A DNA stretch of 64,000 nucleotides, taken from assembly GCA_045598545.1 (NCBI GenBank), contig JAZLMI010000005.1, positions 7,665-71,664 on the forward strand, given 5' to 3'. Below are positions 1 through 64,000 of the stretch, in pieces; position 1 is the first letter of the stretch; every line of letters begins with the position of its first letter. Both the position numbers and the translations under genes were made by a program. The notes under the pieces were generated by a model, which worked only from the letters and a program-made list of their open reading frames with translations, did not search any database and was not told where the DNA came from. This stretch comes from Christensenellaceae bacterium. Lineage in GTDB: Bacteria; Bacillota; Clostridia; Christensenellales; Borkfalkiaceae.

Positions 1-158
1 GCAATTTTTTCTTCTTCTTGCAAGTCCTTTTCCGTTATAGTTACGCCAAATTCTGGTTCTTCTTCTCCGTCGTATAAATAATCTTTACAAAGGTCTAACG
101 AATAACTATGCAAATTATCAGCGTTAAAAACAGTATCCGCTATTTTATACTTTGGCAT
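1..158 (-). CDS. Hypothetical protein, N-terminal fragment (gene runs off the left edge)
   Basis: Manual minus-strand translation from ATG at 158-156 gives MPKYKIADTVFNADNLHSYSLDLCKDYLYDGEEEPEFGVTITEKDLQEEEKI..., open to position 1. A good SD (AAAGGGGA) lies 5-6 nt upstream. No family recognised. Confidence 0.5.
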   Translation of the reverse strand, partial: MPKYKIADTVFNADNLHSYSLDLCKDYLYDGEEEPEFGVTITEKDLQEEEKI

Positions 159-193
159 TATTTCCCCTTTATACTCAATTTTATATCTTTATT

Positions 194-223
194 ATTTTAT
201 CAAAGCCAAGCGGGTTTTGTCAA
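194..223 (-). promoter_or_regulatory. Sigma-A-like promoter for the left-edge gene
   Basis: On the minus strand: TTGACA (223-218), 18-nt spacer, TAAAAT (199-194), about 35 nt upstream of the ATG at 158. Confidence 0.45.
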
Positions 224-271
224 TGAATTTTAATTTTTAAATAAATATTATTTAACCTAAAGCCAGATTAA

Positions 272-297
272 AAGCGGAATAAAATTTATTCCGCTTT
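272..297 (-). terminator. Hairpin overlapping the ABC ATPase stop codon (weak intrinsic terminator)
   Basis: 9-bp stem AGCGGAATA/TATTCCGCT (273-281 / 87-95 of the 200s) with a 5-nt loop. On the minus strand it is followed only by UUUAAU, so the U-tract is weak. Confidence 0.4.
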
Positions 298-942
298 ATA
301 ACTTTTCATCATAACTTTAAGTATCTCGTTTTCAGAACCGTTTTCTACTTCATTTAAGTCGTATAATATTTTCTTATCGGATAAAACTATTATTCTATCC
401 GCTATTTTTACCGCTTCCAAAATATCGTGAGTTACTACTATAACAGTATTATTTTTCTCTTTATGCTGATTTTTTATCAGGTCTATAAAAATACGCTTAT
501 TTTTTACGTCTAAACTCGTAAAGGGTTCGTCAAGAATAAATAGCGGAGCGTCATAGCATAAACCCCTTAATACCGCTACCCGCCTTTTCATTCCTCCCGA
601 TAATTTTTTGATATAACTATTTTCTACCCCTAAAAGTCCTACTTCTTTTAATCCATTTTTAACGTCGTAATTTTCGTTTACTAATTTTATATTCTCCGAA
701 ACGGTAAGATTAGGTACTAATCTATCGTCTTGAAACACCAAAGATATTTTATCGGGCAAATTGGAAATTTCTCCCTCAAAATCGGTAAGCCTTGCAATAA
801 CTTTAATAAGAGTACTTTTACCCGAACCACTCTCGCCCAAAATTGCCGTAATTTTGCCTTCTTCTATATCTAAATTAAAATTCTCGTATACGATTTTATC
901 TCCGTATTTTTTAGTTACGTTTTTTAAACTTATCATTGCCAA
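286..942 (-). CDS. ABC transporter ATP-binding protein (NitT/TauT, SsuB/TauB-like)
   Basis: Walker A GESGSGKST, signature LSGGMKRR, Walker B LFILDEP, H-loop VTHD. Overlaps the upstream permease gene by 10 nt. Confidence 0.9.
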   Translation of the reverse strand: MAMISLKNVTKKYGDKIVYENFNLDIEEGKITAILGESGSGKSTLIKVIARLTDFEGEISNLPDKISLVFQDDRLVPNLTVSENIKLVNENYDVKNGLKEVGLLGVENSYIKKLSGGMKRRVAVLRGLCYDAPLFILDEPFTSLDVKNKRIFIDLIKNQHKEKNNTVIVVTHDILEAVKIADRIIVLSDKKILYDLNEVENGSENEILKVMMKSYKAE

Positions 943-1688
943 CGCCTCGCTTTTTTAGAAATCAAATTAAACGTTATCTCGATAATAAGTCCCAAAATCA
1001 CCGTAACCAAAACCAAAGCGAACATAGTTACCGTTTCGTCATACAAATTGGCGATATAAAGATAATTGCCCAAAGATTTTGACGTATATGATAAAACTTC
1101 CGCCGCCACCATAAGTTTTAAGTTTAACGAAAGCCCGCTTCCTATACAAATCAACATGTACGGCGTTATTTGCGGTATTTTAACTTTAAATAAAATATCT
1201 TTTTCGCTGACTTTAAATGCCTTACACATTTCTATTTGGTCACTATCAACGTTTTCAAAAGCATTCTTAACACTTGTAAAAGTGGTAGGCAAAACTACTA
1301 ACATAGTAACGACAATGGGTGCTATTTGGCTATTCGTCCAAACAAGTAAAATAAGAACAACCGCAATTGTCGGAAGCACTCTTATTATCGCAACGATAGG
1401 TTGTATCGCTTTTTCAAAATACTTATATTTTACCGAAAAATACGCAAATAAAAATGCCAATATAAAAGAGATTATAAAGGACACAAATGAACGAATTACC
1501 GTACCCAAAACCGCATAATAAAATTCCGAATAAGTAAAAAGCGTAAAAAACTTGGATAAAGTATCTTTTAAACTCGGTAATAAGTATGAATTATCTATAC
1601 TTTTTGAAATTATACTCCATAACAATATTATACAAAGCACCGGTATAATCGGGATTATTAAGTTTAATATTTTTTGTCTTCTATTCAT
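933..1688 (-). CDS. ABC transporter permease (NitT/TauT, SsuC-like)
   Basis: 251 aa, about 6 predicted TM segments, BPD-transporter-like layout. Translationally coupled to both neighbours. Confidence 0.85.
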   Translation of the reverse strand: MNRRQKILNLIIPIIPVLCIILLWSIISKSIDNSYLLPSLKDTLSKFFTLFTYSEFYYAVLGTVIRSFVSFIISFILAFLFAYFSVKYKYFEKAIQPIVAIIRVLPTIAVVLILLVWTNSQIAPIVVTMLVVLPTTFTSVKNAFENVDSDQIEMCKAFKVSEKDILFKVKIPQITPYMLICIGSGLSLNLKLMVAAEVLSYTSKSLGNYLYIANLYDETVTMFALVLVTVILGLIIEITFNLISKKARRWQ

Positions 1689-2689
1689 TATTTTATTGTT
1701 TCGTACCCCAAATTATTTTTTCCGAGTATTATCTTAAACGTCAAATCAGGAACAAGTCCTTCCCCTATAACGCCTATTTTTTTATTTTTTAAATCTTTAA
1801 CCGAATAACTCGCCCTACTCATTAAATATAAATTACCGTGAGTTAAAACAGCCACCATTTTATAACCTTTATTTTTATAGAGTTTACTCGCCGCATTTAC
1901 GGGCAAAATTATGAAGTCGGAAATAGAAATCGCCCCCGTCATATACTTTGTTATATCGTCGGAAGGCACGACGCTATAATTAAAATTCGCCCCTAAAATA
2001 AAATCCTCTTCGTCGTATATAAATTTAGCGATAGCAAGCGAAGGGGCCCCGTCCGGCACAACGAAGGAAAAAGATTTATTTTCTATAATGTTTGTATCGC
2101 TACTTAAATTATAAAAGAAATCGTCTTCTACGGCGTTTGCAGGTTCTATCCCCAAACCTATACCGATTTTTCTTATTTGTTCTATATAAGTTTTAACCGC
2201 CTGTTTTGAAGAAAGTGCGTCTTCCCAATATATATTGCAATTCGTGATAGTATCTTTGAAGATAGCCGAAGACGGTTTTAGAGAAGTGTTTTCATATTTA
2301 GAAGAAACCGCATCGACGGCAGTATTAATATTATTTTTTAACCACTCGCTCGTATCGAATTTAGACTTTATTTCTCCTACAAGTTGGGGATAATTTTCCA
2401 AAACCTCGTTTTTAACCATTAAAACTGCTTGCGGATAAGATTTTGTTTCGTTATCGTACAATTCTTGAACGTCTATTCTATGCCAGTCGTAATCTTTACC
2501 CTTTACTTTTTCAAGTTTAGTCGCTACGGGTTCGGGGAGTAAACCACAATCTAAACTTCCGCTGATTAAACCTTCCATTATAACGTTAGCGTTTGTATAT
2601 TGTATATAAACCTTATCTTCTTTTTTATCGCAAGCAAAAAGTGTAAAACAACTTAAAAACGCTAAAATTACAGCAAAAAATTTTTTCAT
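1688..2689 (-). CDS. ABC substrate-binding lipoprotein, NMT1/THI5-like
   Basis: Signal peptide with lipobox (LFAC-DKK), 333 aa. First gene of the SBP-permease-ATPase operon. Family assignment is by sequence resemblance only. Confidence 0.75.
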   Translation of the reverse strand: MKKFFAVILAFLSCFTLFACDKKEDKVYIQYTNANVIMEGLISGSLDCGLLPEPVATKLEKVKGKDYDWHRIDVQELYDNETKSYPQAVLMVKNEVLENYPQLVGEIKSKFDTSEWLKNNINTAVDAVSSKYENTSLKPSSAIFKDTITNCNIYWEDALSSKQAVKTYIEQIRKIGIGLGIEPANAVEDDFFYNLSSDTNIIENKSFSFVVPDGAPSLAIAKFIYDEEDFILGANFNYSVVPSDDITKYMTGAISISDFIILPVNAASKLYKNKGYKMVAVLTHGNLYLMSRASYSVKDLKNKKIGVIGEGLVPDLTFKIILGKNNLGYETIK

Positions 2690-2700
2690 AACAAAGAAAC

Positions 2701-2804
2701 TCCCTCCGCCTAATATGGCAAAGGGAGATACATAAATTATTAAGACGTAAAATCTTAAATCCTTATTAATCCCTGTGCCGTTAGGCGAACCTTTCGACTT
2801 AGGT
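2701..2804 (-). promoter_or_regulatory. Candidate structured 5-prime leader (riboswitch-like, class unknown) of the ABC operon
   Basis: A GC-enriched island in an AT-rich spacer. The minus-strand RNA can form a long imperfect hairpin: GCCUAA-CGGCA-C-AGGGA pairs with UCCCU-U-UGCC-AUA-UUAGGC. The CUCCC segment can instead pair with the SD (GGAGGGAG) 9 nt before the ATG. Confidence 0.35.
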
Positions 2805-2820
2805 ATTTTTAACTGTTTTT

Positions 2821-2849
2821 ATTTTATTATACTTTTAATTTTTTGTCAA
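2821..2849 (-). promoter_or_regulatory. Sigma-A-like promoter of the ABC operon
   Basis: On the minus strand: TTGACA (2849-2844), 17-nt spacer, TAAAAT (2826-2821). This predicts a leader of about 125 nt. Confidence 0.5.
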
Positions 2850-3109
2850 CTGTTTTTTTGTTTCAATTTCAGATACTTTTCTCTTGTCGCTTTTCCGCCT
2901 CTTATATGGCGTTCGGAAAGATTTTTATCAAGAACTTTTTTCACTTTTTTATAAAGACCTTTATCAATCTTTTTAAGACGTTCGGAAACGTCTTTGTGGA
3001 TAGTGGACTTACTGTAAGAAAAAACTTTTGCCGCATCTCTTACCGTAGCACCCGTTCTTATTATATATTTTGCCTCTTTTATTGCTCTTTCTTTTATAGA
3101 GTTAAACAT
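2846..3109 (-). CDS. spoIIID: Stage III sporulation protein D (mother-cell transcription regulator)
   Basis: 87 aa. IKERAIKEAKYII...ATVRDAAKVF.YSKSTIHKDV.ERL...RHIRGG.AT closely parallels Bacillus SpoIIID (IKERTIKIGKYIV..KKTVRVIAKEFGVSKSTVHKDLTERL...RHLRGGEAT). Confidence 0.88.
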   Translation of the reverse strand: MFNSIKERAIKEAKYIIRTGATVRDAAKVFSYSKSTIHKDVSERLKKIDKGLYKKVKKVLDKNLSERHIRGGKATREKYLKLKQKNS

Positions 3110-3172
3110 AAATTATTCCTCTCAAATTTTTTGGGATAATATAACTTATGTTTATTTTCGACAATTTATTAC

Positions 3173-3206
3173 TAAAAAACCGTGAACGGTAAAGTTCACG
3201 GTTTTA
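3173..3206 (-). terminator. Intrinsic terminator after rplQ (end of the alpha operon), bidirectional shape
   Basis: Stem ACCGTGAAC/GTTCACGGT (3179-3187 / 3194-3202), 6-nt loop, U-run on the minus strand (A-run 3173-3178 on plus). Confidence 0.75.
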
Positions 3207-3220
3207 GTTGTAAATTGAAA

Positions 3221-3730
3221 TTAGTCTACAAATTCAATTATTGCTTTATCGGCAGCGTCGCCCTTTCTTGCACCGAGTTTATAAATTCTCGTATATCCGC
3301 CACCTTGACCCTTTTCTTCTTTACGGGTAGCAAACTTGGGAGCGTACTCATCAAAAATCTTTTCGATTAAAGGATATTTAATGGCTTTCGTTCTGTTTCT
3401 GAAATCAGCCTTACTTTCTTTAAATCCTTTAACTTCTTGCAAGTCGTTTACCATAGCCATAATTTTTCTTCTTGCATTTAACTTCTTTACGCCGTCTTTA
3501 ACAAGAGTTTTAGAAGTTTCTTTACCCTTACTATCGGTAACTTTAACTTCTTCTTCTACTGTATCGGCATAAGAATTTACAGCAAGAGTAATAATCTTAG
3601 CAACGTAAGCGGAAACTTCTTTCGCTCTCGCTTCGGTGGTTTCTATTCTACCGTACCACAAAAGGGCGGATGCTTGATTTTTTATAAGTGCCATTCTTTT
3701 AGTTGCGTTTAATCCTAATTTATTTTCCAT
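3221..3730 (-). CDS. rplQ: 50S ribosomal protein L17 (long form with internal insertion)
   Basis: TTEARAKEV...GGYTRI.KLG.RKGD.A..AIIEF motifs. Lies directly downstream of rpoA. Confidence 0.93.
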   Translation of the reverse strand: MENKLGLNATKRMALIKNQASALLWYGRIETTEARAKEVSAYVAKIITLAVNSYADTVEEEVKVTDSKGKETSKTLVKDGVKKLNARRKIMAMVNDLQEVKGFKESKADFRNRTKAIKYPLIEKIFDEYAPKFATRKEEKGQGGGYTRIYKLGARKGDAADKAIIEFVD

Positions 3731-3733
3731 TGT

Positions 3734-4687
3734 TTAGTCCTCCTTGTCTTGGAACTTAAAGCCGTAACTGTTAAGTTTTGCTATAACTTCGTCCAAAGAC
3801 TTCTTGCCAAGGTTACGAACCTTTAACATATCTTCTTCTGTCTTTTTAGTTAAATCTTCTACGTTATGAATATTAGCACGTTTCAAACAGTTATAAGAAC
3901 GCACCGAAAGGTCCATATCTTCAATGGTCATTTCGAGAATTCTCTGTCTCTTATCTTCTTCGGGCGGAACGAGTATTCCGATATTTCCGATTTCAGATAA
4001 AGAAACGAACATTTTTACGTGTTCTTCCATAATCTTAGCCGCCAAAGAAACTATATCTCTGCCGGAGAATGCACCGTTAGTCCAAACTTCAAGAGTAAGT
4101 TTATCGAAGTCAACGCTTTGACCAACACGGGTTGCACTTACGTTATAACTAACCTTTTTAACCGGAGTATAGATACTGTCTATGGCGATGTTATCTATAA
4201 TTTCGGTTTTGTGTTCGTCAGCACCTTGATATCCACGACCTCTCGCAACAGTAAGTTCTAAATCAATCTTACCGCCCTCGTCTACCGTACAAATGTACTG
4301 GTCGGGATTCAAAACTTCAAGTTCGGAATCACATTCAATATCTCCTGCTTTTACAATTGCAGGACCTTTTTTTACAAGTTTAATAACTTTCTTGTAATCT
4401 TTATCAAGACAAGTACTCTTTAACGCTACGCACTTCAAATTAAGGATTATTTCGGTTACGTCTTCCTTAATAAAAGGCACAGATGAGAATTCGTGCTTTA
4501 TCCCCAAATCTTCAGAAAACTTAATATTCTGAATTGCGATTCCGGGGAGAGCCGATAAAAGTATTCTCCTTAAAGCGTTACCAAGCGTAAGTCCAAAACC
4601 TTTTTCTAAAGGTTCGACAACGATTTTTGCGTAACTTTTGTCTTCGTTTTCTTCCACTGCTATTTTTGGCATTTCAATTTCCATCAT
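3734..4687 (-). CDS. rpoA: DNA-directed RNA polymerase subunit alpha
   Basis: 317 aa. NTD motifs (GNALRR.LLS..PG) and CTD (LSVRSYNCLKRANI..V.DL). Conserved operon position. Confidence 0.97.
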   Translation of the reverse strand: MMEIEMPKIAVEENEDKSYAKIVVEPLEKGFGLTLGNALRRILLSALPGIAIQNIKFSEDLGIKHEFSSVPFIKEDVTEIILNLKCVALKSTCLDKDYKKVIKLVKKGPAIVKAGDIECDSELEVLNPDQYICTVDEGGKIDLELTVARGRGYQGADEHKTEIIDNIAIDSIYTPVKKVSYNVSATRVGQSVDFDKLTLEVWTNGAFSGRDIVSLAAKIMEEHVKMFVSLSEIGNIGILVPPEEDKRQRILEMTIEDMDLSVRSYNCLKRANIHNVEDLTKKTEEDMLKVRNLGKKSLDEVIAKLNSYGFKFQDKED

Positions 4688-4805
4688 AAGAAAAGAACCT
4701 CCTTAAAAAATAGTTCCGATAAAGCACTTGCAGGAATCCTTTGCCGGATTGTGGAATTATTCCGACTTTCCCCCTGCAAGACTTTCGGCTTATTATTTTT
4801 AAATT

Positions 4806-5429
4806 TTATTTCGAGTACAACTCGACTATCATATGCTCTTTGATAGATACATCGATATCTTCACGTACCGGAAGAGCAAGAATTTTACCTTCCAAAGTTT
4901 CGGGATTGAATTCTAACCATTTAGGCATAGCACCAACCTTCATTTGCTTTATTTCGGCAAAATATTTATTGTCTTTTTTGTTTTCCTTAACTGCTATAAC
5001 GTCTCCTACTTTAACGCAATAAGAAGCAATATTTATCTTCTTTCCGTTAATTACGAAGTGTCCGTGAGTTACAAGTTGACGAGCTTGACTTCTGGAAGAA
5101 CCTACACCCATTCTGTAAATAACGTTATCTAATCTTCTTTCAAGTAAAGACAACATATTTTCACCGGTGATACCTTTCATTCTATCAGCCTTTTCGTAAT
5201 ACTTTCTGAATTGTCCTTCTAATACGCCGTAAATTCTCTTACATTTTTGTTTTTCACGTAATTGAAGTCCGTATTCTGAAATTTTCTTTCTATCCATACC
5301 GTGTTGTCCGGGAGCTACAGGTCTTTTTTCAAAAGCACACACACCCTTAAAACATCTTTCGCCTTTCAAGAAAAGTTTAGCCCCTTCTCTTCTACATAAA
5401 CGACATTTGGATTCTGTATATTTAGCCAT
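4806..5429 (-). CDS. rpsD: 30S ribosomal protein S4
   Basis: 207 aa. Starts [24 protein letters not shown] and carries an S4 RNA-binding domain. Confidence 0.96.
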
Positions 5430-5444
5430 TTTTTATATCCTCCG

Positions 5445-5837
5445 TTATACTCTACGTTTTTTAGGCGGTCTGCAACCGTTGTGCGGAATAGGAGAAACGT
5501 CTTGAATAAGAGTAACTTCCATATCGCAATTAGCAAGTGCTCTGATAGCAGATTCTCTACCTGCACCGGGACCTTTAACGTAAACTTCTACTTGACGCAT
5601 ACCTTGTTCTCTAGCAACTTTTCCGGCAGCTTCCGCAGCCATTTGAGCAGCGAACGGAGTACTCTTTCTGGAACCTTTAAATCCTAAAGAACCTGCACTT
5701 GACCAACTTACAGCATTACCTTGCATATCGGTAATGGTTACCAAAGTATTATTGAAAGATGCCTGAATATGAACTTGACCTTTGTCAACTTTTCTGGCTT
5801 CTTTACGTTTTTTCGTAATTTTCTTAGCTGTTGCCAT
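5445..5837 (-). CDS. rpsK: 30S ribosomal protein S11
   Basis: 130 aa. [17 protein letters not shown] and [12 protein letters not shown]-terminus. Confidence 0.97.
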
Positions 5838-5851
5838 AATCCGTTACCTCC

Positions 5852-6229
5852 TTACTTCGTCGCCGTTTTCTTTTTAGCAACGGTACGGCGGGGACCTTTT
5901 CTGGTTCTCGCATTTCTCTTAGAACTTTGTCCTCTTACGGGCAAATTCTTTCTATGACGAACACCACGGTAACATCCGATTTCGATAAGTCTCTTTACTG
6001 AAAGAGATACTTCACTTCTCAAATCGCCTTCTACGTGAATATTATGTTCGATATATTCTCTTAATTTTGCAACATCGTATTCATTTAAGTCTTTAACTCT
6101 AATGTCGGGATTAACACCCGTTTCTTTGATGATTTTCCTTGCAGTCGTAAGACCGATACCGTATATATAGGTAAGTCCGATTTCGACTCTTTTGTTATTA
6201 GGCAAATCAACGCCGGCTATACGTGCCAT
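5852..6229 (-). CDS. rpsM: 30S ribosomal protein S13
   Basis: Starts [21 protein letters not shown]; contains YRG.RH...LPVRGQ. Confidence 0.97.
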
Positions 6230-6359
6230 TTAATACCTCCGTATTATTTTCTTTATGTTTTATTTTTTATATATAAATGCCTCTTATTTTCCTATTCTGG
6301 AATGTGAAAGGAATTTTAAAGGCGGTTGTTTTCTTTCCGAACGGAAAGTTCGGGTTTAA

Positions 6360-6476
6360 TTAACCTTGGCGTTGTTTATGGCTCTTATCTTTTGAACAGA
6401 TTACCATAACTTTGCCGTTTCTTTTGATAACTTTACATTTATCGCACATTGGTTTTACAGAAGGTCTAACTTTCAT
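6360..6476 (-). CDS. rpmJ: 50S ribosomal protein L36 (zinc form)
   Basis: Below the 60-aa track cutoff. Manual translation gives [38 protein letters not shown] (38 aa) with C-C-C-H ligands. Lies between infA and rpsM as expected. Confidence 0.93.
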
Positions 6477-6514
6477 TTTTAATTCTCCTTATGTTTTGTT
6501 TTTGTTTAATGGCG

Positions 6515-6736
6515 TCAGTTCTTACTACGCCAAATTATTCTACCCTTAGTTAAGTCGTAAGGGCTCATTTCCAGTTTTACGCTATCTCCGGGAATAATCT
6601 TAATGTAGTGCATACGAAGTTTTCCCGATATATACGCCGTAATAATATGACCGTTTGAAAGTTTTACGGTAAAAGTAGCATTAGGCAACGCTTCTACTAT
6701 AACGCCTTCGGTTTCAATTACATCGTCTTTGGACAC
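6515..6736 (-). CDS. infA: Translation initiation factor IF-1
   Basis: 73 aa. EG.V.E.LPNA.F.V.L.NGH...A.ISGK.R...I.I.PGD.V..E.SPYDL.KGRI..R. Confidence 0.97.
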
Positions 6737-6776
6737 TTAAATGTTCCTCCGTTTTATTTATTCTAATATTATACCA

Positions 6777-7523
6777 CTAAAATGTTAAAATTTCAACTCC
6801 GTTATCGGTAATTACGACAGTATTTTCGTAATGAGCGGAAGGTTTTTTGTCTTTTGTTACCACGCCCCAACCGTCGGAGAGAAAATCAACCTGATAAGTA
6901 CCTGCGTTTATCATAGGTTCGATAGCGATAGTCATACCTTTTTTAAGGCGAATTCCCGTTCCTTTTTTTCCGAAATTCGGAATAGAAGGGTCTTCGTGCA
7001 TATCTTTACCTATACCGTGTCCCGTAAGTGCTTTGACTACTGAAAATCCGTTTGCTTCCGCATGCGACTGAACGGCGTAACCGATATCGCCGACGGGAGT
7101 TCCGTCTTTCAAGTTTTCTATAGCCTTAAAGAAACACTCTTCGGTAACTTTTACAAGTTTTTTCTTTTCTTCGTCAACGTCGCCAATCATAAACGTTCTC
7201 GTAGCATCGGTCATAAAACCTTTATAACCTATAACTACGTCTACACTCACGATTTGTCCGTTTTTGATAATGATATCGTCAGAAGGTATTCCGTGAACGA
7301 CCATATCGTCTACCGATATACAAGTCGCCGCAGGATAGCCTTGATAGTTTAAGCAAGGGGCTTCTGCACCGTGATTCTTTATAAAACGGTAAATAATTTT
7401 ATCGAGTTCCTTAGTGGACATTCCGACTTTTATTTCCTTTTCTACAAAGGAAAACAAGTCTTTCATAATCTGTCCGCCCTCTCTCATTATCGCTATTTCA
7501 GATTCACTTTTTACCGTTATCAT
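6777..7523 (-). CDS. map: Type I methionine aminopeptidase
   Basis: 248 aa. Metal-ligand contexts DVV, D.TRT, GHGIG, IEPM and E.T are present. Canonical position after adk. Confidence 0.95.
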   Translation of the reverse strand: MITVKSESEIAIMREGGQIMKDLFSFVEKEIKVGMSTKELDKIIYRFIKNHGAEAPCLNYQGYPAATCISVDDMVVHGIPSDDIIIKNGQIVSVDVVIGYKGFMTDATRTFMIGDVDEEKKKLVKVTEECFFKAIENLKDGTPVGDIGYAVQSHAEANGFSVVKALTGHGIGKDMHEDPSIPNFGKKGTGIRLKKGMTIAIEPMINAGTYQVDFLSDGWGVVTKDKKPSAHYENTVVITDNGVEILTF

Positions 7524-8140
7524 TATAACGCCTTCTTAATTTCTTCAAAAACCTGCTCAACGGAAAGATTACCGTTTATATCTACCAAAACGCCCTTTTC
7601 TTTATAAAAATCAATCAAAGGTTCAGTTTGAGATTTGTAAACACGAAGTCTTTCTTTAACAGTTTCGACATTATCGTCTTTTCTTACGGTAAGTTCGCCC
7701 TTACAATCGGGACAAACTTTAATATCTCCTATAACGGAAATATGAAAAGTATTACCGCATTTTAAACAAGTTCTTCTACCCGTAATTCTATTTTCAATCT
7801 TATCGAAATCAACGATAAGATTTATAACTTTATCAGGTGCGGAAATTTCGTTTAATGCTTCGGCTTGAACGAGGTTTCTCGGAAAGCCGTCTAAAAGATA
7901 ACCGTTTTTACAATCGCTTTTTAAAAGTCTATCTTTTATAAGTTCGATAGTAAGTTCATCGGGGCAAAGATTTCCGCTGTCCATAATAGATTTAACCTTT
8001 ATTCCGAGTTCGGTTTGATTTTTAATATTCTCACGGAAAATATCACCCGTAGATATATGGGGTAAATTATATTTTTCCGAAATGTACGTCGCTTGCGTAC
8101 CCTTACCTGAACCCGGTGCCCCAAGTAGAACTATCTTCAT
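7523..8140 (-). CDS. adk: Adenylate kinase (zinc-lid form)
   Basis: P-loop GAPGSGKGTQ. LID with C..CG...H...C..C-type cysteines (CLKCGNTFH...CPDCKGEL). Confidence 0.96.
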   Translation of the reverse strand: MKIVLLGAPGSGKGTQATYISEKYNLPHISTGDIFRENIKNQTELGIKVKSIMDSGNLCPDELTIELIKDRLLKSDCKNGYLLDGFPRNLVQAEALNEISAPDKVINLIVDFDKIENRITGRRTCLKCGNTFHISVIGDIKVCPDCKGELTVRKDDNVETVKERLRVYKSQTEPLIDFYKEKGVLVDINGNLSVEQVFEEIKKAL

Positions 8141-8144
8141 TTTA

Positions 8145-9461
8145 TTATTTCAAAAATCCCTTATGATTTTTCATCATTATTTGAGATTGCAATGCTTGGT
8201 CGAATTCAAGAGCAACCGATACGACGATTAAAAGTCCGGTAGCACTGAAAACGTTAACTAAACTTCCATCGGAATAAATTGCTTTAAACACGAGTGAAGG
8301 AATAAGTGCAACGAGTGCTAAATATATAGCACCGAAAAGCGTAATTCTGTTTGCAACTCTCTTTAAGTAATCGGCAGTAGGCTTACCCGGACGAGTTCCC
8401 GGAATAAATCCGCCGTTACCTTGAATACTCTTACTGATATCGTCAGGATTAAACTGAATCTGATTATAGAAATAAGAGAAGAAAAGTATAAGTACGCATA
8501 AAACTACGGTATAGAGCCAAGAACCCGACCCCATATAAGTAGCCCACCAAGCGTAGAAATCACTGTTTGCAGTAGATAAACCAAACAAGTTGAATATAAG
8601 TTCGGGGAAAGAAAGAATAGCGAAAGCAAAAATCAAAGGCATAACTCCCGAAGCGTTAACTTTAATGGGGATATGCGTAGATTGTCCGCCGTACATTTTT
8701 CTACCCTTAACTTGTTTAGCATACTGAACCGGAATTTTTCTCTCTGCACCTTCAACGGTAACGATTGCACCGAAGATTAAAATAGCAACTACGATAAAAA
8801 TAATCAAAGCCCAAGTAGCGGTTTGTGCAGATTTCGGGTCAAACAAATCGGTTATAAGATTCAATATAGCAGTACCTGCAGTAGCGAGGATACCTGCGAA
8901 GATTAACAAAGATACGCCGTTAGAAACGCCATAGTCGGTAATTCTTTCGCCAATCCACATAGTAAGAGCAGCACCTGCGGTATAAACTATAACCAAAAAG
9001 GCATAACTCAAAAAGTCTAAAAATCCGCTATTTCCGTAAGTATTGAAAATCAAGTTGGTTTTAATAGAACCCTTAAAAGCGACTATAATACCTATTGCCT
9101 GAGCGATAGCGAGAATTAAAGTTAAAATTCTCGTATAATTATTTATTTTTCTTCTACCTTCTTCGCCTTGTTTTGAAAGTCTTTCCAAAGCAGGGATTCC
9201 GACTGATAAAAGTTGAATAATAATCGATGCGTTAATATAAGGTCCGATACCCATAGCGAAGAACGTACCGTTGGATAACGCTCCACCTGAAACAGCACTC
9301 ATAATTTCGAGGAACTTAAAGTTGCTTAAACCCTCGAAAATTCTTACGCCGGGAACCGGAATATAACAACCGAGTCTGTAAATAAATAACAATGCGATAG
9401 TTATAAGAATTTTACGTCTTACTTCCTTAATTTTAAACGCATTTACTATTGTTTGCCACAT
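8145..9461 (-). CDS. secY: Preprotein translocase subunit SecY
   Basis: 438 aa, 10-TM pattern, GI.PYI.ASII.QLL motif. Sits at the end of the spc operon. Confidence 0.97.
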   Translation of the reverse strand: MWQTIVNAFKIKEVRRKILITIALLFIYRLGCYIPVPGVRIFEGLSNFKFLEIMSAVSGGALSNGTFFAMGIGPYINASIIIQLLSVGIPALERLSKQGEEGRRKINNYTRILTLILAIAQAIGIIVAFKGSIKTNLIFNTYGNSGFLDFLSYAFLVIVYTAGAALTMWIGERITDYGVSNGVSLLIFAGILATAGTAILNLITDLFDPKSAQTATWALIIFIVVAILIFGAIVTVEGAERKIPVQYAKQVKGRKMYGGQSTHIPIKVNASGVMPLIFAFAILSFPELIFNLFGLSTANSDFYAWWATYMGSGSWLYTVVLCVLILFFSYFYNQIQFNPDDISKSIQGNGGFIPGTRPGKPTADYLKRVANRITLFGAIYLALVALIPSLVFKAIYSDGSLVNVFSATGLLIVVSVALEFDQALQSQIMMKNHKGFLK

Positions 9462-9483
9462 TTTGACCTCCTTAATTTAGGGG

Positions 9484-9930
9484 TTAAATTTGTTCTGCTT
9501 TTCCACCCGCTTTTTCAATCGCTTCTTTTGCGGAAGCAGAGAAAGCGGAAGCCTTTACCGTTAAAGCCTTGGTTAAAGTTCCGTTACCCAAAACTTTCAT
9601 ACCGATACTGTCTTTAACGAGTTTAATAAGTCCTTTTTCGTTAAGAGCGTTGATATCTACAACCGAATTAGCATCAAAAGATTCTAAAGCGGAAAGATTA
9701 ACGATACTATACGCCTTTCTGAAATGATTATTAAATCCACGTTTCGGAACACGTCTGATTAAAGGCATTTGACCGCCTTCAAATCCGGGACGAACACCGC
9801 CACCGCTACGTGCCCATTGACCTTTATGTCCTTTACCACTCGTTTTGCCGAGTCCGGAACCTATACCTCTGCCAAGTCTTTTCGCAGGAGTTACAGCACC
9901 TTTTTCGGGACTTAAATTTCCTAATCTCAT
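9484..9930 (-). CDS. rplO: 50S ribosomal protein L15
   Basis: [37 protein letters not shown]. Confidence 0.96.
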
Positions 9931-9962
9931 AGTAATTACTCCTTAAATATAATAACGAAGAA

Positions 9963-10160
9963 TTAAATCTTCTCGACTTTTACAAGGTATTTAACCTTGT
10001 CAATCATACCGAGAACGGAAGCATTTTCGGGGAGTTCGTTAAAAGAACGAATTTTTGTAAGACCCAAAGCTTCGATAATCTTCTTATGTTGCGGTAAAAC
10101 CGCTATAGTACTCTTAACGAGAGTAACTCTTATTTTACCGGTTTTAACTTCTTTTGCCAT
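9963..10160 (-). CDS. rpmD: 50S ribosomal protein L30
   Basis: 65 aa. Motif like I.VTLVKS.I....H...I.ALGL.K. Lies between rpsE and rplO. Confidence 0.93.
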   Translation of the reverse strand: MAKEVKTGKIRVTLVKSTIAVLPQHKKIIEALGLTKIRSFNELPENASVLGMIDKVKYLVKVEKI

Positions 10161-10175
10161 AAAATCATGTCCTCC

Positions 10176-10697
10176 TTAACCGTTGACTTCGTCGGCAGAA
10201 ATGCCACGAATAGCAGCAATTTCTTCAACGTTTCTTAACGCTTTTAATCCTGCCAAAGCCGCTTTAACGCAGTTGATAGGATTGTTGGTTCCGTGAGATT
10301 TGGTTCTGATATCGGTAATACCTACCGCTTCCATAACCGAACGAACAGGACCGCCTGCAATAACGCCGGTACCTTCGCTAGCGGGTAACATTAAAACCGA
10401 ACCGCTTCCGAATTTTCCGAGTACTTCGTGAGGAATACTGGTTTTACATAAAGATACGGAAAACATATTTTTCTTTGCTCTAGCAGTAGCCTTATCTATA
10501 GCCGAAGGAACTTCGGTAGACTTGCCGAGAGCACAACCGATTTTGCCTGCACCGTCGCCAACTACAACGAACGCCGCAAATCTCATATTCTTACCACCTT
10601 TAACAACCTTGGTAACACGGTTAACTGCGATTAATTTTTTAACTAATCCGTCGTTTTCTTCTGCCCTTTTAGGTGCTTTCATATTATCTCTTGCCAT
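10176..10697 (-). CDS. rpsE: 30S ribosomal protein S5
   Basis: VNRV.KVVKGG...RF.A.VVVGD..G..G.G.GK..EVP.AI.KA. Confidence 0.97.
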
Positions 10698-10718
10698 AAT
10701 AAATATCTCCTTGTTATA

Positions 10719-11087
10719 TTAGAATTGAAGTCCACCCTTTCTCGCACCGTCGGCAAGAGCCGAGACACGACCGGTGTAAAGATATCCGCCTCTGTCAAAA
10801 ACAACGACTTTAATCTTTTTCGACTTCGCTTTCTTCGCAAGGAGTTCGCCAACTGCGAACGCCTGTGCCTTTTTGTCCTTTCCTGCGAGAGAACCTTTGA
10901 GTTCTTTATCCAAGGTGGACGCTGTAACGAGAGTATTTCCCTTTACGTCGTCTATTAACTGAGCGTAAATGTGAGTAAGCGTTCTGTAAACAGAAAGTCT
11001 AGGTGCTTCAGCAGTACCTTTAATTTTAAGTCTTACTCTCTTATGTCTTCTTAATCTTTCTTGATTCTTATTGATTTTAGTAATCAT
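10719..11087 (-). CDS. rplR: 50S ribosomal protein L18
   Basis: R.RRH.R.R.K..GT...PRL.V.R...HIYAQ.IDD...TL..AST and FDRGGY.Y.GRV.ALAD.AR..GL.F. Confidence 0.96.
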
Positions 11088-11181
11088 ACATATCTCCTAT
11101 TTAATCACTTTTCGAAGGTTACCCTTCACTCGGCAAACGTGCCAAATCAAAACGCACGTTCACTAAAAGCCTTTTAAATTA

Positions 11182-11760
11182 TTAACCTTTTGCACCTGCA
11201 GCTTTACCGACCTTTCTTTCGATGGTTTCGTCAGAATACTTAATTCCGTAACCGTGATAAGGTTCAGGTTCTCTGATGCCTCTTACCATTGCTGCGAATT
11301 GTCCGACTTTACCTTTATCGATACCGCTTATGGTGATTTCATTTTGAGAAGGACAATCAATAGTAATTCCGTCGATTTCTTCAATCTCTACGGGATGAGA
11401 AAATCCTACGTTCATAACTAATTTCTTGCCTTGCTTAGAAACCTTCCAACCTACGCCGTTTACTTCAAGACTCTTTTTGAATCCTTCGGTAACGCCTTTA
11501 ACCATATTCATAACAAGAGCTCTATATAAGCCGTGTTTTGCTCTGACAGGTCCTTCAACGTCTTTATCTTTCTTGGAAGAATCTGCTTTTAATTCAGCAA
11601 TTTCAAACTTCAATACGTTGCCTTCAATAGAAGGAACGATAACGGAATCATACGCTTCGGAAAGAGTTCCCTTAGGTCCTTTAACAGAGATTATATTGTC
11701 TTTGATTTCTACGGTTACACCTGCAGGTATAACTATTTGAGCATTTCCTATTCTAGACAT
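11182..11760 (-). CDS. rplF: 50S ribosomal protein L6 (with a short insertion)
   Basis: Starts MSRIG...I.IP.GV.V; ends EPY.G.GI.Y..E.I.RK.GK. 192 aa. Confidence 0.95.
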   Translation of the reverse strand: MSRIGNAQIVIPAGVTVEIKDNIISVKGPKGTLSEAYDSVIVPSIEGNVLKFEIAELKADSSKKDKDVEGPVRAKHGLYRALVMNMVKGVTEGFKKSLEVNGVGWKVSKQGKKLVMNVGFSHPVEIEEIDGITIDCPSQNEITISGIDKGKVGQFAAMVRGIREPEPYHGYGIKYSDETIERKVGKAAGAKG

Positions 11761-11774
11761 ATCTTAACCTCCTA

Positions 11775-12161
11775 TTACCAAACGTAGGCGAGAACTTCGC
11801 CACCTTGATGAACTTTTTTAGCGTCCTTACCGGTCATAATCCCCTTAGAAGTGGAAAGTATAGCAATTCCGAGTCCGCCTAAAACGGAAGGAACTTCTTC
11901 AGCCCCAACGTAAACACGTAAACCCGGTTTACTAACTCTTTTAAGTCCGGTAATAACTTTATTGTTTCCGTCATATTTCAAGGTGATTTGAATAGTACCT
12001 TGAACACCGTCTAATATTTCGACACCGGAGATATAACCTTCTTTCAAAAGAATATCAGCGATAGCCTTTTTAGTATTAGAAGCGGGAATTTCAACTTTTT
12101 CGTGCTTTGCAGAAATCGCATTTCTGATTCTGGTAAGCATATCCGCAATAACGTCTGTCAT
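11775..12161 (-). CDS. rpsH: 30S ribosomal protein S8
   Basis: [15 protein letters not shown]... ...[10 protein letters not shown] prefer the ATG at 12161, which has AGGAGG 7 nt upstream, over the TTG at 12182 used in the track. Confidence 0.95.
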
Positions 12162-12175
12162 ATTTTTCTCCTCCT

Positions 12176-12361
12176 TTACCAACTTGCCTTCTTAACGCCG
12201 GGAATCTGACCTTTATAAGCAAGATTCCTAAAGCATATACGACAAATTCCGTATTTTTTCAATACAGCGTGCGGACGACCGCAAATACTGCATCTGGTAT
12301 AGGCACGGGTAGAAAATTTAGCAGGTCTTTGCTGCTTATTTATCATTGATTTTTTAGCCAT
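12176..12361 (-). CDS. rpsN: 30S ribosomal protein S14 type Z (zinc-binding)
   Basis: 61 aa. CxxC...CxxC (CSICGRP...CRIC). Confidence 0.96.
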
Positions 12362-12378
12362 GTTTTAACTCCTTTTCC

Positions 12379-12972
12379 TTACTTTGTTGCGAAAGGCATT
12401 CCGAGAAGCCCTAAAAGTTCTCTTGCCTCTTCGTCGGTTTTAGCCGTAGTCGTAAAGCAAATATCAAATCCTCTGATTTTTTCTACTTGGTCGTAGGAGA
12501 TTTCAGGGAATATAAGTTGTTCTTTAACGCCCATAGCGTAATTTCCTCTTCCGTCGAAAGACTTTTTGGAAACACCTCTAAAGTCTCTAACTCTGGGAAG
12601 TGCTATCGAAACGAACTTATCGAAGAATTCATACATTCTCGTTCCTCTCAAAGTTACTTTCATACCGATACTTTGACCTTCCCTAACCTTGAAGTTAGCA
12701 ACGGACTTTTTAGCAACGGTTAAAATAGGTTTTTGACCGGAAATAAGTTTAAGTTCTTCTTGTGCAAGTTGAACGCTCTTACCGTTATCTTTTACGTCGC
12801 CGAGTCCGGAGTTAATAGTAATCTTTACGAGTTTAGGAACTTGGTTCACGTTTTTATAATTAAATTTCTTAATTAAAGCGGGAACTACGGTTTCCGTGTA
12901 AAGTTTTTTAATTCTGTTCGGAGTTTTCTCGGTTGCAACTGCCTTAGCAACCTGAGTCTTCTTTTCTGCCAT
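12379..12972 (-). CDS. rplE: 50S ribosomal protein L5 (N-terminally extended)
   Basis: The L5 core runs from [16 protein letters not shown] through FDGRGNY..G..EQ.IFPEI.YD. About 17 extra N-terminal residues. Confidence 0.95.
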
Positions 12973-12986
12973 TTTTCAATCCTCCG

Positions 12987-13385
12987 TTATTTGGTTTCTG
13001 CGGTGTCCGCAGATTCTTTTTTAGTTTTCTTCTTTGCAACTTTCTTTTCTTCTTTTGCTTCTTTTACTTCTTTAGTTGCATCGAGTATTGCTCCGCACTT
13101 TTTACAAATACGAACCTTTTTACCGTTTTCTACCTTGAAGCCAACTCTCGTAGCCTTTCCGCAAGCGGAACAAACCACTAAAACGTTACTTGCATCGATA
13201 GGTCCGGATTGATTAACGATTTCGCTTACTTCTTGTGCGCTTCTTGCCTTTTTATGTTTCTTTTGAACGTTTACACCGTCGACAACTACCCTGTTCTGTT
13301 TGGGAAGAGCGACTAAAACTTTCGCAGTTTTACCTGCATCTTTACCGGTTAAAACTAAAACCGTATCGTTCTTTTTTATCTTCAT
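12987..13385 (-). CDS. rplX: 50S ribosomal protein L24 with a Cys4 motif and a Lys/Glu-rich C-terminal tail
   Basis: KOW region KKND.V.V..GKD.GK. The C-terminal half reads [27 protein letters not shown], plus a tail of about 30 aa. 132 aa versus about 103 aa typical. Confidence 0.93.
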   Translation of the reverse strand: [132 protein letters not shown]

Positions 13386-13396
13386 AACTCTTCTCC

Positions 13397-13765
13397 TTAT
13401 AAAACTTCGGGAGCAAGGGAAATAATACGCATATAGCCCTTATCTCCCAACTCTCTTGCAATGGGACCAAAAATACGAGTTCCTCTCGGTTCTTTTTGAG
13501 CGTCGATAATTACAGCGGCATTTTCGTCAAATCTAACGTAAGTACCGTCTTTACGTCTTACACCGTTAACGCTTCTTACGATAACCGCTTTAACAACTTC
13601 GCCCTTTTTAACGGTACCGCCGGGGGTAGCCGTCTTAACCGAAGCAACTATAATGTCGCCGATATTACCGGTTCTTCTGAAAGAGCCACCCAATACTCTT
13701 ATACACATCAATTCTTTTGCACCGGAATTGTCCGCTGCTTTAAGTCTACTCTGTGGTTGTATCAT
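13397..13765 (-). CDS. rplN: 50S ribosomal protein L14
   Basis: Starts MIQ..S.L..ADNSGAK; 122 aa. Confidence 0.97.
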
Positions 13766-13776
13766 AATGCTCCTCC

Positions 13777-14031
13777 TTACTTAGCCTTTTCGATAATCTC
13801 AGCAACTCTCCAATTTTTTTCTTTGGAAAGTTTTCTGGTTTCAACGATAAGAACCTTATCGCCTATTCCACACGAATTAGTTTCGTCGTGTGCCTTAAAC
13901 TTATGAGTTTTCTTAACGGTTTTCTTATACAAAGGATGTTTAAATCTTTCTTCTATTGCAACGACAACCGTTTTATCCATCTTATCGGAAACAACTATTC
14001 CGACTCTTTCTTTTCTTAAATTTCTTTCCAT
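13777..14031 (-). CDS. rpsQ: 30S ribosomal protein S17
   Basis: [12 protein letters not shown].....KHP.Y.K......K..AHDE.N. Confidence 0.96.
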
Positions 14032-14033
14032 AA

Positions 14034-14240
14034 TTACTTACTCCTGTTTGACGCAAGTTCTCTTTCCCTTAAAATAGTCTTAACTTTTGCGATATCTTTT
14101 CTGCAAACGTTTATAGACGAAGGATTTTCGAGTTGTCCGATTGCGTGACGGAAACGAAGGTTAAACAATTCTTCGGAAAGTTCTTTAAGTTTACTATTCA
14201 ATTCATCCACGGTCAATTCGTGAAGTTCTTTGGTTTTCAT
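14034..14240 (-). CDS. rpmC: 50S ribosomal protein L29
   Basis: 68 aa. EL..L..EL.NLRF......L.N pattern. Confidence 0.94.
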
Positions 14241-14686
14241 TAACCTTCACCGCCTTCTTGTTTAATTTCTTCGGCTATCGACTCTTTTTTAACAAACTTG
14301 GTTCTTACAGGAAGTTTATGTCCTGCAAGTCTCATAGCTTCTTTAGCCTGTTCTTCGGAGATACCTGCCATTTCGAACAAAACTCTGCCGGGTTTAACAA
14401 CCGCTACCCAGAATTCTACCGAACCTTTACCACTACCCATACGACTATCCGCAGGTTTTTTGGTTACAGGTTTATGAGGGAAGATATCAATCCAAACTTT
14501 ACCACCACGTTTAATAAATCTCGTCATTGCGACACGAGCCGCCTCAATTTGATTAGATTTAATCCAACCGGGGTCTAAAGCTACTAAACCGTACTCGCCG
14601 TACGCTATCTTATTACCTTTGGTACATTTACCGGTCATTCTGCCACGATGTACTCTTCTTCTTTTAACACGTTTAGGCATCAACAT
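14240..14686 (-). CDS. rplP: 50S ribosomal protein L16
   Basis: Starts MLMPKR.K.R..HRGRM.G; contains RMG.GKG....W.A.VKPG...FE. Confidence 0.97.
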
Positions 14687-14688
14687 AA

Positions 14689-15357
14689 TTATTGCTCGCC
14701 TCCTTCAACAACTTTCTTTTTGGAAGCACCTATTATTTCGCTTTTGTATATCCAGCATTTAACACCGATAACACCAAAAGTGGTATGTGCTTCAGCTAGT
14801 CCGTATTCTATATCCGCTCTCAAAGTTTGAAGAGGAATAGAGCCTTCGTGGTAATGTTCGCTTCTTGCGATTTCAGCACCGTCAAGTCTTCCGCTCAAAC
14901 AAACTTTAATTCCCTTAATACCGCTTCTCATAGAACGAGAAATTGCTTGTTTCATAGCACGTCTGAAAGATACACGCTTTTCGAGTTGAGAAGCAATACT
15001 TTCAGCAACGAGTTGCGAATCAGCATCGGGTTTTTTAACTTCGGAAATATTTACGGAAATTTGTTTGCCCTTGCAAACTTTTGCAACTGACTTCTTAATA
15101 ACTTCTATTTCAGCACCTTGTTTTCCGATAAGAACACCGGGGCGAGCGGTAAAAATCGTAATAATGATTTTGTTCGCAGCCTTTTCGATTTCTATTTTAG
15201 AAATAGCGGCCTGATAATATTTTTTCTTTAAAAGTTCACGAATCTCATTATCTTCTTTAATGTTTGTGGCAAAATCTTTTTTACCTACGAACCAATGAGA
15301 ATCCCAATCTCTGATAACACCTATTCTTAAACCGTTAGGATTAACTTTTTGTCCCAT
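14689..15357 (-). CDS. rpsC: 30S ribosomal protein S3
   Basis: Starts MGQKV.P.G.R.G....W.S.W; KH domain; RL.GAEIAR.E...EG..PL.TLRA.I.Y. Confidence 0.97.
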
Positions 15358-15369
15358 AGCTATCCTCCT

Positions 15370-15756
15370 TTAAGCTCTTGCGTCCAGCACTATGGTAATG
15401 TGGCTGGTACGTTTCAAAATTCTGTATGCTCTGCCCTTACTTACGGGTTGAACTCTCTTTAAAGTCGGTCCCTGATCGGCATAACATTCAGCTACGAACA
15501 AATTGTCTTTGTTAAGTCCCATATTGTTTTCGGCATTTGCTCCTGCAGACATAAGAACTTTTCTAATGGGGTCAGATGCGGATTTCGGAGTATTTTCCAA
15601 AATAGCAACCGCTTCTTTATATCCCTTTCCTCTTATAACGTCGAGTACTATTCTTACTTTATAAGGAGAAATTCTTATATGCTTAGCAACAGCGTAAGGA
15701 CGTTTATCTTTCTTTTCCGCAATTCTAGCGGTTTTTTCTCTTAAATTCTTCGCCAT
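15370..15756 (-). CDS. rplV: 50S ribosomal protein L22
   Basis: I prefer the start at MAKNLREK (ATG 15756, AGGAGG 7 nt upstream). The longer track ORF would overlap rpsS. Core motif A.A..IRISP.K.R.V.D.IRGK. Confidence 0.94.
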
Positions 15757-15766
15757 CGTGTGCCTC

Positions 15767-16045
15767 CTATCTAGCCTCGGTGGTTTTTTCTCCACCGTGT
15801 CCTTTAAAGGTTCTGGTCGGAGCAAATTCACCGAGTTTGCAACCTACCATATCTTCGGTTACGTATACGGGAACGTGCTTTCTTCCGTCATATACCGCAA
15901 TGGTATGTCCTACCATTTGCGGGAATATCGTAGAAGACCTAGACCAAGTTTTCAAAACTTTCTTTTCGTTCTTTTCGTTTAATTCTTCTATTCTCTTTAA
16001 GAGTTTAGGTTCCACATAAGGACCTTTTTTAACACTTCTACTCAT
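15767..16045 (-). CDS. rpsS: 30S ribosomal protein S19
   Basis: Starts MSRS.KKGP.V; contains V.NG......V.......[14 protein letters not shown]. Confidence 0.97.
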
Positions 16046-16055
16046 GTTGTTCTCC

Positions 16056-16883
16056 TTAATTTATCCTTGTAATGATAAGTTTATTAGACGACTTCTTGTG
16101 TTTTCTCGTCTTATAACCCAAAGCAGGTTTACCCCAAGGAGTAACAGGCCCCGGCATACCGACAGGAGATTTTCCTTCGCCACCGCCGTGAGGGTGGTCG
16201 CACGGGTTCATAACGACACCACGTACGGTAGGACGAATACCTAAATATCTGGTTTTACCAGCCTTACCTATTCTTATGATTTCGTGTTCCAAATTTCCGA
16301 TTTGACCTATGGTTGCTTTGCAGGTTGCGAGGATATATCTCATTTCACCGCTGGGCATCTTTAAGGTAACGTACTTTTCATCACGAGCCATAATTTGAGC
16401 ACTCATACCTGCAGCTCTCGCAATTTGACCGCCTTTACCCGGTTGCATTTCTATGTTGTGAACCATAGTACCTACGGGAATATCTTTCAACTGTAATGCG
16501 TTACCGGCTTTTATATCTGCGGTTTCACCGGAAATAACGGTGTCGCCTGCTTTCAAGCCTACCGGAGCGAGAATATAAGTTTTCGTTCCGTCTGCATAAT
16601 ACAAAAGAGCGATGTTTGCACTACGGTTGGGGTCGTATTCAATACTCTTAACAGTAGCGGGAATTCCGTCCTTTGCTCTCTTGAAATCTATTATACGGTA
16701 TTTCTTTCTGTTACCACCGCCGATATGACGAACGGTAATCTTACCTTGAGAGTTTCTTCCGCCCGATTTTCTTTGGTCTTCTAACAAAGATTTTTCGGGT
16801 TTTACCTTATCTATTTCGTCATAAGCACTTACAGTCATAAAACGGCGAGCAGACGAAGTAGGTTTATATCTTTTTATAGCCAT
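16056..16883 (-). CDS. rplB: 50S ribosomal protein L2
   Basis: 275 aa. Contains GGGHKR-like [12 protein letters not shown] and [12 protein letters not shown]. Confidence 0.97.
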
Positions 16884-16901
16884 CTTTCAGTTCCTCCAAT
16901 A

Positions 16902-17192
16902 TTAGGACAACGAATCGAAGAACTCAATAGACTTACTGTCCTTTTTGAGCATAACGATTGCTTTCTTGTAGTCGGGAGTATATCCCTCGTACTTTCCTTG
17001 TCTTTTAAGTTTGCCGTGAACGTTTGCAGTGTTCACTTTATCAACCTTAACCCCGAAAATTTCTTCTACGGCAAGTTTAATTTGCGTTTTGTTTGCGGAT
17101 TTGGCAACTATAAAGCAATATTTCTTGTCTTTTATTCCCGCATAACTTTTTTCGGAAAGAAGCGGTTTAATTATAATATCGTGTGCAGCCAT
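16902..17192 (-). CDS. rplW: 50S ribosomal protein L23
   Basis: 96 aa. I.KP..SEK pattern. Lies between rplD and rplB. Confidence 0.94.
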   Translation of the reverse strand: MAAHDIIIKPLLSEKSYAGIKDKKYCFIVAKSANKTQIKLAVEEIFGVKVDKVNTANVHGKLKRQGKYEGYTPDYKKAIVMLKKDSKSIEFFDSLS

Positions 17193-17818
17193 TATTCTCC
17201 GTAGACCTCCTTGATTAAATCAACAGCCTTTTTGGAAATGACTATTTTATTGTTCTTAACAACGTCGTAAGTGTTAATTTGGTCTACCGGAAGGGTAGAA
17301 ATTTCAGCGATGTTGGAAGAAGCTTTTAATACTGCTTCGTCGTTATTATCCATAACGATAAGAACACTCTTATCAAACTTGAACGCTTTCATAAAATTAG
17401 CCATTTCTTTTGTCTTAGGTTCAGAAACCTTAATGTCGTCGATAAATACGACTTCGTTATCTCTTATTTTCTGAGAAAGAGCCGAGAACAAAGCAATTTC
17501 TTTTGCTTTATAATTCATCTTCTTGGAGAAGTCTCTCGGCTTCGGAGCAAATACTACTCCGCCCTTAACGTATTGCGGGCTTCTTATAGAACCTTGTCTT
17601 GCTCTACCGGTACCTTTTTGACGGTAAGGTTTAGCACCACCGCCTCTTACTTCTGAACGAGTAAGAGTGCTTTTCGTACCTTGTCTTTCGTTGCAAAGTC
17701 TGGTTACTACTGCCTGATGAATAACAGACTCGTTATATTCTACATTGAACAAAGCGTCGGGTAAATCGATTTTGCCTACGACACTTGCCTTCATATCAAA
17801 TAATTTTACACTTGGCAT
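17192..17818 (-). CDS. rplD: 50S ribosomal protein L4
   Basis: R.G...T..R.EV.GGG.KP.RQKGTGRARQGS.RSPQ...GG..F.PKPR. Confidence 0.96.
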   Translation of the reverse strand: MPSVKLFDMKASVVGKIDLPDALFNVEYNESVIHQAVVTRLCNERQGTKSTLTRSEVRGGGAKPYRQKGTGRARQGSIRSPQYVKGGVVFAPKPRDFSKKMNYKAKEIALFSALSQKIRDNEVVFIDDIKVSEPKTKEMANFMKAFKFDKSVLIVMDNNDEAVLKASSNIAEISTLPVDQINTYDVVKNNKIVISKKAVDLIKEVYGE

Positions 17819-17829
17819 AATCTTTCTCC

Positions 17830-18462
17830 TTAAGCTTTAACGCTGTTACGAATAGTAACTATACCCTTTACAGGGCCCGGAACCGCACCTTTAACTAAGA
17901 TAACGTTTCTCTCTTTGTCGACTTTTACCACTTCCAAGTTCAAAACGGTTACGTTTTCGTGTCCGTATTGACCAGGCATCTTTTTATTTTTGAATACTCT
18001 CGAAGGAGAGCTGTTAGCACTCATAGAACCGACTTCTCTGTGTACAGGGCCGACACCGTGAGTTTCTTTTAATCTGTGATTGTTCCATCTTTTGATGACG
18101 CCGGAAAATCCATGACCTTTTGATACACCGGAGATATCTATCTTATCTCCTACTGTGAAGGTATCGCAAGAAATAATCGTTCCTACCGCCATGCTTTCAG
18201 CACCGTCGAGTTTGAATTCCTTCAAAACCTTTTGAGCACTTACACCTGCTTTCTTGAATAATCCTGCTTGGGGTTTATTCAAAGCCTTCTCGTCTACTGC
18301 GTCAAAACCTAATTTAACAGCAGAGTAGCCGTCTCTTTCCAAAGTTTTCACTTGAACGACCGGACAAGGACCCGCTTCTATTACGGTTACGGGGATAACT
18401 TTTCCGTCGGGAGAGAAAACCTGAGTCATACCTAACTTTCTACCAATGATTGCTTTATTCAT
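17830..18462 (-). CDS. rplC: 50S ribosomal protein L3
   Basis: G.K.GMTQ.F...G...PVTV.E..P and SKG.GF.G..KR....R...SHG. Confidence 0.96.
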
Positions 18463-18499
18463 AGATAAAGTTCACCTCCATATTATATAATGTTTTTTA

Positions 18500-18799
18500 T
18501 TACAATTTAATTTTGATATCTACGCCTGCGGGAAGATGTATACTGTCTAACAACTTAACGTTGGGCGAATAAATATCTATAAGACTCTTGTGGGTTCTGT
18601 TTTCGAACTGTTCTCTCGCATCTTTATACTTGTGGGGAGAACGAAGAATAGTAACTATTTCTTTTTCCGTAGGAAGAGGAATAGGTCCCGAAATCTTTGC
18701 TCCTGCCGACACCATAGTCTCAACGATTCTAGCGGCTGCCGTATCTAACATTTCGCTGTCGTAAGACATAAGTTTAATTCTGATTTTTTGACTTGCCAT
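18500..18799 (-). CDS. rpsJ: 30S ribosomal protein S10
   Basis: QKIRIKL...D...LD........E.....[10 protein letters not shown]........RSPH..K..REQFE.R.H.RLIDI. Confidence 0.97.
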
Positions 18800-18876
18800 T
18801 GTTGTTTCTCCTTTTTACCTAACTTAATTTTTCTTGCTGTTGTAAACTCTGCCGTGTGTGTCGAGTTTTAGTAAAT

Positions 18877-18923
18877 AAAAAAATCATTCGCCGATACTTA
18901 AATTTTTAAGTCGCTGCGAATGA
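18877..18923 (-). terminator. Strong intrinsic terminator hairpin inside the S10 operon leader (candidate attenuator)
   Basis: On the minus strand: stem UCAUUCGC/GCGAAUGA (18923-18916 / 18891-18884) with an extended inner stem ACUUAA/UUAAGU, followed by U7 (A-run 18877-18883 on plus). It lies about 75 nt upstream of the rpsJ ATG and downstream of the promoter at 19053-19082. Confidence 0.6.
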
Positions 18924-19052
18924 CTTTACTAATCTCTATTTTGAAGTTAGTCGCAAGGGTCAAAGCCCTCACACTTGTCAACGGAAATTATCTGCCTTTT
19001 TATAAGGATTTACAGTAACTTCCCGCATCAACCCAGATTACACAGCCTATAT

Positions 19053-19082
19053 ACTATATCATAGCAATCAAGGTATTGTCAA
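19053..19082 (-). promoter_or_regulatory. Sigma-A-like promoter upstream of the S10 leader
   Basis: On the minus strand: TTGACA (19082-19077), 18-nt spacer, TATAGT (19058-19053). Confidence 0.5.
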
Positions 19083-19108
19083 ACGATTTTAAGAGATTTT
19101 TTTAATTT

Positions 19109-20167
19109 TTATTTATTTTTTTTAGATTGTTTTTTGTAACGATTTATGCCTAAAATTATAAATAAAACGGATAAAATTGTCAAGCAAATAAATATTATAA
19201 GCGTAACGTTATAACTGATGCAATCTCCTTGCCATATTGAAAAATTTGCCGAAAACGGATTATAATCCACAGAATCTTCAAGACTTACTCCGGCATTTTC
19301 CAATATCGGAACAACGATATAGATACCTCCTAAACCCACGAAAAAATCCCAAAGTAATAAACTTAATCCCGCTTTAATAAAACGGTTGGTTTTTAGATAC
19401 CTTATAATAAGCACCGTAACTAAAGAAATAAAAAACACCAAAGAAGAAAAAGGCAAAGCAATATCAATAAACCAACTTCCGCCCACATATAAACATACGT
19501 ATAGAAGCATCAAAAGTAGTAATATAAAATCGGTTACTATACATATTAAAGCATTATGCTTTTTAATTGCTTTGGGAATAATAGTAGCCTTAGCAATTAT
19601 TATGGGTAAAAATATCACAATAAACCCGAAAAATATAGGAATCGCACTTATTAAAAACCATTTACCGCCCAAGTAAATATTGCATACCAAGAGTAATAGA
19701 AGTAAAGCCGTCAGTTCACTTAAAGGTATGAATATTATCCTTAAAGATTTTATATATTGCGGAATAGTCGTAAAAGTCGTAGACAGTAATATGGAGAACA
19801 ATACTATAAAAAACCAACTTAAAGTTTTATCTACTGCAAGATTAACTATAAAACAAGTAAACAATGCAATCCCATAGGATATATAAAAGAACAAATTCCA
19901 AGAAAAAGAAAGCGTTCTCCATTTTTTTGCCTGTATACTGTTAGTCCTCGTTAAATTGTCCACGCTCGCATTTATCAATTCGTGTTCTGTAACCCCTAAA
20001 ATTTCCGAAAGTTTACCCACCATAGATAAATCGGGGTGGGCCACGTCCTTTTCCCACTTGCTAACGGTCGACTCCGAAACGTATAACTCGTTTGCCAAAT
20101 CTTTTTGAGTTAAATTTTTCTCTCGCCTTTTTAGTTTCAAGAATTCGCCGAAACTCATATCGCTCAT
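19109..20167 (-). CDS. XRE-family HTH domain fused to a polytopic membrane domain
   Basis: The N-terminal 65 aa are a classic Cro/C1 HTH (LTQKDLANELYVSESTVSKWEKD). About 8 hydrophobic TM segments and a basic tail follow. Confidence 0.8.
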   Translation of the reverse strand: MSDMSFGEFLKLKRREKNLTQKDLANELYVSESTVSKWEKDVAHPDLSMVGKLSEILGVTEHELINASVDNLTRTNSIQAKKWRTLSFSWNLFFYISYGIALFTCFIVNLAVDKTLSWFFIVLFSILLSTTFTTIPQYIKSLRIIFIPLSELTALLLLLLVCNIYLGGKWFLISAIPIFFGFIVIFLPIIIAKATIIPKAIKKHNALICIVTDFILLLLMLLYVCLYVGGSWFIDIALPFSSLVFFISLVTVLIIRYLKTNRFIKAGLSLLLWDFFVGLGGIYIVVPILENAGVSLEDSVDYNPFSANFSIWQGDCISYNVTLIIFICLTILSVLFIILGINRYKKQSKKNK

Positions 20168-20278
20168 ATCTAATCTCCTATCGTTTCCGTTTGTGTCATT
20201 TTAACATAAAAATAAAATATATATAATATTATTGTAAAAATATAGAGCGGAAAAATATTCAAGTCTGTTTTTCAGCAT

Positions 20279-20310
20279 TAAAAATGCCGTTCAAAAGAAC
20301 GGCATTTAAT
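20279..20310 (-). terminator. Intrinsic terminator after clpX
   Basis: Stem AATGCCGTTC/GAACGGCATT with a 4-nt loop, followed by a U-run on the minus strand. Confidence 0.7.
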
Positions 20311-20311
20311 T

Positions 20312-21541
20312 TTATGCTATTTGTTTTTTTATTATTTTGGGTTTTTCGCCTTTTTCAACAACGTTTTCGTCTACGACTACTTTTTCTATATCTTTTTCTG
20401 TAGGCAAATCATACATAGTGTCTATCATAAGATTTTCTAAAATAGTTCTGAGTCCCCTTGCTCCCGTTTTTAATTGTATTGCTTTTTTAGCAACCGCATA
20501 TACGGCAGCGTCGGTTATTTCGAGTTCAACGTTATCTAAACCTATCAAACGCTTATACTGTTTAACGAGAGCGTTTTTGGGTTTCGTCATAATATTTACG
20601 AGTGCTTTTTCGTCTAAGGGGTGCAACTCTACCGCAATAGGAATTCTTCCGACAAACTCGGGAATCAGTCCGTATTTTATAAGGTCTTGCGGAGTAACTT
20701 CTCTTAAAGTTTCATACTCTCCCTCTTTTTTATGCTCAACGTTTCCGCCAAACCCTAAAGAAGCGTTCTCTTTTCTCTTTTTTATAATGTCGTCAAGTCC
20801 TACGAACGCCCCACCGCAAATAAATAAAATGTTACTCGTATCTATCCTTAAACACTCTTGTTGCGGGTGTTTTCTGCCCCCTTGCGGAGGAACGCTTGCA
20901 ACAGTACTTTCAATGATTTTTAAAAGAGCTTGTTGAACGCCTTCGCCCGAAACGTCCCTCGTTATAGAAACGTTTTCGGATTTCCTTGCAATTTTATCTA
21001 TTTCGTCTATATAGACAATACCTTTTTGTGCCTTTTCGATATCGTAATCGGCATTTTGAATAAGTTTTAATAGAATATTCTCAACGTCTTCGCCAACGTA
21101 TCCCGCCTCGGTTAAAGTCGTAGCGTCTGCAACCGCAAACGGCACGTCTAAAATTTTAGCAAGAGTCTTCGCAAGCAACGTCTTCCCCGAACCCGTAGGC
21201 CCTAAAAGAAGAATATTGCTCTTATCAAGTTCCACTTCGCTCTTATCTATCGCTCCTATTCTCTTATAATGATTATAGACTGCGACAGAAAGGACTTTCT
21301 TCGCCTCTTCCTGTCCAACGATATATTCGTCTAATTTTTCTTTTATCTCTACCGGCTTTAAGAGTTTAAAATGGCTCTCTTCCTTTGCCTTTTTATTGTT
21401 TTCGGCTATAACTTCACAACAAATGTCAACGCATTCGTCACAAATATAAATGCCGTTAGGCCCTGCTATAAGATTTTTTACAATGTCTTTCGGCTTTCCG
21501 CAAAAAGAGCAAAAAATTTGTTCGTTTTCGTTATTCTTCAT
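20312..21541 (-). CDS. clpX: ATP-dependent Clp protease ATP-binding subunit ClpX
   Basis: N-terminal zinc finger CSFCGK...CDEC. Walker A GPTGSGKT, Walker [11 protein letters not shown]-like loop region. Confidence 0.97.
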
Positions 21542-21557
21542 TATATCTCCGCTATCA

Positions 21558-22154
21558 TTACGGACGCCTTACGAATATCTCGTCTATAAGCCCGTATTCT
21601 TTTGCTTCTTCTGCCGACAAATAATTATCTCTATCGGTGTCTTTTTCCACTATCTCGTAAGGCTTACCGCTGTTTGAAGCAAGTATCGAATTCAAACGTT
21701 GTTTAGTCTTTATAATATGGTCTGCTTGAATTTTAATGTCGCTTGCCTGACCTTGAGCCCCACCCAAAGGCTGATGTATCATTATCTCGGAATTCGGAAG
21801 AGCGTAGCGTTTACCCTTTGCTCCACTTGATAATAAAAACGCACCCATACTTGCCGCAAGACCTATACAAATAGTCGAAACGTCGCATTTTATATAGTTC
21901 ATCGTGTCGTAAATCGCAAGTCCTGCCGTTACGCTTCCACCCGGCGAATTGATATAAAGACATATATCTTTGTTGGGGTCTTTACCTTCTAAATATATAA
22001 GTTGTGCCACTACGGAATCCGCAACAGCGTCGGTAATTTCTCCCGTTAAAAAAATAATTCTGTCTTCTAATAATCTCGAATATATATCGTAACTTCTTTC
22101 GCCCTTACCGGTATTCTCTATTACGTAAGGCACTACGGTGTTTTTTATTTCCAT
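21558..22154 (-). CDS. clpP: ATP-dependent Clp protease proteolytic subunit
   Basis: 198 aa. Catalytic context G.AASMG (Ser), MIHQP (His), RD..L.A.EA..YGL.D. Confidence 0.97.
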
Positions 22155-22180
22155 ACCCTTTTTTGTCTCCGTTTTTTATT

Positions 22181-23467
22181 TTACTCTATCGTGTTAGAGT
22201 TTTTAAGCATATCGAACAATTTTTTAATTATAATTTCGTTCTTTATATAATCTAATTGGCGAGGATTGGTGTTCTTTTTGATTTCCGGAACTTTCTTTCC
22301 TTGAGATTTTGCCATTTCTTCAAGTTTTGCGTTAACATCTTCTTCAGTCGCTTCGATTTTTTCGGTTTCTATAATGTTTTCGATTACCAACTGTTGTTTA
22401 ACGTAATTTTCAGATTGTTCTTTATAATCTTTTCTCAAATCTTCCATAGTCTTGTTGGTATACTTTAAGTAGTCTTGAAGTTTAAGCCCTTGGTAAGACA
22501 TACGGTATTCCATTTCTTGAATCATACGGTCGATTTGATTTTCAATTAAAGCGTCGGGAATAACTACTTCGGTAGCATCCGTTATCTTCTTAACAATCTC
22601 GTCTTCTATTTCTCTTTCCGCTCTTTCGTCGTTCTGTTTTTGAAGTCTCTCTTTTGTTTCTTTCTTATACGCTTCTACACTTTCCGCACCGACTGCGTCT
22701 TTAATGAATTCGTCGGTAACTTCGGGAAGTTCTTTTATCTTTATTTCGTGAAGTTTAATATGGAATACGGAATCTTTACCTTTAAGATTTTCCGCACCGT
22801 AATCGTCGGGGAATTTAACGTTTATATCTTTTTCTTCGCCCAACTTCATACCGATAATTTGTTCTTCAAATCCCGGTATAAAAGTTTTAGAACCGATAAC
22901 CAAAGTTTGTTTTTCGGCAGTACCGCCTTCGAACTTAACCCCGTCTACCGAACCCGAATAATCGATTATGGTAGTATCTCCGTCTTTAACCGCTCTATCC
23001 TTTACGTCTACCAAACGAGAATTCCTTTCTTGTAAACGCTTAATTTCGGCTTCAACGTCTTCTTCATTAACATTATACTCAATTTTCTTTAACTTTATAC
23101 CCTTATATTGACCAAGTTTCATTTCGGGTTTTACGGGTACTATCGCTATAATAGAAATACCCTTATCGCTTATATCCTTTATATCAACGTCGGGATTAGC
23201 AACTGCTTCGATAGAAGTTTCCTTTTGTAAAACTTCGCCGTAATATTTCGGGAAAGCACCGTTAATGGCATCTTCGAAAAACATTCCTTTACCGTAAGCC
23301 CCTTCTAAAAGATGGCGAGGAACTTTTCCCTTTCTGAATCCGGGTAAAGAATATTTACCTTTATTCTTTTCATAAGCTTCGTTAATGGCTTCGTTCCATT
23401 CTTTTGCATCGAGATTGATGGTAACTTTTACAGTGCTTTTTTCACCTTTTTCAAACGTATATTTCAT
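22181..23467 (-). CDS. tig: Trigger factor
   Basis: 428 aa. GFRKGKVP signature in the N-domain, a central FKBP-like domain, and the conserved tig-clpP-clpX order. Confidence 0.95.
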   Translation of the reverse strand: MKYTFEKGEKSTVKVTINLDAKEWNEAINEAYEKNKGKYSLPGFRKGKVPRHLLEGAYGKGMFFEDAINGAFPKYYGEVLQKETSIEAVANPDVDIKDISDKGISIIAIVPVKPEMKLGQYKGIKLKKIEYNVNEEDVEAEIKRLQERNSRLVDVKDRAVKDGDTTIIDYSGSVDGVKFEGGTAEKQTLVIGSKTFIPGFEEQIIGMKLGEEKDINVKFPDDYGAENLKGKDSVFHIKLHEIKIKELPEVTDEFIKDAVGAESVEAYKKETKERLQKQNDERAEREIEDEIVKKITDATEVVIPDALIENQIDRMIQEMEYRMSYQGLKLQDYLKYTNKTMEDLRKDYKEQSENYVKQQLVIENIIETEKIEATEEDVNAKLEEMAKSQGKKVPEIKKNTNPRQLDYIKNEIIIKKLFDMLKNSNTIE

Positions 23468-23556
23468 AATGTTCTCCTGTTTACATAAAAATTCTATGTT
23501 ATTGTATCACAACAAAAAATAAAAGGCAACGCTTTTTAAGTCTTTTAAGGGCGATT

Positions 23557-25242
23557 TTATTCCTTTTTTAAAAACTCTTCGTGAAAATCGGGTTTTACTA
23601 CTACTGATTTAAAATCCGTATAGGTACAAAAACCGATTGCACTTTTGGGCGGTTTTTTAACGTGCTTTTTCAAAGTATAAACGACTTCTACGTTTCCCGT
23701 ATCTCTACACTTACTAAAATAAGCACATAGCTCCGAAGCAAATAATACTACCTTTTCGGGGACTTCTTTATTTTCGGTAGATATAACAACGTGAGAAGAG
23801 TGATAATCTTTAACGTGTAGCCAAATATCTTCCGGTTTGGAAGAAAAAGTCAATTTATCGTTTTCAAAATTATTTCTTCCGCACCTTATAATAAATCCAG
23901 AATAATTATAAGTTCTGTATTTTGAAGACTCTATTTTTTTCTTTAAATTTTTAGGTTTATCTATTAAACCCGCTTCTTCCATTTCGTTTTGAACGAGTAA
24001 AAGGTCTTCAATATCTTTTGATAAACAAATTTCTTCTAAAACGCTTTCTAAATATTTTAACTCGCTTTCCGCTTGTTCTTTTTGCGGAACAATCGCTATA
24101 ACGGTTCTCTTCTTTTTAGCATATTTTTTATAATAGGCTTCGGCATTATCCGCCACAGAAATATTTTCATTTAAAGATATAACTATTTTAGACCCGTCAT
24201 AATAATTTTCGAGTTCGACTTCCTTTACACCTTTTTCTATTTTGTAAATATTGGCAAGCAAAATTTCGCCCTTTAACCTATTCACTTCGGCATCTTTAGC
24301 GTCCGTATATTTACCGTTTATTAAAGAAAGCCTTTTTTTAACCTTCTTCATTTTGGAAGAAATTATACTCTTTAATCTTTCCGCTTTTAATTCAAATTGT
24401 TTATTTTCTTCCTTTACGGAAAAATAAAAATTCTCCGCCTGATATAAAGCATTAAAAAACTTAAATTTCCCCTTAACCGAATAAGGATAAACGAACACGT
24501 CTTTTACTTTTTCATCTTCATATAAAACGCAAGGATTAGGAACTGTGTTAAATAAAAACTTATTTAGAAAATCAAAAAATTCTTTTCCGTTTCCCGTTAA
24601 AGGTTTATTAAACTTTTTGGCAATTTCATTTGCGGTATCAAAGGCAATTCCTTGAACGCCTTTGCAAATATAATCTGGTATGTTCTCCGAATCGCAAACA
24701 TCAAAATATTCGATAAGTGATATATCGGTAGGAAGTTTTTTATCGTTTGTCGGGGGAAAAACGTAAGATTTTCCTACTATTAACGGTCTAACTCCGTTAT
24801 CGAACATATTTATTCCCCTGTTCGCACCCAAAACTTTTCCGTTTTCGGTAAGAATAATGTTACTGTATCTTCCCATAAGTTCAATAAAAAGCGTTTTTAC
24901 TACCGAATCGGAAAACTCCGAAGAAGATAAAAAATCTATTTTAACTATTCTATCAAAACCTATTAAAGATAAATCTGTTATTTCGGAAGATAAAAGATGT
25001 TTTCTTAAAAGCATACAAAAATTAGACGCAGTTAAAGGACTTTCCTTGTCGTTTTCTATAATTCCTATCCTCGGAGAGGAAGGATTGACGGACAAAAAAA
25101 GTTTTTCGGTGTTTTTACCCGTGTAGACTGTAAATATCGCCTCGTCGTTATTCGGACAAATTATTCTATTAACCTTGCCCGAAACAAAAACGGACTTTAA
25201 TTCCGAACACAAATATTTTAACGTGTAAGCGTCTTGTGGCAT
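23557..25242 (-). CDS. rqcH: NFACT-family ribosome quality control protein (RqcH/FbpA-like)
   Basis: 561 aa. NFACT-N (D....L..EL...L..G.....I), coiled-coil middle, NFACT-R C-terminus (HV.......SHVVI). The start overlaps the upstream stop (TAATG). Confidence 0.8.
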   Translation of the reverse strand: MPQDAYTLKYLCSELKSVFVSGKVNRIICPNNDEAIFTVYTGKNTEKLFLSVNPSSPRIGIIENDKESPLTASNFCMLLRKHLLSSEITDLSLIGFDRIVKIDFLSSSEFSDSVVKTLFIELMGRYSNIILTENGKVLGANRGINMFDNGVRPLIVGKSYVFPPTNDKKLPTDISLIEYFDVCDSENIPDYICKGVQGIAFDTANEIAKKFNKPLTGNGKEFFDFLNKFLFNTVPNPCVLYEDEKVKDVFVYPYSVKGKFKFFNALYQAENFYFSVKEENKQFELKAERLKSIISSKMKKVKKRLSLINGKYTDAKDAEVNRLKGEILLANIYKIEKGVKEVELENYYDGSKIVISLNENISVADNAEAYYKKYAKKKRTVIAIVPQKEQAESELKYLESVLEEICLSKDIEDLLLVQNEMEEAGLIDKPKNLKKKIESSKYRTYNYSGFIIRCGRNNFENDKLTFSSKPEDIWLHVKDYHSSHVVISTENKEVPEKVVLFASELCAYFSKCRDTGNVEVVYTLKKHVKKPPKSAIGFCTYTDFKSVVVKPDFHEEFLKKE

Positions 25243-26054
25243 TATTTCTCCAAAACAAATTCTTTTTTATCTAAATATTTTAAAAACGAACTACTATCAA
25301 AATGCAAAACCAATCTGTTTGAAATGAGTTTTTGCGTTTTCACCTTCATTTTTTTATTAAATTCGTTATCCCCGTATTTACCGTCGCCGATTATAGGGTG
25401 TCCGATAAACGCAAGATGGGCTCTTATTTGATGAGTTTTTCCCGTAAATAAACAAACTTCGAGTAGCGTTGTATCCGTATTTTCTTTAATTACTTTATAA
25501 CCCGTTTTTATCTCTACCGAATTTTTAACTTTTTTAGGGAAAATTTTAACTACCGATTGTTCTTCGTCCTTTAATAGGTAAGAAGTTAAAACGTCTTCCT
25601 TTTTAGGCATTTTACCCATAACTTCGGCATAGTAAAATTTTTCGAAAGTACGTTTTTTAAAACCCGATAATAATTCTTTTTCCGCTTCTTTATTCAATGC
25701 GAAAATCATAATACCGGAGGTGTTTCTATCCAGCCTATGAATAAATTTCACGGAAGGATAAGCGGAACATAAATCGCTAAAAACCTCTTCCGAAGTGTAT
25801 CCGCTCCTTTTATTTATAACTATGACGTTATCGTCTTTGTAAAGAGTTAAAAATTTTTCTTTTTTTGGCGGATTATAAAATATTTCCACCTTGTCGCCTA
25901 CAAATAAATCTACGTCTTTCGATATTCTCTTTCCGTTTACTTTTATTTGCTTTGTCCTAAGCAATTTACAAAAAGAAGAATAAGATAAATCTTGCGAAAA
26001 GAAGGAAAAAGTTTTTGACAATTTACGGTTTTTATCCGAGATAAAAGTTATCAT
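25242..26054 (-). CDS. RluA-family pseudouridine synthase with N-terminal S4-like domain
   Basis: HRLDRNTSG catalytic motif and GKTHQIR motif. 270 aa. Confidence 0.88.
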   Translation of the reverse strand: MITFISDKNRKLSKTFSFFSQDLSYSSFCKLLRTKQIKVNGKRISKDVDLFVGDKVEIFYNPPKKEKFLTLYKDDNVIVINKRSGYTSEEVFSDLCSAYPSVKFIHRLDRNTSGIMIFALNKEAEKELLSGFKKRTFEKFYYAEVMGKMPKKEDVLTSYLLKDEEQSVVKIFPKKVKNSVEIKTGYKVIKENTDTTLLEVCLFTGKTHQIRAHLAFIGHPIIGDGKYGDNEFNKKMKVKTQKLISNRLVLHFDSSSFLKYLDKKEFVLEK

Positions 26055-26065
26055 TTTAACCTACT

Positions 26066-26098
26066 TAAAAAAAGGACTTCGGAAAACCCGAAGCCCTT
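26066..26098 (-). terminator. Intrinsic terminator after the 26112-28040 gene
   Basis: On the minus strand: GGGCUUCGGG-UUUUC-CGAAGUCC followed by U7/U8. Confidence 0.75.
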
Positions 26099-26111
26099 TA
26101 ATATGATTTTT

Positions 26112-28040
26112 TTATTTACTGCTCGTATCCTCTTCCTCTTCTACGGCTTCTTTAGGTTTAATGAAAAGCAATACGACTATTCCTATTAAACACAACACGC
26201 CGATTCCCAAGAAGATTACCGAAGTAATGTGGTCTTTAAACCAATTTTCGTAAGGATAAACAACGGTTTTTGACTTTTGAACTTTAATTATTGTAGATTT
26301 AGATACAGCCCTTGTTGCCGAAGCCTTTGAAGAAACGGTACAAGTAATCTTATACGCACCTTTTTTGTTAGGAGTGAAAGTAAGTTCTCCGTCATAATTA
26401 ACTTCTTTGTTAGACTTTTCTATTTCAACCCAATCATCCGAATCTTCGTTTGCGTTTACGTTAGAATTGTAATAAAGTTTATAATCTATATTGAATCCGG
26501 AAGCATCGATGTCAAATGCGGAAGACTTATATTTCGTACCTATAAAACCTTCGCCTTGACTATCTACAACGGTAAGTATTATCGGAGCGTCGTCGTCAAC
26601 GTGGAAACTAAACACGAAGTTATGATACATTTCTTCATCACTAATAATATCTTTGCCATCTTCCGTGGTAACAAAATCTTCCTTTTCCATAGCGTTATTA
26701 CTTTCGTCCGTAAACACTACGTAGAAAACGTAATTCCCTGCCTCTTTCAACGTGAAAGATAAGGAAGAAGTATTGCCGGAATTAGCCGTTGTAGGAGCGG
26801 TGTAATAAACAGTCTTTTTCAAAGAAGAATAACCTGTAAAATCGTCGTAAACCAAACTACTCATATCGGGGATAGAAATACTGTTTCCTAAAACTACCGA
26901 GTGAGCGGGAACATCCCCTTCAGCCTCTACGAAATATTGTTTTTTCAAAGATGCAATAAAACTTTCGTAAGCCTCGCTATCTTTATCTAAATCATAATAT
27001 TTAGGAGCGGTAGTATCCGCACTACTGTTAAATACGTCTACAAAATATTCTTCGTATGCCGTTTCTTCAGCATTTACTTTAGAAACGACTTTAAATGAAA
27101 ATTCTCCAACCCCGTTAAACTGAATAGAAGTGGGTTTATCCATTGAAGCAAGCCAAATATTGCAATCGGAAGGAATTTCTCCTTTTACCAAATACAAACT
27201 ACTGCTCGTTACGTTTCCGAAGAAAGAATAAGCGTTCATAGAAACGGTATATTTAGTTCCGTTATACTTTTTAAGTTCATAAGCGTTTCCGGTATTAGTG
27301 AAGAAATTTTCATCTATGACTACCATAGGATAAGCACGTTCGATATTTGTAGTATTATCGCATTCGAAGTTTTGTTTATACTTATGTTCGCCGTCGGAAA
27401 CTTTTTGGTCTATACTCTTTATAGAAAAATCGGGAGTTTCACTTTCTTCTACACCGAAAACAAATTCCATATCGGTAGCAACGGTTTTATCAACCGTTTT
27501 TACTTTATAATAACTATTCGTTTCGGTAAAATCCCAAGAATTTACCGAGAATTTAAAGAAATTATCAATAACGTTAATGCTTATCGTAATTTCCCCGTCA
27601 TTAATAGCATTTTCAGAAACGGAATTATCGTTTACCTTAATGTTCCAACTCGCTTCGTTACGGGTAAGAATAAGTTTATTAACTATATTTGTATCAAACT
27701 CTCCGTTAGAATTTTTATTTCCGGTAGAAATATAAGATTTAGCGGTAACGTTAAAGGTAAGTTGATTTATCTTTTGGGAAATTTCCCCTAATTCGATTGC
27801 AAAATCGTCTACAACAAAATCGTTTTTAAATTTCAAATTATTACCGTCTGCAACCTTAACTACCAAAGCATTATTTTTGAATTCTGCCGAGTTAAAACTT
27901 CCGCTAACGTAAGAACTAGCCAACGTGCTTTCTGCTTTTACGACGTGAGAGTTAAAACCGAAAGACAAGAAAAATGCCGTTACAGATAACACGAACGCCA
28001 CAATAAGAGTTAAAATTTTATAGGATTTAGCTGTTTTCAT
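26112..28040 (-). CDS. Large secreted, C-terminally membrane-anchored protein of unknown function
   Basis: I prefer the start MKTAKSYK (ATG 28040, AAGGAG upstream), because the consensus promoter overlaps the longer start. It has a signal/anchor segment, about 590 aa of Asn/Ser/Thr-rich beta-type sequence, one C-terminal TM and an acidic tail (EEEEDTSSK). Confidence 0.7.
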   Translation of the reverse strand: MKTAKSYKILTLIVAFVLSVTAFFLSFGFNSHVVKAESTLASSYVSGSFNSAEFKNNALVVKVADGNNLKFKNDFVVDDFAIELGEISQKINQLTFNVTAKSYISTGNKNSNGEFDTNIVNKLILTRNEASWNIKVNDNSVSENAINDGEITISINVIDNFFKFSVNSWDFTETNSYYKVKTVDKTVATDMEFVFGVEESETPDFSIKSIDQKVSDGEHKYKQNFECDNTTNIERAYPMVVIDENFFTNTGNAYELKKYNGTKYTVSMNAYSFFGNVTSSSLYLVKGEIPSDCNIWLASMDKPTSIQFNGVGEFSFKVVSKVNAEETAYEEYFVDVFNSSADTTAPKYYDLDKDSEAYESFIASLKKQYFVEAEGDVPAHSVVLGNSISIPDMSSLVYDDFTGYSSLKKTVYYTAPTTANSGNTSSLSFTLKEAGNYVFYVVFTDESNNAMEKEDFVTTEDGKDIISDEEMYHNFVFSFHVDDDAPIILTVVDSQGEGFIGTKYKSSAFDIDASGFNIDYKLYYNSNVNANEDSDDWVEIEKSNKEVNYDGELTFTPNKKGAYKITCTVSSKASATRAVSKSTIIKVQKSKTVVYPYENWFKDHITSVIFLGIGVLCLIGIVVLLFIKPKEAVEEEEDTSSK

Positions 28041-28079
28041 AATAAGCCTAATACTCCTTATATACACTGTATCTATCAT

Positions 28080-28108
28080 ATTTTACACAAAAAAACAGGC
28101 TTTGTCAA
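28080..28108 (-). promoter_or_regulatory. Consensus sigma-A promoter of the 26112-28040 gene
   Basis: On the minus strand: TTGACA (28108-28103), 17-nt spacer, TAAAAT (28085-28080). Confidence 0.6.
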
Positions 28109-28222
28109 TTTACTTTTGAAAGTTTTTAAATAAAAGTACTTTTATTTATGATATTTATATAAAAATTTCTTTTTAACAAAAGACTTTTTTAGAGAATATA
28201 ATGGATTAAAGGCGAATTACAA

Positions 28223-28753
28223 ATGATTTATTTTTTATTGCTTACGGCGTTTACGGTAAGTATAGATTCTTTTGTTTGCGGATTTTCTCTCGCATTATTA
28301 AAGGGCAAAAAGATTTATATAGTTTTGACGATAGCAGTTACCGTTTTTATAATGTGTCTTATAACCAATTTTGCGGCAACGTTACTTTCGGGATTTTTAA
28401 CTGAAAAAACGGCAAATCTCGGAGGATTGCTTTTAATATTCGTTGGGATATATAACCTTTTCAAAAAGGATACCGAAGGCAAAAAAAATACGGACGACGG
28501 ATTTTTAAGAGCGTTAACTACGGGAATAGCCGTCGGTTTAGACGGGGCTATGGCAAATCTCTCATTATCACTTATGGGGCTAAATCAAATTTACGTTCCG
28601 ATAATTATAGCGTCTATGCACGCCCTAATGATAACTTTCGGAATACTTCTATCAAAAACAACGATTTCTAAAAAAATTATGAAGTTCGGTTTTGTTCCGC
28701 CTTTAATACTAATAATGCTTGGAACTTATAAAGTTCTTTGCGTTTTCATATAA
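28223..28753 (+). CDS. DUF204 membrane protein (MntP manganese exporter / sporulation YtaF family)
   Basis: 176 aa, about 6 TM, with an internally duplicated ..S.D.F..G.. / ..G.D....N motif typical of DUF204. Confidence 0.7.
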   Translation: MIYFLLLTAFTVSIDSFVCGFSLALLKGKKIYIVLTIAVTVFIMCLITNFAATLLSGFLTEKTANLGGLLLIFVGIYNLFKKDTEGKKNTDDGFLRALTTGIAVGLDGAMANLSLSLMGLNQIYVPIIIASMHALMITFGILLSKTTISKKIMKFGFVPPLILIMLGTYKVLCVFI

Positions 28754-28755
28754 AG

Positions 28756-28791
28756 ACGCCCGCTTTTAATAAAGCGGGCGTAAGATTTTTT
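28756..28791. terminator. Bidirectional intrinsic terminator between two convergent genes
   Basis: 11-bp stem ACGCCCGCTTT/AAAGCGGGCGT with loop TAAT (28756-28781), then a T-run at 28786-28791. Confidence 0.8.
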
Positions 28792-29500
28792 ATTTACTCG
28801 GTTTTATAATGGTAACCGATTTTTCGGTATCGAATAAATTCCACGGGGTTTCGGTTTTTGGAGGCTGAACTCTAAACACCAACCTTTCTTTACTTATAGG
28901 GTGAGAGAAAGACAAATAATATGCCCAAAGAGCAAGATGTCCTTTTTTGGCATTTTCACCACCGTAACGCATATCTCCGTAAAGCGGAGTGCCTATCGCA
29001 TTCATTTGAACACGAATTTGATGGCTTCTACCCGTATGCAATCTGACGTCAACGAGAGAAAGTCCTTCTTGTTCTTCTAAAACCTCATAATCGAGTTCTG
29101 CTTTTTTAGCACCTTCAACGGTAGGTCCGCAAAGATACACCATATTGTTTACGGGATTCTTTTTTAAATAGTTGGTTAAAATTGCCTTATCTTCCTTTGG
29201 TTTACCCACTAAGACAGCGTAATATCGCTTTTCAAAATCTCCGTTTTTCATTTGTTCCGAAAGTCTTGCCGCCGCTTTTGATGATTTAGCGAACACCATA
29301 ACTCCACCGGTAGGTCTATCCAGTCTATGAACAAGCCCCAAATAAACGTTCCCTTTTTTGTCGTACGTTTTCCTTATGTACTCCTTAATAATCGTAAGCA
29401 TATCAAGGTCCTTACTTTCATCTTCGCAAGTAGGAACGTTTTGCGGTTTTAAAACCACTATTATATGATTGTCTTCGTGAAGTATAATTAAATCTTCCAT
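28790..29500 (-). CDS. RluA-family pseudouridine synthase (no S4 domain)
   Basis: HRLDRPTGG and GRSHQIR motifs. 236 aa. Confidence 0.88.
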   Translation of the reverse strand: MEDLIILHEDNHIIVVLKPQNVPTCEDESKDLDMLTIIKEYIRKTYDKKGNVYLGLVHRLDRPTGGVMVFAKSSKAAARLSEQMKNGDFEKRYYAVLVGKPKEDKAILTNYLKKNPVNNMVYLCGPTVEGAKKAELDYEVLEEQEGLSLVDVRLHTGRSHQIRVQMNAIGTPLYGDMRYGGENAKKGHLALWAYYLSFSHPISKERLVFRVQPPKTETPWNLFDTEKSVTIIKPSK

Positions 29501-29521
29501 AAAAAACCTTTTTAACTAAAA

Positions 29522-30382
29522 TTACTTAACGTTAGTCCAAATAGCCGAATTACCACAAGGCAGTATAACGCCTTGTTCTTCGGTTTTTAACCCGACTTCA
29601 TAAGCGTCCACTTTACCGCCGTGCTTTTTCCCTACCACTATTTCAAGTATATTCTTCATAACTTGCGGTTGAAGTCCCGTCGTATAACTGTTTATCAAGA
29701 AAAACAACGGATTATCCGAAAGCACTTGTTCCGTTAAAGTTACAAGCGGGAAAAGTTCGGCTTCTAATTTCCATACTTCCCCGTTTGTACCCCTTCCGTA
29801 AGAAGGCGGGTCCATAATAACGGCGTCGTACTTTCTTCCCCTTTTTATCTCTCTTTCAACGAATTTTTTACAATCGTCTATTATATATCTCACTTTGGGG
29901 TTAGAAACGTTAGAAAGTCTTACGTTTTCTCCTGCTCTTTCAACCATAGCCTTTGCCGAATCCACGTGACAAACCGAAGCACCTTCCTTAGCACAAGCAA
30001 CGGTAGCACCGCCGGTATATGCAAACAAATTCAAAACGTTTATTTCTCGGTTTGCGTTTTTAATAAGTTCACGCATATAATCCCAATTTACCGCTTGTTC
30101 GGGAAAAAGTCCGGTATGTTTAAACCCCATAGGCTTTACTTTGAAAGTTAAGTCTTTATAAGAAACCGTCCATTCATCGGGAATTTTTTTCTTAATCTGC
30201 CATTTCCCGCCACCCGTTTCGCTTCTTAAATATTTTGCGGAACAAGATTTTTCCATATCAAAAGAAGTCTTCCAAATAACTTGCGGGTCGGGTCTTAAAA
30301 GGGTTACGTCTTTCCAACGCTCGAGTTTATAACCGTCCCCCGTCGCTATTACGGAATAATCTTTCCATTCGGCAACTTTCAT
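29522..30382 (-). CDS. Class I SAM-dependent methyltransferase (RlmI/RlmK/YwbD-like)
   Basis: 286 aa. SAM-binding VLNLFAYTGG and acidic-loop/catalytic DPPS motif (IMDPPSYG). Confidence 0.8.
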   Translation of the reverse strand: MKVAEWKDYSVIATGDGYKLERWKDVTLLRPDPQVIWKTSFDMEKSCSAKYLRSETGGGKWQIKKKIPDEWTVSYKDLTFKVKPMGFKHTGLFPEQAVNWDYMRELIKNANREINVLNLFAYTGGATVACAKEGASVCHVDSAKAMVERAGENVRLSNVSNPKVRYIIDDCKKFVEREIKRGRKYDAVIMDPPSYGRGTNGEVWKLEAELFPLVTLTEQVLSDNPLFFLINSYTTGLQPQVMKNILEIVVGKKHGGKVDAYEVGLKTEEQGVILPCGNSAIWTNVK

Positions 30383-30383
30383 C

Positions 30384-33300
30384 TTAAACCTTTTTAATAA
30401 CTACGGTACAATTAGAACCGTTAATATCGAGTTCTTGCTTAAACCCGTCTTTTAAACCTTTTTCTATAACGTCCGCTAAAATTACTCTCTTTAAGTCTTT
30501 TCCGTTTATAAACGCATTATCTATTCTTGCGTCTTCGGTAGAATAGTAAACGCAAATTCTATCGGTTACTTCAAACCCTGCGTCTTTTCTCATAGTTTGA
30601 ATTTTTGAAATAAGTTCTCTTTCAACGCCCTCGTTCAATAATTCTTCGGTTACCTTGGTATCCATAACGACCGTAATTCCGTTATCGGAAGAAGAAGTAA
30701 ATCCTTCGGCACTTTCGGTAAATATTTGTAAATCTTCCAAAGAAAATTCAAATTCGTCGCCTTGATATTCGGTTTTATAAACCGCACCGCTCTTTACTTT
30801 TGCGACTAATTCAGATGCGTTACAAGTATCTAAAAACGCCTTAACTTTTCCGAGTTTTGCCCCGTATTTAGGTCCTAAAGTTTTAAGTTGCGGTTTAATT
30901 TTATAAGATACGAATTGAGAAGCGTCTTTTAAGTATTCGACTTCTTTAACGTTTAATTCGTCTTTTGCTATTTCTAAAAGTTCTTGATTTAACTCGGTTT
31001 TTCTTTCCGAGCAAACGAATACTTTTTTAAGGGGTTGACGGTTCTTAATGTTAGCTGAATTTCTGGAAGCACGTCCTAAAACTACTATATCCAAAACGTT
31101 TTGCATACCTTCTTCAAGTTTTTTGTCTATTGCACTTTCATCGGCTTTCGGGAAAGAACAAAGATGTACCGATATAGGTTCGTTTTTAAAGAACGGTACA
31201 ACTAAATTTTGATAAATAGATTCCGCCATAAACGGAGTAAACGGTGCGGAAAGTTTTGCCATAGTTACCAAAACCGTATATAGCGTAGTATATGCCGATT
31301 TTTTATCTTCGGTCATACCGTGTCCCCAATAACGTTCTCTTCCACGACGAACGTACCAATTAGAAAGGTCGTCGGTAAAATCAGAGAGCATTCTTGCACT
31401 AGCGGTTATATCGTAAGAAGCGAGTTTTTCGTCTACCGTTTTTATAAGGGTATTGAGTTTGGATAAAATCCATTTATCCATCAAAGTAAGTTTACAGTCT
31501 TCAAGTTTATAATCGGCAGGATTATACTTATCGATTTCAGCATACAAAACGAAGAAGGCGTAAGTATTCCATAAAGTTCCCATAAACTTTCTCTGTGATT
31601 CGGAAACAGCCTCTTCGTAAAATCTCGAAGGAAGCCAAGGATTAGAACCCGTATAGAAATACCATCTTACCGCATCTGCACCCTGCTTGTCCAAAACTGA
31701 CCACGGGTCTACGACGTTTCCTTTGTGTTTACTCATTTTTATACCGTTTTTATCGTTAACGTGTCCCAAAACTATACAGTTTTTGAAAGGTGCTTTATCG
31801 AACAAAAGGGTAGATATCGCAAGCAAGGTATAGAACCAACCTCTCGTTTGGTCTATCGCTTCCGAAATAAAGTCCGCAGGGAAATGCTTTTCGAAAAGTT
31901 CTTTATTTTCAAACGGATAATGATATTGAGCAAAAGGCATAGAACCGGAATCAAACCAACAATCCATAACTTCCTTTTCTCTGATAAACGTTCCACCGCA
32001 TTCACACTCGAAAGAGCAATCGTCTATATACGGACGGTGAAGTTCTATATCACCTTCAATATGGCAAAGTTCTTTTAATTCTTGCTTGCTTCCGATAACG
32101 TGAACTTTACCGCATTTATTACAAACCCAAACGGGAAGAGGCGTACCCCAATAACGTACACGGGAAATACCCCAGTCTATAACGTTTTCAAGGAAGTTAC
32201 CCATACGTCCGTTTTTAATTGTTTCGGGCATCCAGTTAATTGAATCGTTAGCCTTTAAAAGTCTATCCTTTACGGCAGTCATTTTAATAAACCAACTTTC
32301 TCTCGGATAATAAATAAGAGGAGTATCGCAACGCCAACAGAAAGGATAACTATGGGTAAATTCCATAGTCTTAAACAAAAGTCCTCTTTCTTTTAAGTCC
32401 TTAATTATAAGTTTATCTGCGTCTTTAACGAATATTCCGCTTAAAAATCCGCAACGTGAATCCAACTTGCCCGCCGTATCTACGAGTTTAATGGAAGGAA
32501 GATTATATCTATCCCCTACGACGTGGTCGTCTTCACCGTAAACGGGAGCGATATGAACGATACCAGTACCGTCTTCCATAGTAACGTAATCGGCGTTGGT
32601 TACGTAATAAGCCTTTTGTCCTTTTTCTTGTATTTCCTTTTCTACGAAATCGAATAAAGGAATATATTCTTGATATTCGTAATCTTTACCCGTTTTTTCG
32701 GATAAAACTTCATAATTTTCAAAGTACTTATCTACTAACGCTTTCGCTAAAATATAATGAGTCCCGTCTTCAACTTTTATTTCGACGTAAATCTCTTTTG
32801 GATTCATACAAAGTGCCATATTGTTAGGAAGCGTCCAAGGAGTAGTAGTCCAAGCAAGGAAATAGGTATTTTCTAAATTTTTAGCCTTAAATCCTACGAA
32901 CACGGAAGTTTCTTTTACGTCTTTATAACCTTGAGCAACTTCGTGAGAAGAAAGTGCCGTTCCGCAACGTGGACAATAAGGAACAATCTTGTATCCCTTA
33001 TACAAAAGTCCTTTTTCAAATATAGTTTTAACGGCCCACCAAACGGACTCTATATATTTATCGTCGTAAGTAACGTAAGGGTTATCCATATCCGCCCAAT
33101 AACCTACACGGTCGGACATTTTTTCCCACTCGGTTTTATATTTCCAAACGGATTCCTTACATTTTTTAATGAAGGGTTCTATTCCGTATTTTTCTATTTC
33201 GGGTTTACCGTCTATTCCCAAAAGTTTTTCAACTTCAAGTTCCACTGGAAGTCCGTGAGTATCCCAGCCTGCCTTTCTTAAACAGTGTTCGCCCTTCATA

Positions 33301-33518
33301 ACACGGTATCTCGGAATTATATCCTTTATAACACGGGTTAAAATATGCCCTATATGAGGCTTACCGTTAGCGGTAGGAGGTCCGTCGTAAAAAGTGAATT
33401 CTTTTTGCCCGTCGTTTTCCTGTAAATTTTTTTCAAAAATTTTGTTTTGTTTCCAAAATTCAAGAACTTCTTTTTCTCTGTCTAAAAAATTGAGAGAAGT
33501 TTCAACTTTTTTGTACAT
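30384..33518 (-). CDS. ileS: Isoleucine--tRNA ligase, type 2 (long, eukaryote-like form)
   Basis: HIGH (PHIGH) and KMSKS-like (KMSKH) motifs, CP1 editing domain, about 1044 aa. I prefer the start MYKKVETSL (ATG 33518), because a TTTACA-17-TATACT promoter overlaps the longer track start. Confidence 0.95.
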   Translation of the reverse strand: MYKKVETSLNFLDREKEVLEFWKQNKIFEKNLQENDGQKEFTFYDGPPTANGKPHIGHILTRVIKDIIPRYRVMKGEHCLRKAGWDTHGLPVELEVEKLLGIDGKPEIEKYGIEPFIKKCKESVWKYKTEWEKMSDRVGYWADMDNPYVTYDDKYIESVWWAVKTIFEKGLLYKGYKIVPYCPRCGTALSSHEVAQGYKDVKETSVFVGFKAKNLENTYFLAWTTTPWTLPNNMALCMNPKEIYVEIKVEDGTHYILAKALVDKYFENYEVLSEKTGKDYEYQEYIPLFDFVEKEIQEKGQKAYYVTNADYVTMEDGTGIVHIAPVYGEDDHVVGDRYNLPSIKLVDTAGKLDSRCGFLSGIFVKDADKLIIKDLKERGLLFKTMEFTHSYPFCWRCDTPLIYYPRESWFIKMTAVKDRLLKANDSINWMPETIKNGRMGNFLENVIDWGISRVRYWGTPLPVWVCNKCGKVHVIGSKQELKELCHIEGDIELHRPYIDDCSFECECGGTFIREKEVMDCWFDSGSMPFAQYHYPFENKELFEKHFPADFISEAIDQTRGWFYTLLAISTLLFDKAPFKNCIVLGHVNDKNGIKMSKHKGNVVDPWSVLDKQGADAVRWYFYTGSNPWLPSRFYEEAVSESQRKFMGTLWNTYAFFVLYAEIDKYNPADYKLEDCKLTLMDKWILSKLNTLIKTVDEKLASYDITASARMLSDFTDDLSNWYVRRGRERYWGHGMTEDKKSAYTTLYTVLVTMAKLSAPFTPFMAESIYQNLVVPFFKNEPISVHLCSFPKADESAIDKKLEEGMQNVLDIVVLGRASRNSANIKNRQPLKKVFVCSERKTELNQELLEIAKDELNVKEVEYLKDASQFVSYKIKPQLKTLGPKYGAKLGKVKAFLDTCNASELVAKVKSGAVYKTEYQGDEFEFSLEDLQIFTESAEGFTSSSDNGITVVMDTKVTEELLNEGVERELISKIQTMRKDAGFEVTDRICVYYSTEDARIDNAFINGKDLKRVILADVIEKGLKDGFKQELDINGSNCTVVIKKV

Positions 33519-33554
33519 TGCAATATACCCCGATAATAGTTTTATACCTAGATA

Positions 33555-33583
33555 AGTATACAAATATTTACAAGTTTTGTAAA
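33555..33583 (-). promoter_or_regulatory. Putative ileS promoter
   Basis: On the minus strand: TTTACA (33583-33578), 17-nt spacer, TATACT (33560-33555). This leaves a leader of only about 30 nt. Confidence 0.45.
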
Positions 33584-33621
33584 GTTTTTTTTATCATATT
33601 TACTTTTTTTAATCAAAAAAC

Positions 33622-33650
33622 TTGATTTAATCTTAAATTTAAGATAGAAT
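33622..33650 (+). promoter_or_regulatory. Promoter of the SRP RNA gene
   Basis: TTGATT (33622-33627), 17-nt spacer, TAGAAT (33645-33650), placing the TSS near 33656. Confidence 0.55.
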
Positions 33651-33654
33651 ATTA

Positions 33655-33922
33655 TAGCCGTGCTATGTGGGGAGTTAGCGATGCCCTGTAATCCGCAATT
33701 CGCTTAGCGGAGCAGAACACCGTTTGAGGCTTAACCGGTGGAAGGCAGGATAAAATAAGGAATGTTGATTTTAAGGTCTTATGCAATAGGTTCCCGTGAA
33801 CCGTGTCAGAGTAGGAATACAGCATCACTAAACGGATAAATCTATGTGCCATAAGGTTGCTTTAAAGGAGTTACCTGTTTTGTTACCGCTTCGGCCCGTT
33901 ATTTCGATTTCGGTGCACGGTT
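33655..33922 (+). ncRNA. ffs: Signal recognition particle RNA, long Bacillus-type (Alu + S domains)
   Basis: GCCGUGCUAUGUGGGGAGUUAGCGAUGCCCUGUAAUCCGCAAUUCGCU parallels B. subtilis scRNA GCCGUGCUAAGCGGGGAGGUAGCGGUGCCCUGUACCUGCAAUCCGCU. The S domain reads GAACCGUGUCAG-AGUA-GGAA-UACAGCAUCA (GGAA tetraloop). The 3-prime end CGGUGCACGG pairs with the 5-prime GCCGUGC and is followed by U7. Confidence 0.85.
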
Positions 33923-33934
33923 TTTTTGTAAAAT

Positions 33935-33961
33935 AAAGGCTTACCGAAAGGTAAGCCTTTT
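33935..33961. terminator. Bidirectional terminator (end of pot operon, back-stop for ffs)
   Basis: Stem AAAGGCTTACC/GGTAAGCCTTT with a GAAA loop, T/A-rich on both flanks. Confidence 0.7.
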
Positions 33962-33964
33962 ATC

Positions 33965-35455
33965 TTATATCATTTCTTTACTTATTATTTTATATTTGGA
34001 CTTTTTGATTTTTATTTTTTTATCGGGGTTAAACTTAAATATTTTATCCTTGAATCTATAAATGATAATGGCTATAACCACCAATAATATAACCACGCAT
34101 ATCATTATGATGGCAACGTCAGATAAAACCCCCATTTGAACTTTACTCCACATTTCGTTAAGTTTAACAAGTGATTCGGGAGAAAAATTATCCATTACCC
34201 CACAACGTTTTATAATTTCGTAATCGGGGTACTGAGCCGAAAATTCTCTACCTAACGTGTCAGTCGTTATAACGTAATCGGGATTAGAAACTCCCGTCGA
34301 AAAGAAATCTTCATCGAAAAAATAGGTTAAATCTATTTCGTACTCGCCTTCTTCTACGCCGTAACAATCGTTTATATATTCTAAAACGTCTTCTCCGCCT
34401 ACAACCGAAGTATAACCTATCGCTTCCATATTCCTTACGGCACTTTCGGGACGACATAAATAATCTATAAACTGCTTTGCGTACTCTTCTTGTTCTCCGC
34501 TTACCGATTTAGGCATTACCCAGCCGTCAAACCAAACGTTACTGCCTTCTTCCGGAACTACGTACCCTAAGGTAACACCGCCTTCATCGTCGCTTTCAAA
34601 CATAGAGTTTACGGCATCTCCGCTCCACGCAAGATTTATATCTATTTTGCCCGTTTGAATATCACTTTTACCGCTATCTACTTCAAATCCGAAAAGATTA
34701 TCTTTTAAAGAAAGTAAAGCGTCTTCTACTAACGATATAGTATCGTCGTCGGTTCTATTAAATATTTCGGCAATTTTGCTACTGTATCCGTTTTCGCCGT
34801 CAAAAGGAATTTCTCCACGCTCGAATTGACCTTTTAATTCCATAAGCTCTTCTTCGTATACACGGGCTAAAACCATAAAATAAGTGTCTCTCAAACTGTC
34901 TTTAATAGTAACTCTTCCCGTATACTTTGAATCCCAAATAGCATTCCAGTGATTGAGTGCTTCTTCGGAAATTTTATCCATATTATATAAAAATCCCAAA
35001 GTACCCCACATATACCCTATCGCATAGCAAGAAGTATCGTCGGCAAGGTCTAACGTCTTAAACACTCTTCTTATATAAGGCGAAATGTTTTGGTAATTTT
35101 CCATATCGGTAAAGTCGAATTTCTTTATAAGATTTTCCGAACGCATTTTCATAATCATATATTCAGAAGGACATAAAAGGTCGCAACAATTCGGGTCCTT
35201 TATTAGTTCGTTATACATTTCTTCGCAAGTCGAAAAAGTATAATACTCAACGTGAATACCCGTTTCGTCTTCAAAATCGTCTAAAATATCCGTATTGCCC
35301 GTATAAGTACCGTCGTCTATATAATCTTCCCAAGAATAAACCGTTATAGTTTTACCTTCCGCAAAAACTTCTTTTACGGGAGAAATATTAAAAGAAAATA
35401 TAAGGATAAACAAAGAAAAAATCAAAGAAAAAATCTTATAAGAGGTTTTACTCAT
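33965..35455 (-). CDS. potD: Spermidine/putrescine-type ABC substrate-binding protein with an additional C-terminal TM anchor
   Basis: Signal peptide, PotD/PotF-like core, about 496 aa. The C-terminus carries a hydrophobic helix (AIIMICVVILLVVIAIIIY) and a basic tail. Lies in a potABCD-like operon. Confidence 0.8.
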   Translation of the reverse strand: MSKTSYKIFSLIFSLFILIFSFNISPVKEVFAEGKTITVYSWEDYIDDGTYTGNTDILDDFEDETGIHVEYYTFSTCEEMYNELIKDPNCCDLLCPSEYMIMKMRSENLIKKFDFTDMENYQNISPYIRRVFKTLDLADDTSCYAIGYMWGTLGFLYNMDKISEEALNHWNAIWDSKYTGRVTIKDSLRDTYFMVLARVYEEELMELKGQFERGEIPFDGENGYSSKIAEIFNRTDDDTISLVEDALLSLKDNLFGFEVDSGKSDIQTGKIDINLAWSGDAVNSMFESDDEGGVTLGYVVPEEGSNVWFDGWVMPKSVSGEQEEYAKQFIDYLCRPESAVRNMEAIGYTSVVGGEDVLEYINDCYGVEEGEYEIDLTYFFDEDFFSTGVSNPDYVITTDTLGREFSAQYPDYEIIKRCGVMDNFSPESLVKLNEMWSKVQMGVLSDVAIIMICVVILLVVIAIIIYRFKDKIFKFNPDKKIKIKKSKYKIISKEMI

Positions 35456-36249
35456 TTCGTCTTTCCTCCTTGAACTTTCTTTTTACCGTTTACGTTTAAG
35501 CCCACTACGACTAAAACCGTAAGTGCAAATATTATGGTTGTAAGAGCCCTATATATAGGAACTTTATTTTGCGAAGCTTTTGTTCCGTGAGCGATAAGTT
35601 TATATACCGCAGTAGAAATAGTATCGAATTCCAAGGGAGAAAGAGTTGCGGTAATAATATAATCGTCTAACGACAAAGTAATAGCGAGCATAAATCCCGT
35701 TAAAACGCCCGGAAGTATTTCGGGCAGAACCACTTTAAATATCGCTTGAACGGGAGTTGCCCCTAAGTCCAAAGCCGCTTCGTACAAACTACTGTCCATT
35801 TGTTTTAGTTTAGGCATTACCGACAAAAGAACAAAAGGAGCGGAAAGTATAATATGTCCAACGTAAAGCCCAAAATAAGACCTAAATCTAACTCCGATTA
35901 AGATGAAAGTCATAACCAAAGCACAAGCGGTAACTATTTCGGAATTAACGACGGGAACTTGAGATATTCCGTTTATTACTTTTCCGTATTTTTTCTTATT
36001 GTAAAATATTCCTATTGCACCCATAGTTCCTAAAACAGTCGCTATGACGGAAGAAATAAGTGCCAATAAGACGGTATTTAAAACCACTTCTTTTATTTGC
36101 CCGAGTTCCGCATACCATTTAAGCGAAAAACCCGTAAATATTCCTACTTGTGAACCTTCGTTAAAACTGTAAACCACCAAAATTATTATAGGAACGTATA
36201 TGAAAGCCAAAATCAATATTATGTACAAGAAAGACAAAAACTTTTTCAT
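35452..36249 (-). CDS. potC: Spermidine/putrescine ABC transporter permease PotC-like
   Basis: 265 aa, 6 TM, EAA-type loop (EAALDLGATP). Overlaps both neighbours by 4 nt. Confidence 0.88.
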   Translation of the reverse strand: MKKFLSFLYIILILAFIYVPIIILVVYSFNEGSQVGIFTGFSLKWYAELGQIKEVVLNTVLLALISSVIATVLGTMGAIGIFYNKKKYGKVINGISQVPVVNSEIVTACALVMTFILIGVRFRSYFGLYVGHIILSAPFVLLSVMPKLKQMDSSLYEAALDLGATPVQAIFKVVLPEILPGVLTGFMLAITLSLDDYIITATLSPLEFDTISTAVYKLIAHGTKASQNKVPIYRALTTIIFALTVLVVVGLNVNGKKKVQGGKTK

Positions 36250-37094
36250 AAATTAGTCCCCCTCGAATTATTATCTACCTTAAATTCACCTGTAAGCAAC
36301 ATAGTTAAGAACATAATAAGTAACATAATCAAAGAAATAGTTGCACCGGCATTTACATTAATCATAGTACCGTTTTCGCCCAAGAAACAACTTGCAATAA
36401 GTTTTCCTATTACGGAAAATCCCGAACCGCCTTTAAATGTATCGGTTATAACGTAACAACTCATAACGGGTAAGAACACCATCATTGCCCCGCTAATTAT
36501 TCCCGGAACAGAAAGCGGAACGGTAACTTTTAGAAACGTTTTTACTTTGTTTGCCCCTAAATCTTCGGAGGCTTCAATTAAACTTTTATCCATTTTTATT
36601 AAAGTAGAATAAAGAGGCATAACCATAAAGGGCAAGAAGTCGTACACCAAACCTATTATGTTGGCGGTAGAGCCCATTTTAATACCCAAAAGGACTAAAA
36701 TTTCCTTCATAGCCATAGCACGCAAAACGAAATTTATCCACATAGGCATAATGAATAAAAGAAGGAATATGAAAGCGATTCTTCTCTTCATTTTAGCCAA
36801 AATGTAAGCGATAGGATATGCTAAAAGTAAGCAAATTGCCGTAACGCCGAGTGCGACCAAAATACTCGTTAAAAGAGTACTGATTTTAGTGGTATTTGAA
36901 AAAAATTCAATAAAGTTGTTAAAGGTAAATGCTCCGCTATTGTCGGTAAAAGCGTAATATATAACTATAAATAGCGGAAAAACAACGAATAATATCAAAA
37001 ACAGTCCGTAAGGAATACATAATTGTCCACGGGAAAAAGAAAATCTAAAACGAGATTTTTTATTTTTCTCACAAGAAACGGTTTCGTTTGTCAT
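36246..37094 (-). CDS. potB: Spermidine/putrescine ABC transporter permease PotB-like
   Basis: 282 aa, 6 TM, EAA loop (EASEDLGANK). Confidence 0.88.
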   Translation of the reverse strand: MTNETVSCEKNKKSRFRFSFSRGQLCIPYGLFLILFVVFPLFIVIYYAFTDNSGAFTFNNFIEFFSNTTKISTLLTSILVALGVTAICLLLAYPIAYILAKMKRRIAFIFLLLFIMPMWINFVLRAMAMKEILVLLGIKMGSTANIIGLVYDFLPFMVMPLYSTLIKMDKSLIEASEDLGANKVKTFLKVTVPLSVPGIISGAMMVFLPVMSCYVITDTFKGGSGFSVIGKLIASCFLGENGTMINVNAGATISLIMLLIMFLTMLLTGEFKVDNNSRGTNL

Positions 37095-38602
37095 TTTTCT
37101 ATCTCCTGTTTAAGCGAAAGTCTGATTTCGTACGACGGAATTATAACGGAAACCCTGTCGTTTTCGTTCCAAGTATCTTCGGTATCAAAAACAAAGTCTT
37201 CTTCGTCTTCGGTTCTAACGGTAAGTTGATAGTGGTCGCCTTTATAAATAATGGAAACAATATTTCCTACAACTGCACCTAAATCTGCGTCGTCTGAAAT
37301 TTCTATGCCTTTCAAACTTACTTCAACGTTTACGTCCACGTCAGTTAAATCTAATTTAGTACCGTCTTTGGTAATTAAATATCCGTCTTCATCCAAAGTA
37401 GAATTCGGATAAAGTTGAGTAACGTCGCACTCGAACTCCCCACCTGCAAAACATACTGTATTCTTCTTGGTTATGTAACCTTCGTACTTGTTGGAATTTA
37501 CACTCTTTTCCATTATGTGAATACCGTCTGGTTTTATAGTCAAACTTACTTTTTCGCCAACCTTTCTTTCTACGGTACTTTGAATTACTACTTCGTTTTT
37601 ACCGACTTTCATTACCATTTCGTAATGAACGCCTTTAAATATGGAAGAAATAATTTCCCCGTCTACTTGTCCCTTGCCCGCATCTTGAAGAATAATATCT
37701 TCGGGACGAACTACGACGTCGACCTTATCGCCCATTTTAAAATCGTCTACACAATCAAAGATGTTGCTATTCATAAATTTAACTTTTCTTTCGCCAACCA
37801 TAATTCCGACGAAAATGTTACTTTCGCCTATAAAATCGGCAACAAAAGAGTTTTTCGGTTCGTTATAAATATCGGTGGGCGTTCCCATTTGTTGAATTAC
37901 GCCGTCCTTCATAACGACTATAGTATCCGACATCGTAAGTGCTTCTTCTTGGTCGTGAGTAACGTAAATAAAAGTAATGCCTAATTTCTTATGCATTTCT
38001 TTAAGTTCCAACTGCATATCTTTTCTCATTTTTAAGTCGAGAGCACCTAAAGGTTCGTCTAAAAGAAGTATTTTCGGTTCGTTAACCAAAGCCCTTGCGA
38101 TAGCAACCCTTTGTTGTTGACCGCCGGAAAGGGTAGAAACATCTCTTTTCTCAAAGCCTTCTAAGTCCACCATTTTAAGGACTTTTTTAACCTTTTCGTT
38201 TATCTCGGCACGAGAAAGTTTTTTAATTTTAGAAAAAGTAGTGCCGTCTTCCTTTTGGTAGGTAACTTTTTCTTTTTTGAGTTTTAGCCCAAAAGCAATA
38301 TTATCGAATATATTTAAATGCGGAAAAAGTGCATATCGCTGGAATACCGTGTTTATAGGACGCTTATTCGGAGCCAAAGCACTTATATCTTTCCCATTTA
38401 AAAGAATGGAACCGGAAGTAGGTTTATCAAACCCCGCTATCATACGTAAAGTCGTAGTCTTTCCACAACCACTAGGCCCTAAAAAAGTCAAGAACTCTCC
38501 TTTATTTACGGAAAGATTTACGTTGTCGACTGCAACCGTACCGTCTTCAAAGGTACGGCAAAGATTTTTTAATTCTATTATCTTTTCTTTTGTTTCGGAC
38601 AT
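37091..38602 (-). CDS. potA: Spermidine/putrescine ABC ATPase PotA-like with an extended, duplicated C-terminal regulatory region
   Basis: Walker A GPSGCGKTT, LSGGQQQR, LLLDEPL. 503 aa versus about 370 typical. Two successive TOBE-like beta segments follow the NBD. Confidence 0.88.
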   Translation of the reverse strand: MSETKEKIIELKNLCRTFEDGTVAVDNVNLSVNKGEFLTFLGPSGCGKTTTLRMIAGFDKPTSGSILLNGKDISALAPNKRPINTVFQRYALFPHLNIFDNIAFGLKLKKEKVTYQKEDGTTFSKIKKLSRAEINEKVKKVLKMVDLEGFEKRDVSTLSGGQQQRVAIARALVNEPKILLLDEPLGALDLKMRKDMQLELKEMHKKLGITFIYVTHDQEEALTMSDTIVVMKDGVIQQMGTPTDIYNEPKNSFVADFIGESNIFVGIMVGERKVKFMNSNIFDCVDDFKMGDKVDVVVRPEDIILQDAGKGQVDGEIISSIFKGVHYEMVMKVGKNEVVIQSTVERKVGEKVSLTIKPDGIHIMEKSVNSNKYEGYITKKNTVCFAGGEFECDVTQLYPNSTLDEDGYLITKDGTKLDLTDVDVNVEVSLKGIEISDDADLGAVVGNIVSIIYKGDHYQLTVRTEDEEDFVFDTEDTWNENDRVSVIIPSYEIRLSLKQEIEK

Positions 38603-38645
38603 ATCAGTTACCTTCTTACAAAAAATTTTTTATATCTTTATTTTA

Positions 38646-39182
38646 TTAAAACGACGGCGGAGAAGAAACCCAAATAAATTCCGCTTCAATAGTTCCTTTA
38701 TTTATTATCTGATGAACTTTATTCGCAGAATAATAAAAACTTTCTCCCTTCTTAACCTTTATTTTACGTTTCCCTATCATTAACACGATTTCACCTTTCA
38801 ATACTAGCCCAAACTCTTCGCCTTCGTGCGGGAAATCTTCGTCGGTAGAACAAGAAGGTTTTAACTTTATATAAATAGGTTCCATAGCGTTTTTCTGAGC
38901 ATTCGGAACTAACCAGTTCAATGTATATTCGTCTGTAACCTTCTCTACGAACTCACTCTTATTAAAACAAATTTTTTCTTCCGCTTCGCCTTCCGAAAAA
39001 AATTCTTTTAACGTAGTCCCTAAAGCCGATAAAATATCGATTAACGTCGCTATAGAAGGACTCGTTAAATCGTTTTCCAACTGTGAGATATATCCTTTCG
39101 TAAGTTCACACCTGTCCGCAAGTTCTTCTTGCGTAAGTTCACACGAAAGTCTTAAATCCTTAATTTTTTCACCTAAAACCAT
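38646..39182 (-). CDS. XRE-family HTH + cupin transcriptional regulator (PuuR-like)
   Basis: N-terminal HTH (LTQEELADRCELTKGYISQLEND) and a C-terminal cupin barrel (H.GEEFG.VL.G). First gene of the pot transcription unit. Confidence 0.85.
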   Translation of the reverse strand: MVLGEKIKDLRLSCELTQEELADRCELTKGYISQLENDLTSPSIATLIDILSALGTTLKEFFSEGEAEEKICFNKSEFVEKVTDEYTLNWLVPNAQKNAMEPIYIKLKPSCSTDEDFPHEGEEFGLVLKGEIVLMIGKRKIKVKKGESFYYSANKVHQIINKGTIEAEFIWVSSPPSF

Positions 39183-39261
39183 CGTTTACCCACCAAAATA
39201 ACAAAAGTTTAGAGATTTCTAACAAAAAGTTTAATTTTCCTAAACTTAAATAACGTTATAA

Positions 39262-39290
39262 ATTATATAAAAACCTATATTAGTTGTCAA
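39262..39290 (-). promoter_or_regulatory. Consensus sigma-A promoter for the regulator-potABCD unit
   Basis: On the minus strand: TTGACA (39290-39285), 17-nt spacer, TATAAT (39267-39262). Repeats ACAAAAGTTTA (39201, 39222) and the inverted repeat AGTTTA-N7-TAAACT (39228-39246) lie just downstream of the predicted TSS. Confidence 0.6.
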
Positions 39291-39394
39291 TCGTTTGAAA
39301 TAACTTTTTTAAAAAAATTTTCAATATTTTTTATGAAAAATTTCCACGCATAAATGACGGGAATAAATTTTTATAAAATCAAAATACTAAACGT

Positions 39395-40822
39395 ATGAAT
39401 AACTCTAAATATTCGGAAAAAATCAAAAAGATAAAAGATAAACTTTCGTCTTCGGATGTGTCTTTTATAGACTTAAAAGCGGGGAAATCCAAGGCCGTTT
39501 TAATATTCGTAAATAACCTTGTGGATAAAGAAGCGATAGGAAATTTAATAGTAAAGCCCCTATCGGGGATAAAGGGGAAAGTTACCGAAAAAGTTTTATT
39601 CGACACGTTTTTAAGCCCCGAAAAACAAACTTTAACTTCATTAAAAGATATTTTCGATAAAATTGCATTAGGTTGCTCGGTGCTTATAGTAGATAATATA
39701 GACGTAGCATTCTCTTTTGAACTTAAAAAATTCGATAAACGTGCTATAACGGAACCGCCCACTTCGACAGTTATTAAAGGTCCTAGAGAAGGATTTGTAG
39801 AGAGTCTTCCCGTCAACGTAAGTTTAATGAGAAGGAGAATAAAATCTCCCGACTTAATATTCGAAGACTTAATAATCGGGAAATACTCTAAAACTCCCGT
39901 TTCTATATGTTATATTCGTGGAATAGCGGATAAAAAATTAGTAACAGAATTAAAGGAAAAAATAAAAAAAATAAGTATAGATGCGATACTTGATTCTTCT
40001 TATATATCCAAGTTTTTAGGAGAGCATAAAACTTCGGTTTTTAAACAAATAGGAAATACCGAAAAGCCCGATATATTAGCGGCTAAAATTTTAGAAGGGA
40101 GAGTAGCGATATTCGTAGACGGTTCTCCCATTGTTTTAACCGTTCCCTACATTTTAGTCGAAGACTTCCAAAGCCCAAGCGATTATTACAGTTCTTCTTA
40201 CAGTGCGACTTTTGCAAGGGTATTAAGGTTAATTTCGGTATTTATATCTTTACTTTTGCCTGCGTTTTTCGTTTCGGCTGAACTTTTCCATTTACAACTT
40301 ATTCCTTTAAGTTTTTTACTGACAATAGAAAACAGCATAAAGGGTATTCCCCTATCACCGAGTTACGAGATGTTTTTCACTCTTTTAATATTCGAAATTT
40401 TAAACGAAGCAAGTGTAAGAATGCCTAAGTACGTCGGAATGGTAGTTTCCATTGTAGGGGCTTTGGTATTAGGAGAAACTGCGGTAAATGCGGGTATTAT
40501 TTCCGCCCCGACCTTAATGGTCGTGGCACTTTCGGGAATATGCTTATACACAGTACCTGAATTAGAGCAAACGCTTTCTATTATACGACTTGCCTTCTTG
40601 ATAATAGCGGGAACTTTCGGAGCATACGGACTTTTAAATGCCATAATATTTTCTATAGTATATTTAATTACTTTTGAAAATTATTCAACCCCCGTATGTG
40701 CCCCATTTTCACCACTTATTAAAAAAGACTTAAAAGACAGTTTTTATAAAGGATTTTTAATGGGACAAGAAAATAGACCTTTATCCATTAAAAACGCAAA
40801 CAAAAAAAGATTAGGAGAATAA
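39395..40822 (+). CDS. Spore germination protein, GerA/GerKA (A subunit) family
   Basis: 475 aa with the conserved GerA core (E.P.....IKGPREGF.E....N..L.RRRI; ILEGRVAIFVDGSP) and a C-terminal TM cluster. Confidence 0.9.
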   Translation: MNNSKYSEKIKKIKDKLSSSDVSFIDLKAGKSKAVLIFVNNLVDKEAIGNLIVKPLSGIKGKVTEKVLFDTFLSPEKQTLTSLKDIFDKIALGCSVLIVDNIDVAFSFELKKFDKRAITEPPTSTVIKGPREGFVESLPVNVSLMRRRIKSPDLIFEDLIIGKYSKTPVSICYIRGIADKKLVTELKEKIKKISIDAILDSSYISKFLGEHKTSVFKQIGNTEKPDILAAKILEGRVAIFVDGSPIVLTVPYILVEDFQSPSDYYSSSYSATFARVLRLISVFISLLLPAFFVSAELFHLQLIPLSFLLTIENSIKGIPLSPSYEMFFTLLIFEILNEASVRMPKYVGMVVSIVGALVLGETAVNAGIISAPTLMVVALSGICLYTVPELEQTLSIIRLAFLIIAGTFGAYGLLNAIIFSIVYLITFENYSTPVCAPFSPLIKKDLKDSFYKGFLMGQENRPLSIKNANKKRLGE

Positions 40823-40823
40823 T

Positions 40824-41918
40824 ATGCAGTACGAATTAAAAACCAGACAAATTTGTTTTTTCTTTATAGCATTCTTACCGGTAACAAAAATGTTTATGCT
40901 TCCAAGCATTATATCGGCAAGTGCAAACGAAGATATGTGGATATGTTCACTTATAAATTTAATTCTCGATTTCATAACGGTACTATCTCTTTCTCTTATA
41001 TGTAAAAACCTAAAAACCGATTTTAAAGGACTTTTAGAAAACTGCTTTGGTAAAACGGGTAAAATAATAGTCTTATCTTTATATTTTATATATTTCTTAT
41101 TGAAGGCGTTTTTGCCTTTTAACGAGCAAAAAGATTACGTAGAATTGACCTTATATCTAAATATGCCTAAAATTTTATATTTTTTACCCATATTCGTTTC
41201 GACTTTTTATATAGCGACAAAAAGATTAAGAGTATTCGGAAGGCTTGCGGACGTATTCTTACCAATAACGATAATAGGCTACGTTTTGATTATAGCACTT
41301 GCCATCCCAAACACAGATTTAACCGCAATACTCCCGATAGGAGCAAACGGAATAGAAAAAATATTTAACGGAACTTTAAATTCTTTCACTTGGTTTGGAG
41401 ACTGTGTATATCTATTATTCTTTATAGGCAACTTTTCTTATAAGAAAAGAGATTGCTTAAAAATAATATTGTCATTTATTGTTTCGGCAATTATGGTAAT
41501 ACTGTTTATGATAATTTTTTACGGAATATTTACTTCCATAGGGTTTAGGCAACGCTTTGCTTTAACCGAAACTTCTAAATATACTACCGTAATAGCAAAC
41601 ACGGGGAGATTTGATTATATAGGTATCACTTGTATACTTCTATCTAATATCGTAGCGATGTCATTACCCGTATATTTTGCAAGCGACATCTTAAACGAAA
41701 TATTTTATATTAAAAATAAATGGTTATCGCCACTAATTGTTACCGCAATATTAGTACTTACAATAACAGTTTTGGAAGAATATTTTTATTCGTTCGAAAA
41801 TTTTATAACTAACTATGCGGGATTTTATTTTTTAATATTCGCAAACATAGTTCCGCTATTTACCGTATTATTAAAAAAAGGAGGTAAAAGAAATGAAGCA
41901 ATCAAACTTAAAAACTAA
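40824..41918 (+). CDS. Spore germination protein, GerAB (B subunit, APC-type permease) family
   Basis: 364 aa, 10 TM segments. Immediately follows the A subunit. Confidence 0.85.
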   Translation: MQYELKTRQICFFFIAFLPVTKMFMLPSIISASANEDMWICSLINLILDFITVLSLSLICKNLKTDFKGLLENCFGKTGKIIVLSLYFIYFLLKAFLPFNEQKDYVELTLYLNMPKILYFLPIFVSTFYIATKRLRVFGRLADVFLPITIIGYVLIIALAIPNTDLTAILPIGANGIEKIFNGTLNSFTWFGDCVYLLFFIGNFSYKKRDCLKIILSFIVSAIMVILFMIIFYGIFTSIGFRQRFALTETSKYTTVIANTGRFDYIGITCILLSNIVAMSLPVYFASDILNEIFYIKNKWLSPLIVTAILVLTITVLEEYFYSFENFITNYAGFYFLIFANIVPLFTVLLKKGGKRNEAIKLKN

Positions 41919-43113
41919 AATAATTTTATTTATAGTATTTGCGTTTTTCGTATTTTTCTTTTCAAACGATTTCGGTTTAGTCGATATAGAAAAAACCGCC
42001 ATAATAACGGCAGTTGCGATAGACATAGACGACGAAGGAAAATATATTGCCACCGCACAAATTGCAGTTCCCGAAGCGACAGATACGAGTACGGAAAATC
42101 AAAAATCGGAAATTTCTGGGATAGGCTATACAATCGGCGAAGCAATAAAAGATATTTCCGACGTTTCAGGATGGTTTCCGCAACTTGCATTTTGTAATCT
42201 TATAATAATCGGAGGAGAACTATCCACAACTAACGTAATAAGAGTAGTGGATTATTTTGCGAAAACTTTAAGGGTTCAAGATTCGGCGATAGTCGTAATG
42301 GCGGAAAAAAAGGCAAAAGACTTAATGCAAGTAACTTCCCCATTAGACAATATATCTTCATTTGCTATCCAAAAAATACTTTTACAAAGTCCGGGATTCG
42401 ATAAAGACACCGCAACTATGGATATAAAAACCTTTTCGACCGACTATTACGGAAAAGCCTCTTCTTCTTATATGCCTTTTGTTAAGGTAATAGATTTAGA
42501 GAGAAAACCTGCAACGCCGTTAGAAGAAAGCGGAGAAAGTGATGGAGGGTCTACGAGCCAAGATTCTTCCACGAAAGGCGGAAGCGGTAAAAAATATCTT
42601 TTCGACGCAAGTACTACTGCACTTTTCAAAAACGGAATAATGGTCGGAAGTTTAAATTCCTCTCTTACAAGTATGCTTAACGCAATAACGGAAAATTATG
42701 CGGGAAGCACGATATCTTTAAATAACGTACAAGATAACGGAGATACACATAATTATCTGGTAACCGTTATAAAATCGAAACCCGAAATGAAACTGGAAAC
42801 TGAAAAAAACGGGCTAAAATTTTCGGTATCGTTAAATTTATACTGTAAAATAAGTGATGAAAATGCAAAAAATTCAGACGCCGATTATGCTAAAAACAAA
42901 CCTTTGCCCACACCCGTAAAACAAAAAATAAAAGAACAGTTTGAAACGGGAATAAAAGAACTTATACAAACTTCCATAGATACCGATTGTGATTTTTTGA
43001 AAATAAAAGAAAAACTGTATCGCTTTCATAATAGCGAATACAGTTTATATAAAGATAATTTTTTACAGGTATTAAATTACGACGTAAAGGTAAACGTATC
43101 GGGGCAAAAATAA
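41893..43113 (+). CDS. Spore germination protein, Ger(x)C lipoprotein family
   Basis: 406 aa with an N-terminal hydrophobic anchor. Typical A-B-C operon order; overlaps the B gene by 26 nt. Confidence 0.8.
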   Translation: MKQSNLKTKIILFIVFAFFVFFFSNDFGLVDIEKTAIITAVAIDIDDEGKYIATAQIAVPEATDTSTENQKSEISGIGYTIGEAIKDISDVSGWFPQLAFCNLIIIGGELSTTNVIRVVDYFAKTLRVQDSAIVVMAEKKAKDLMQVTSPLDNISSFAIQKILLQSPGFDKDTATMDIKTFSTDYYGKASSSYMPFVKVIDLERKPATPLEESGESDGGSTSQDSSTKGGSGKKYLFDASTTALFKNGIMVGSLNSSLTSMLNAITENYAGSTISLNNVQDNGDTHNYLVTVIKSKPEMKLETEKNGLKFSVSLNLYCKISDENAKNSDADYAKNKPLPTPVKQKIKEQFETGIKELIQTSIDTDCDFLKIKEKLYRFHNSEYSLYKDNFLQVLNYDVKVNVSGQK

Positions 43114-43115
43114 AG

Positions 43116-44084
43116 TTATTTAAATAATCTTTCCACTATTTCTTTGCCGTCAGCGTTTACAATATATAAGTTGACGTTTGCAAAAACTTTTAAAATTTCC
43201 GACTTAATAAAATTTACGCCGTTTAATTTTTCGGTAAACTCTTCTATCGGTTTTAAACAAAAGAAATCTCCGAATATATGTGCGTTTTGAATTTTACCCT
43301 CTAAAACGTCAAACTCCAAACAAAACGTTCCGAAAGAAAACCTTTCTTCTGAGCGGTTTGAACACTTTGGAGAATTACCTATATTCCAAGAGAAGGTGGA
43401 ATATTTTTCTTCCCTTAGTTTTTCAATTGCCTCAATATCTTTTTCGGTAAAAGAATAAGGTTTACAAGTCCTTAAAAAATACTCACTTAAACCCTGTTTT
43501 AACTTTTCCGCCGTCATATCGGAATTTAAATAAGATTTTATATTGGTAACTCTCGCTCTAACCGACTTAATGCCTTTACTCTGCATTTTAAGTTTGTTGG
43601 GCTTTAATGCACCTTCCAAAACTTCCATATTAGAATCAAACAAAATAGTGCCGTGGTGCATAATCTTATTCTTATATACCGTTTGAGCGTTGCCGGATAT
43701 TTTCTTGCCATCTAAAACTATATCGTTCCTTCCCGAAAATTCCGCTTTTACTCCTAAACTGTTTAAGTAATTTATAACGGGAGCGGTAAATTTTCTATAC
43801 GAATCTTCCCCTTCTGAAAAAGGTGCGATAACGGTATAGCAAATATTATTTAAATCGTGATAAACCGCCCCTCCACCCGTAAGTCTTCTAACTACTTTAA
43901 TACCGTGTTTTTCCGTAAAGTCCAAGTTTACTTCTTCTATTGCATTTTGATTAACGCCAACTATAACTGCGTTGTCGTTTCTCCATAAATAGATATAATA
44001 TCCGTCCGTTTGTTTTAATAAATATTCTTCGGACGCAAGATTAAAATATGCGTCGGTATTGTCGTGAGTTATAAACTTAAACAT
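43116..44084 (-). CDS. lplA: Lipoate--protein ligase A
   Basis: 322 aa. RR.TGGGAVYHD.GN motif and GKKISG.AQ lysine motif. Lies next to the lipoyl-dependent complex. Confidence 0.9.
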   Translation of the reverse strand: MFKFITHDNTDAYFNLASEEYLLKQTDGYYIYLWRNDNAVIVGVNQNAIEEVNLDFTEKHGIKVVRRLTGGGAVYHDLNNICYTVIAPFSEGEDSYRKFTAPVINYLNSLGVKAEFSGRNDIVLDGKKISGNAQTVYKNKIMHHGTILFDSNMEVLEGALKPNKLKMQSKGIKSVRARVTNIKSYLNSDMTAEKLKQGLSEYFLRTCKPYSFTEKDIEAIEKLREEKYSTFSWNIGNSPKCSNRSEERFSFGTFCLEFDVLEGKIQNAHIFGDFFCLKPIEEFTEKLNGVNFIKSEILKVFANVNLYIVNADGKEIVERLFK

Positions 44085-44116
44085 AATAATTTCAAAATTA
44101 ATTTAAAATAAATTTT

Positions 44117-44146
44117 AAAAAGCGGGAGAAAATTCTCCCGCTTTTT
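44117..44146. terminator. Intrinsic terminator after the E1 gene
   Basis: Stem AGCGGGAG/CTCCCGCT with a 6-nt loop, flanked by A4 and T4 runs. Confidence 0.7.
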
Positions 44147-44156
44147 ACCGTTTTTA

Positions 44157-46622
44157 TTAAACGCCTTTTTTAGCCTTTCTCATCTGTTCTGCGTTAGAAG
44201 TATTGCATTTGGAAACGTGACCGTTAAGCGGTAAAATCTTATCGTTGATATAGTCTATTATCCAACTTGCTTGCGGGAAGAATTCTTCGTCGAATTCGTG
44301 AGGAGGAGTAATCCAGTTTTGAGCACCGCAAACAACGGGAGGAGCATCCAAATAATCGAAGCAAAGTTCGGTAATATTTCTTGCGAAGTCGTTAAGAATG
44401 GAACCTCTTGCACAAGCGTCGGAAGCGAGAATAATTCTTCCGGTCTTTTTAACGCTTTCAACGACCTTATCGTAGTTAAACGGAACGATACTTCTTGCAT
44501 CGATGATTTCCGCTTCAACGCCGTATTTTTCTGAAAGTATTTTCGCAGCTTCAACTGCTTTATATAAGGTAGCACCGATAGTTACGATAGTAATATCGGA
44601 ACCTACTCTCTTAACGTCGGGTTCGCCAAGCGGAATTTCATAATATCCAGTAGGAACGCCTTCTTTTCTGAATTCTTCGCCCTTACCGTAAATTCTTTGA
44701 CTTTCAAAGAAGATAACGGGGTCAGTTCCTTGTAAAGCGGAGTTCATTAAACCCTTAGCGTCATAAGGCGTTGCAGGGAAACAAACTTTAAGTCCCGGAA
44801 CGTGTGCGGGAAGAGCAACCCAGTCTTGAGAGTGTTGAGCACCGTACTTACTTCCTACGGAAACTCTCAAAACTACCGGCATCTTCAAAATTCCAGAAGA
44901 CATTGCTTGCCATTTAGCGAGTTGGTTGAATATTTCGTCGCCCGCTCTACCCATAAAGTCTGCATACATAAGTTCTACGATAACTCTACCACCGCAAAGT
45001 CCGTAACCTACTGCCGAAGAAACGATAGCCGCTTCGGATATAGGAGAGTTGAACAATCTGTGATAAGGAAGAGCCTCGGTAAGTCCTTTATAAACAGCGA
45101 ACGCACCGCCCCAATCTCTTACGTCTTCACCGTAAGAAGTCAAAGTCGGGTCTTTATAATATCTGTCGATAATAGCTTCGAATAAACCGTCTCTAATATT
45201 AAACGCTTTCATATCGGAAACTTTATTTCCCTTATCGTCGAAAGCATAACGGAGTTTACCTGCGATTTGCTTAACTCTGGGATTTTCTTCCATAGGCATC
45301 TTTACGTCAACAGGACGGTCTTCCATCTTATCAACCGAGCCGTTAGAGAACATAAGATTTTCGATATAATACGGGTCTTTATTGAAATCGTGATAAGGAG
45401 ATTCAACGGGGTCCGCAGCGAGTTTGCAAAGTTTAAGCATTCTCTCTTCGATACTCTTTAAGATATCGTCGAATTTTCCGTCTGATTCAACCTTAGCGTC
45501 AACCAATGCTTTTCTGTAAGTAATAAGCGGGTCGTACTCTTTCCAAGCGTCCACTTCTTCCTGAGTTCTGTAACTCATAGCGTCGGAAGGAGAATGTCCA
45601 CCGAAACGGTAAGTTACAACGTCGAGCATTGCAGGACCTTTGCCTTCCAACAAAATCTTTTTCTTTCTGCCTACTGCGTCTATAACAGCCAAAGGATTGA
45701 AACCGTCTACACGTTCAGCATACATTTGAGAAGGCGTAACGCCTGCACCCAAACGAGCGAGGAAGTCGTAAGCCATAGTTTCGCCTCTGGTTTGTCCGCC
45801 CATACCGTAGTCGTTATTGAAGAAATTGAAAAGTATAGGAAGTCCGCCTTTCTTTTCCCACAAATCTTTGAACTGGTCCATAGCGGCAAAGTTCATAGAC
45901 TCGTAAACGACACCGCAACCTACTGCACCGTCGCCGACGTTAGAGATAACTATACCTTTTTTATCGTTAACTTTTTTATAGAGAGCAGCACCTAATGCTA
46001 CGGGAGCAGCACCGCCGACTATTGCGTTATTCGGATAAATTCCGAACGGCAAGAAGAATACGTGCATAGAACCGCCCATACCTCTATGGAAGCCCGTTCT
46101 TCTTGCAAAGATTTCACTCATAAATCCGTAAAGTAAGAAATCTACGGCTAAATCTTTAATGTTACCCGTTTTATTTAATTTTTCAACGGGAGCGAGAGTT
46201 TCTCCGTTCATAAAGTTCTTCATAATATCGTAAAGAGCTTTATCGTCTAACTTGTTTATAGAAGCCAAACCTCTTGCTAAAACTTCGCTGTGAGAACGGT
46301 GAGAACCGAACGTCATATCGTCTAAATCAAGATTATATGCTTGACCTACGGCAGCCGCTTCCTGACCCATAGAAAGGTGAGCAGGTCCCGGATAGGTATG
46401 TTTGAAACCTTGATATTCTCCCTTAATTTTAATGGAGTTAATCATACTTTCAAATTCACGAAGAGTCGCTATATCGTTAAAGATACGAACGAAATCTTCC
46501 TTTTTGAAATTTTTCTTTTCATCTTCGATAGTCTTGTTATATTGATTTACGGGGATATCGTCGAAGTGAATTTTGCCAGATTTTCTTAAAAATACTGGGT
46601 CTACAAATAATTGCTTTGACAT
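44157..46622 (-). CDS. Fused E1 alpha-beta component of a TPP-dependent 2-oxoacid/acetoin-type dehydrogenase
   Basis: 821 aa. The N-terminal half is E1-alpha-like (TPP motif G.GA...G...E..N.A). The C-terminal half is E1-beta-like (transketolase Pyr and C-terminal domains; I..GED....GG.F). Confidence 0.85.
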   Translation of the reverse strand: MSKQLFVDPVFLRKSGKIHFDDIPVNQYNKTIEDEKKNFKKEDFVRIFNDIATLREFESMINSIKIKGEYQGFKHTYPGPAHLSMGQEAAAVGQAYNLDLDDMTFGSHRSHSEVLARGLASINKLDDKALYDIMKNFMNGETLAPVEKLNKTGNIKDLAVDFLLYGFMSEIFARRTGFHRGMGGSMHVFFLPFGIYPNNAIVGGAAPVALGAALYKKVNDKKGIVISNVGDGAVGCGVVYESMNFAAMDQFKDLWEKKGGLPILFNFFNNDYGMGGQTRGETMAYDFLARLGAGVTPSQMYAERVDGFNPLAVIDAVGRKKKILLEGKGPAMLDVVTYRFGGHSPSDAMSYRTQEEVDAWKEYDPLITYRKALVDAKVESDGKFDDILKSIEERMLKLCKLAADPVESPYHDFNKDPYYIENLMFSNGSVDKMEDRPVDVKMPMEENPRVKQIAGKLRYAFDDKGNKVSDMKAFNIRDGLFEAIIDRYYKDPTLTSYGEDVRDWGGAFAVYKGLTEALPYHRLFNSPISEAAIVSSAVGYGLCGGRVIVELMYADFMGRAGDEIFNQLAKWQAMSSGILKMPVVLRVSVGSKYGAQHSQDWVALPAHVPGLKVCFPATPYDAKGLMNSALQGTDPVIFFESQRIYGKGEEFRKEGVPTGYYEIPLGEPDVKRVGSDITIVTIGATLYKAVEAAKILSEKYGVEAEIIDARSIVPFNYDKVVESVKKTGRIILASDACARGSILNDFARNITELCFDYLDAPPVVCGAQNWITPPHEFDEEFFPQASWIIDYINDKILPLNGHVSKCNTSNAEQMRKAKKGV

Positions 46623-46669
46623 ATTGTTTTCTCCTTATATTGTTTTATATTTTATATTTTTTACAATAG

Positions 46670-48046
46670 TTAAATTTGCCAAATAGCTTCTCTTACTATT
46701 TCGCATACGGTAGGATGCGGGAACACGAGTTTCTTTATATTTTCTATATCCACTTCTAAGTCTATCATAGCGGAAACGGAAACGATAAATTCACCTGCGT
46801 AACTTCCTATAATGTGTGCCCCTATTAAGGTATTGGTTTTGTTATTGATAACGAGTTTACAAATTCCGTTTAAGTCGGTATTTTCAGCAACGTATCTTCC
46901 GGAATAAGTAAGAGGTATAGAAACGACTTTAACGTCTAAACCTTTACTCTTAGCACTTTCTTCGGTTTCTCCGACAGAACCTATTTCGGGGTTAGTGTAA
47001 ATAACCGAAGGAATTACGTTGTAACGCATAAAGTCCTTTTTGCCCAAAATATTATTGATAGCGACTTCGGATTCTCTATAAGCGGTATGAGCAAGCATAA
47101 TTTTTCCGTTTACATCGCCTGTTGCGTATACATTAGCGACGTTAGTTTGCATTTTGTCATCGGTAACGATAGCACCACGTTCCATATTGACTCCGATGTT
47201 TTCTAAGCCCAAATCTTTAGTAACCGCTCTTCTGCCGATAGAAAGTAAAATTTTATCGGCTTTAACTTTTTCACTCTTTCCGTCTTTTTCAAAGACTACG
47301 CCGTCCTTTTCGATAGCGGTAACCTTGCACCCCAAGTCGAAAGTGATACCTTTCTTTTCCAAAGCCTTTTGAAGTATAGAAGAAATTTCGGCTTCGGTAG
47401 GTCCTGCAATTTTATTAAGCATTTCGATTACGGTAACTTTTGTGCCTACGGAAGAGAAATAACTTGCCATTTCAAGTCCGATAACACCACCGCCGATAAC
47501 CACCAAGGTTTCGGGAATTTTATCTAAATCCAAAATTTCACGGTTTGTCAAAACTAAACCGGCTTCCAATCCTTCCTTTAATCCGGGGATAGGAGGAACT
47601 ACGGGGCTAGAACCGGTAGCGATAATTAAACGCTTACCTATAACTTTTTCGGTTCCCGCTTTAACAGTAAAGCCTTCGTCGGTTTTACCTTCGATAAAAG
47701 CTTCCGCAGACATCATTGTAACTTTATTCTTCTTTAAAGTCGCCTTAACGCCGGATACCAACATTTTAACAACGCCGTTCTTTCTTTCAACGACGAATTT
47801 TTGGTCTACCGTTGCTTTTCCGCTTACCTTAACGCCGTAGTTGCTTGCGTGATTAGCGTAGTCTACTACTTTTGCGGAATTAAGGAAAGTTTTACTAGGA
47901 ACGCAACCTTCATTTAAACAAACTCCGCCGAATTCTCTCTTTTCGATAACCAAAGTTTTAAGTCCTGCGTGTCCTGCTCTTTCTGCGGCAAGATACCCTG
48001 CAGGGCCTCCGCCGATAACTATTAAATCATAAATTTCCATAATCAA
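46670..48046 (-). CDS. lpdA: Dihydrolipoyl dehydrogenase (E3)
   Basis: FAD motif GGGPAGY, redox disulfide CLNEGCVPSK, NAD motif GGGVIGLE, C-terminal HPT..E. Confidence 0.95.
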   Translation of the reverse strand: MIMEIYDLIVIGGGPAGYLAAERAGHAGLKTLVIEKREFGGVCLNEGCVPSKTFLNSAKVVDYANHASNYGVKVSGKATVDQKFVVERKNGVVKMLVSGVKATLKKNKVTMMSAEAFIEGKTDEGFTVKAGTEKVIGKRLIIATGSSPVVPPIPGLKEGLEAGLVLTNREILDLDKIPETLVVIGGGVIGLEMASYFSSVGTKVTVIEMLNKIAGPTEAEISSILQKALEKKGITFDLGCKVTAIEKDGVVFEKDGKSEKVKADKILLSIGRRAVTKDLGLENIGVNMERGAIVTDDKMQTNVANVYATGDVNGKIMLAHTAYRESEVAINNILGKKDFMRYNVIPSVIYTNPEIGSVGETEESAKSKGLDVKVVSIPLTYSGRYVAENTDLNGICKLVINNKTNTLIGAHIIGSYAGEFIVSVSAMIDLEVDIENIKKLVFPHPTVCEIVREAIWQI

Positions 48047-48051
48047 TCTCC

Positions 48052-49668
48052 TTATAATCCCTTCACGTCGGTAATCAAATTCAACGAGAAGTTTTCAAGA
48101 TATTCTTTTAATTCCTTCAAGAATCTGGAAGCGGGAGCACCGTCTAACGCCCTGTGGTCGTAAGAAAGGGACAAACTCATAGCAGTATACGGAATAATCT
48201 CTCCGTTCTTTCCGAGTTTTACTCTCGTTTCCAAAGTATTTACACCGAGTATTCCCGTTTGAGGAGGATTAACTACCGGCGTGAAACTTTCTATTCCCAT
48301 AGTACCTACGTTACTTACGGTAAAGCTTCCACCAGTCAAAAGGTCAGGGGTAATTTTTCCGTCGATAGCGTCTTGGGAAAGTTTTTTACTCTTAGATGCG
48401 ATTTCGGACAAACTCATAGTATCAGCACCGAAGAGCGTGGGAACTAAAAGTCCTCTCGGAGTGTCGGTAGCAATACCGATATTAGTGTGTTCAAAATAAC
48501 GCATAGTGTCGCCGTTTATTAAGTTAGCGTTCAAATCTCTATGATTTTTAAGAACTCTCGATACTGCAAATACTATAATGTTGTTTATAGTAATCGAAGG
48601 AAGTTTTAATTTTTCAGCATTATCTTTCAAGAACTTTCTGAATTCCGTAACGTTGGTGCAATCGAAAGATAAAGTATGAGTAAGTTGTGCCATAGTAGAA
48701 AGCGAAAGCACCATATTTTTAGCGATAACCTTTCTGATATTAGACATCTTTTCATCTTTATACGCATTAACGTCAACGGGAGCGGAAACGGTTTCTTTTG
48801 TTTCGGTTACCGTTTCAACCGCTTTCGGATTTACAGAAGCTTCTCTGATATCTCTTTCTATAATTCTACCGTTAGGTCCTGTACCTACTGCCGATTTTAA
48901 ATCTACGCCCAACTTATTAGCCAAATTCTTTGCTCTTGGAGAAGCAAAGATTTTTCCGTCCGAATTAGTTTGAACGGGAGCGGAATTAACCGGTTTATCG
49001 GAAGCGGGAGCGGAAACGGTTTTGATTTCTTCAACTGGGGAGGAAGAAACGCCTGCACTCTTAAAGCAAGAAACGTCTACTCCGTGTTCGCCGATAGCAA
49101 GAACGTTATTGCCTACGGGAACTTCGTCGCCTTCGTTATAGAATATTCCCAAAACTTCGCCTTCTATTTCAGACTCTTCTTCAAAAGAAGATTTATCCGT
49201 TTCATAAGCGAAAAGTTTATCGCCCTTTTTAATCTTGTCTCCGACTTTAACCAAAATTTTAGTTAAAATACAACTTTCAACGGTTATACCGGACTTCGGC
49301 ATAGTTATCGGAGTTGCTTTTATATCTTTGGGAATTTCTGGAACAGCGGTAGGTTTCACTTCTTCTTTAACTTCTTCCGCTTTTACCTCGGTACTTGCAC
49401 CGCTTGGAGCAAAAGAAGAAACGTCTTCGCCTTTTTTACCTATAACCATAACGTTTGTTAAAACAGGAACTTCATCGCCTTCGTTATAAAAAGTAGCAAG
49501 GACTTCTCCGTCTACTTCGGAAGCAAAATCTATAGAAGACTTGTCCGTTTCAAAAGAGAATAAAATATCTCCTTTTTTTACAACGTCGCCGACTTTTACG
49601 TTCCATTTGGTTAAAATACAACTTTCAACCGTAATGCCTTGTTTTGGCATCAATACTGGATTTGCCAT
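48052..49668 (-). CDS. Dihydrolipoamide acyltransferase (E2) with two lipoyl domains
   Basis: Two lipoyl domains (ETDKS at both), a subunit-binding domain (ASPRAKNLA..LGVDL....GTGP.GRI), and a catalytic DHRALDG motif. Confidence 0.93.
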   Translation of the reverse strand: MANPVLMPKQGITVESCILTKWNVKVGDVVKKGDILFSFETDKSSIDFASEVDGEVLATFYNEGDEVPVLTNVMVIGKKGEDVSSFAPSGASTEVKAEEVKEEVKPTAVPEIPKDIKATPITMPKSGITVESCILTKILVKVGDKIKKGDKLFAYETDKSSFEEESEIEGEVLGIFYNEGDEVPVGNNVLAIGEHGVDVSCFKSAGVSSSPVEEIKTVSAPASDKPVNSAPVQTNSDGKIFASPRAKNLANKLGVDLKSAVGTGPNGRIIERDIREASVNPKAVETVTETKETVSAPVDVNAYKDEKMSNIRKVIAKNMVLSLSTMAQLTHTLSFDCTNVTEFRKFLKDNAEKLKLPSITINNIIVFAVSRVLKNHRDLNANLINGDTMRYFEHTNIGIATDTPRGLLVPTLFGADTMSLSEIASKSKKLSQDAIDGKITPDLLTGGSFTVSNVGTMGIESFTPVVNPPQTGILGVNTLETRVKLGKNGEIIPYTAMSLSLSYDHRALDGAPASRFLKELKEYLENFSLNLITDVKGL

Positions 49669-49701
49669 TTATTTTCTCCTTTAATTATTATAATAAAAAA
49701 A

Positions 49702-50973
49702 CTAAATTTTCTTTGCATTTTTAAGAACGTACTTTTCTGCTTCGTCGTTCCAAATTCCGTTGTGCTTATCACATATATCGGCAAGGTCTTTAAAGAATTT
49801 ATCCGTTTCGCCCAACTTTCTAAAATCTGCAATAGCAGTCATAGGCATAGATATATGAGTATAAACTAACTTTTTAGCACCCTTAATATTAGGTAAGTTC
49901 AAAACGGTATCTACCGCACTGTCTAATCCGCCGACGTGGGAAATCATAATAGAAGGATTTATCCTTCCTTCGCCCGCCATACGAATTGCCTCTTTTAAAT
50001 CTTCCGTGTTTCCACCCGAAGTTCCGGTAATTCTATGGAACGCATAGTGAACGTCGTAGAAATTAAAGTTTGCGGAAAAATCCGTCTTTATAGGACCGGC
50101 AAAGAAGTTTAAGCATCCGCCTTCTCCCAAAAGTTTATCGCCTTGTTCTACAAGTGCCGAAACAGGTGCATAAACGAACACATCGTCAAATCCTTTTCCA
50201 CCGTTTAATTCTTTCATATAAGCAACGGGGTCTTCTACCGTAGACGTATTTACGTATACGAGTTTAACTCCGTTTTTAGCAGCCTCCTCTACCGTAAGAA
50301 GAGTGGAAGCCCTATCGAGTCTTGCTTGGTCGATATCGGTAACGACCATTAAAGACGGTTTTCTATCGCAATGAATACCGTAATCTACGCAACCGAGTCC
50401 CATAGGTCCAACGCCTGCTAAAATAGCAACCGCTCCGCCTTCTTTAATTCCCATAACGTGAGTATGGTTTTCGTACTTTGTATGATAATTTTCGTGATAA
50501 CCTGCAATTATACAAGACATAGGTTCTGCAAGAGAAGCCTTATAGTAACTTTCGCCTTCATAAGAAAGAAGACAACCTTTTTCCATAAATTCATTAGGAA
50601 TAATAACGTATTGAGAATCCCCGCCGATATAACGGTAAGAATATCCCGGAGCCCCGAGTCCGTTCATAACGGGCTTATAGTCTACTGCCGGTTGAATACC
50701 GAACTTACTTCCCTCCTTATATTTTCCTTGCCATTTTTTTCCGACCTTAACTATATCTCCGCAAAATTCGTGTCCCACAATAACAGGATTTGTCGCAATA
50801 TCTTTTGGAACTCTCTTGTGATTTTCACCCTGTTCTGCCGCTTTAAAAGTAGACATACAAACACTGTCCGATACGACACGTGCAAGTATTTCATCATCTT
50901 TAATTTCGGGCAACTCAAACTCTTCAAGTCTTAAATCATTTACACCGTAAAGTCTTACTGCTTTGGTTTTCAT
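49702..50973 (-). CDS. Long zinc-dependent MDR dehydrogenase, L-sorbose-1-phosphate reductase (SorE)-like
   Basis: 423 aa. The N-terminus A.RLYG..DLRLE.F.LP...DDEILARVV.DS.C.S..K and GHEF.G match my recollection of SorE-type enzymes. First gene of the E2-E3-E1 operon. Confidence 0.7.
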   Translation of the reverse strand: MKTKAVRLYGVNDLRLEEFELPEIKDDEILARVVSDSVCMSTFKAAEQGENHKRVPKDIATNPVIVGHEFCGDIVKVGKKWQGKYKEGSKFGIQPAVDYKPVMNGLGAPGYSYRYIGGDSQYVIIPNEFMEKGCLLSYEGESYYKASLAEPMSCIIAGYHENYHTKYENHTHVMGIKEGGAVAILAGVGPMGLGCVDYGIHCDRKPSLMVVTDIDQARLDRASTLLTVEEAAKNGVKLVYVNTSTVEDPVAYMKELNGGKGFDDVFVYAPVSALVEQGDKLLGEGGCLNFFAGPIKTDFSANFNFYDVHYAFHRITGTSGGNTEDLKEAIRMAGEGRINPSIMISHVGGLDSAVDTVLNLPNIKGAKKLVYTHISMPMTAIADFRKLGETDKFFKDLADICDKHNGIWNDEAEKYVLKNAKKI

Positions 50974-51007
50974 AAAAATCTCCTTATAATATAATATATT
51001 ATTATAA

Positions 51008-51035
51008 ATTATATCACAATAAAAATAAAATGTAA
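51008..51035 (-). promoter_or_regulatory. Putative promoter of the ADH-E2-E3-E1 operon
   Basis: On the minus strand: TTACAT (51035-51030), 16-nt spacer, TG-extended TATAAT (51013-51008). An AT-rich near-palindrome lies between the -10 and the SD. Confidence 0.4.
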
Positions 51036-51050
51036 CCCCTTTAATTTAAG

Positions 51051-51079
51051 TTGCAAAAAGAATTTTTTTATGATAATAT
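51051..51079 (+). promoter_or_regulatory. Putative promoter of the DeoR regulator gene
   Basis: TTGCAA (51051-51056), 17-nt spacer, TAATAT (51074-51079) preceded by TG. Confidence 0.4.
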
Positions 51080-51139
51080 ATAATCACAAATGAGCATATA
51101 TAATCAAAACTCGAAAGAAAAAACGCAAAAGGAGTTTAT

Positions 51140-51901
51140 ATGTTATTACTTGAAAGACAAGAAGAAATTTTAGAGATATTAAACAGAACGAAGTCGGCAA
51201 CGGTAGAAGAACTCTCTAACGAACTGTTCGTAAGTCCTGCGACCATAAGAAGAGATTTAAGTGCAATGGAAAAGCAGGGGTTAATAAAGCGTTCACACGG
51301 CGGAGCGATGCCGTTTAAATCTTCGGCGGAAGAATCTGCATTTGCAATAAGAGAGCAAGAAAACACCTCTGCAAAAAAAACAATAGCAACCCTTGCGGTA
51401 AAACTCGTCAAAAACGGCGATTCGGTATTTATAGATTCTTCTTCTACTACGGGTTACGTTATACCGCTTTTAAACAACTTAAAGTATCTTTCCGTAACCA
51501 CCACGGGGATAAGAAACGCACTTTTACTATCTCAAACGAACAGCATTAAAATATATATTGCAGGCGGACAAATTCAAAACCACTCGAACTCTATTATCGG
51601 AACGGATACTATGGACTATATTGCTAGAATTCACGCCGATATTTCTCTTATCTCCTGCACGGGATTATCTGCCGAAGCGGGATTTACCGACGCAAGTATA
51701 GAACAGGCAAAATTAAAACAACAAATGCGAAAGAATTCAAATATCGTAGCAATGCTTTGCGATAGTACAAAATTCAATAAAACTTTTCTTTGCTCCGACT
51801 TTATGTTCGACGACATAGATTTTCTTTTAACCGATAAAATACCGCCTGAAAACATTATGGAAAAACTTAAAAACACAAAATGCAAACTAATAACGCCTTA
51901 A
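51140..51901 (+). CDS. DeoR-family transcriptional regulator
   Basis: N-terminal wHTH (R...I...L.......V.ELS..L.VS..TIRRDL) and a C-terminal DeoR sugar-phosphate sensor domain. 253 aa. Confidence 0.92.
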   Translation: MLLLERQEEILEILNRTKSATVEELSNELFVSPATIRRDLSAMEKQGLIKRSHGGAMPFKSSAEESAFAIREQENTSAKKTIATLAVKLVKNGDSVFIDSSSTTGYVIPLLNNLKYLSVTTTGIRNALLLSQTNSIKIYIAGGQIQNHSNSIIGTDTMDYIARIHADISLISCTGLSAEAGFTDASIEQAKLKQQMRKNSNIVAMLCDSTKFNKTFLCSDFMFDDIDFLLTDKIPPENIMEKLKNTKCKLITP

Positions 51902-51910
51902 AAAAGAATA

Positions 51911-51938
51911 AAACGGTTCGAAAACTTTCGAACCGTTT
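51911..51938. terminator. Bidirectional terminator shared by the DeoR gene and the convergent aldolase operon
   Basis: Near-perfect palindrome AAACGGTTCGAAA-AC-TTTCGAACCGTTT, T-rich downstream on plus and A-rich upstream. Confidence 0.75.
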
Positions 51939-51955
51939 AATTTTATTTTATTTTG

Positions 51956-52984
51956 TTATTTCACTGACCTTCTATACTTTTCCGCTTCCCAGTTGTTGAT
52001 AAAATCAACTTCCTTTTCGTTCATAGTATAAACGTTAAGTCCTGCGTTTTTAATAGCGGTAATAACGAATATGTACGCCGAAAGAGTTTCTTCTAAAGTT
52101 GTAGCCTGCTTTATATCGGTATTATAAATCACTTCTTTATCTTTTACCACCAAAGTGTTTGGCGAATGTGCCAAAATATTATTTAAATACACGAGTTGGT
52201 CGGGATACAAAGGCGTTTTATCCAAAAGTGCTTTATCTAAAACGTTATTCTTTACGAAATCCTTTACGATAGGAGTATTAGAAACGAAAGAACTTCCTCT
52301 TTCTACTAAAGTAACTTTTCTAAAATCGTCTTTAAGCCCCAAATAATTTCTTATGGTTTCGTTAACGTCCGAGTTTACGCTTTTTACCCTATTCACGTAA
52401 TCTCCGGTAACAACAAGACCGTGATTTTTCATAAATATAACTTCGGGATACTTACCCGTCTTTTTAACGTACTCGTCTATGGCGTTTTTCATAGCGAGAG
52501 TTAAAGAAAACCCGGGATTGATATACGGTAAGAAAATAAAACCGAAATCTTTATCCTTAAAAAGTTTTTGTGCTAACTTTTCGCCTTCCGCCGAACAAGT
52601 TAAGATATTTGCGTAAACGGAATGAGTATGTATTACGTATTTTTTAAGTATTGCGTGAAATCCTACTTCGACACTCGGACGAAGCGAAGGCATATTCGCA
52701 ATAGCGATGACGGAATTTTTAGAAACTTCCGCACTTTCTTTTTCGTAATCTTTTTCAACCTTTAAATCTACGCTATCGTAGTAGCCCTTAATTTTATCAA
52801 GACTTACCGCAACGAAAGCGGTATCTTCGGAAATGTCTACTAAACGGTAACCTGACGCTTTTATAAGCATAGTACCGTTATTAAAGTTCTTAACCGAAGT
52901 ATTTCCTCCGCCACCCTGCGTGTAATCTACACGACTACCTGCGTATTGTGAAATGTCTATTAATTCCTTAATAGTTTGTTGCAT
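51956..52984 (-). CDS. Class II aldolase/adducin-domain protein of the YuxG/RhaEW N-terminal type
   Basis: 342 aa. GGGGNTSVK motif, HTH metal motif (VIHTHS) and NHG (MKNHGLVVTG). Confidence 0.7.
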   Translation of the reverse strand: MQQTIKELIDISQYAGSRVDYTQGGGGNTSVKNFNNGTMLIKASGYRLVDISEDTAFVAVSLDKIKGYYDSVDLKVEKDYEKESAEVSKNSVIAIANMPSLRPSVEVGFHAILKKYVIHTHSVYANILTCSAEGEKLAQKLFKDKDFGFIFLPYINPGFSLTLAMKNAIDEYVKKTGKYPEVIFMKNHGLVVTGDYVNRVKSVNSDVNETIRNYLGLKDDFRKVTLVERGSSFVSNTPIVKDFVKNNVLDKALLDKTPLYPDQLVYLNNILAHSPNTLVVKDKEVIYNTDIKQATTLEETLSAYIFVITAIKNAGLNVYTMNEKEVDFINNWEAEKYRRSVK

Positions 52985-53014
52985 AATTTCCCCCTATATC
53001 ACATTATAATTTTT

Positions 53015-54304
53015 CTAATTAAGATTAAATGCCTTATTTATATCTTCAACTTCCTTATCGCTGATTTTAACGATATCTCCTATCATTTTGGCGTGAATAA
53101 TAGTGTTTGCGGTAAATTCTGCGACTTCCAAACGGTCGAACGCATTTATAAGCGTGTTACCAGTTGAAATAACGCTATCGTTTTCAACCAAAACAACCGG
53201 AGAATGAGAACAAATCATATCCGAAATAGCTTTCGGGTTAGTAATGTTAGTACCGAACGGAACTCTTCCGATATCTCTCATAGCGATGTAAGACTCGGGA
53301 ATAGTTAAAGAATCTATTTCTGTATGAGTAATAGCAAAAGCCAAAAGATGTTTCGGGTGAGCAACCGTAATTGCGTTAACTTCGGGATGGTCTTTATATA
53401 TCATTTTATGAAGTCCCACCGAACGTGAAGGTGTTTTGCCGGCTTCTCTATAATCGTGTTCAATTCTCACGATATCTTCGGGTTCAATATATTTTCTATC
53501 AACACCGTAAGGAGTAATCAAGAAAGAGTTGTCGTCAAGTCTTACTGAGAACGTTCCCTGAGTACTGGTAAAAAGTCCTTGGTCGTAAGCTCTATGGATT
53601 AACGCACACATTTCCTTTCTTAATCTTCTTTCGTCAGAGCTGTAAGACGTGGGAATAAATTCTCCTAAAGACGTCATACCCTTTCTACCGTTTAATGCGA
53701 TTTGTTCTTCGGTTAAGGGTTCAGCCTTACCCAAAATAGAAGCGGTTATATTTAAAGATGCGATAAAGTTCAAAGTTTCAAAGCGTTTAAATGCTTCGAA
53801 TAAACTGTTAGCACAAGTAATAACCCCGTGATTTTCCATAATAACGACGTTAAGTCCTTTTTTAATTTCGGCGACTATTCTTTGAGCCAAAGCATCAGAC
53901 CCCGGAACTTCGTAAGCGGCAATACCTACCTTACTTATTCCCGAAAGGGCAGAAGGAATAACGTTGATTTCGGGAACTTTTCTTATCAAACTGTAACTAA
54001 CGAGAGCGGGCGGATGTGCGTGTAAAACAGCAGAAACGTCCGAACGGGTTTCGTATACTAATTTATGGAAAGGAAGTTCAACAGAAGGCTTATACTTACC
54101 GATAACAGTACCGTCCGGTAAAACCTTACAAATATCTGCGGGAGTTAAAGAACCCTTGTCAATTCCGGAAGGAGTAATCCAAATATTACCTTCGGAATCT
54201 TTGATGGAAAGGTTTCCACCCGAAGTCGTGGTCAGCCCTTTTTGATAGACTCTGTTAATCAAGAGAACTATTTGTTCAGCAGGATGCATCAAATTAAAAT
54301 TCAT
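53015..54304 (-). CDS. Tandem (duplicated) class II aldolase/adducin-domain protein
   Basis: 429 aa in two homologous halves. Half 1 keeps SGGN, HAH and ENHG. Half 2 has TQGT, VAH and ENDS instead, so two of the three His ligands are lost. Confidence 0.75.
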   Translation of the reverse strand: MNFNLMHPAEQIVLLINRVYQKGLTTTSGGNLSIKDSEGNIWITPSGIDKGSLTPADICKVLPDGTVIGKYKPSVELPFHKLVYETRSDVSAVLHAHPPALVSYSLIRKVPEINVIPSALSGISKVGIAAYEVPGSDALAQRIVAEIKKGLNVVIMENHGVITCANSLFEAFKRFETLNFIASLNITASILGKAEPLTEEQIALNGRKGMTSLGEFIPTSYSSDERRLRKEMCALIHRAYDQGLFTSTQGTFSVRLDDNSFLITPYGVDRKYIEPEDIVRIEHDYREAGKTPSRSVGLHKMIYKDHPEVNAITVAHPKHLLAFAITHTEIDSLTIPESYIAMRDIGRVPFGTNITNPKAISDMICSHSPVVLVENDSVISTGNTLINAFDRLEVAEFTANTIIHAKMIGDIVKISDKEVEDINKAFNLN

Positions 54305-54368
54305 AATAAAACCTCTAAAAATTTTCTACCACTTTTCCCCAAAACACTAATACGATTAGTAAATAAAG

Positions 54369-55145
54369 TTACATTTGTTGTCCGCCGGTAACGTTTATGG
54401 CTTGACCGGTCATATAAGAAGAATAATCGGAAGCTAAAAACACCATAGCGTTTTCGATATCTTCATATTCGCAAGAACGTTTCATAGGAACTTGGTTTAT
54501 GTATTTTTCTCTTACTTGTTCTTCGGTTATGCCTTGATTTGCGGCATATTGTTTAAACAAACTGTTAACCCAAAGCGGACTGTTCAACATATTTCCGGGG
54601 CAAATACAATTAACTCTTACTCCGCTTTCTGCGAATTCTAATGCTAAGCTTTGCGTAAGACCTACTCCGCCGAATTTACTTGCGGCATAAGCACCGTTTT
54701 TAAAACTTCCTTTTCTTCCCGATTTAGAGTTGATTTGGATAATACTACCGGATTTTCTTTCAAGCATAGAAGGAGCGAAAGCCTTTACTACGTTAAAATA
54801 ACCGTTTAAGTTTACGTTAGTTACTTGAGCGAACATAGCGGGAGTAAGATTATAAATATCTCCACTCTTAACTATTCCCGCATTAGAAACTAAAACATCA
54901 ACCTTTCCCCATTTATCGAGAACGGTTTTAGCCATAGTTTCACACTGTTCGAAATTAGTTACGTCTACCGGAATAGCGATAGCGTCTTTAAGTTTAGAAG
55001 CAACGGCTTTTGCACCTTCTATATTAAAATCGCAAACTGCAACTTTGCAACCTTCTTTGTCTAAACGGATAGCAAGAGCTTCTCCTAAACCTTGACTTGC
55101 ACCGGTAACAACCGCTACTTTTCCTTTTAAATTAAGTTCTCCCAT
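54369..55145 (-). CDS. SDR oxidoreductase, sorbitol-6-phosphate 2-dehydrogenase (SrlD)-like
   Basis: TGASQGLG, NAG, and IIQINSKSG.KGS..N..Y.A.KFGGVGLTQSLALE.AE.G..V. The C-terminus INVTGGQ.M closely parallels E. coli SrlD. Confidence 0.85.
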   Translation of the reverse strand: MGELNLKGKVAVVTGASQGLGEALAIRLDKEGCKVAVCDFNIEGAKAVASKLKDAIAIPVDVTNFEQCETMAKTVLDKWGKVDVLVSNAGIVKSGDIYNLTPAMFAQVTNVNLNGYFNVVKAFAPSMLERKSGSIIQINSKSGRKGSFKNGAYAASKFGGVGLTQSLALEFAESGVRVNCICPGNMLNSPLWVNSLFKQYAANQGITEEQVREKYINQVPMKRSCEYEDIENAMVFLASDYSSYMTGQAINVTGGQQM

Positions 55146-55166
55146 TTTTTATCTCCTTAAATTTTT

Positions 55167-56432
55167 TTATTTTTTTACGGTATCTCTACCGATTTTGGCA
55201 AATTTCAATATTCTTTCCTGTAAAGAAGGCGTTTCCTTTATAGATTTAGAAGAGAACATACCGTATTCTAAACCTTTTTCGGAAGAAATATACTCGTGTC
55301 CGATAAGTGCCCAAGTGGAATCTATCAAGTGTGAATAATCGGGATTAGCAAGAGCCTTACATTCGAAAAGTTGTCTTGGCGAATTTATATCTTCTCCGCT
55401 GATTTGGAAAAAGTCCATATCTTTACAATAACCTATTACCCTATCGAGTTGAGCCTTAGTGTTTCTAGTCGGCATATAAGCAATAGCAAGTATTCCTATC
55501 TTTTTAATTTCTTCTAAAAGTTCTGGTAAGAAATCGTCTTCGAATTTTTGTGCTTTTTTATCTCCCGTAACCGAATCTCCAACGTCCCCTAAATATGCGT
55601 AAGCGGGAATAGCCCCGAATTTAATTGCGGTCTTTACGAAATCTTCTGCATACGGCATTTCTTCGTCGGCATCTATATAAAAGAATTTAGTGTCCGCTTT
55701 AAGAACGCCTAAAAGGTCGTATAAAAAGTGCGGATTTTCCTTATCCAACAAATATCCTTTAACCTTATCCGAAACAGCGAGATTTAAGTCGTTTTGTAAA
55801 AAATCTATTAAATCTTGACTCCTCCCAAACCTGTCGCCGAGTTTAATAGCGAGTGCATATAATAAATGCCTTTCGGTTATACTTCCGCCTAAGTTCGCTT
55901 GAGAAATAGGATATACGTCTTTTTTAAAGTCCAAAGAAAGTCCGAACTTACCGTATTTTTCGGTAATAAGTTCGCACATTTTAGCATCTCTTTCATATCT
56001 TTTTTTACGGAATCCCGACAAATATTCGTTAAAAGGTTTAACGCTTTCTCTTGGAATACCGTGAGCCGCCATATAAATACAGTCGGCTTGGTCTGGGTGA
56101 TTTATTTTCCCGAATCCCCTGTTGAATTTAGCCCTAACTTCAACACCCGAAGTCGCACCCAAATTCAATATAGTGCAGGCCTTTTTAAATTCTTCTACAC
56201 CCGAAAGTGAGTCGTGGTCCATAATTCCGGCACTAGTAAGTCCCGCACGGTAAACCATATAAGCGGCCTTAGTCGGAGAATAAGGCGAAAAAGAAAATAT
56301 CGTGTGAATATGATTATTAGCGTCGTTATCTCTAACAACGGGTTTTTCTTCCCCCTTCAATATTTGTTGAAGAGCAGAAAGTCTGTCTTCTTTATTACTT
56401 GCATTTAAATTTTCAAAAAGTTGTTTGTCCAT
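55167..56432 (-). CDS. PHP-domain (polymerase/histidinol phosphatase-like) metal-dependent phosphoesterase, long form
   Basis: N-terminal H.H motif (NNHIHTIFS) followed by MDHDS. 421 aa. First gene of the operon. Confidence 0.65.
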   Translation of the reverse strand: MDKQLFENLNASNKEDRLSALQQILKGEEKPVVRDNDANNHIHTIFSFSPYSPTKAAYMVYRAGLTSAGIMDHDSLSGVEEFKKACTILNLGATSGVEVRAKFNRGFGKINHPDQADCIYMAAHGIPRESVKPFNEYLSGFRKKRYERDAKMCELITEKYGKFGLSLDFKKDVYPISQANLGGSITERHLLYALAIKLGDRFGRSQDLIDFLQNDLNLAVSDKVKGYLLDKENPHFLYDLLGVLKADTKFFYIDADEEMPYAEDFVKTAIKFGAIPAYAYLGDVGDSVTGDKKAQKFEDDFLPELLEEIKKIGILAIAYMPTRNTKAQLDRVIGYCKDMDFFQISGEDINSPRQLFECKALANPDYSHLIDSTWALIGHEYISSEKGLEYGMFSSKSIKETPSLQERILKFAKIGRDTVKK

Positions 56433-56464
56433 CTAATATCCCTACTTTCAAAACATTAACTATA

Positions 56465-56493
56465 ATTATAATCTTATTTTATATCCCCGTCAA
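56465..56493 (-). promoter_or_regulatory. Sigma-A promoter of the PHP-SDR-aldolase operon
   Basis: On the minus strand: TTGACG (56493-56488), 17-nt spacer, TATAAT (56470-56465). Confidence 0.6.
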
Positions 56494-56603
56494 GTGGTTT
56501 TTTTAATTAAATAGGGTAAATAATCCCAAAAATTCTTTTAAAAAGAAAAAATCCCCCTGATTTCATAAAATCAAGAGAACCCTACCTCTTTTGCGAACTT
56601 CAA

Positions 56604-56702
56604 TTAAAATCTGTTGTAGTTATTATTTGTTAATATCCAAGCAAGCGTAATCGCATCGATTTTATTAACGAAATTTTCGCAATCTAAAAGAAATTTTGCC
56701 AT
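56604..56702 (-). CDS. Small ORF (32 aa), unknown function
   Basis: Not in the track. GGAGG lies 8 nt upstream of the ATG at 56702. Peptide: MAKFLLDCENFVNKIDAITLAWILTNNNYNRF. It is preceded by TTGACG-16-TATAAT and followed by an AT-rich hairpin plus a U-run. Confidence 0.4.
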   Translation of the reverse strand: MAKFLLDCENFVNKIDAITLAWILTNNNYNRF

Positions 56703-56825
56703 AATATTTACCTCCTATTTTTATATTTCATCTCTCCCTATCATAAAAACCAAAAGTAAATAAATGATTAAATTGTGTTAAAAATTCTCATTTGGAATTT
56801 TCAATTATAATTATACTCTAAAAAC

Positions 56826-56855
56826 AAATCCCGTCAACTGTTTTTGACGGGATTT
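56826..56855. terminator. Strong intrinsic terminator after upp
   Basis: Stem AAATCCCGTCAA/TTGACGGGATTT (12 bp) with a 6-nt loop. On the minus strand it is followed by UUGUUUUU. Confidence 0.8.
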
Positions 56856-56938
56856 TGTTACTTTTTTGAAATTTTATAACAATTTTTTGTTATATGTGTT
56901 AATTTTTAACAAACATTTTAACATTTTAACAAAATTTA

Positions 56939-57577
56939 TTATTTCGTTCCGAAAATTCTGTCGCCGGCATCACCTAAACCGGGAAGGATATATCCGTTTT
57001 CGTTTAAGCACCTATCGAGAGTTGAAATATATATTTCAACGTCGGGGTGGTTTTCTGCTACTTTTTCAACGCCTTCGGGAGCAGCGATAATACTCATCAA
57101 CTTAATTTTTTTGCAACCACGTTTTTTAAGCATTTTTATAGCGTCCGAAGCACTTCCGCCCGTAGCGAGCATAGGGTCTACAACCATAACGACTTTTTCT
57201 TCTATACCCGTCGGAAGTTTACAATAATATTCTTGAGGTTCTAAAGTCGTTTCATCACGGTAAAGTCCAATATGACCAACCTTTGCCGCAGGGAATAAAG
57301 AAAGTATTCCGTCAACCATACCGAGTCCCGCACGAAGTATAGGAACTATTGCAACGGAGTTTTCTTTAACCATAATTTGTTCAGTCGTTTCTAACGGCGT
57401 TTCCACCATAACCTTTTGAGTGGGAACGTCTTTAAAACTTTCATAAGCCATTAAAGTCGCTATTTCCCCTATTATTTCTCTGAAATTCTTGGTGTCGGTG
57501 GTTTTATTTCTTATTATGGCGAGTTTATGTCTTATTAACGGGTGGTCTAAAATATGCACGTTTTTATATTCTTTCAT
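56939..57577 (-). CDS. upp: Uracil phosphoribosyltransferase
   Basis: Starts [18 protein letters not shown]...R. PRPP loop [11 protein letters not shown] and C-terminus [14 protein letters not shown] prefer the start at ATG 57577 (AAGGAG upstream). Confidence 0.95.
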
Positions 57578-57659
57578 AATTTTCTCCTTTACAATGCAAT
57601 ATCTTGCCCCGTTAATTAGGGGCAAGATAATTGTATTTATTATATTTATTGTTTAGAAA

Positions 57660-59042
57660 TTACTTGTTCTTTTTTTCCTCTTCTTTTCTTGCGTCGTATT
57701 TAACTTTGTAAGGCAAGCAAACGAGGTTTGCGATAATTCCGAGTATCAATGCACAAGCAACTTCGGTAATTGTTATTTGTCCGAAAGTCAAACTCATTCC
57801 GCCGATACCTGCAATTAGTATAGCCGACACAACGAACAAATTGTGCTTTTTATTTAAGTCTACGTCTTGTATCATCTTTAAGCCTGATACAGCGATGAAG
57901 CCGTACAATGTTAAGCATACGCCACCCATTACACAGGAAGGAATAGTTGCAAGTAAGGTTGAGAAAGGTCCGATAAAGGAAATTACGATAGCCATACAAG
58001 CCGTTACTAAAATCGTGATTACCGAAGCATTTCCGGAGATTGCTACACAACCTACCGATTCGCCGTAAGTAGTGTTAGGACAGCCACCGAAGAAAGCACC
58101 TGCGATAGAACCTACGCCGTCGCCGAGTAACGTTCTATGTAAACCGGGGTTTCTCAATAAATCTTCACCGATTATAGAAGATAAGTTCTTGTGGTCTGCA
58201 ATATGCTCTGCAAAAACAACGAACGCAACAGGGATATAAGCGACTGCGATAGTTCCTATGTATGCCCCGTCTATAGCGTCAAAACCTTTAAACGCTTCTA
58301 TAAACGTGAAATCAGGATACCATTGCATATTATTAAATGCTGAAAAGTCTATAATTTTGATTCCGCAAAGAGTGAATATTGTTGCAACAATGTAACCTGC
58401 GACAATACCGATTACAAAAGGTATCATTTTTATAAATTTATTCTTAATGTATACAGAAGAAATTACAACCGCAAACAATGTTACCAAACCACAAGCAAAA
58501 TATGCAAAACCTTCATTTGCCATAACGAAATTGCCGTTTGCATCCATCGTTGTTACATTGGCACTGAATCCAACCAAGTCGTTTATTGCGTTTCCAGCCA
58601 AACTTAAACCTATAATAGCAACCGTAGGTCCTATAACAACTGCCGGCATAAGCTTATCAATCCAGTCTACACCACAGAATTTAACTATTAAAGCAATAAC
58701 TACGTAAACAAGACCTGCAAGTATTGCACCGATTAAAAGTCCTAAATATCCTGCAGAAATAGACGCAGCACCGGCAAACGCCGCACCCATAGAACCCAAG
58801 AATGCAAAAGACGAGCCTAAAAATACAGGGCTTTTGAATTTGGTAAAGAGTAAGTAAACTATCGTACCTACGCCCGCACCGAAAAGAGCAGCGGAAGCAC
58901 TCATACCGTGACCTACGATAGCAGGTACTGCGATAGTTGCCGCCATAATAGCCAAGAGTTGTTGAAGTGCGAAAACGATAAGTTGTCCGAACTTCGGTTT
59001 GTCATTGACTTGATAAGTCAAGTCCATTTTTGTTGTTGCCAT
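57660..59042 (-). CDS. Uracil/xanthine permease (NCS2 family; UraA/PyrP-like)
   Basis: About 460 aa, 13-14 TM, NCS2-like motifs (FGGCPNTTYGESVG). Lies upstream of upp. I prefer the start MATTKMDL, because the GGAGG sits inside the longer ORF. Confidence 0.88.
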   Translation of the reverse strand: MATTKMDLTYQVNDKPKFGQLIVFALQQLLAIMAATIAVPAIVGHGMSASAALFGAGVGTIVYLLFTKFKSPVFLGSSFAFLGSMGAAFAGAASISAGYLGLLIGAILAGLVYVVIALIVKFCGVDWIDKLMPAVVIGPTVAIIGLSLAGNAINDLVGFSANVTTMDANGNFVMANEGFAYFACGLVTLFAVVISSVYIKNKFIKMIPFVIGIVAGYIVATIFTLCGIKIIDFSAFNNMQWYPDFTFIEAFKGFDAIDGAYIGTIAVAYIPVAFVVFAEHIADHKNLSSIIGEDLLRNPGLHRTLLGDGVGSIAGAFFGGCPNTTYGESVGCVAISGNASVITILVTACMAIVISFIGPFSTLLATIPSCVMGGVCLTLYGFIAVSGLKMIQDVDLNKKHNLFVVSAILIAGIGGMSLTFGQITITEVACALILGIIANLVCLPYKVKYDARKEEEKKNK

Positions 59043-59120
59043 AAGCAAAACCTCCATAAATTTTTACTTTTGTTTTTATATATCGAACGAAATTGCTTTC
59101 GAAGATACTCTAACTTAGGC

Positions 59121-59150
59121 AAAAAAAAGAAGTCCTTAAAAAAGGACTTC
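59121..59150 (-). terminator. Intrinsic terminator in the uracil-permease leader (candidate attenuator; alternatively the terminator of the upstream ssb-like gene)
   Basis: On the minus strand: GAAGUCCUU-UUUU-AAGGACUUC followed by U8. It lies about 80 nt upstream of the permease ATG. Confidence 0.65.
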
Positions 59151-59250
59151 AAAAGGAATAAATATTTTTTAAATTTAAAAGGGAAAGGAAAAATTGAAAA
59201 AACTTTGCCTTTGTGTTGGCAATTAAGTTAACTCCGCAAAAGCTCAGCAT
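59149..59250 (-). CDS. Candidate leader peptide ORF (33 codons)
   Basis: GAGGGG lies 7 nt upstream of the ATG at 59250. Peptide: MLSFCGVNLIANTKAKFFQFFLSLLNLKNIYSF. The UGA stop sits in the 5-prime arm of the terminator stem. No homology recognised. Confidence 0.25.
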   Translation of the reverse strand: MLSFCGVNLIANTKAKFFQFFLSLLNLKNIYSF

Positions 59251-59278
59251 AATTTATCCCCTCAAATTCATTATTATG

Positions 59279-59308
59279 ATTATAACATAAAAGAGATAAA
59301 AGTTCCAA
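59279..59308 (-). promoter_or_regulatory. Putative promoter upstream of the permease leader
   Basis: On the minus strand: TTGGAA (59308-59303), 18-nt spacer, TG-extended TATAAT (59284-59279). Confidence 0.45.
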
Positions 59309-59336
59309 ACATTTTTAAAAAGTTTTTTAAAATTTT

Positions 59337-60047
59337 TTAATCAACGTAAATTTCGGTAGAAGAATCGTTATTATCAGCCGTATTATTAGCAAAAGAGAAG
59401 AATTCTTGGTCTAAATCGAAAGAATCTACGTTAGAATAAGCGACTAATTTACTTATAGACACTTCGTAAGCGGTCAATATTTTGGTTTCTTCTTCGGATA
59501 GTTTTTTTTGATATTCACGGCTTTGAATTCTACCCGAGATTGCAATTTTTTCTCCGACCTCTAAATTTTTAGAAAATCTTGCGTTTCTACCCCAAGCGAT
59601 ACAAGGGATATAATCGGACTTATTATAGGAGCGGTTAACGGCGATTAAAATATCGGCGATTTCCCTGTTAAAAGGAGTAGTTCTGTAAACGGGCGGTTTA
59701 CAAATATATCCCGAAAGGACGATACTGTTAGGGTTTCTAACCGAAACGAAGTCTAAAATTTCACGGATAAAGACGGTAAGCATGAGTTTACTTTTGCCGT
59801 CAATAAACTTATTGTAACTTCTAAACTGACCGATAGCGTTAATGATAACGCCTTTTTTTAAAGACTTATCGGAAATAAGTCTTTCGGACACCGTAACGGG
59901 AAGGATATCGCCCTGTCCCGAAAGACGCAAGACTTTAACGTTCATTTCATAGAAGCCTTCGCCGTATACTTCGTGAGAGAATTCTGCGTCGGTAACAATT
60001 TCCCCGCTGATAAATACTCTGTTGTTTTTCTCTGTTTCTGTGTTCAT
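59337..60047 (-). CDS. Single-stranded DNA-binding-like protein with two OB-fold halves
   Basis: 236 aa. Two internally similar segments (N.V.ISGEIV....FSHEVYGE.FY...V.V.RLS...D.LPV and NS.VLSGYICK.P.YR.TP..REIAD.L.AVNR......DYIPCIAWGRNA), then an acidic tail ending in an aromatic residue. Confidence 0.6.
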   Translation of the reverse strand: MNTETEKNNRVFISGEIVTDAEFSHEVYGEGFYEMNVKVLRLSGQGDILPVTVSERLISDKSLKKGVIINAIGQFRSYNKFIDGKSKLMLTVFIREILDFVSVRNPNSIVLSGYICKPPVYRTTPFNREIADILIAVNRSYNKSDYIPCIAWGRNARFSKNLEVGEKIAISGRIQSREYQKKLSEEETKILTAYEVSISKLVAYSNVDSFDLDQEFFSFANNTADNNDSSTEIYVD

Positions 60048-60077
60048 AAAAAATTTCCTCCAAAAGAATTTCTAAAA

Positions 60078-60845
60078 TTAAGTAATCGGAATTTGAGTTC
60101 CGTCGAAAGCGATAGTGAAATTATCTCTGTAAATAAGTTCCCCAATAGTAACGAAAGAGAATCCTTGTTGTTTTAGGGAAGTAATAATATCGGGAAGAGC
60201 CTCTAAAGTATGAAGACCGTTGTTATGAAAAAGCACGATAGAGCCGTTTTTAACCTTGTTTAAGACTCTTTTTTTTATGTCTTCCCTAGAGATATTTTTC
60301 CAATCGATAGAATCGACGTCCCATTGAATAGTAAAAAATCCCAAATCCCTAGCGGTAGTAATAAGTAAGTCGTCGTAATCGCCGTAAGGGGCACGGAATA
60401 AATCCACTTTTTTACCCGTAATATTTTCTATTGCTGAAGAAGAAGTGTTAAGTTCTTTTTCTATATCGGTTTTAGAAAGTTTACTCATATAAGGGTGAGT
60501 TGCGGAATGAGTACCGATTTCGTGACCGTAATCGGAGATTTTTTTAATATAATCGGGATACTTAACCGTCCAAAACTCGACCGCAAAAAAAGTGGACTTA
60601 ACGTTTTCCTTTTTCATAACGTCTAAAATTCCGTCGGTGTATTCAACGCCCCAAGCACAGTCGAAAGAAATGGCGATTTTCTTTTCGTCTGTCTTAACGC
60701 AATATATAGGCAGTTCTCTTTTTTTAGATTCCGAAAAAGTGGAAATAATACCGCTTTTTAAGATTATAGTAATGAGTAATATACAGGCTAAAATTATAGA
60801 CGATATTATAAGTAACTTTTTTTTCTTGACGAATACGAAAAACAT
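60078..60845 (-). CDS. Polysaccharide deacetylase (NodB domain; PdaA/PdaB-like)
   Basis: N-terminal TM/signal. NodB motifs FDCAWG, HS..H (GTHSATHP), RAPYG, LFH. Confidence 0.88.
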   Translation of the reverse strand: MFFVFVKKKKLLIISSIILACILLITIILKSGIISTFSESKKRELPIYCVKTDEKKIAISFDCAWGVEYTDGILDVMKKENVKSTFFAVEFWTVKYPDYIKKISDYGHEIGTHSATHPYMSKLSKTDIEKELNTSSSAIENITGKKVDLFRAPYGDYDDLLITTARDLGFFTIQWDVDSIDWKNISREDIKKRVLNKVKNGSIVLFHNNGLHTLEALPDIITSLKQQGFSFVTIGELIYRDNFTIAFDGTQIPIT

Positions 60846-60993
60846 TATAATTTACTCCGAAACAAAAATTTTAAAGATAAAAGACTATTTATATACGTTT
60901 TTGTCGAAAAATAACTTTGCTTTAATCTATATATAATGTATTCCCCGTTTTTGGTTTCAAGACCTATATCCAAAAATTTCCATTTAAAAAATA

Positions 60994-61007
60994 CGAACAA
61001 ATGTTTG
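60994..61007 (+). promoter_or_regulatory. LexA (DinR) operator / Cheo box
   Basis: CGAACAAATGTTTG matches the Firmicute consensus CGAACRNRYGTTYC at 13 of 14 positions and overlaps the -35 element of the downstream promoter. Confidence 0.55.
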
Positions 61008-61033
61008 ACTTTTAATTGTTTAGGTAGTATACT
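61005..61033 (+). promoter_or_regulatory. Promoter of the radical-SAM/DUF4130 operon (predicted leaderless transcript)
   Basis: TTGACT (61005-61010), 17-nt spacer, TATACT (61028-61033). The ATG at 61040 begins 7 nt after the -10 and has no SD. Confidence 0.55.
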
Positions 61034-61039
61034 CGAAGT

Positions 61040-62293
61040 ATGATAGATGCAAAAAGGCTTACGATATTGACGAACGGTGCTAAATACGACGTATCGTGTT
61101 CGTCTTCGGGGTCAAAGAGAGAAAATAAGGAAGGCGGATTAGGGAACGCCTGTTTTGCGGGGATATGCCACTCTTTTACACAAGACGGTAGATGTATATC
61201 TTTATTAAAGATGCTTTTAAGTAACGACTGTGCATACGACTGTAAATACTGTGTAAACCGTAGAAGTAACGACGTAGATAGGGCTACCGCCACCCCGACC
61301 GAGATATGTGAGTTGGTTATAGAGTTTTATAAAAGGAATTATATAGAAGGTTTGTTTTTGTCTTCGGCGATAATAAAGAACGCCAACTATACTATGGAAC
61401 TTTTATTTGAAACGGCAAAAAAATTAAGGACGGAATATCACTTTAACGGATATATACATTTAAAAGGAATTCCCTCCGCCGATAAAACTCTTATAGAAAA
61501 AGCGGGATTTTATGCGGATAGAATGAGTTTCAATATAGAGTTACCAACCGAAAAGAGTTTGAACTTGTTAGCCCCGCAAAAAAGTAAAAAAGCGATAATA
61601 GAGCCAATGAAAATGTTGGCACTAGATAAGCACTACGATTCTCCGTTAAAAAGAAGACCGGATTTTTTGCCTGCGGGACAAACGACGCAAATGATAATCG
61701 GAGCATCCCCTGAAACAGATGCACATATATTAAAACTTACCGAATATATGTATTCTAACTATAAATTAAAAAGGGTGTATTATTCTTCCTACGTTCCTAC
61801 TAATTTTTCAACTTCCCTTCTCCCCTACACGCCTACTCCGCTTATAAGGGAAAATAGACTGTACCAAGCGGACTGGCTTTTGAGATTTTACGGGTTTACG
61901 GCGGAAGAGATAACCGAAAACGATGGAAATCTCTCATTAGAGTGCGACCCCAAATGTGCTTGGGCGTTAAGGCATTTAGAATACTTCCCGATAGAGATAA
62001 ATAAAGCACCGCTTGATATGATTTTAAGAGTGCCGGGGATAGGCGTTAGGACTGCAAGAAGAATAGTTTCCGCAAGGAAATATTGTAAACTGCAATTTGA
62101 AGATTTGAAAAGATTGAGAGTGGTATTAAAACGGGCTATGCACTTTATTACGATTGAGGGTAAATTTTACGGAGAAACAAAAGAAAACGCACTTAAAAAT
62201 TTACTGACTTCGGGAGAAAATTTAAAGGTAACGCAACTTTCTATGTTTAACGAAATAGAAGCGGGAATTTCCGCATTAACGGGTGAACTATGA
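61040..62293 (+). CDS. Putative DNA modification/repair radical SAM protein (TIGR03916-like)
   Basis: 417 aa. N-terminal AKYDVSC.SSG and the radical SAM triad CAYDCKYC. The C-terminal region is helix-hairpin-helix-like (LRVPGIGVRTARRIV). Confidence 0.8.
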   Translation: MIDAKRLTILTNGAKYDVSCSSSGSKRENKEGGLGNACFAGICHSFTQDGRCISLLKMLLSNDCAYDCKYCVNRRSNDVDRATATPTEICELVIEFYKRNYIEGLFLSSAIIKNANYTMELLFETAKKLRTEYHFNGYIHLKGIPSADKTLIEKAGFYADRMSFNIELPTEKSLNLLAPQKSKKAIIEPMKMLALDKHYDSPLKRRPDFLPAGQTTQMIIGASPETDAHILKLTEYMYSNYKLKRVYYSSYVPTNFSTSLLPYTPTPLIRENRLYQADWLLRFYGFTAEEITENDGNLSLECDPKCAWALRHLEYFPIEINKAPLDMILRVPGIGVRTARRIVSARKYCKLQFEDLKRLRVVLKRAMHFITIEGKFYGETKENALKNLLTSGENLKVTQLSMFNEIEAGISALTGEL

Positions 62294-63027
62294 TTGTATT
62301 TTTAATAGAAAAAAGCGTAGAAGGTATCGCTTCCGCTTTGTATAAAAGTTTTACCGAAAACGTCCTTCCCGACGCAGTTTTCGACGTAGATAACTACCAA
62401 ACCAAAATGGAAGAAACCGAAATAGACGTAACGTGTGAAAAGGAAAAATATAATAAAGTTATCTCGGCAATTTTAAGATATGCGGGAGAGCAAACGCTTT
62501 TAAACTTAAATTATTGCGTTAAATCTTGTAAAGAAGAAGCATTAAGCGTTGCTTTTAATTACTCGTACTTAATACTTAAAGAGAGAAAAGACCTTTCCGA
62601 TAAATGGAATAAAAAAGAAGTGTCTGACTTTAACTTTATCGTTCAAACGGTAAGTAAAGAAAGACACTATATAACGGGATTTTTAAGGTTTAAAGAAACT
62701 CTTAAAGGCGTACTGTATGCGGAATTTTCTCCCGATAACGATATAGTAAAGATAGTCGCAACGCATTTTTTCAAAAGGCTTAAAGGTAAACCGTTTGCCA
62801 TACACGACTTAAAGAGAAAAATAGCCGTTTTATCTAACGGCAAAGAAATGCAAATAGTAGAAACTAACTCTGTAACGGTAAATTTAAGTAATAAGGAAAG
62901 CGAAATAGAAAAACTGTGGAAAAAATACGTAAAGTCAGTAAACATAAAAGAGCGAAAAAACTTACGCCAACAATCTAACTTTATGCCTAAACGGTATCGA
63001 AAGTTTATGCCCGAAACTTGGGAATAA
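62290..63027 (+). CDS. DUF4130 / TIGR03915-like putative DNA repair partner protein (no UDG-like fusion)
   Basis: 245 aa. Overlaps the radical SAM gene by 4 nt (ATGA). Contains a H...GFLRF.E.....LYA.F.P.N.I motif typical of the partner family. Confidence 0.7.
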   Translation: MIVFLIEKSVEGIASALYKSFTENVLPDAVFDVDNYQTKMEETEIDVTCEKEKYNKVISAILRYAGEQTLLNLNYCVKSCKEEALSVAFNYSYLILKERKDLSDKWNKKEVSDFNFIVQTVSKERHYITGFLRFKETLKGVLYAEFSPDNDIVKIVATHFFKRLKGKPFAIHDLKRKIAVLSNGKEMQIVETNSVTVNLSNKESEIEKLWKKYVKSVNIKERKNLRQQSNFMPKRYRKFMPETWE

Positions 63028-63066
63028 AAAAAGTCTGACGCTAAAAAATAGCATCAGACTTTTTTA
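63026..63066. terminator. Bidirectional terminator between two convergent genes
   Basis: Stem AGTCTGA(C)GC / GC(A)TCAGACT, flanked by A6 upstream and T5 downstream. Confidence 0.7.
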
Positions 63067-63091
63067 ATATCTGAAAATTTTTACTTAATTA

Positions 63092-64000
63092 TTATAAGGT
63101 AGGACTCCATACCGTCATTAAAAGCGGTTTTAAAGTAATGGTTTTTCCCGTTAAAATGTTCGTATCGTTAAATACGGTAGTACTTCCCACTTTCTTTCTT
63201 TCGCCCTGATACTCATAATACCAGTAGTTAAACATATAATCTTGGGAATTAACGTCAACAAAAGAAACATCAGAAGCCTTGGGAAGATTATCCCCCATCG
63301 CTTCTCCTGTTTTTACCGTAATCGGACCGAAAGACGTTTGCCCCTCCACTTTAACGGTTACGGGAGAATAACTTAAATTCCAAGAGCCATTTTCATACAC
63401 CCAATCCGACTTCATGCCCGTCAAATCAAAATATACAGTGTAACTCTCTTCTTCATTGTCCTCTATCTTGTACCAGTAATGATTACGATAGGTAGACGTA
63501 AAGCAAGTTGCGTTAGTAGAGGGATTTGTTAGGTCAATTAAAGTTCCGCCCGTATAATCCGAATTTTCCGTTACGTACCAATCCTCAGTATTTTTAAACG
63601 TTACACTTTGTAAGGAAGAACAATTCCAAAACGCATACTCACCTATCGAAGTGACGCTATTTGGTATCTCTATACTTTGTAATGAAGAACAATATTCGCA
63701 CGCCCAGTCATAAATAATTTTACAATTATCATTTATTACGCAAGAAGTTATCGAAGTATTTTTTGCTTTTACTAATACTAAATATTTATTATCGCTATTC
63801 CCTAAATACAATCCGTTACCATATTCGTTATATTGTAAAGAAGCACAACCTAAGAACGCATAATCACCTATCGAAGTGACGCTATTTGGTATCTCTATAC
63901 TTTGTAATGAAGAACAATCATAGAACGCATAATCACCTATTGAAGTGACGCTATTTGGTATTATAAATTCTATTTCGGTTTTACCTATGGCATACTGTAT
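63092..64000 (-). CDS. BspA-type leucine-rich-repeat surface protein, C-terminal part (ORF open to the window edge)
   Basis: Repeated units IPNSVTSIG(D/E)YAF..CSSLQS(I/V). The frame stays open upstream of the TTG/Met used by the track, through to 64000. The C-terminal 170 aa are a non-repeat beta-rich domain. Confidence 0.8.
   Translation of the reverse strand: MQYAIGKTEIEFIIPNSVTSIGDYAFYDCSSLQSIEIPNSVTSIGDYAFLGCASLQYNEYGNGLYLGNSDNKYLVLVKAKNTSITSCVINDNCKIIYDWACEYCSSLQSIEIPNSVTSIGEYAFWNCSSLQSVTFKNTEDWYVTENSDYTGGTLIDLTNPSTNATCFTSTYRNHYWYKIEDNEEESYTVYFDLTGMKSDWVYENGSWNLSYSPVTVKVEGQTSFGPITVKTGEAMGDNLPKASDVSFVDVNSQDYMFNYWYYEYQGERKKVGSTTVFNDTNILTGKTITLKPLLMTVWSPTL
63640..63961 (-). repeat. Near-identical coding repeats (LRR units)
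   Basis: The 54-nt block CACCTATCGAAGTGACGCTATTTGGTATCTCTATACTTTGTAATGAAGAACAAT occurs at 63640-63693 and 63865-63918. A third partial copy at 63923-63961 differs from 63854-63892 by one base. Confidence 0.85.

Follow-up and report, generated by a model that had tools for sequence, protein, structure and literature searches.

[quoted passage not shown] The operon of COG4277 (radical SAM/HhH) and COG1573 (UDG family 4, often with DUF4130) is SOS-regulated in Verrucomicrobia, Alphaproteobacteria and Bacteroidetes (PMC8565304), hence the SOS link of this operon type is not new. In Acinetobacter, the radical SAM and TIGR03915 genes are activated by DdaA (PMC12392091). The homologs from Lachnospiraceae bacterium 3-1 were modeled with AlphaFold 3 as a heterodimer of the DUF4130 and radical SAM proteins (bioRxiv 10.64898/2026.08.19.745780); regulation, the start codon and the N-terminal cysteine triad are not treated in that preprint. 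No report of LexA control of the pair in Firmicutes was found in the literature searched, and the pair, which has a textbook LexA operator in Clostridia, is not listed in earlier surveys of gut Firmicutes and C. difficile.

Here we describe a two-gene operon from a gut Clostridia genome, formed by a radical SAM gene (ORF1) and its DUF4130 partner gene (ORF2). It lies in a 64-kb stretch of DNA, the whole of which is called the window below. As in the SOS-regulated and DdaA-activated operons, the same two families are adjacent and appear to be under the DNA-damage regulator of the host. In contrast to those operons, the host belongs to Clostridia and the operator is of the Gram-positive GAAC-N4-GTTC type, DUF4130 forms a standalone protein that carries no UDG domain, and the promoter lies directly against the start codon. 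The domain content is like that of the Lachnospiraceae pair, which combines a Fer4_12/radical SAM protein carrying HHH_3 with a standalone DUF4130 partner. While the gene pair and its link to DNA damage were already known, the comparison of loci points to two new traits, namely a LexA switch conserved across Clostridia and a seemingly leaderless design that recurs in several lineages. On balance, we favor a reading in which a LexA-switched, leaderless, bicistronic operon encodes a two-subunit radical SAM system for the reversal or processing of lesions, and we hold this proposal as a whole with moderate confidence. Sequence and comparison show the operator, the promoter, the families of the proteins, the pairing of the genes and the invariant residues, whereas occupancy by LexA, the transcription start, the protein complex, the DNA substrate and the chemistry are proposed.

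The operon would be a self-contained bicistronic unit that is turned on by DNA damage. All sequence features of the earlier note on this DNA were recovered at their positions by direct reading of the sequence (Table 1), among them the 4-nt ATGA overlap between the two genes, through which ORF2 would be translated by coupling to ORF1. In 48 of 50 loci the two genes lie next to each other, and the remaining two loci stop at a contig edge. The transcript is expected to end at about position 63065, at a strong terminator hairpin with a folding energy of -18.5 kcal/mol (z = -8.0; 0 of 200 shuffles equally stable). The neighbouring genes for an SSB-like protein and a deacetylase showed no linkage to the pair. 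The operon offers a compact system for experiments: its two genes are unfused, its promoter spans about 50 bp, its boundaries are clear, and it encodes a candidate second Fe-S site.

Table 1. Features of the operon, with positions counted from the first nucleotide of the window
Feature	Position	Strand	Basis
LexA (Cheo/DinR) operator CGAACAAATGTTTG, overlaps the -35 hexamer	60994..61007	.	Sequence, PWM, relatives
-35 hexamer TTGACT	61005..61010	+	Sequence, promoter scan; TTGACT or TTGCTT at the matching position in relatives
-10 hexamer TATACT, 17-nt spacer	61028..61033	+	Sequence, promoter scan; aligned with the -10 of relatives
ATG start codon, its A being the predicted +1 of a leaderless mRNA	61040..61042	+	Sequence, comparison
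ORF1, TIGR03916 radical SAM protein, 417 aa	61040..62293	+	HMM search
Candidate auxiliary Fe-S site: C20, C43 (with H44), C52	61097..61195	+	Residues invariant in 46/46 diverse family members
CX3CX2C radical SAM cluster motif (C64, C68, C71)	61229..61252	+	Sequence; invariant in 46/46 family members
Helix-hairpin-helix DNA-binding module (predicted), residues 318-359	61991..62116	+	HHH_3, 2duy, conservation
ATGA stop/start overlap, ORF1/ORF2 coupling	62290..62293	+	Sequence; overlap kept in close relatives
ORF2, TIGR03915/DUF4130 protein, 245 aa, no UDG fusion	62290..63027	+	HMM search, AF2 model
Intrinsic terminator hairpin with A and U tracts, bidirectional, closes the operon	63027..63065	.	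RNA fold

The two proteins and their possible chemistry

The family assignments proposed in the earlier note hold for both proteins. ORF1 matches TIGR03916 with 599.2 bits, well over the curated cut-off of 343.5, and its residues 5-399 align to positions 3-405 of the 415 positions of the model. The CxxxCxxC triad of the note, C64-x3-C68-x2-C71 (CAYDCKYC), belongs to a set of six cysteines of ORF1 that are invariant in the diverse family members compared. ORF1 would be the catalytic subunit, with the radical SAM [4Fe-4S] site at this triad. The other three cysteines, C20, C43 and C52, with H44 adjacent, suggest a second, auxiliary Fe-S cluster site; since pLDDT is about 40 in the N-terminal region that contains them, it is conservation alone that points to this cluster. 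The closest folds to the radical SAM core of the ORF1 model, as ranked by Foldseek, are LipA/LIAS, PFL-AE, HydG and MiaB, and a weak HMM match to LipS1 was found.

The C-terminus of ORF1, previously described as HhH-like, contains the canonical hairpin VPGIGVRTARRIV. The Pfam HHH_3 model scores 22.9 bits on it (E = 9.4e-5), below the cut-off of 27. Only the HhH segment found a match in a PDB sequence search, the ComEA-related chain 2duy (E = 5e-4). P332, G333 and G335 of the hairpin are nearly invariant, and pLDDT is about 90. This module would hold the DNA.

ORF2 matches TIGR03915 with 190.7 bits (cut-off 112.25) and PF13566 with 136.8 bits (cut-off 27). It was said to be unfused, and DUF4130 is indeed the only Pfam domain found in its 245 residues. 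Standalone partners are the rule among the relatives: all 48 sampled DUF4130 partners are of this kind. The DUF4130 partner family comprises 4,483 clusters at 50% identity. The top 150 of these clusters in a profile search are likewise all standalone, hence the existence of UDG-fused DUF4130 proteins rests on the literature. Lengths in both sets are 240-286 aa, except for a fragment of 180 aa and two mechanical ORF calls that are over-extended.

The AF2 model of ORF2 (pLDDT 92) has a fold distantly resembling DHH/DHHA1, with 8a8k as the best match (E = 2.8e-4, TM 0.42); the same resemblance of DUF4130 is described in the Lachnospiraceae preprint. The ORF2 sequence has neither a Pfam DHH or DHHA1 match nor a DHH motif. 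An assignment of ORF2 as a DHH/DHHA1 phosphoesterase of the RecJ, PAP phosphatase or pGpG phosphodiesterase kind was rejected, the fold resemblance being only distant. We suggest that ORF2 has no catalytic role of its own and that its DHH/DHHA1-like fold is a degenerate one for nucleotide binding; as a subunit, ORF2 may dock on ORF1 and offer a single-stranded or flipped-out nucleotide to the active site of ORF1.

The earlier note spoke of a pair with no known chemistry, and no demonstrated reaction was found in the literature searched, up to the 2026 preprint. We infer that the pair acts on damaged DNA. In the proposed mechanism, the 5'-deoxyadenosyl radical would abstract a hydrogen atom from a damaged base or sugar, so that the lesion is reversed or processed. 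Against this mechanism speaks that LipA, MiaB and HydG, structural neighbours of ORF1, have proteins, RNA or small molecules as their substrates and not DNA. To our knowledge, spore photoproduct lyase (SplB) is the sole DNA repair enzyme of the radical SAM class whose chemistry is known. SplB acts on DNA in spore-forming Firmicutes and is SOS-regulated in several species. ORF1 differs from it in its obligate partner protein, its HhH module and its three extra invariant cysteines. The identification of ORF1 as SplB was rejected, because no SplB model is among its NCBIfam matches at E <= 0.01 and SPL is not among its top 50 Foldseek structural neighbours. We speculate, quite tentatively, that spore photoproduct lyase is not the only kind of radical SAM DNA repair enzyme and that the pair represents a second one, a two-cluster, two-subunit system that is LexA-switched in anaerobes and reverses or processes a lesion poorly handled by excision repair. 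The same tentative idea would make the repeatedly evolved leaderless promoter an adaptation for quick protein production once LexA is cleaved.

A different and, in our opinion, unlikely role of the pair is modification of nucleic acid and not repair of lesions. The damage-induced reaction could be sulfur insertion, methylthiolation or another modification of a DNA or RNA base, similar to what LipA and MiaB do, and the auxiliary cluster would serve as reagent. The best structural neighbours of ORF1 are auxiliary-cluster enzymes (LipA/LIAS, MiaB, HydG, HydE), and both the weak LipS1 match and the three extra invariant cysteines are in line with such chemistry; the preprint also favors "nucleic-acid modification" and describes a narrow channel for single-stranded substrates (bioRxiv 10.64898/2026.08.19.745780). 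However, most of the sampled Clostridia loci keep the LexA control, and in other phyla operons of this type are reported to be SOS- or damage-regulated. The fusion of DUF4130 with a UDG-like domain, described for other lineages in the literature, points to DNA repair of the base-excision type, and the operon has no methyltransferase, restriction or defence context. Readings of the pair as a defence system or as phage genes were rejected, since neither ORF1 nor ORF2 has an HMM match in PADLOC (defence systems) or PHROGs (phage gene families).

Promoter geometry and the start of ORF1

The promoter recognized in the earlier note, TTGACT and TATACT separated by 17 nt, is present and scores 10/12 in a promoter scan. 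The ATG at 61040 begins 7 nt past the last base of the -10 hexamer. The six bases between them (CGAAGT) contain no Shine-Dalgarno (SD) sequence, again as described before. The pairing energy of the 20 nt upstream of ORF1 with the anti-SD is -3.9 kcal/mol, compared to a median of -8.2 kcal/mol for 53 ORFs of the window. Most genes in the window have strong SDs, hence the leaderless design is an exception there. The predicted 5' end of the mRNA is unstructured.

The same ATG is homologous to the SD-preceded start codon of the relatives, many of which have in-frame stops 6-30 nt upstream of it. An SD leader is present in all 12 closest relatives and absent in the window, which is the only SD-less member within an otherwise SD-type clade; SD-bearing relatives with the same promoter design have 16-20 nt from the -10 to the ATG. 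The design of the window (no SD, and exactly 6 nt from the end of the -10 to the ATG) was found in 19 other metagenomic loci. These SD-less loci span at least four further clades (at least five with the window) and 31-58% GC. All 19 have the 6-nt distance, and promoter spacers of 16 or 18 nt in some of them do not change it. Among promoters of the same design with at most 11 nt from the -10 to the ATG, 19 of 20 have exactly 6 nt and one has 9 nt.

The leaderless start, which was a bare guess in the earlier note, gains comparative support from these 19 independent loci with the same geometry, and the mRNA of the operon is probably leaderless. Transcription most likely begins on the A of the ATG, leaving neither a 5' leader nor an SD, and ribosomes would load straight onto the 5'-AUG. 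Such a start may allow translation under stress. Leaderless mRNAs are common in Actinobacteria. Unlike Actinobacteria, the genes of the window mostly have strong SDs, and in at least five lineages the leaderless design appears to go with this operon. A precedent for a leaderless SOS gene is lexA of M. tuberculosis (PMC2897130), where a LexA-controlled promoter is likewise combined with a transcript that begins at the start codon, as predicted here.

The start region has two other explanations. In the first, which seems to us rather improbable, the operon is controlled by LexA but is not leaderless: transcription would begin a few bases further upstream, or translation would start from the in-frame TTG at 61067, with AAAAGG (61052-61057) as the SD and a protein shorter by 9 residues. 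AAAGG can pair with the 3' end of 16S rRNA 9 nt ahead of the TTG, and such a start would agree with the strong SDs of most window genes and with the SD leaders of the closest relatives. However, AAAAGG just encodes a conserved Lys-Arg/Lys pair that is kept in relatives with a normal upstream SD, and a start at Leu10 would lose the conserved K/R-L-x-I-L motif (L10 invariant, L7 at least 90%). The 19 other loci, in which the -10 lies exactly 6 nt from the homologous ATG, also speak for the leaderless start.

In the second explanation, the leader was lost by a recent deletion of 10-14 nt or by an error in the assembly of the MAG, and the operon is poorly translated and possibly decaying. As all 12 closest relatives have an SD leader, the arrangement in the window could be such a deletion and not a selected design. 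The isolated position of the window as the SD-less member of its clade fits this explanation, as does the absence of a second copy of the exact ORF1 protein from a collection of 15 billion proteins, where its cluster has one member. Yet ORF1 and ORF2 are intact with all family-invariant residues kept, and the remaining spacing is precisely the 6 nt of the 19 independent SD-less loci. Given that 19 of the 20 short-distance promoters have this very value, a random deletion is unlikely to hit it, and we give this explanation a low probability.

Under the favored leaderless reading, natural leaderless and SD-bearing variants of the operon are available for comparison. The recurrent design provides a small, testable point on SOS gene expression in hosts that otherwise rely on strong Shine-Dalgarno sequences.

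The LexA operator

The pattern of Firmicutes operators, GAAC-N4-GTTC, is present in the promoter region of the operon. As the earlier note had reported, CGAACAAATGTTTG agrees with the consensus CGAACRNRYGTTYC at 13 of 14 positions, with the last base as the sole mismatch, and has 3 nt in common with the -35 hexamer TTGACT. Its 13-nt core is identical to the lexA and recA operators of C. difficile, to which LexA binds in SPR assays (PMC4234289).

The bare consensus with at most two mismatches is not enriched within the 64-kb window (18 sites found, 26 expected). This count was uninformative and hence was replaced by a positional weight matrix (PWM) and phylogenetic footprinting. The matrix was trained on the orthologous promoters at other loci, with the window left out. 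CGAACAAATGTTTG scores 19.7 bits and the runner-up site in the 64 kb scores 10.5 bits; only 0.006 sites with a score of 19.7 bits or more are expected by chance in the window.

Of 48 orthologous loci, which are not phylogenetically independent, 37 have a Cheo box at most 110 nt upstream, compared to 2.2% of background windows. Three more of these loci have a box at -135 to -241, so that 40 of 48 have one at a distance of up to 250 nt. No base of the box varies among the 12 closest relatives (alignment A1), and across the orthologous loci the box keeps its place over or between the promoter hexamers. A chance palindrome in AT-rich intergenic DNA, leaving the operon without LexA control, would fit the lack of enrichment of the simple consensus, but it is effectively refuted by the comparative data, that is, by the 0.006 sites expected from the PWM, the 37 to 40 orthologous promoters, out of 48, that carry the box and the conserved placement relative to the hexamers.

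The footprinting and the identity of the core with the C. difficile operators bear out the SOS control of the pair suggested in the earlier note, and by comparison of sequences LexA/SOS control of the operon is strongly supported. With an operator conserved in both position and sequence in Clostridia, the pair is firmly placed in the Gram-positive SOS response. In the absence of stress, a LexA dimer would occupy CGAACAAATGTTTG and, as the box shares three bases with the -35, exclude RNA polymerase from the promoter. Upon DNA damage, RecA filaments would promote self-cleavage of LexA, and the sigma-A type promoter would fire.

There is no SOS gene among the approximately 30 annotated ORFs of the window, and the lexA and recA promoters of the genome lie outside it. 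RecA and LexA sequences, used only as probes in tblastn, gave no match in the window and no recA in the 145 fetched loci; the sole match was a LexA-like ORF in locus L050 (Ferruginibacter). In a scan of 1.08 Mb of loci, nearly all further sites with a strong PWM score belong to the promoter of the operon itself, and one precedes a RhuM-like gene.

Operon layout and predicted LexA operator

The radical SAM gene (ORF1) and the gene of its partner protein (ORF2) lie near the right end of the window, and direct reading of the sequence places the LexA box, the promoter, the start codon and both open reading frames, with their ATGA overlap, at the positions claimed in the earlier note. The TTGACT/TATACT pair scores 10 of 12 in a promoter scan. 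Given this promoter, the overlap and a closing hairpin, the locus is a self-contained bicistronic operon.

Features of the radical SAM/DUF4130 operon (window coordinates)
Feature	Position	Details
LexA box CGAACAAATGTTTG	60994-61007	13/14 versus CGAACRNRYGTTYC; read from sequence
-35 TTGACT	61005-61010	three bases shared with the LexA box
-10 TATACT	61028-61033	17-nt spacer from -35
ATG of ORF1	61040	six bases (CGAAGT) between -10 and ATG
ORF1	61040-62293	417 aa; CAYDCKYC at residues 64-71
ORF2	62290-63027	245 aa; ATGA overlap with ORF1
Strong terminal hairpin	63027-63065	-18.5 kcal/mol, z = -8; flanked by A and U tracts

A search of the 64-kb window with the plain consensus, allowing mismatches, shows no excess of LexA-like sites (18 matches versus 26 expected). 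Phylogenetic footprinting was based on 50 genomic loci encoding ORF1 homologs, 48 of them usable; the nearest homologs (70-78% identity) come from Christensenellaceae and other Clostridia gut and rumen MAGs. Within 110 nt upstream, 37/48 loci contain a GAAC-N4-GTTC box that deviates at no more than one position, whereas only 2.2% of background windows taken from these loci do; three further loci have the box farther out (-135 to -241). The box-less loci include members of Bacteroidetes and Neisseria, where other LexA motifs or regulators are in use. A positional weight matrix trained on the other loci only, with the window excluded, identified only one site in the 64 kb that exceeds 11 bits, the operon's box, which scores 19.7 bits (chance expectation 0.006). 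Its 13-nt core, GAACAAATGTTTG, is the core of the Clostridium difficile lexA and recA operators, which bound purified LexA in SPR assays (PMC4234289). In the promoter alignment, neither the box nor the -35 varies among the 12 closest relatives. In more distant Clostridia a box, or a pair of boxes, lies over the -35, in the spacer or directly after the -10, all of which are repressing positions. Conservation in orthologs, uniqueness in the window and identity to validated operators are decisive, at the level of sequence comparison, for a predicted LexA operator rather than a chance match, as the earlier note had proposed. No SOS genes were found among the approximately 30 annotated ORFs of the window, and a search of it with RecA and LexA probes gave zero matches.

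Predicted leaderless start of ORF1

The window lacks a 10-14 nt stretch that bears the Shine-Dalgarno (SD) sequence in all 12 closest relatives. Taken alone, this could reflect a recent deleterious deletion of the leader. To test this, metagenome contigs were scanned for boxes 26-37 nt from an ATG whose position was fixed at 36 nt ahead of the AKYDV codons. Of the 95 matches, 19 have the design of the window: a box over the -35, a 16-18 nt spacer, the -10, exactly 6 nt and an ATG without SD. The 6-nt distance is constant even with 16- or 18-nt spacers, the only differing promoter-proximal case being the fetched locus L119 (9 nt); in SD-type relatives with the same promoter design it is 16-20 nt. 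The SD-less loci range from 31% to 58% GC and, together with the window, fall into at least five clades interleaved with SD-type clades in a neighbor-joining tree.

The predicted mRNA has essentially no structure in its first 50 nt, and the anti-SD pairing upstream of ORF1 is -3.9 kcal/mol versus a window median of -8.2, most other window genes having strong SDs. Because of the fixed distance, the recurrence in several clades, the unstructured 5' end and the missing SD, a leaderless transcript is the best reading, and the promoter design recurs for this operon. The missing SD and the short distance reported in the earlier note hold and are shared by the 19 further loci, while the leaderless mRNA that it took as implied stands as the preferred prediction. 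The ATG at 61040 is the predicted true homologous start, since in many relatives the frame is closed by a stop codon 6-30 nt before it, the relatives carry a clear SD ahead of it, and ORF1 homologs share the N-terminal pattern M-x-D-x-(K/R)-(K/R)-L-x-I-L-...-AKYDVSCSSSGS. There are two main alternatives to the leaderless reading: a recent deleterious deletion, and translation from TTG 61067, where the preceding AAAAGG simply encodes the conserved Lys-Arg.

Protein families and proposed function

The family assignments of the earlier note were confirmed by HMM searches: ORF1 scores 599 bits against TIGR03916 (cut-off 343.5), and ORF2 scores 191 bits against TIGR03915 (cut-off 112) and 137 bits against PF13566 (DUF4130). 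As claimed, ORF2 has no UDG domain. Standalone DUF4130 is the norm within the sampled part of the family, as the partner genes are unfused in 48/48 loci, and a profile search likewise gave standalone proteins throughout its best 150 of 4,483 family clusters; the existence of UDG-fused forms is taken from the literature.

Six cysteines of ORF1 are invariant in 46 diverse sequences. C64, C68 and C71 form the radical SAM triad; invariance of C20, C43 (adjoining invariant H44) and C52 suggests a candidate auxiliary Fe-S cluster, absent from the earlier note. Overall, the AF2 model of ORF1 reaches moderate quality (pLDDT 74.3), and precisely residues 20-50 are poorly modeled. Among solved structures, those closest to it in fold are lipoyl synthase, PFL activase, HydG, MiaB and HydE, a set that includes several auxiliary-cluster enzymes; the top 50 structural matches do not contain spore photoproduct lyase. 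Toward the C-terminus, VPGIGVRTARRIV forms a canonical HhH hairpin, so the note's description of ORF1 (triad plus HhH-like C-terminus) is correct. The confident ORF2 model (pLDDT 92) distantly resembles DHH/DHHA1 proteins such as PAP phosphatase, pGpG phosphodiesterase and RecJ (best E 2.8e-4, TM 0.42); no DHH motif is present in the ORF2 sequence, and its invariant residues, mainly Arg, His and aromatic, lie in the C-terminal half. This picture agrees with a 2026 preprint on Lachnospiraceae homologs, in which the two proteins are predicted to pair tightly as a heterodimer and DUF4130 is seen as a subunit that binds nucleotides but is not catalytic (bioRxiv 10.64898/2026.08.19.745780).

We propose that LexA bound over the -35 would keep the promoter closed until DNA damage removes it; a leaderless bicistronic mRNA would then be transcribed, with ORF2 translated by coupling. 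The ORF1/ORF2 complex would engage DNA with two elements, its HhH module and its DUF4130 pocket; a 5'-deoxyadenosyl radical would reverse or process a lesion. Comparative evidence for the regulatory half is strong, and regulation is better supported than function: the enzymatic half is suggested by domain content, by the UDG fusions known from other phyla and by the damage regulation reported for several phyla, and the pair may alternatively act as a LipA- or MiaB-like modification system. Phage-defense and phage-gene readings were unsupported (PADLOC, PHROGs).

The SOS link is no surprise to specialists. Gene context tied DUF4130 to SOS-type repair in 2013 (PMC3765255), the COG4277-COG1573 operon is SOS-regulated in Verrucomicrobia, Alphaproteobacteria and Bacteroidetes (PMC8565304), and the Acinetobacter pair is DdaA-activated (PMC12392091). 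The pair is unmentioned in the main text of a gut Gram-positive SOS meta-regulon study (PMC3998124), and no radical SAM gene turned up when the paper on the C. difficile LexA regulon was searched by term. In agreement with the earlier note, the literature searched contains no demonstrated chemistry for the pair. What is new is modest: a Cheo box that most of the sampled Clostridia loci keep ahead of the pair, the recurring, predicted leaderless promoter design, which is a testable detail, and the candidate second Fe-S site. The locus offers a clean, compact way into an open biochemical question.

Neighboring genes and other loci

On the strand opposite the SOS promoter, and 1 kb away from it, the window encodes a 236-aa SSB-family OB-fold protein (59337-60047, minus strand; Pfam SSB, 66.7 bits; strong match to phrog_26861, a function-unknown family), immediately downstream of a polysaccharide deacetylase gene (60078-60845, minus strand). 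Across the 145 fetched loci, neither of the two shows linkage to the radical SAM pair. In two SD-less loci (L074, L123) a ZapA-like ORF diverges from the box-holding intergenic region, so a single operator might, in those lineages, control a cell-division gene together with the radical SAM operon. Locus L038 has the box and promoter of the window's relatives approximately 240 nt upstream of ORF1 (3760-4000), separated from it by additional sequence that may include a small ORF. The Ferruginibacter locus L050 encodes a LexA-like S24 peptidase (317-694, minus strand) about 3.3 kb upstream of the pair; non-canonical LexA proteins are known from Bacteroidetes. At position ~225 of locus L037, a LexA box (16.6 bits) lies 14 nt upstream of a RhuM-like 348-aa ORF; the gut meta-regulon study showed by EMSA that a RhuM-class gene is a LexA target (PMC3998124).

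A GerA-type germination operon (39395-43113, plus strand; GerXA-like, spore permease, GerAC) indicates a spore-forming host. Minus-strand ORFs at 55167-56432, 1688-2689 and 26112-28079 (421, 333 and 655 aa) have little or no family assignment, the last with only a weak Y_Y_Y domain match. A BspA-type leucine-rich-repeat surface protein gene (63092-64000, minus strand), open at the window end, contains near-identical ~60-nt DNA repeats (e.g. ~63640-63700 and ~63870-63960). The window's only Rfam match is a large bacterial SRP RNA (RF01854, 169 bits) at 33658-33920 on the plus strand.
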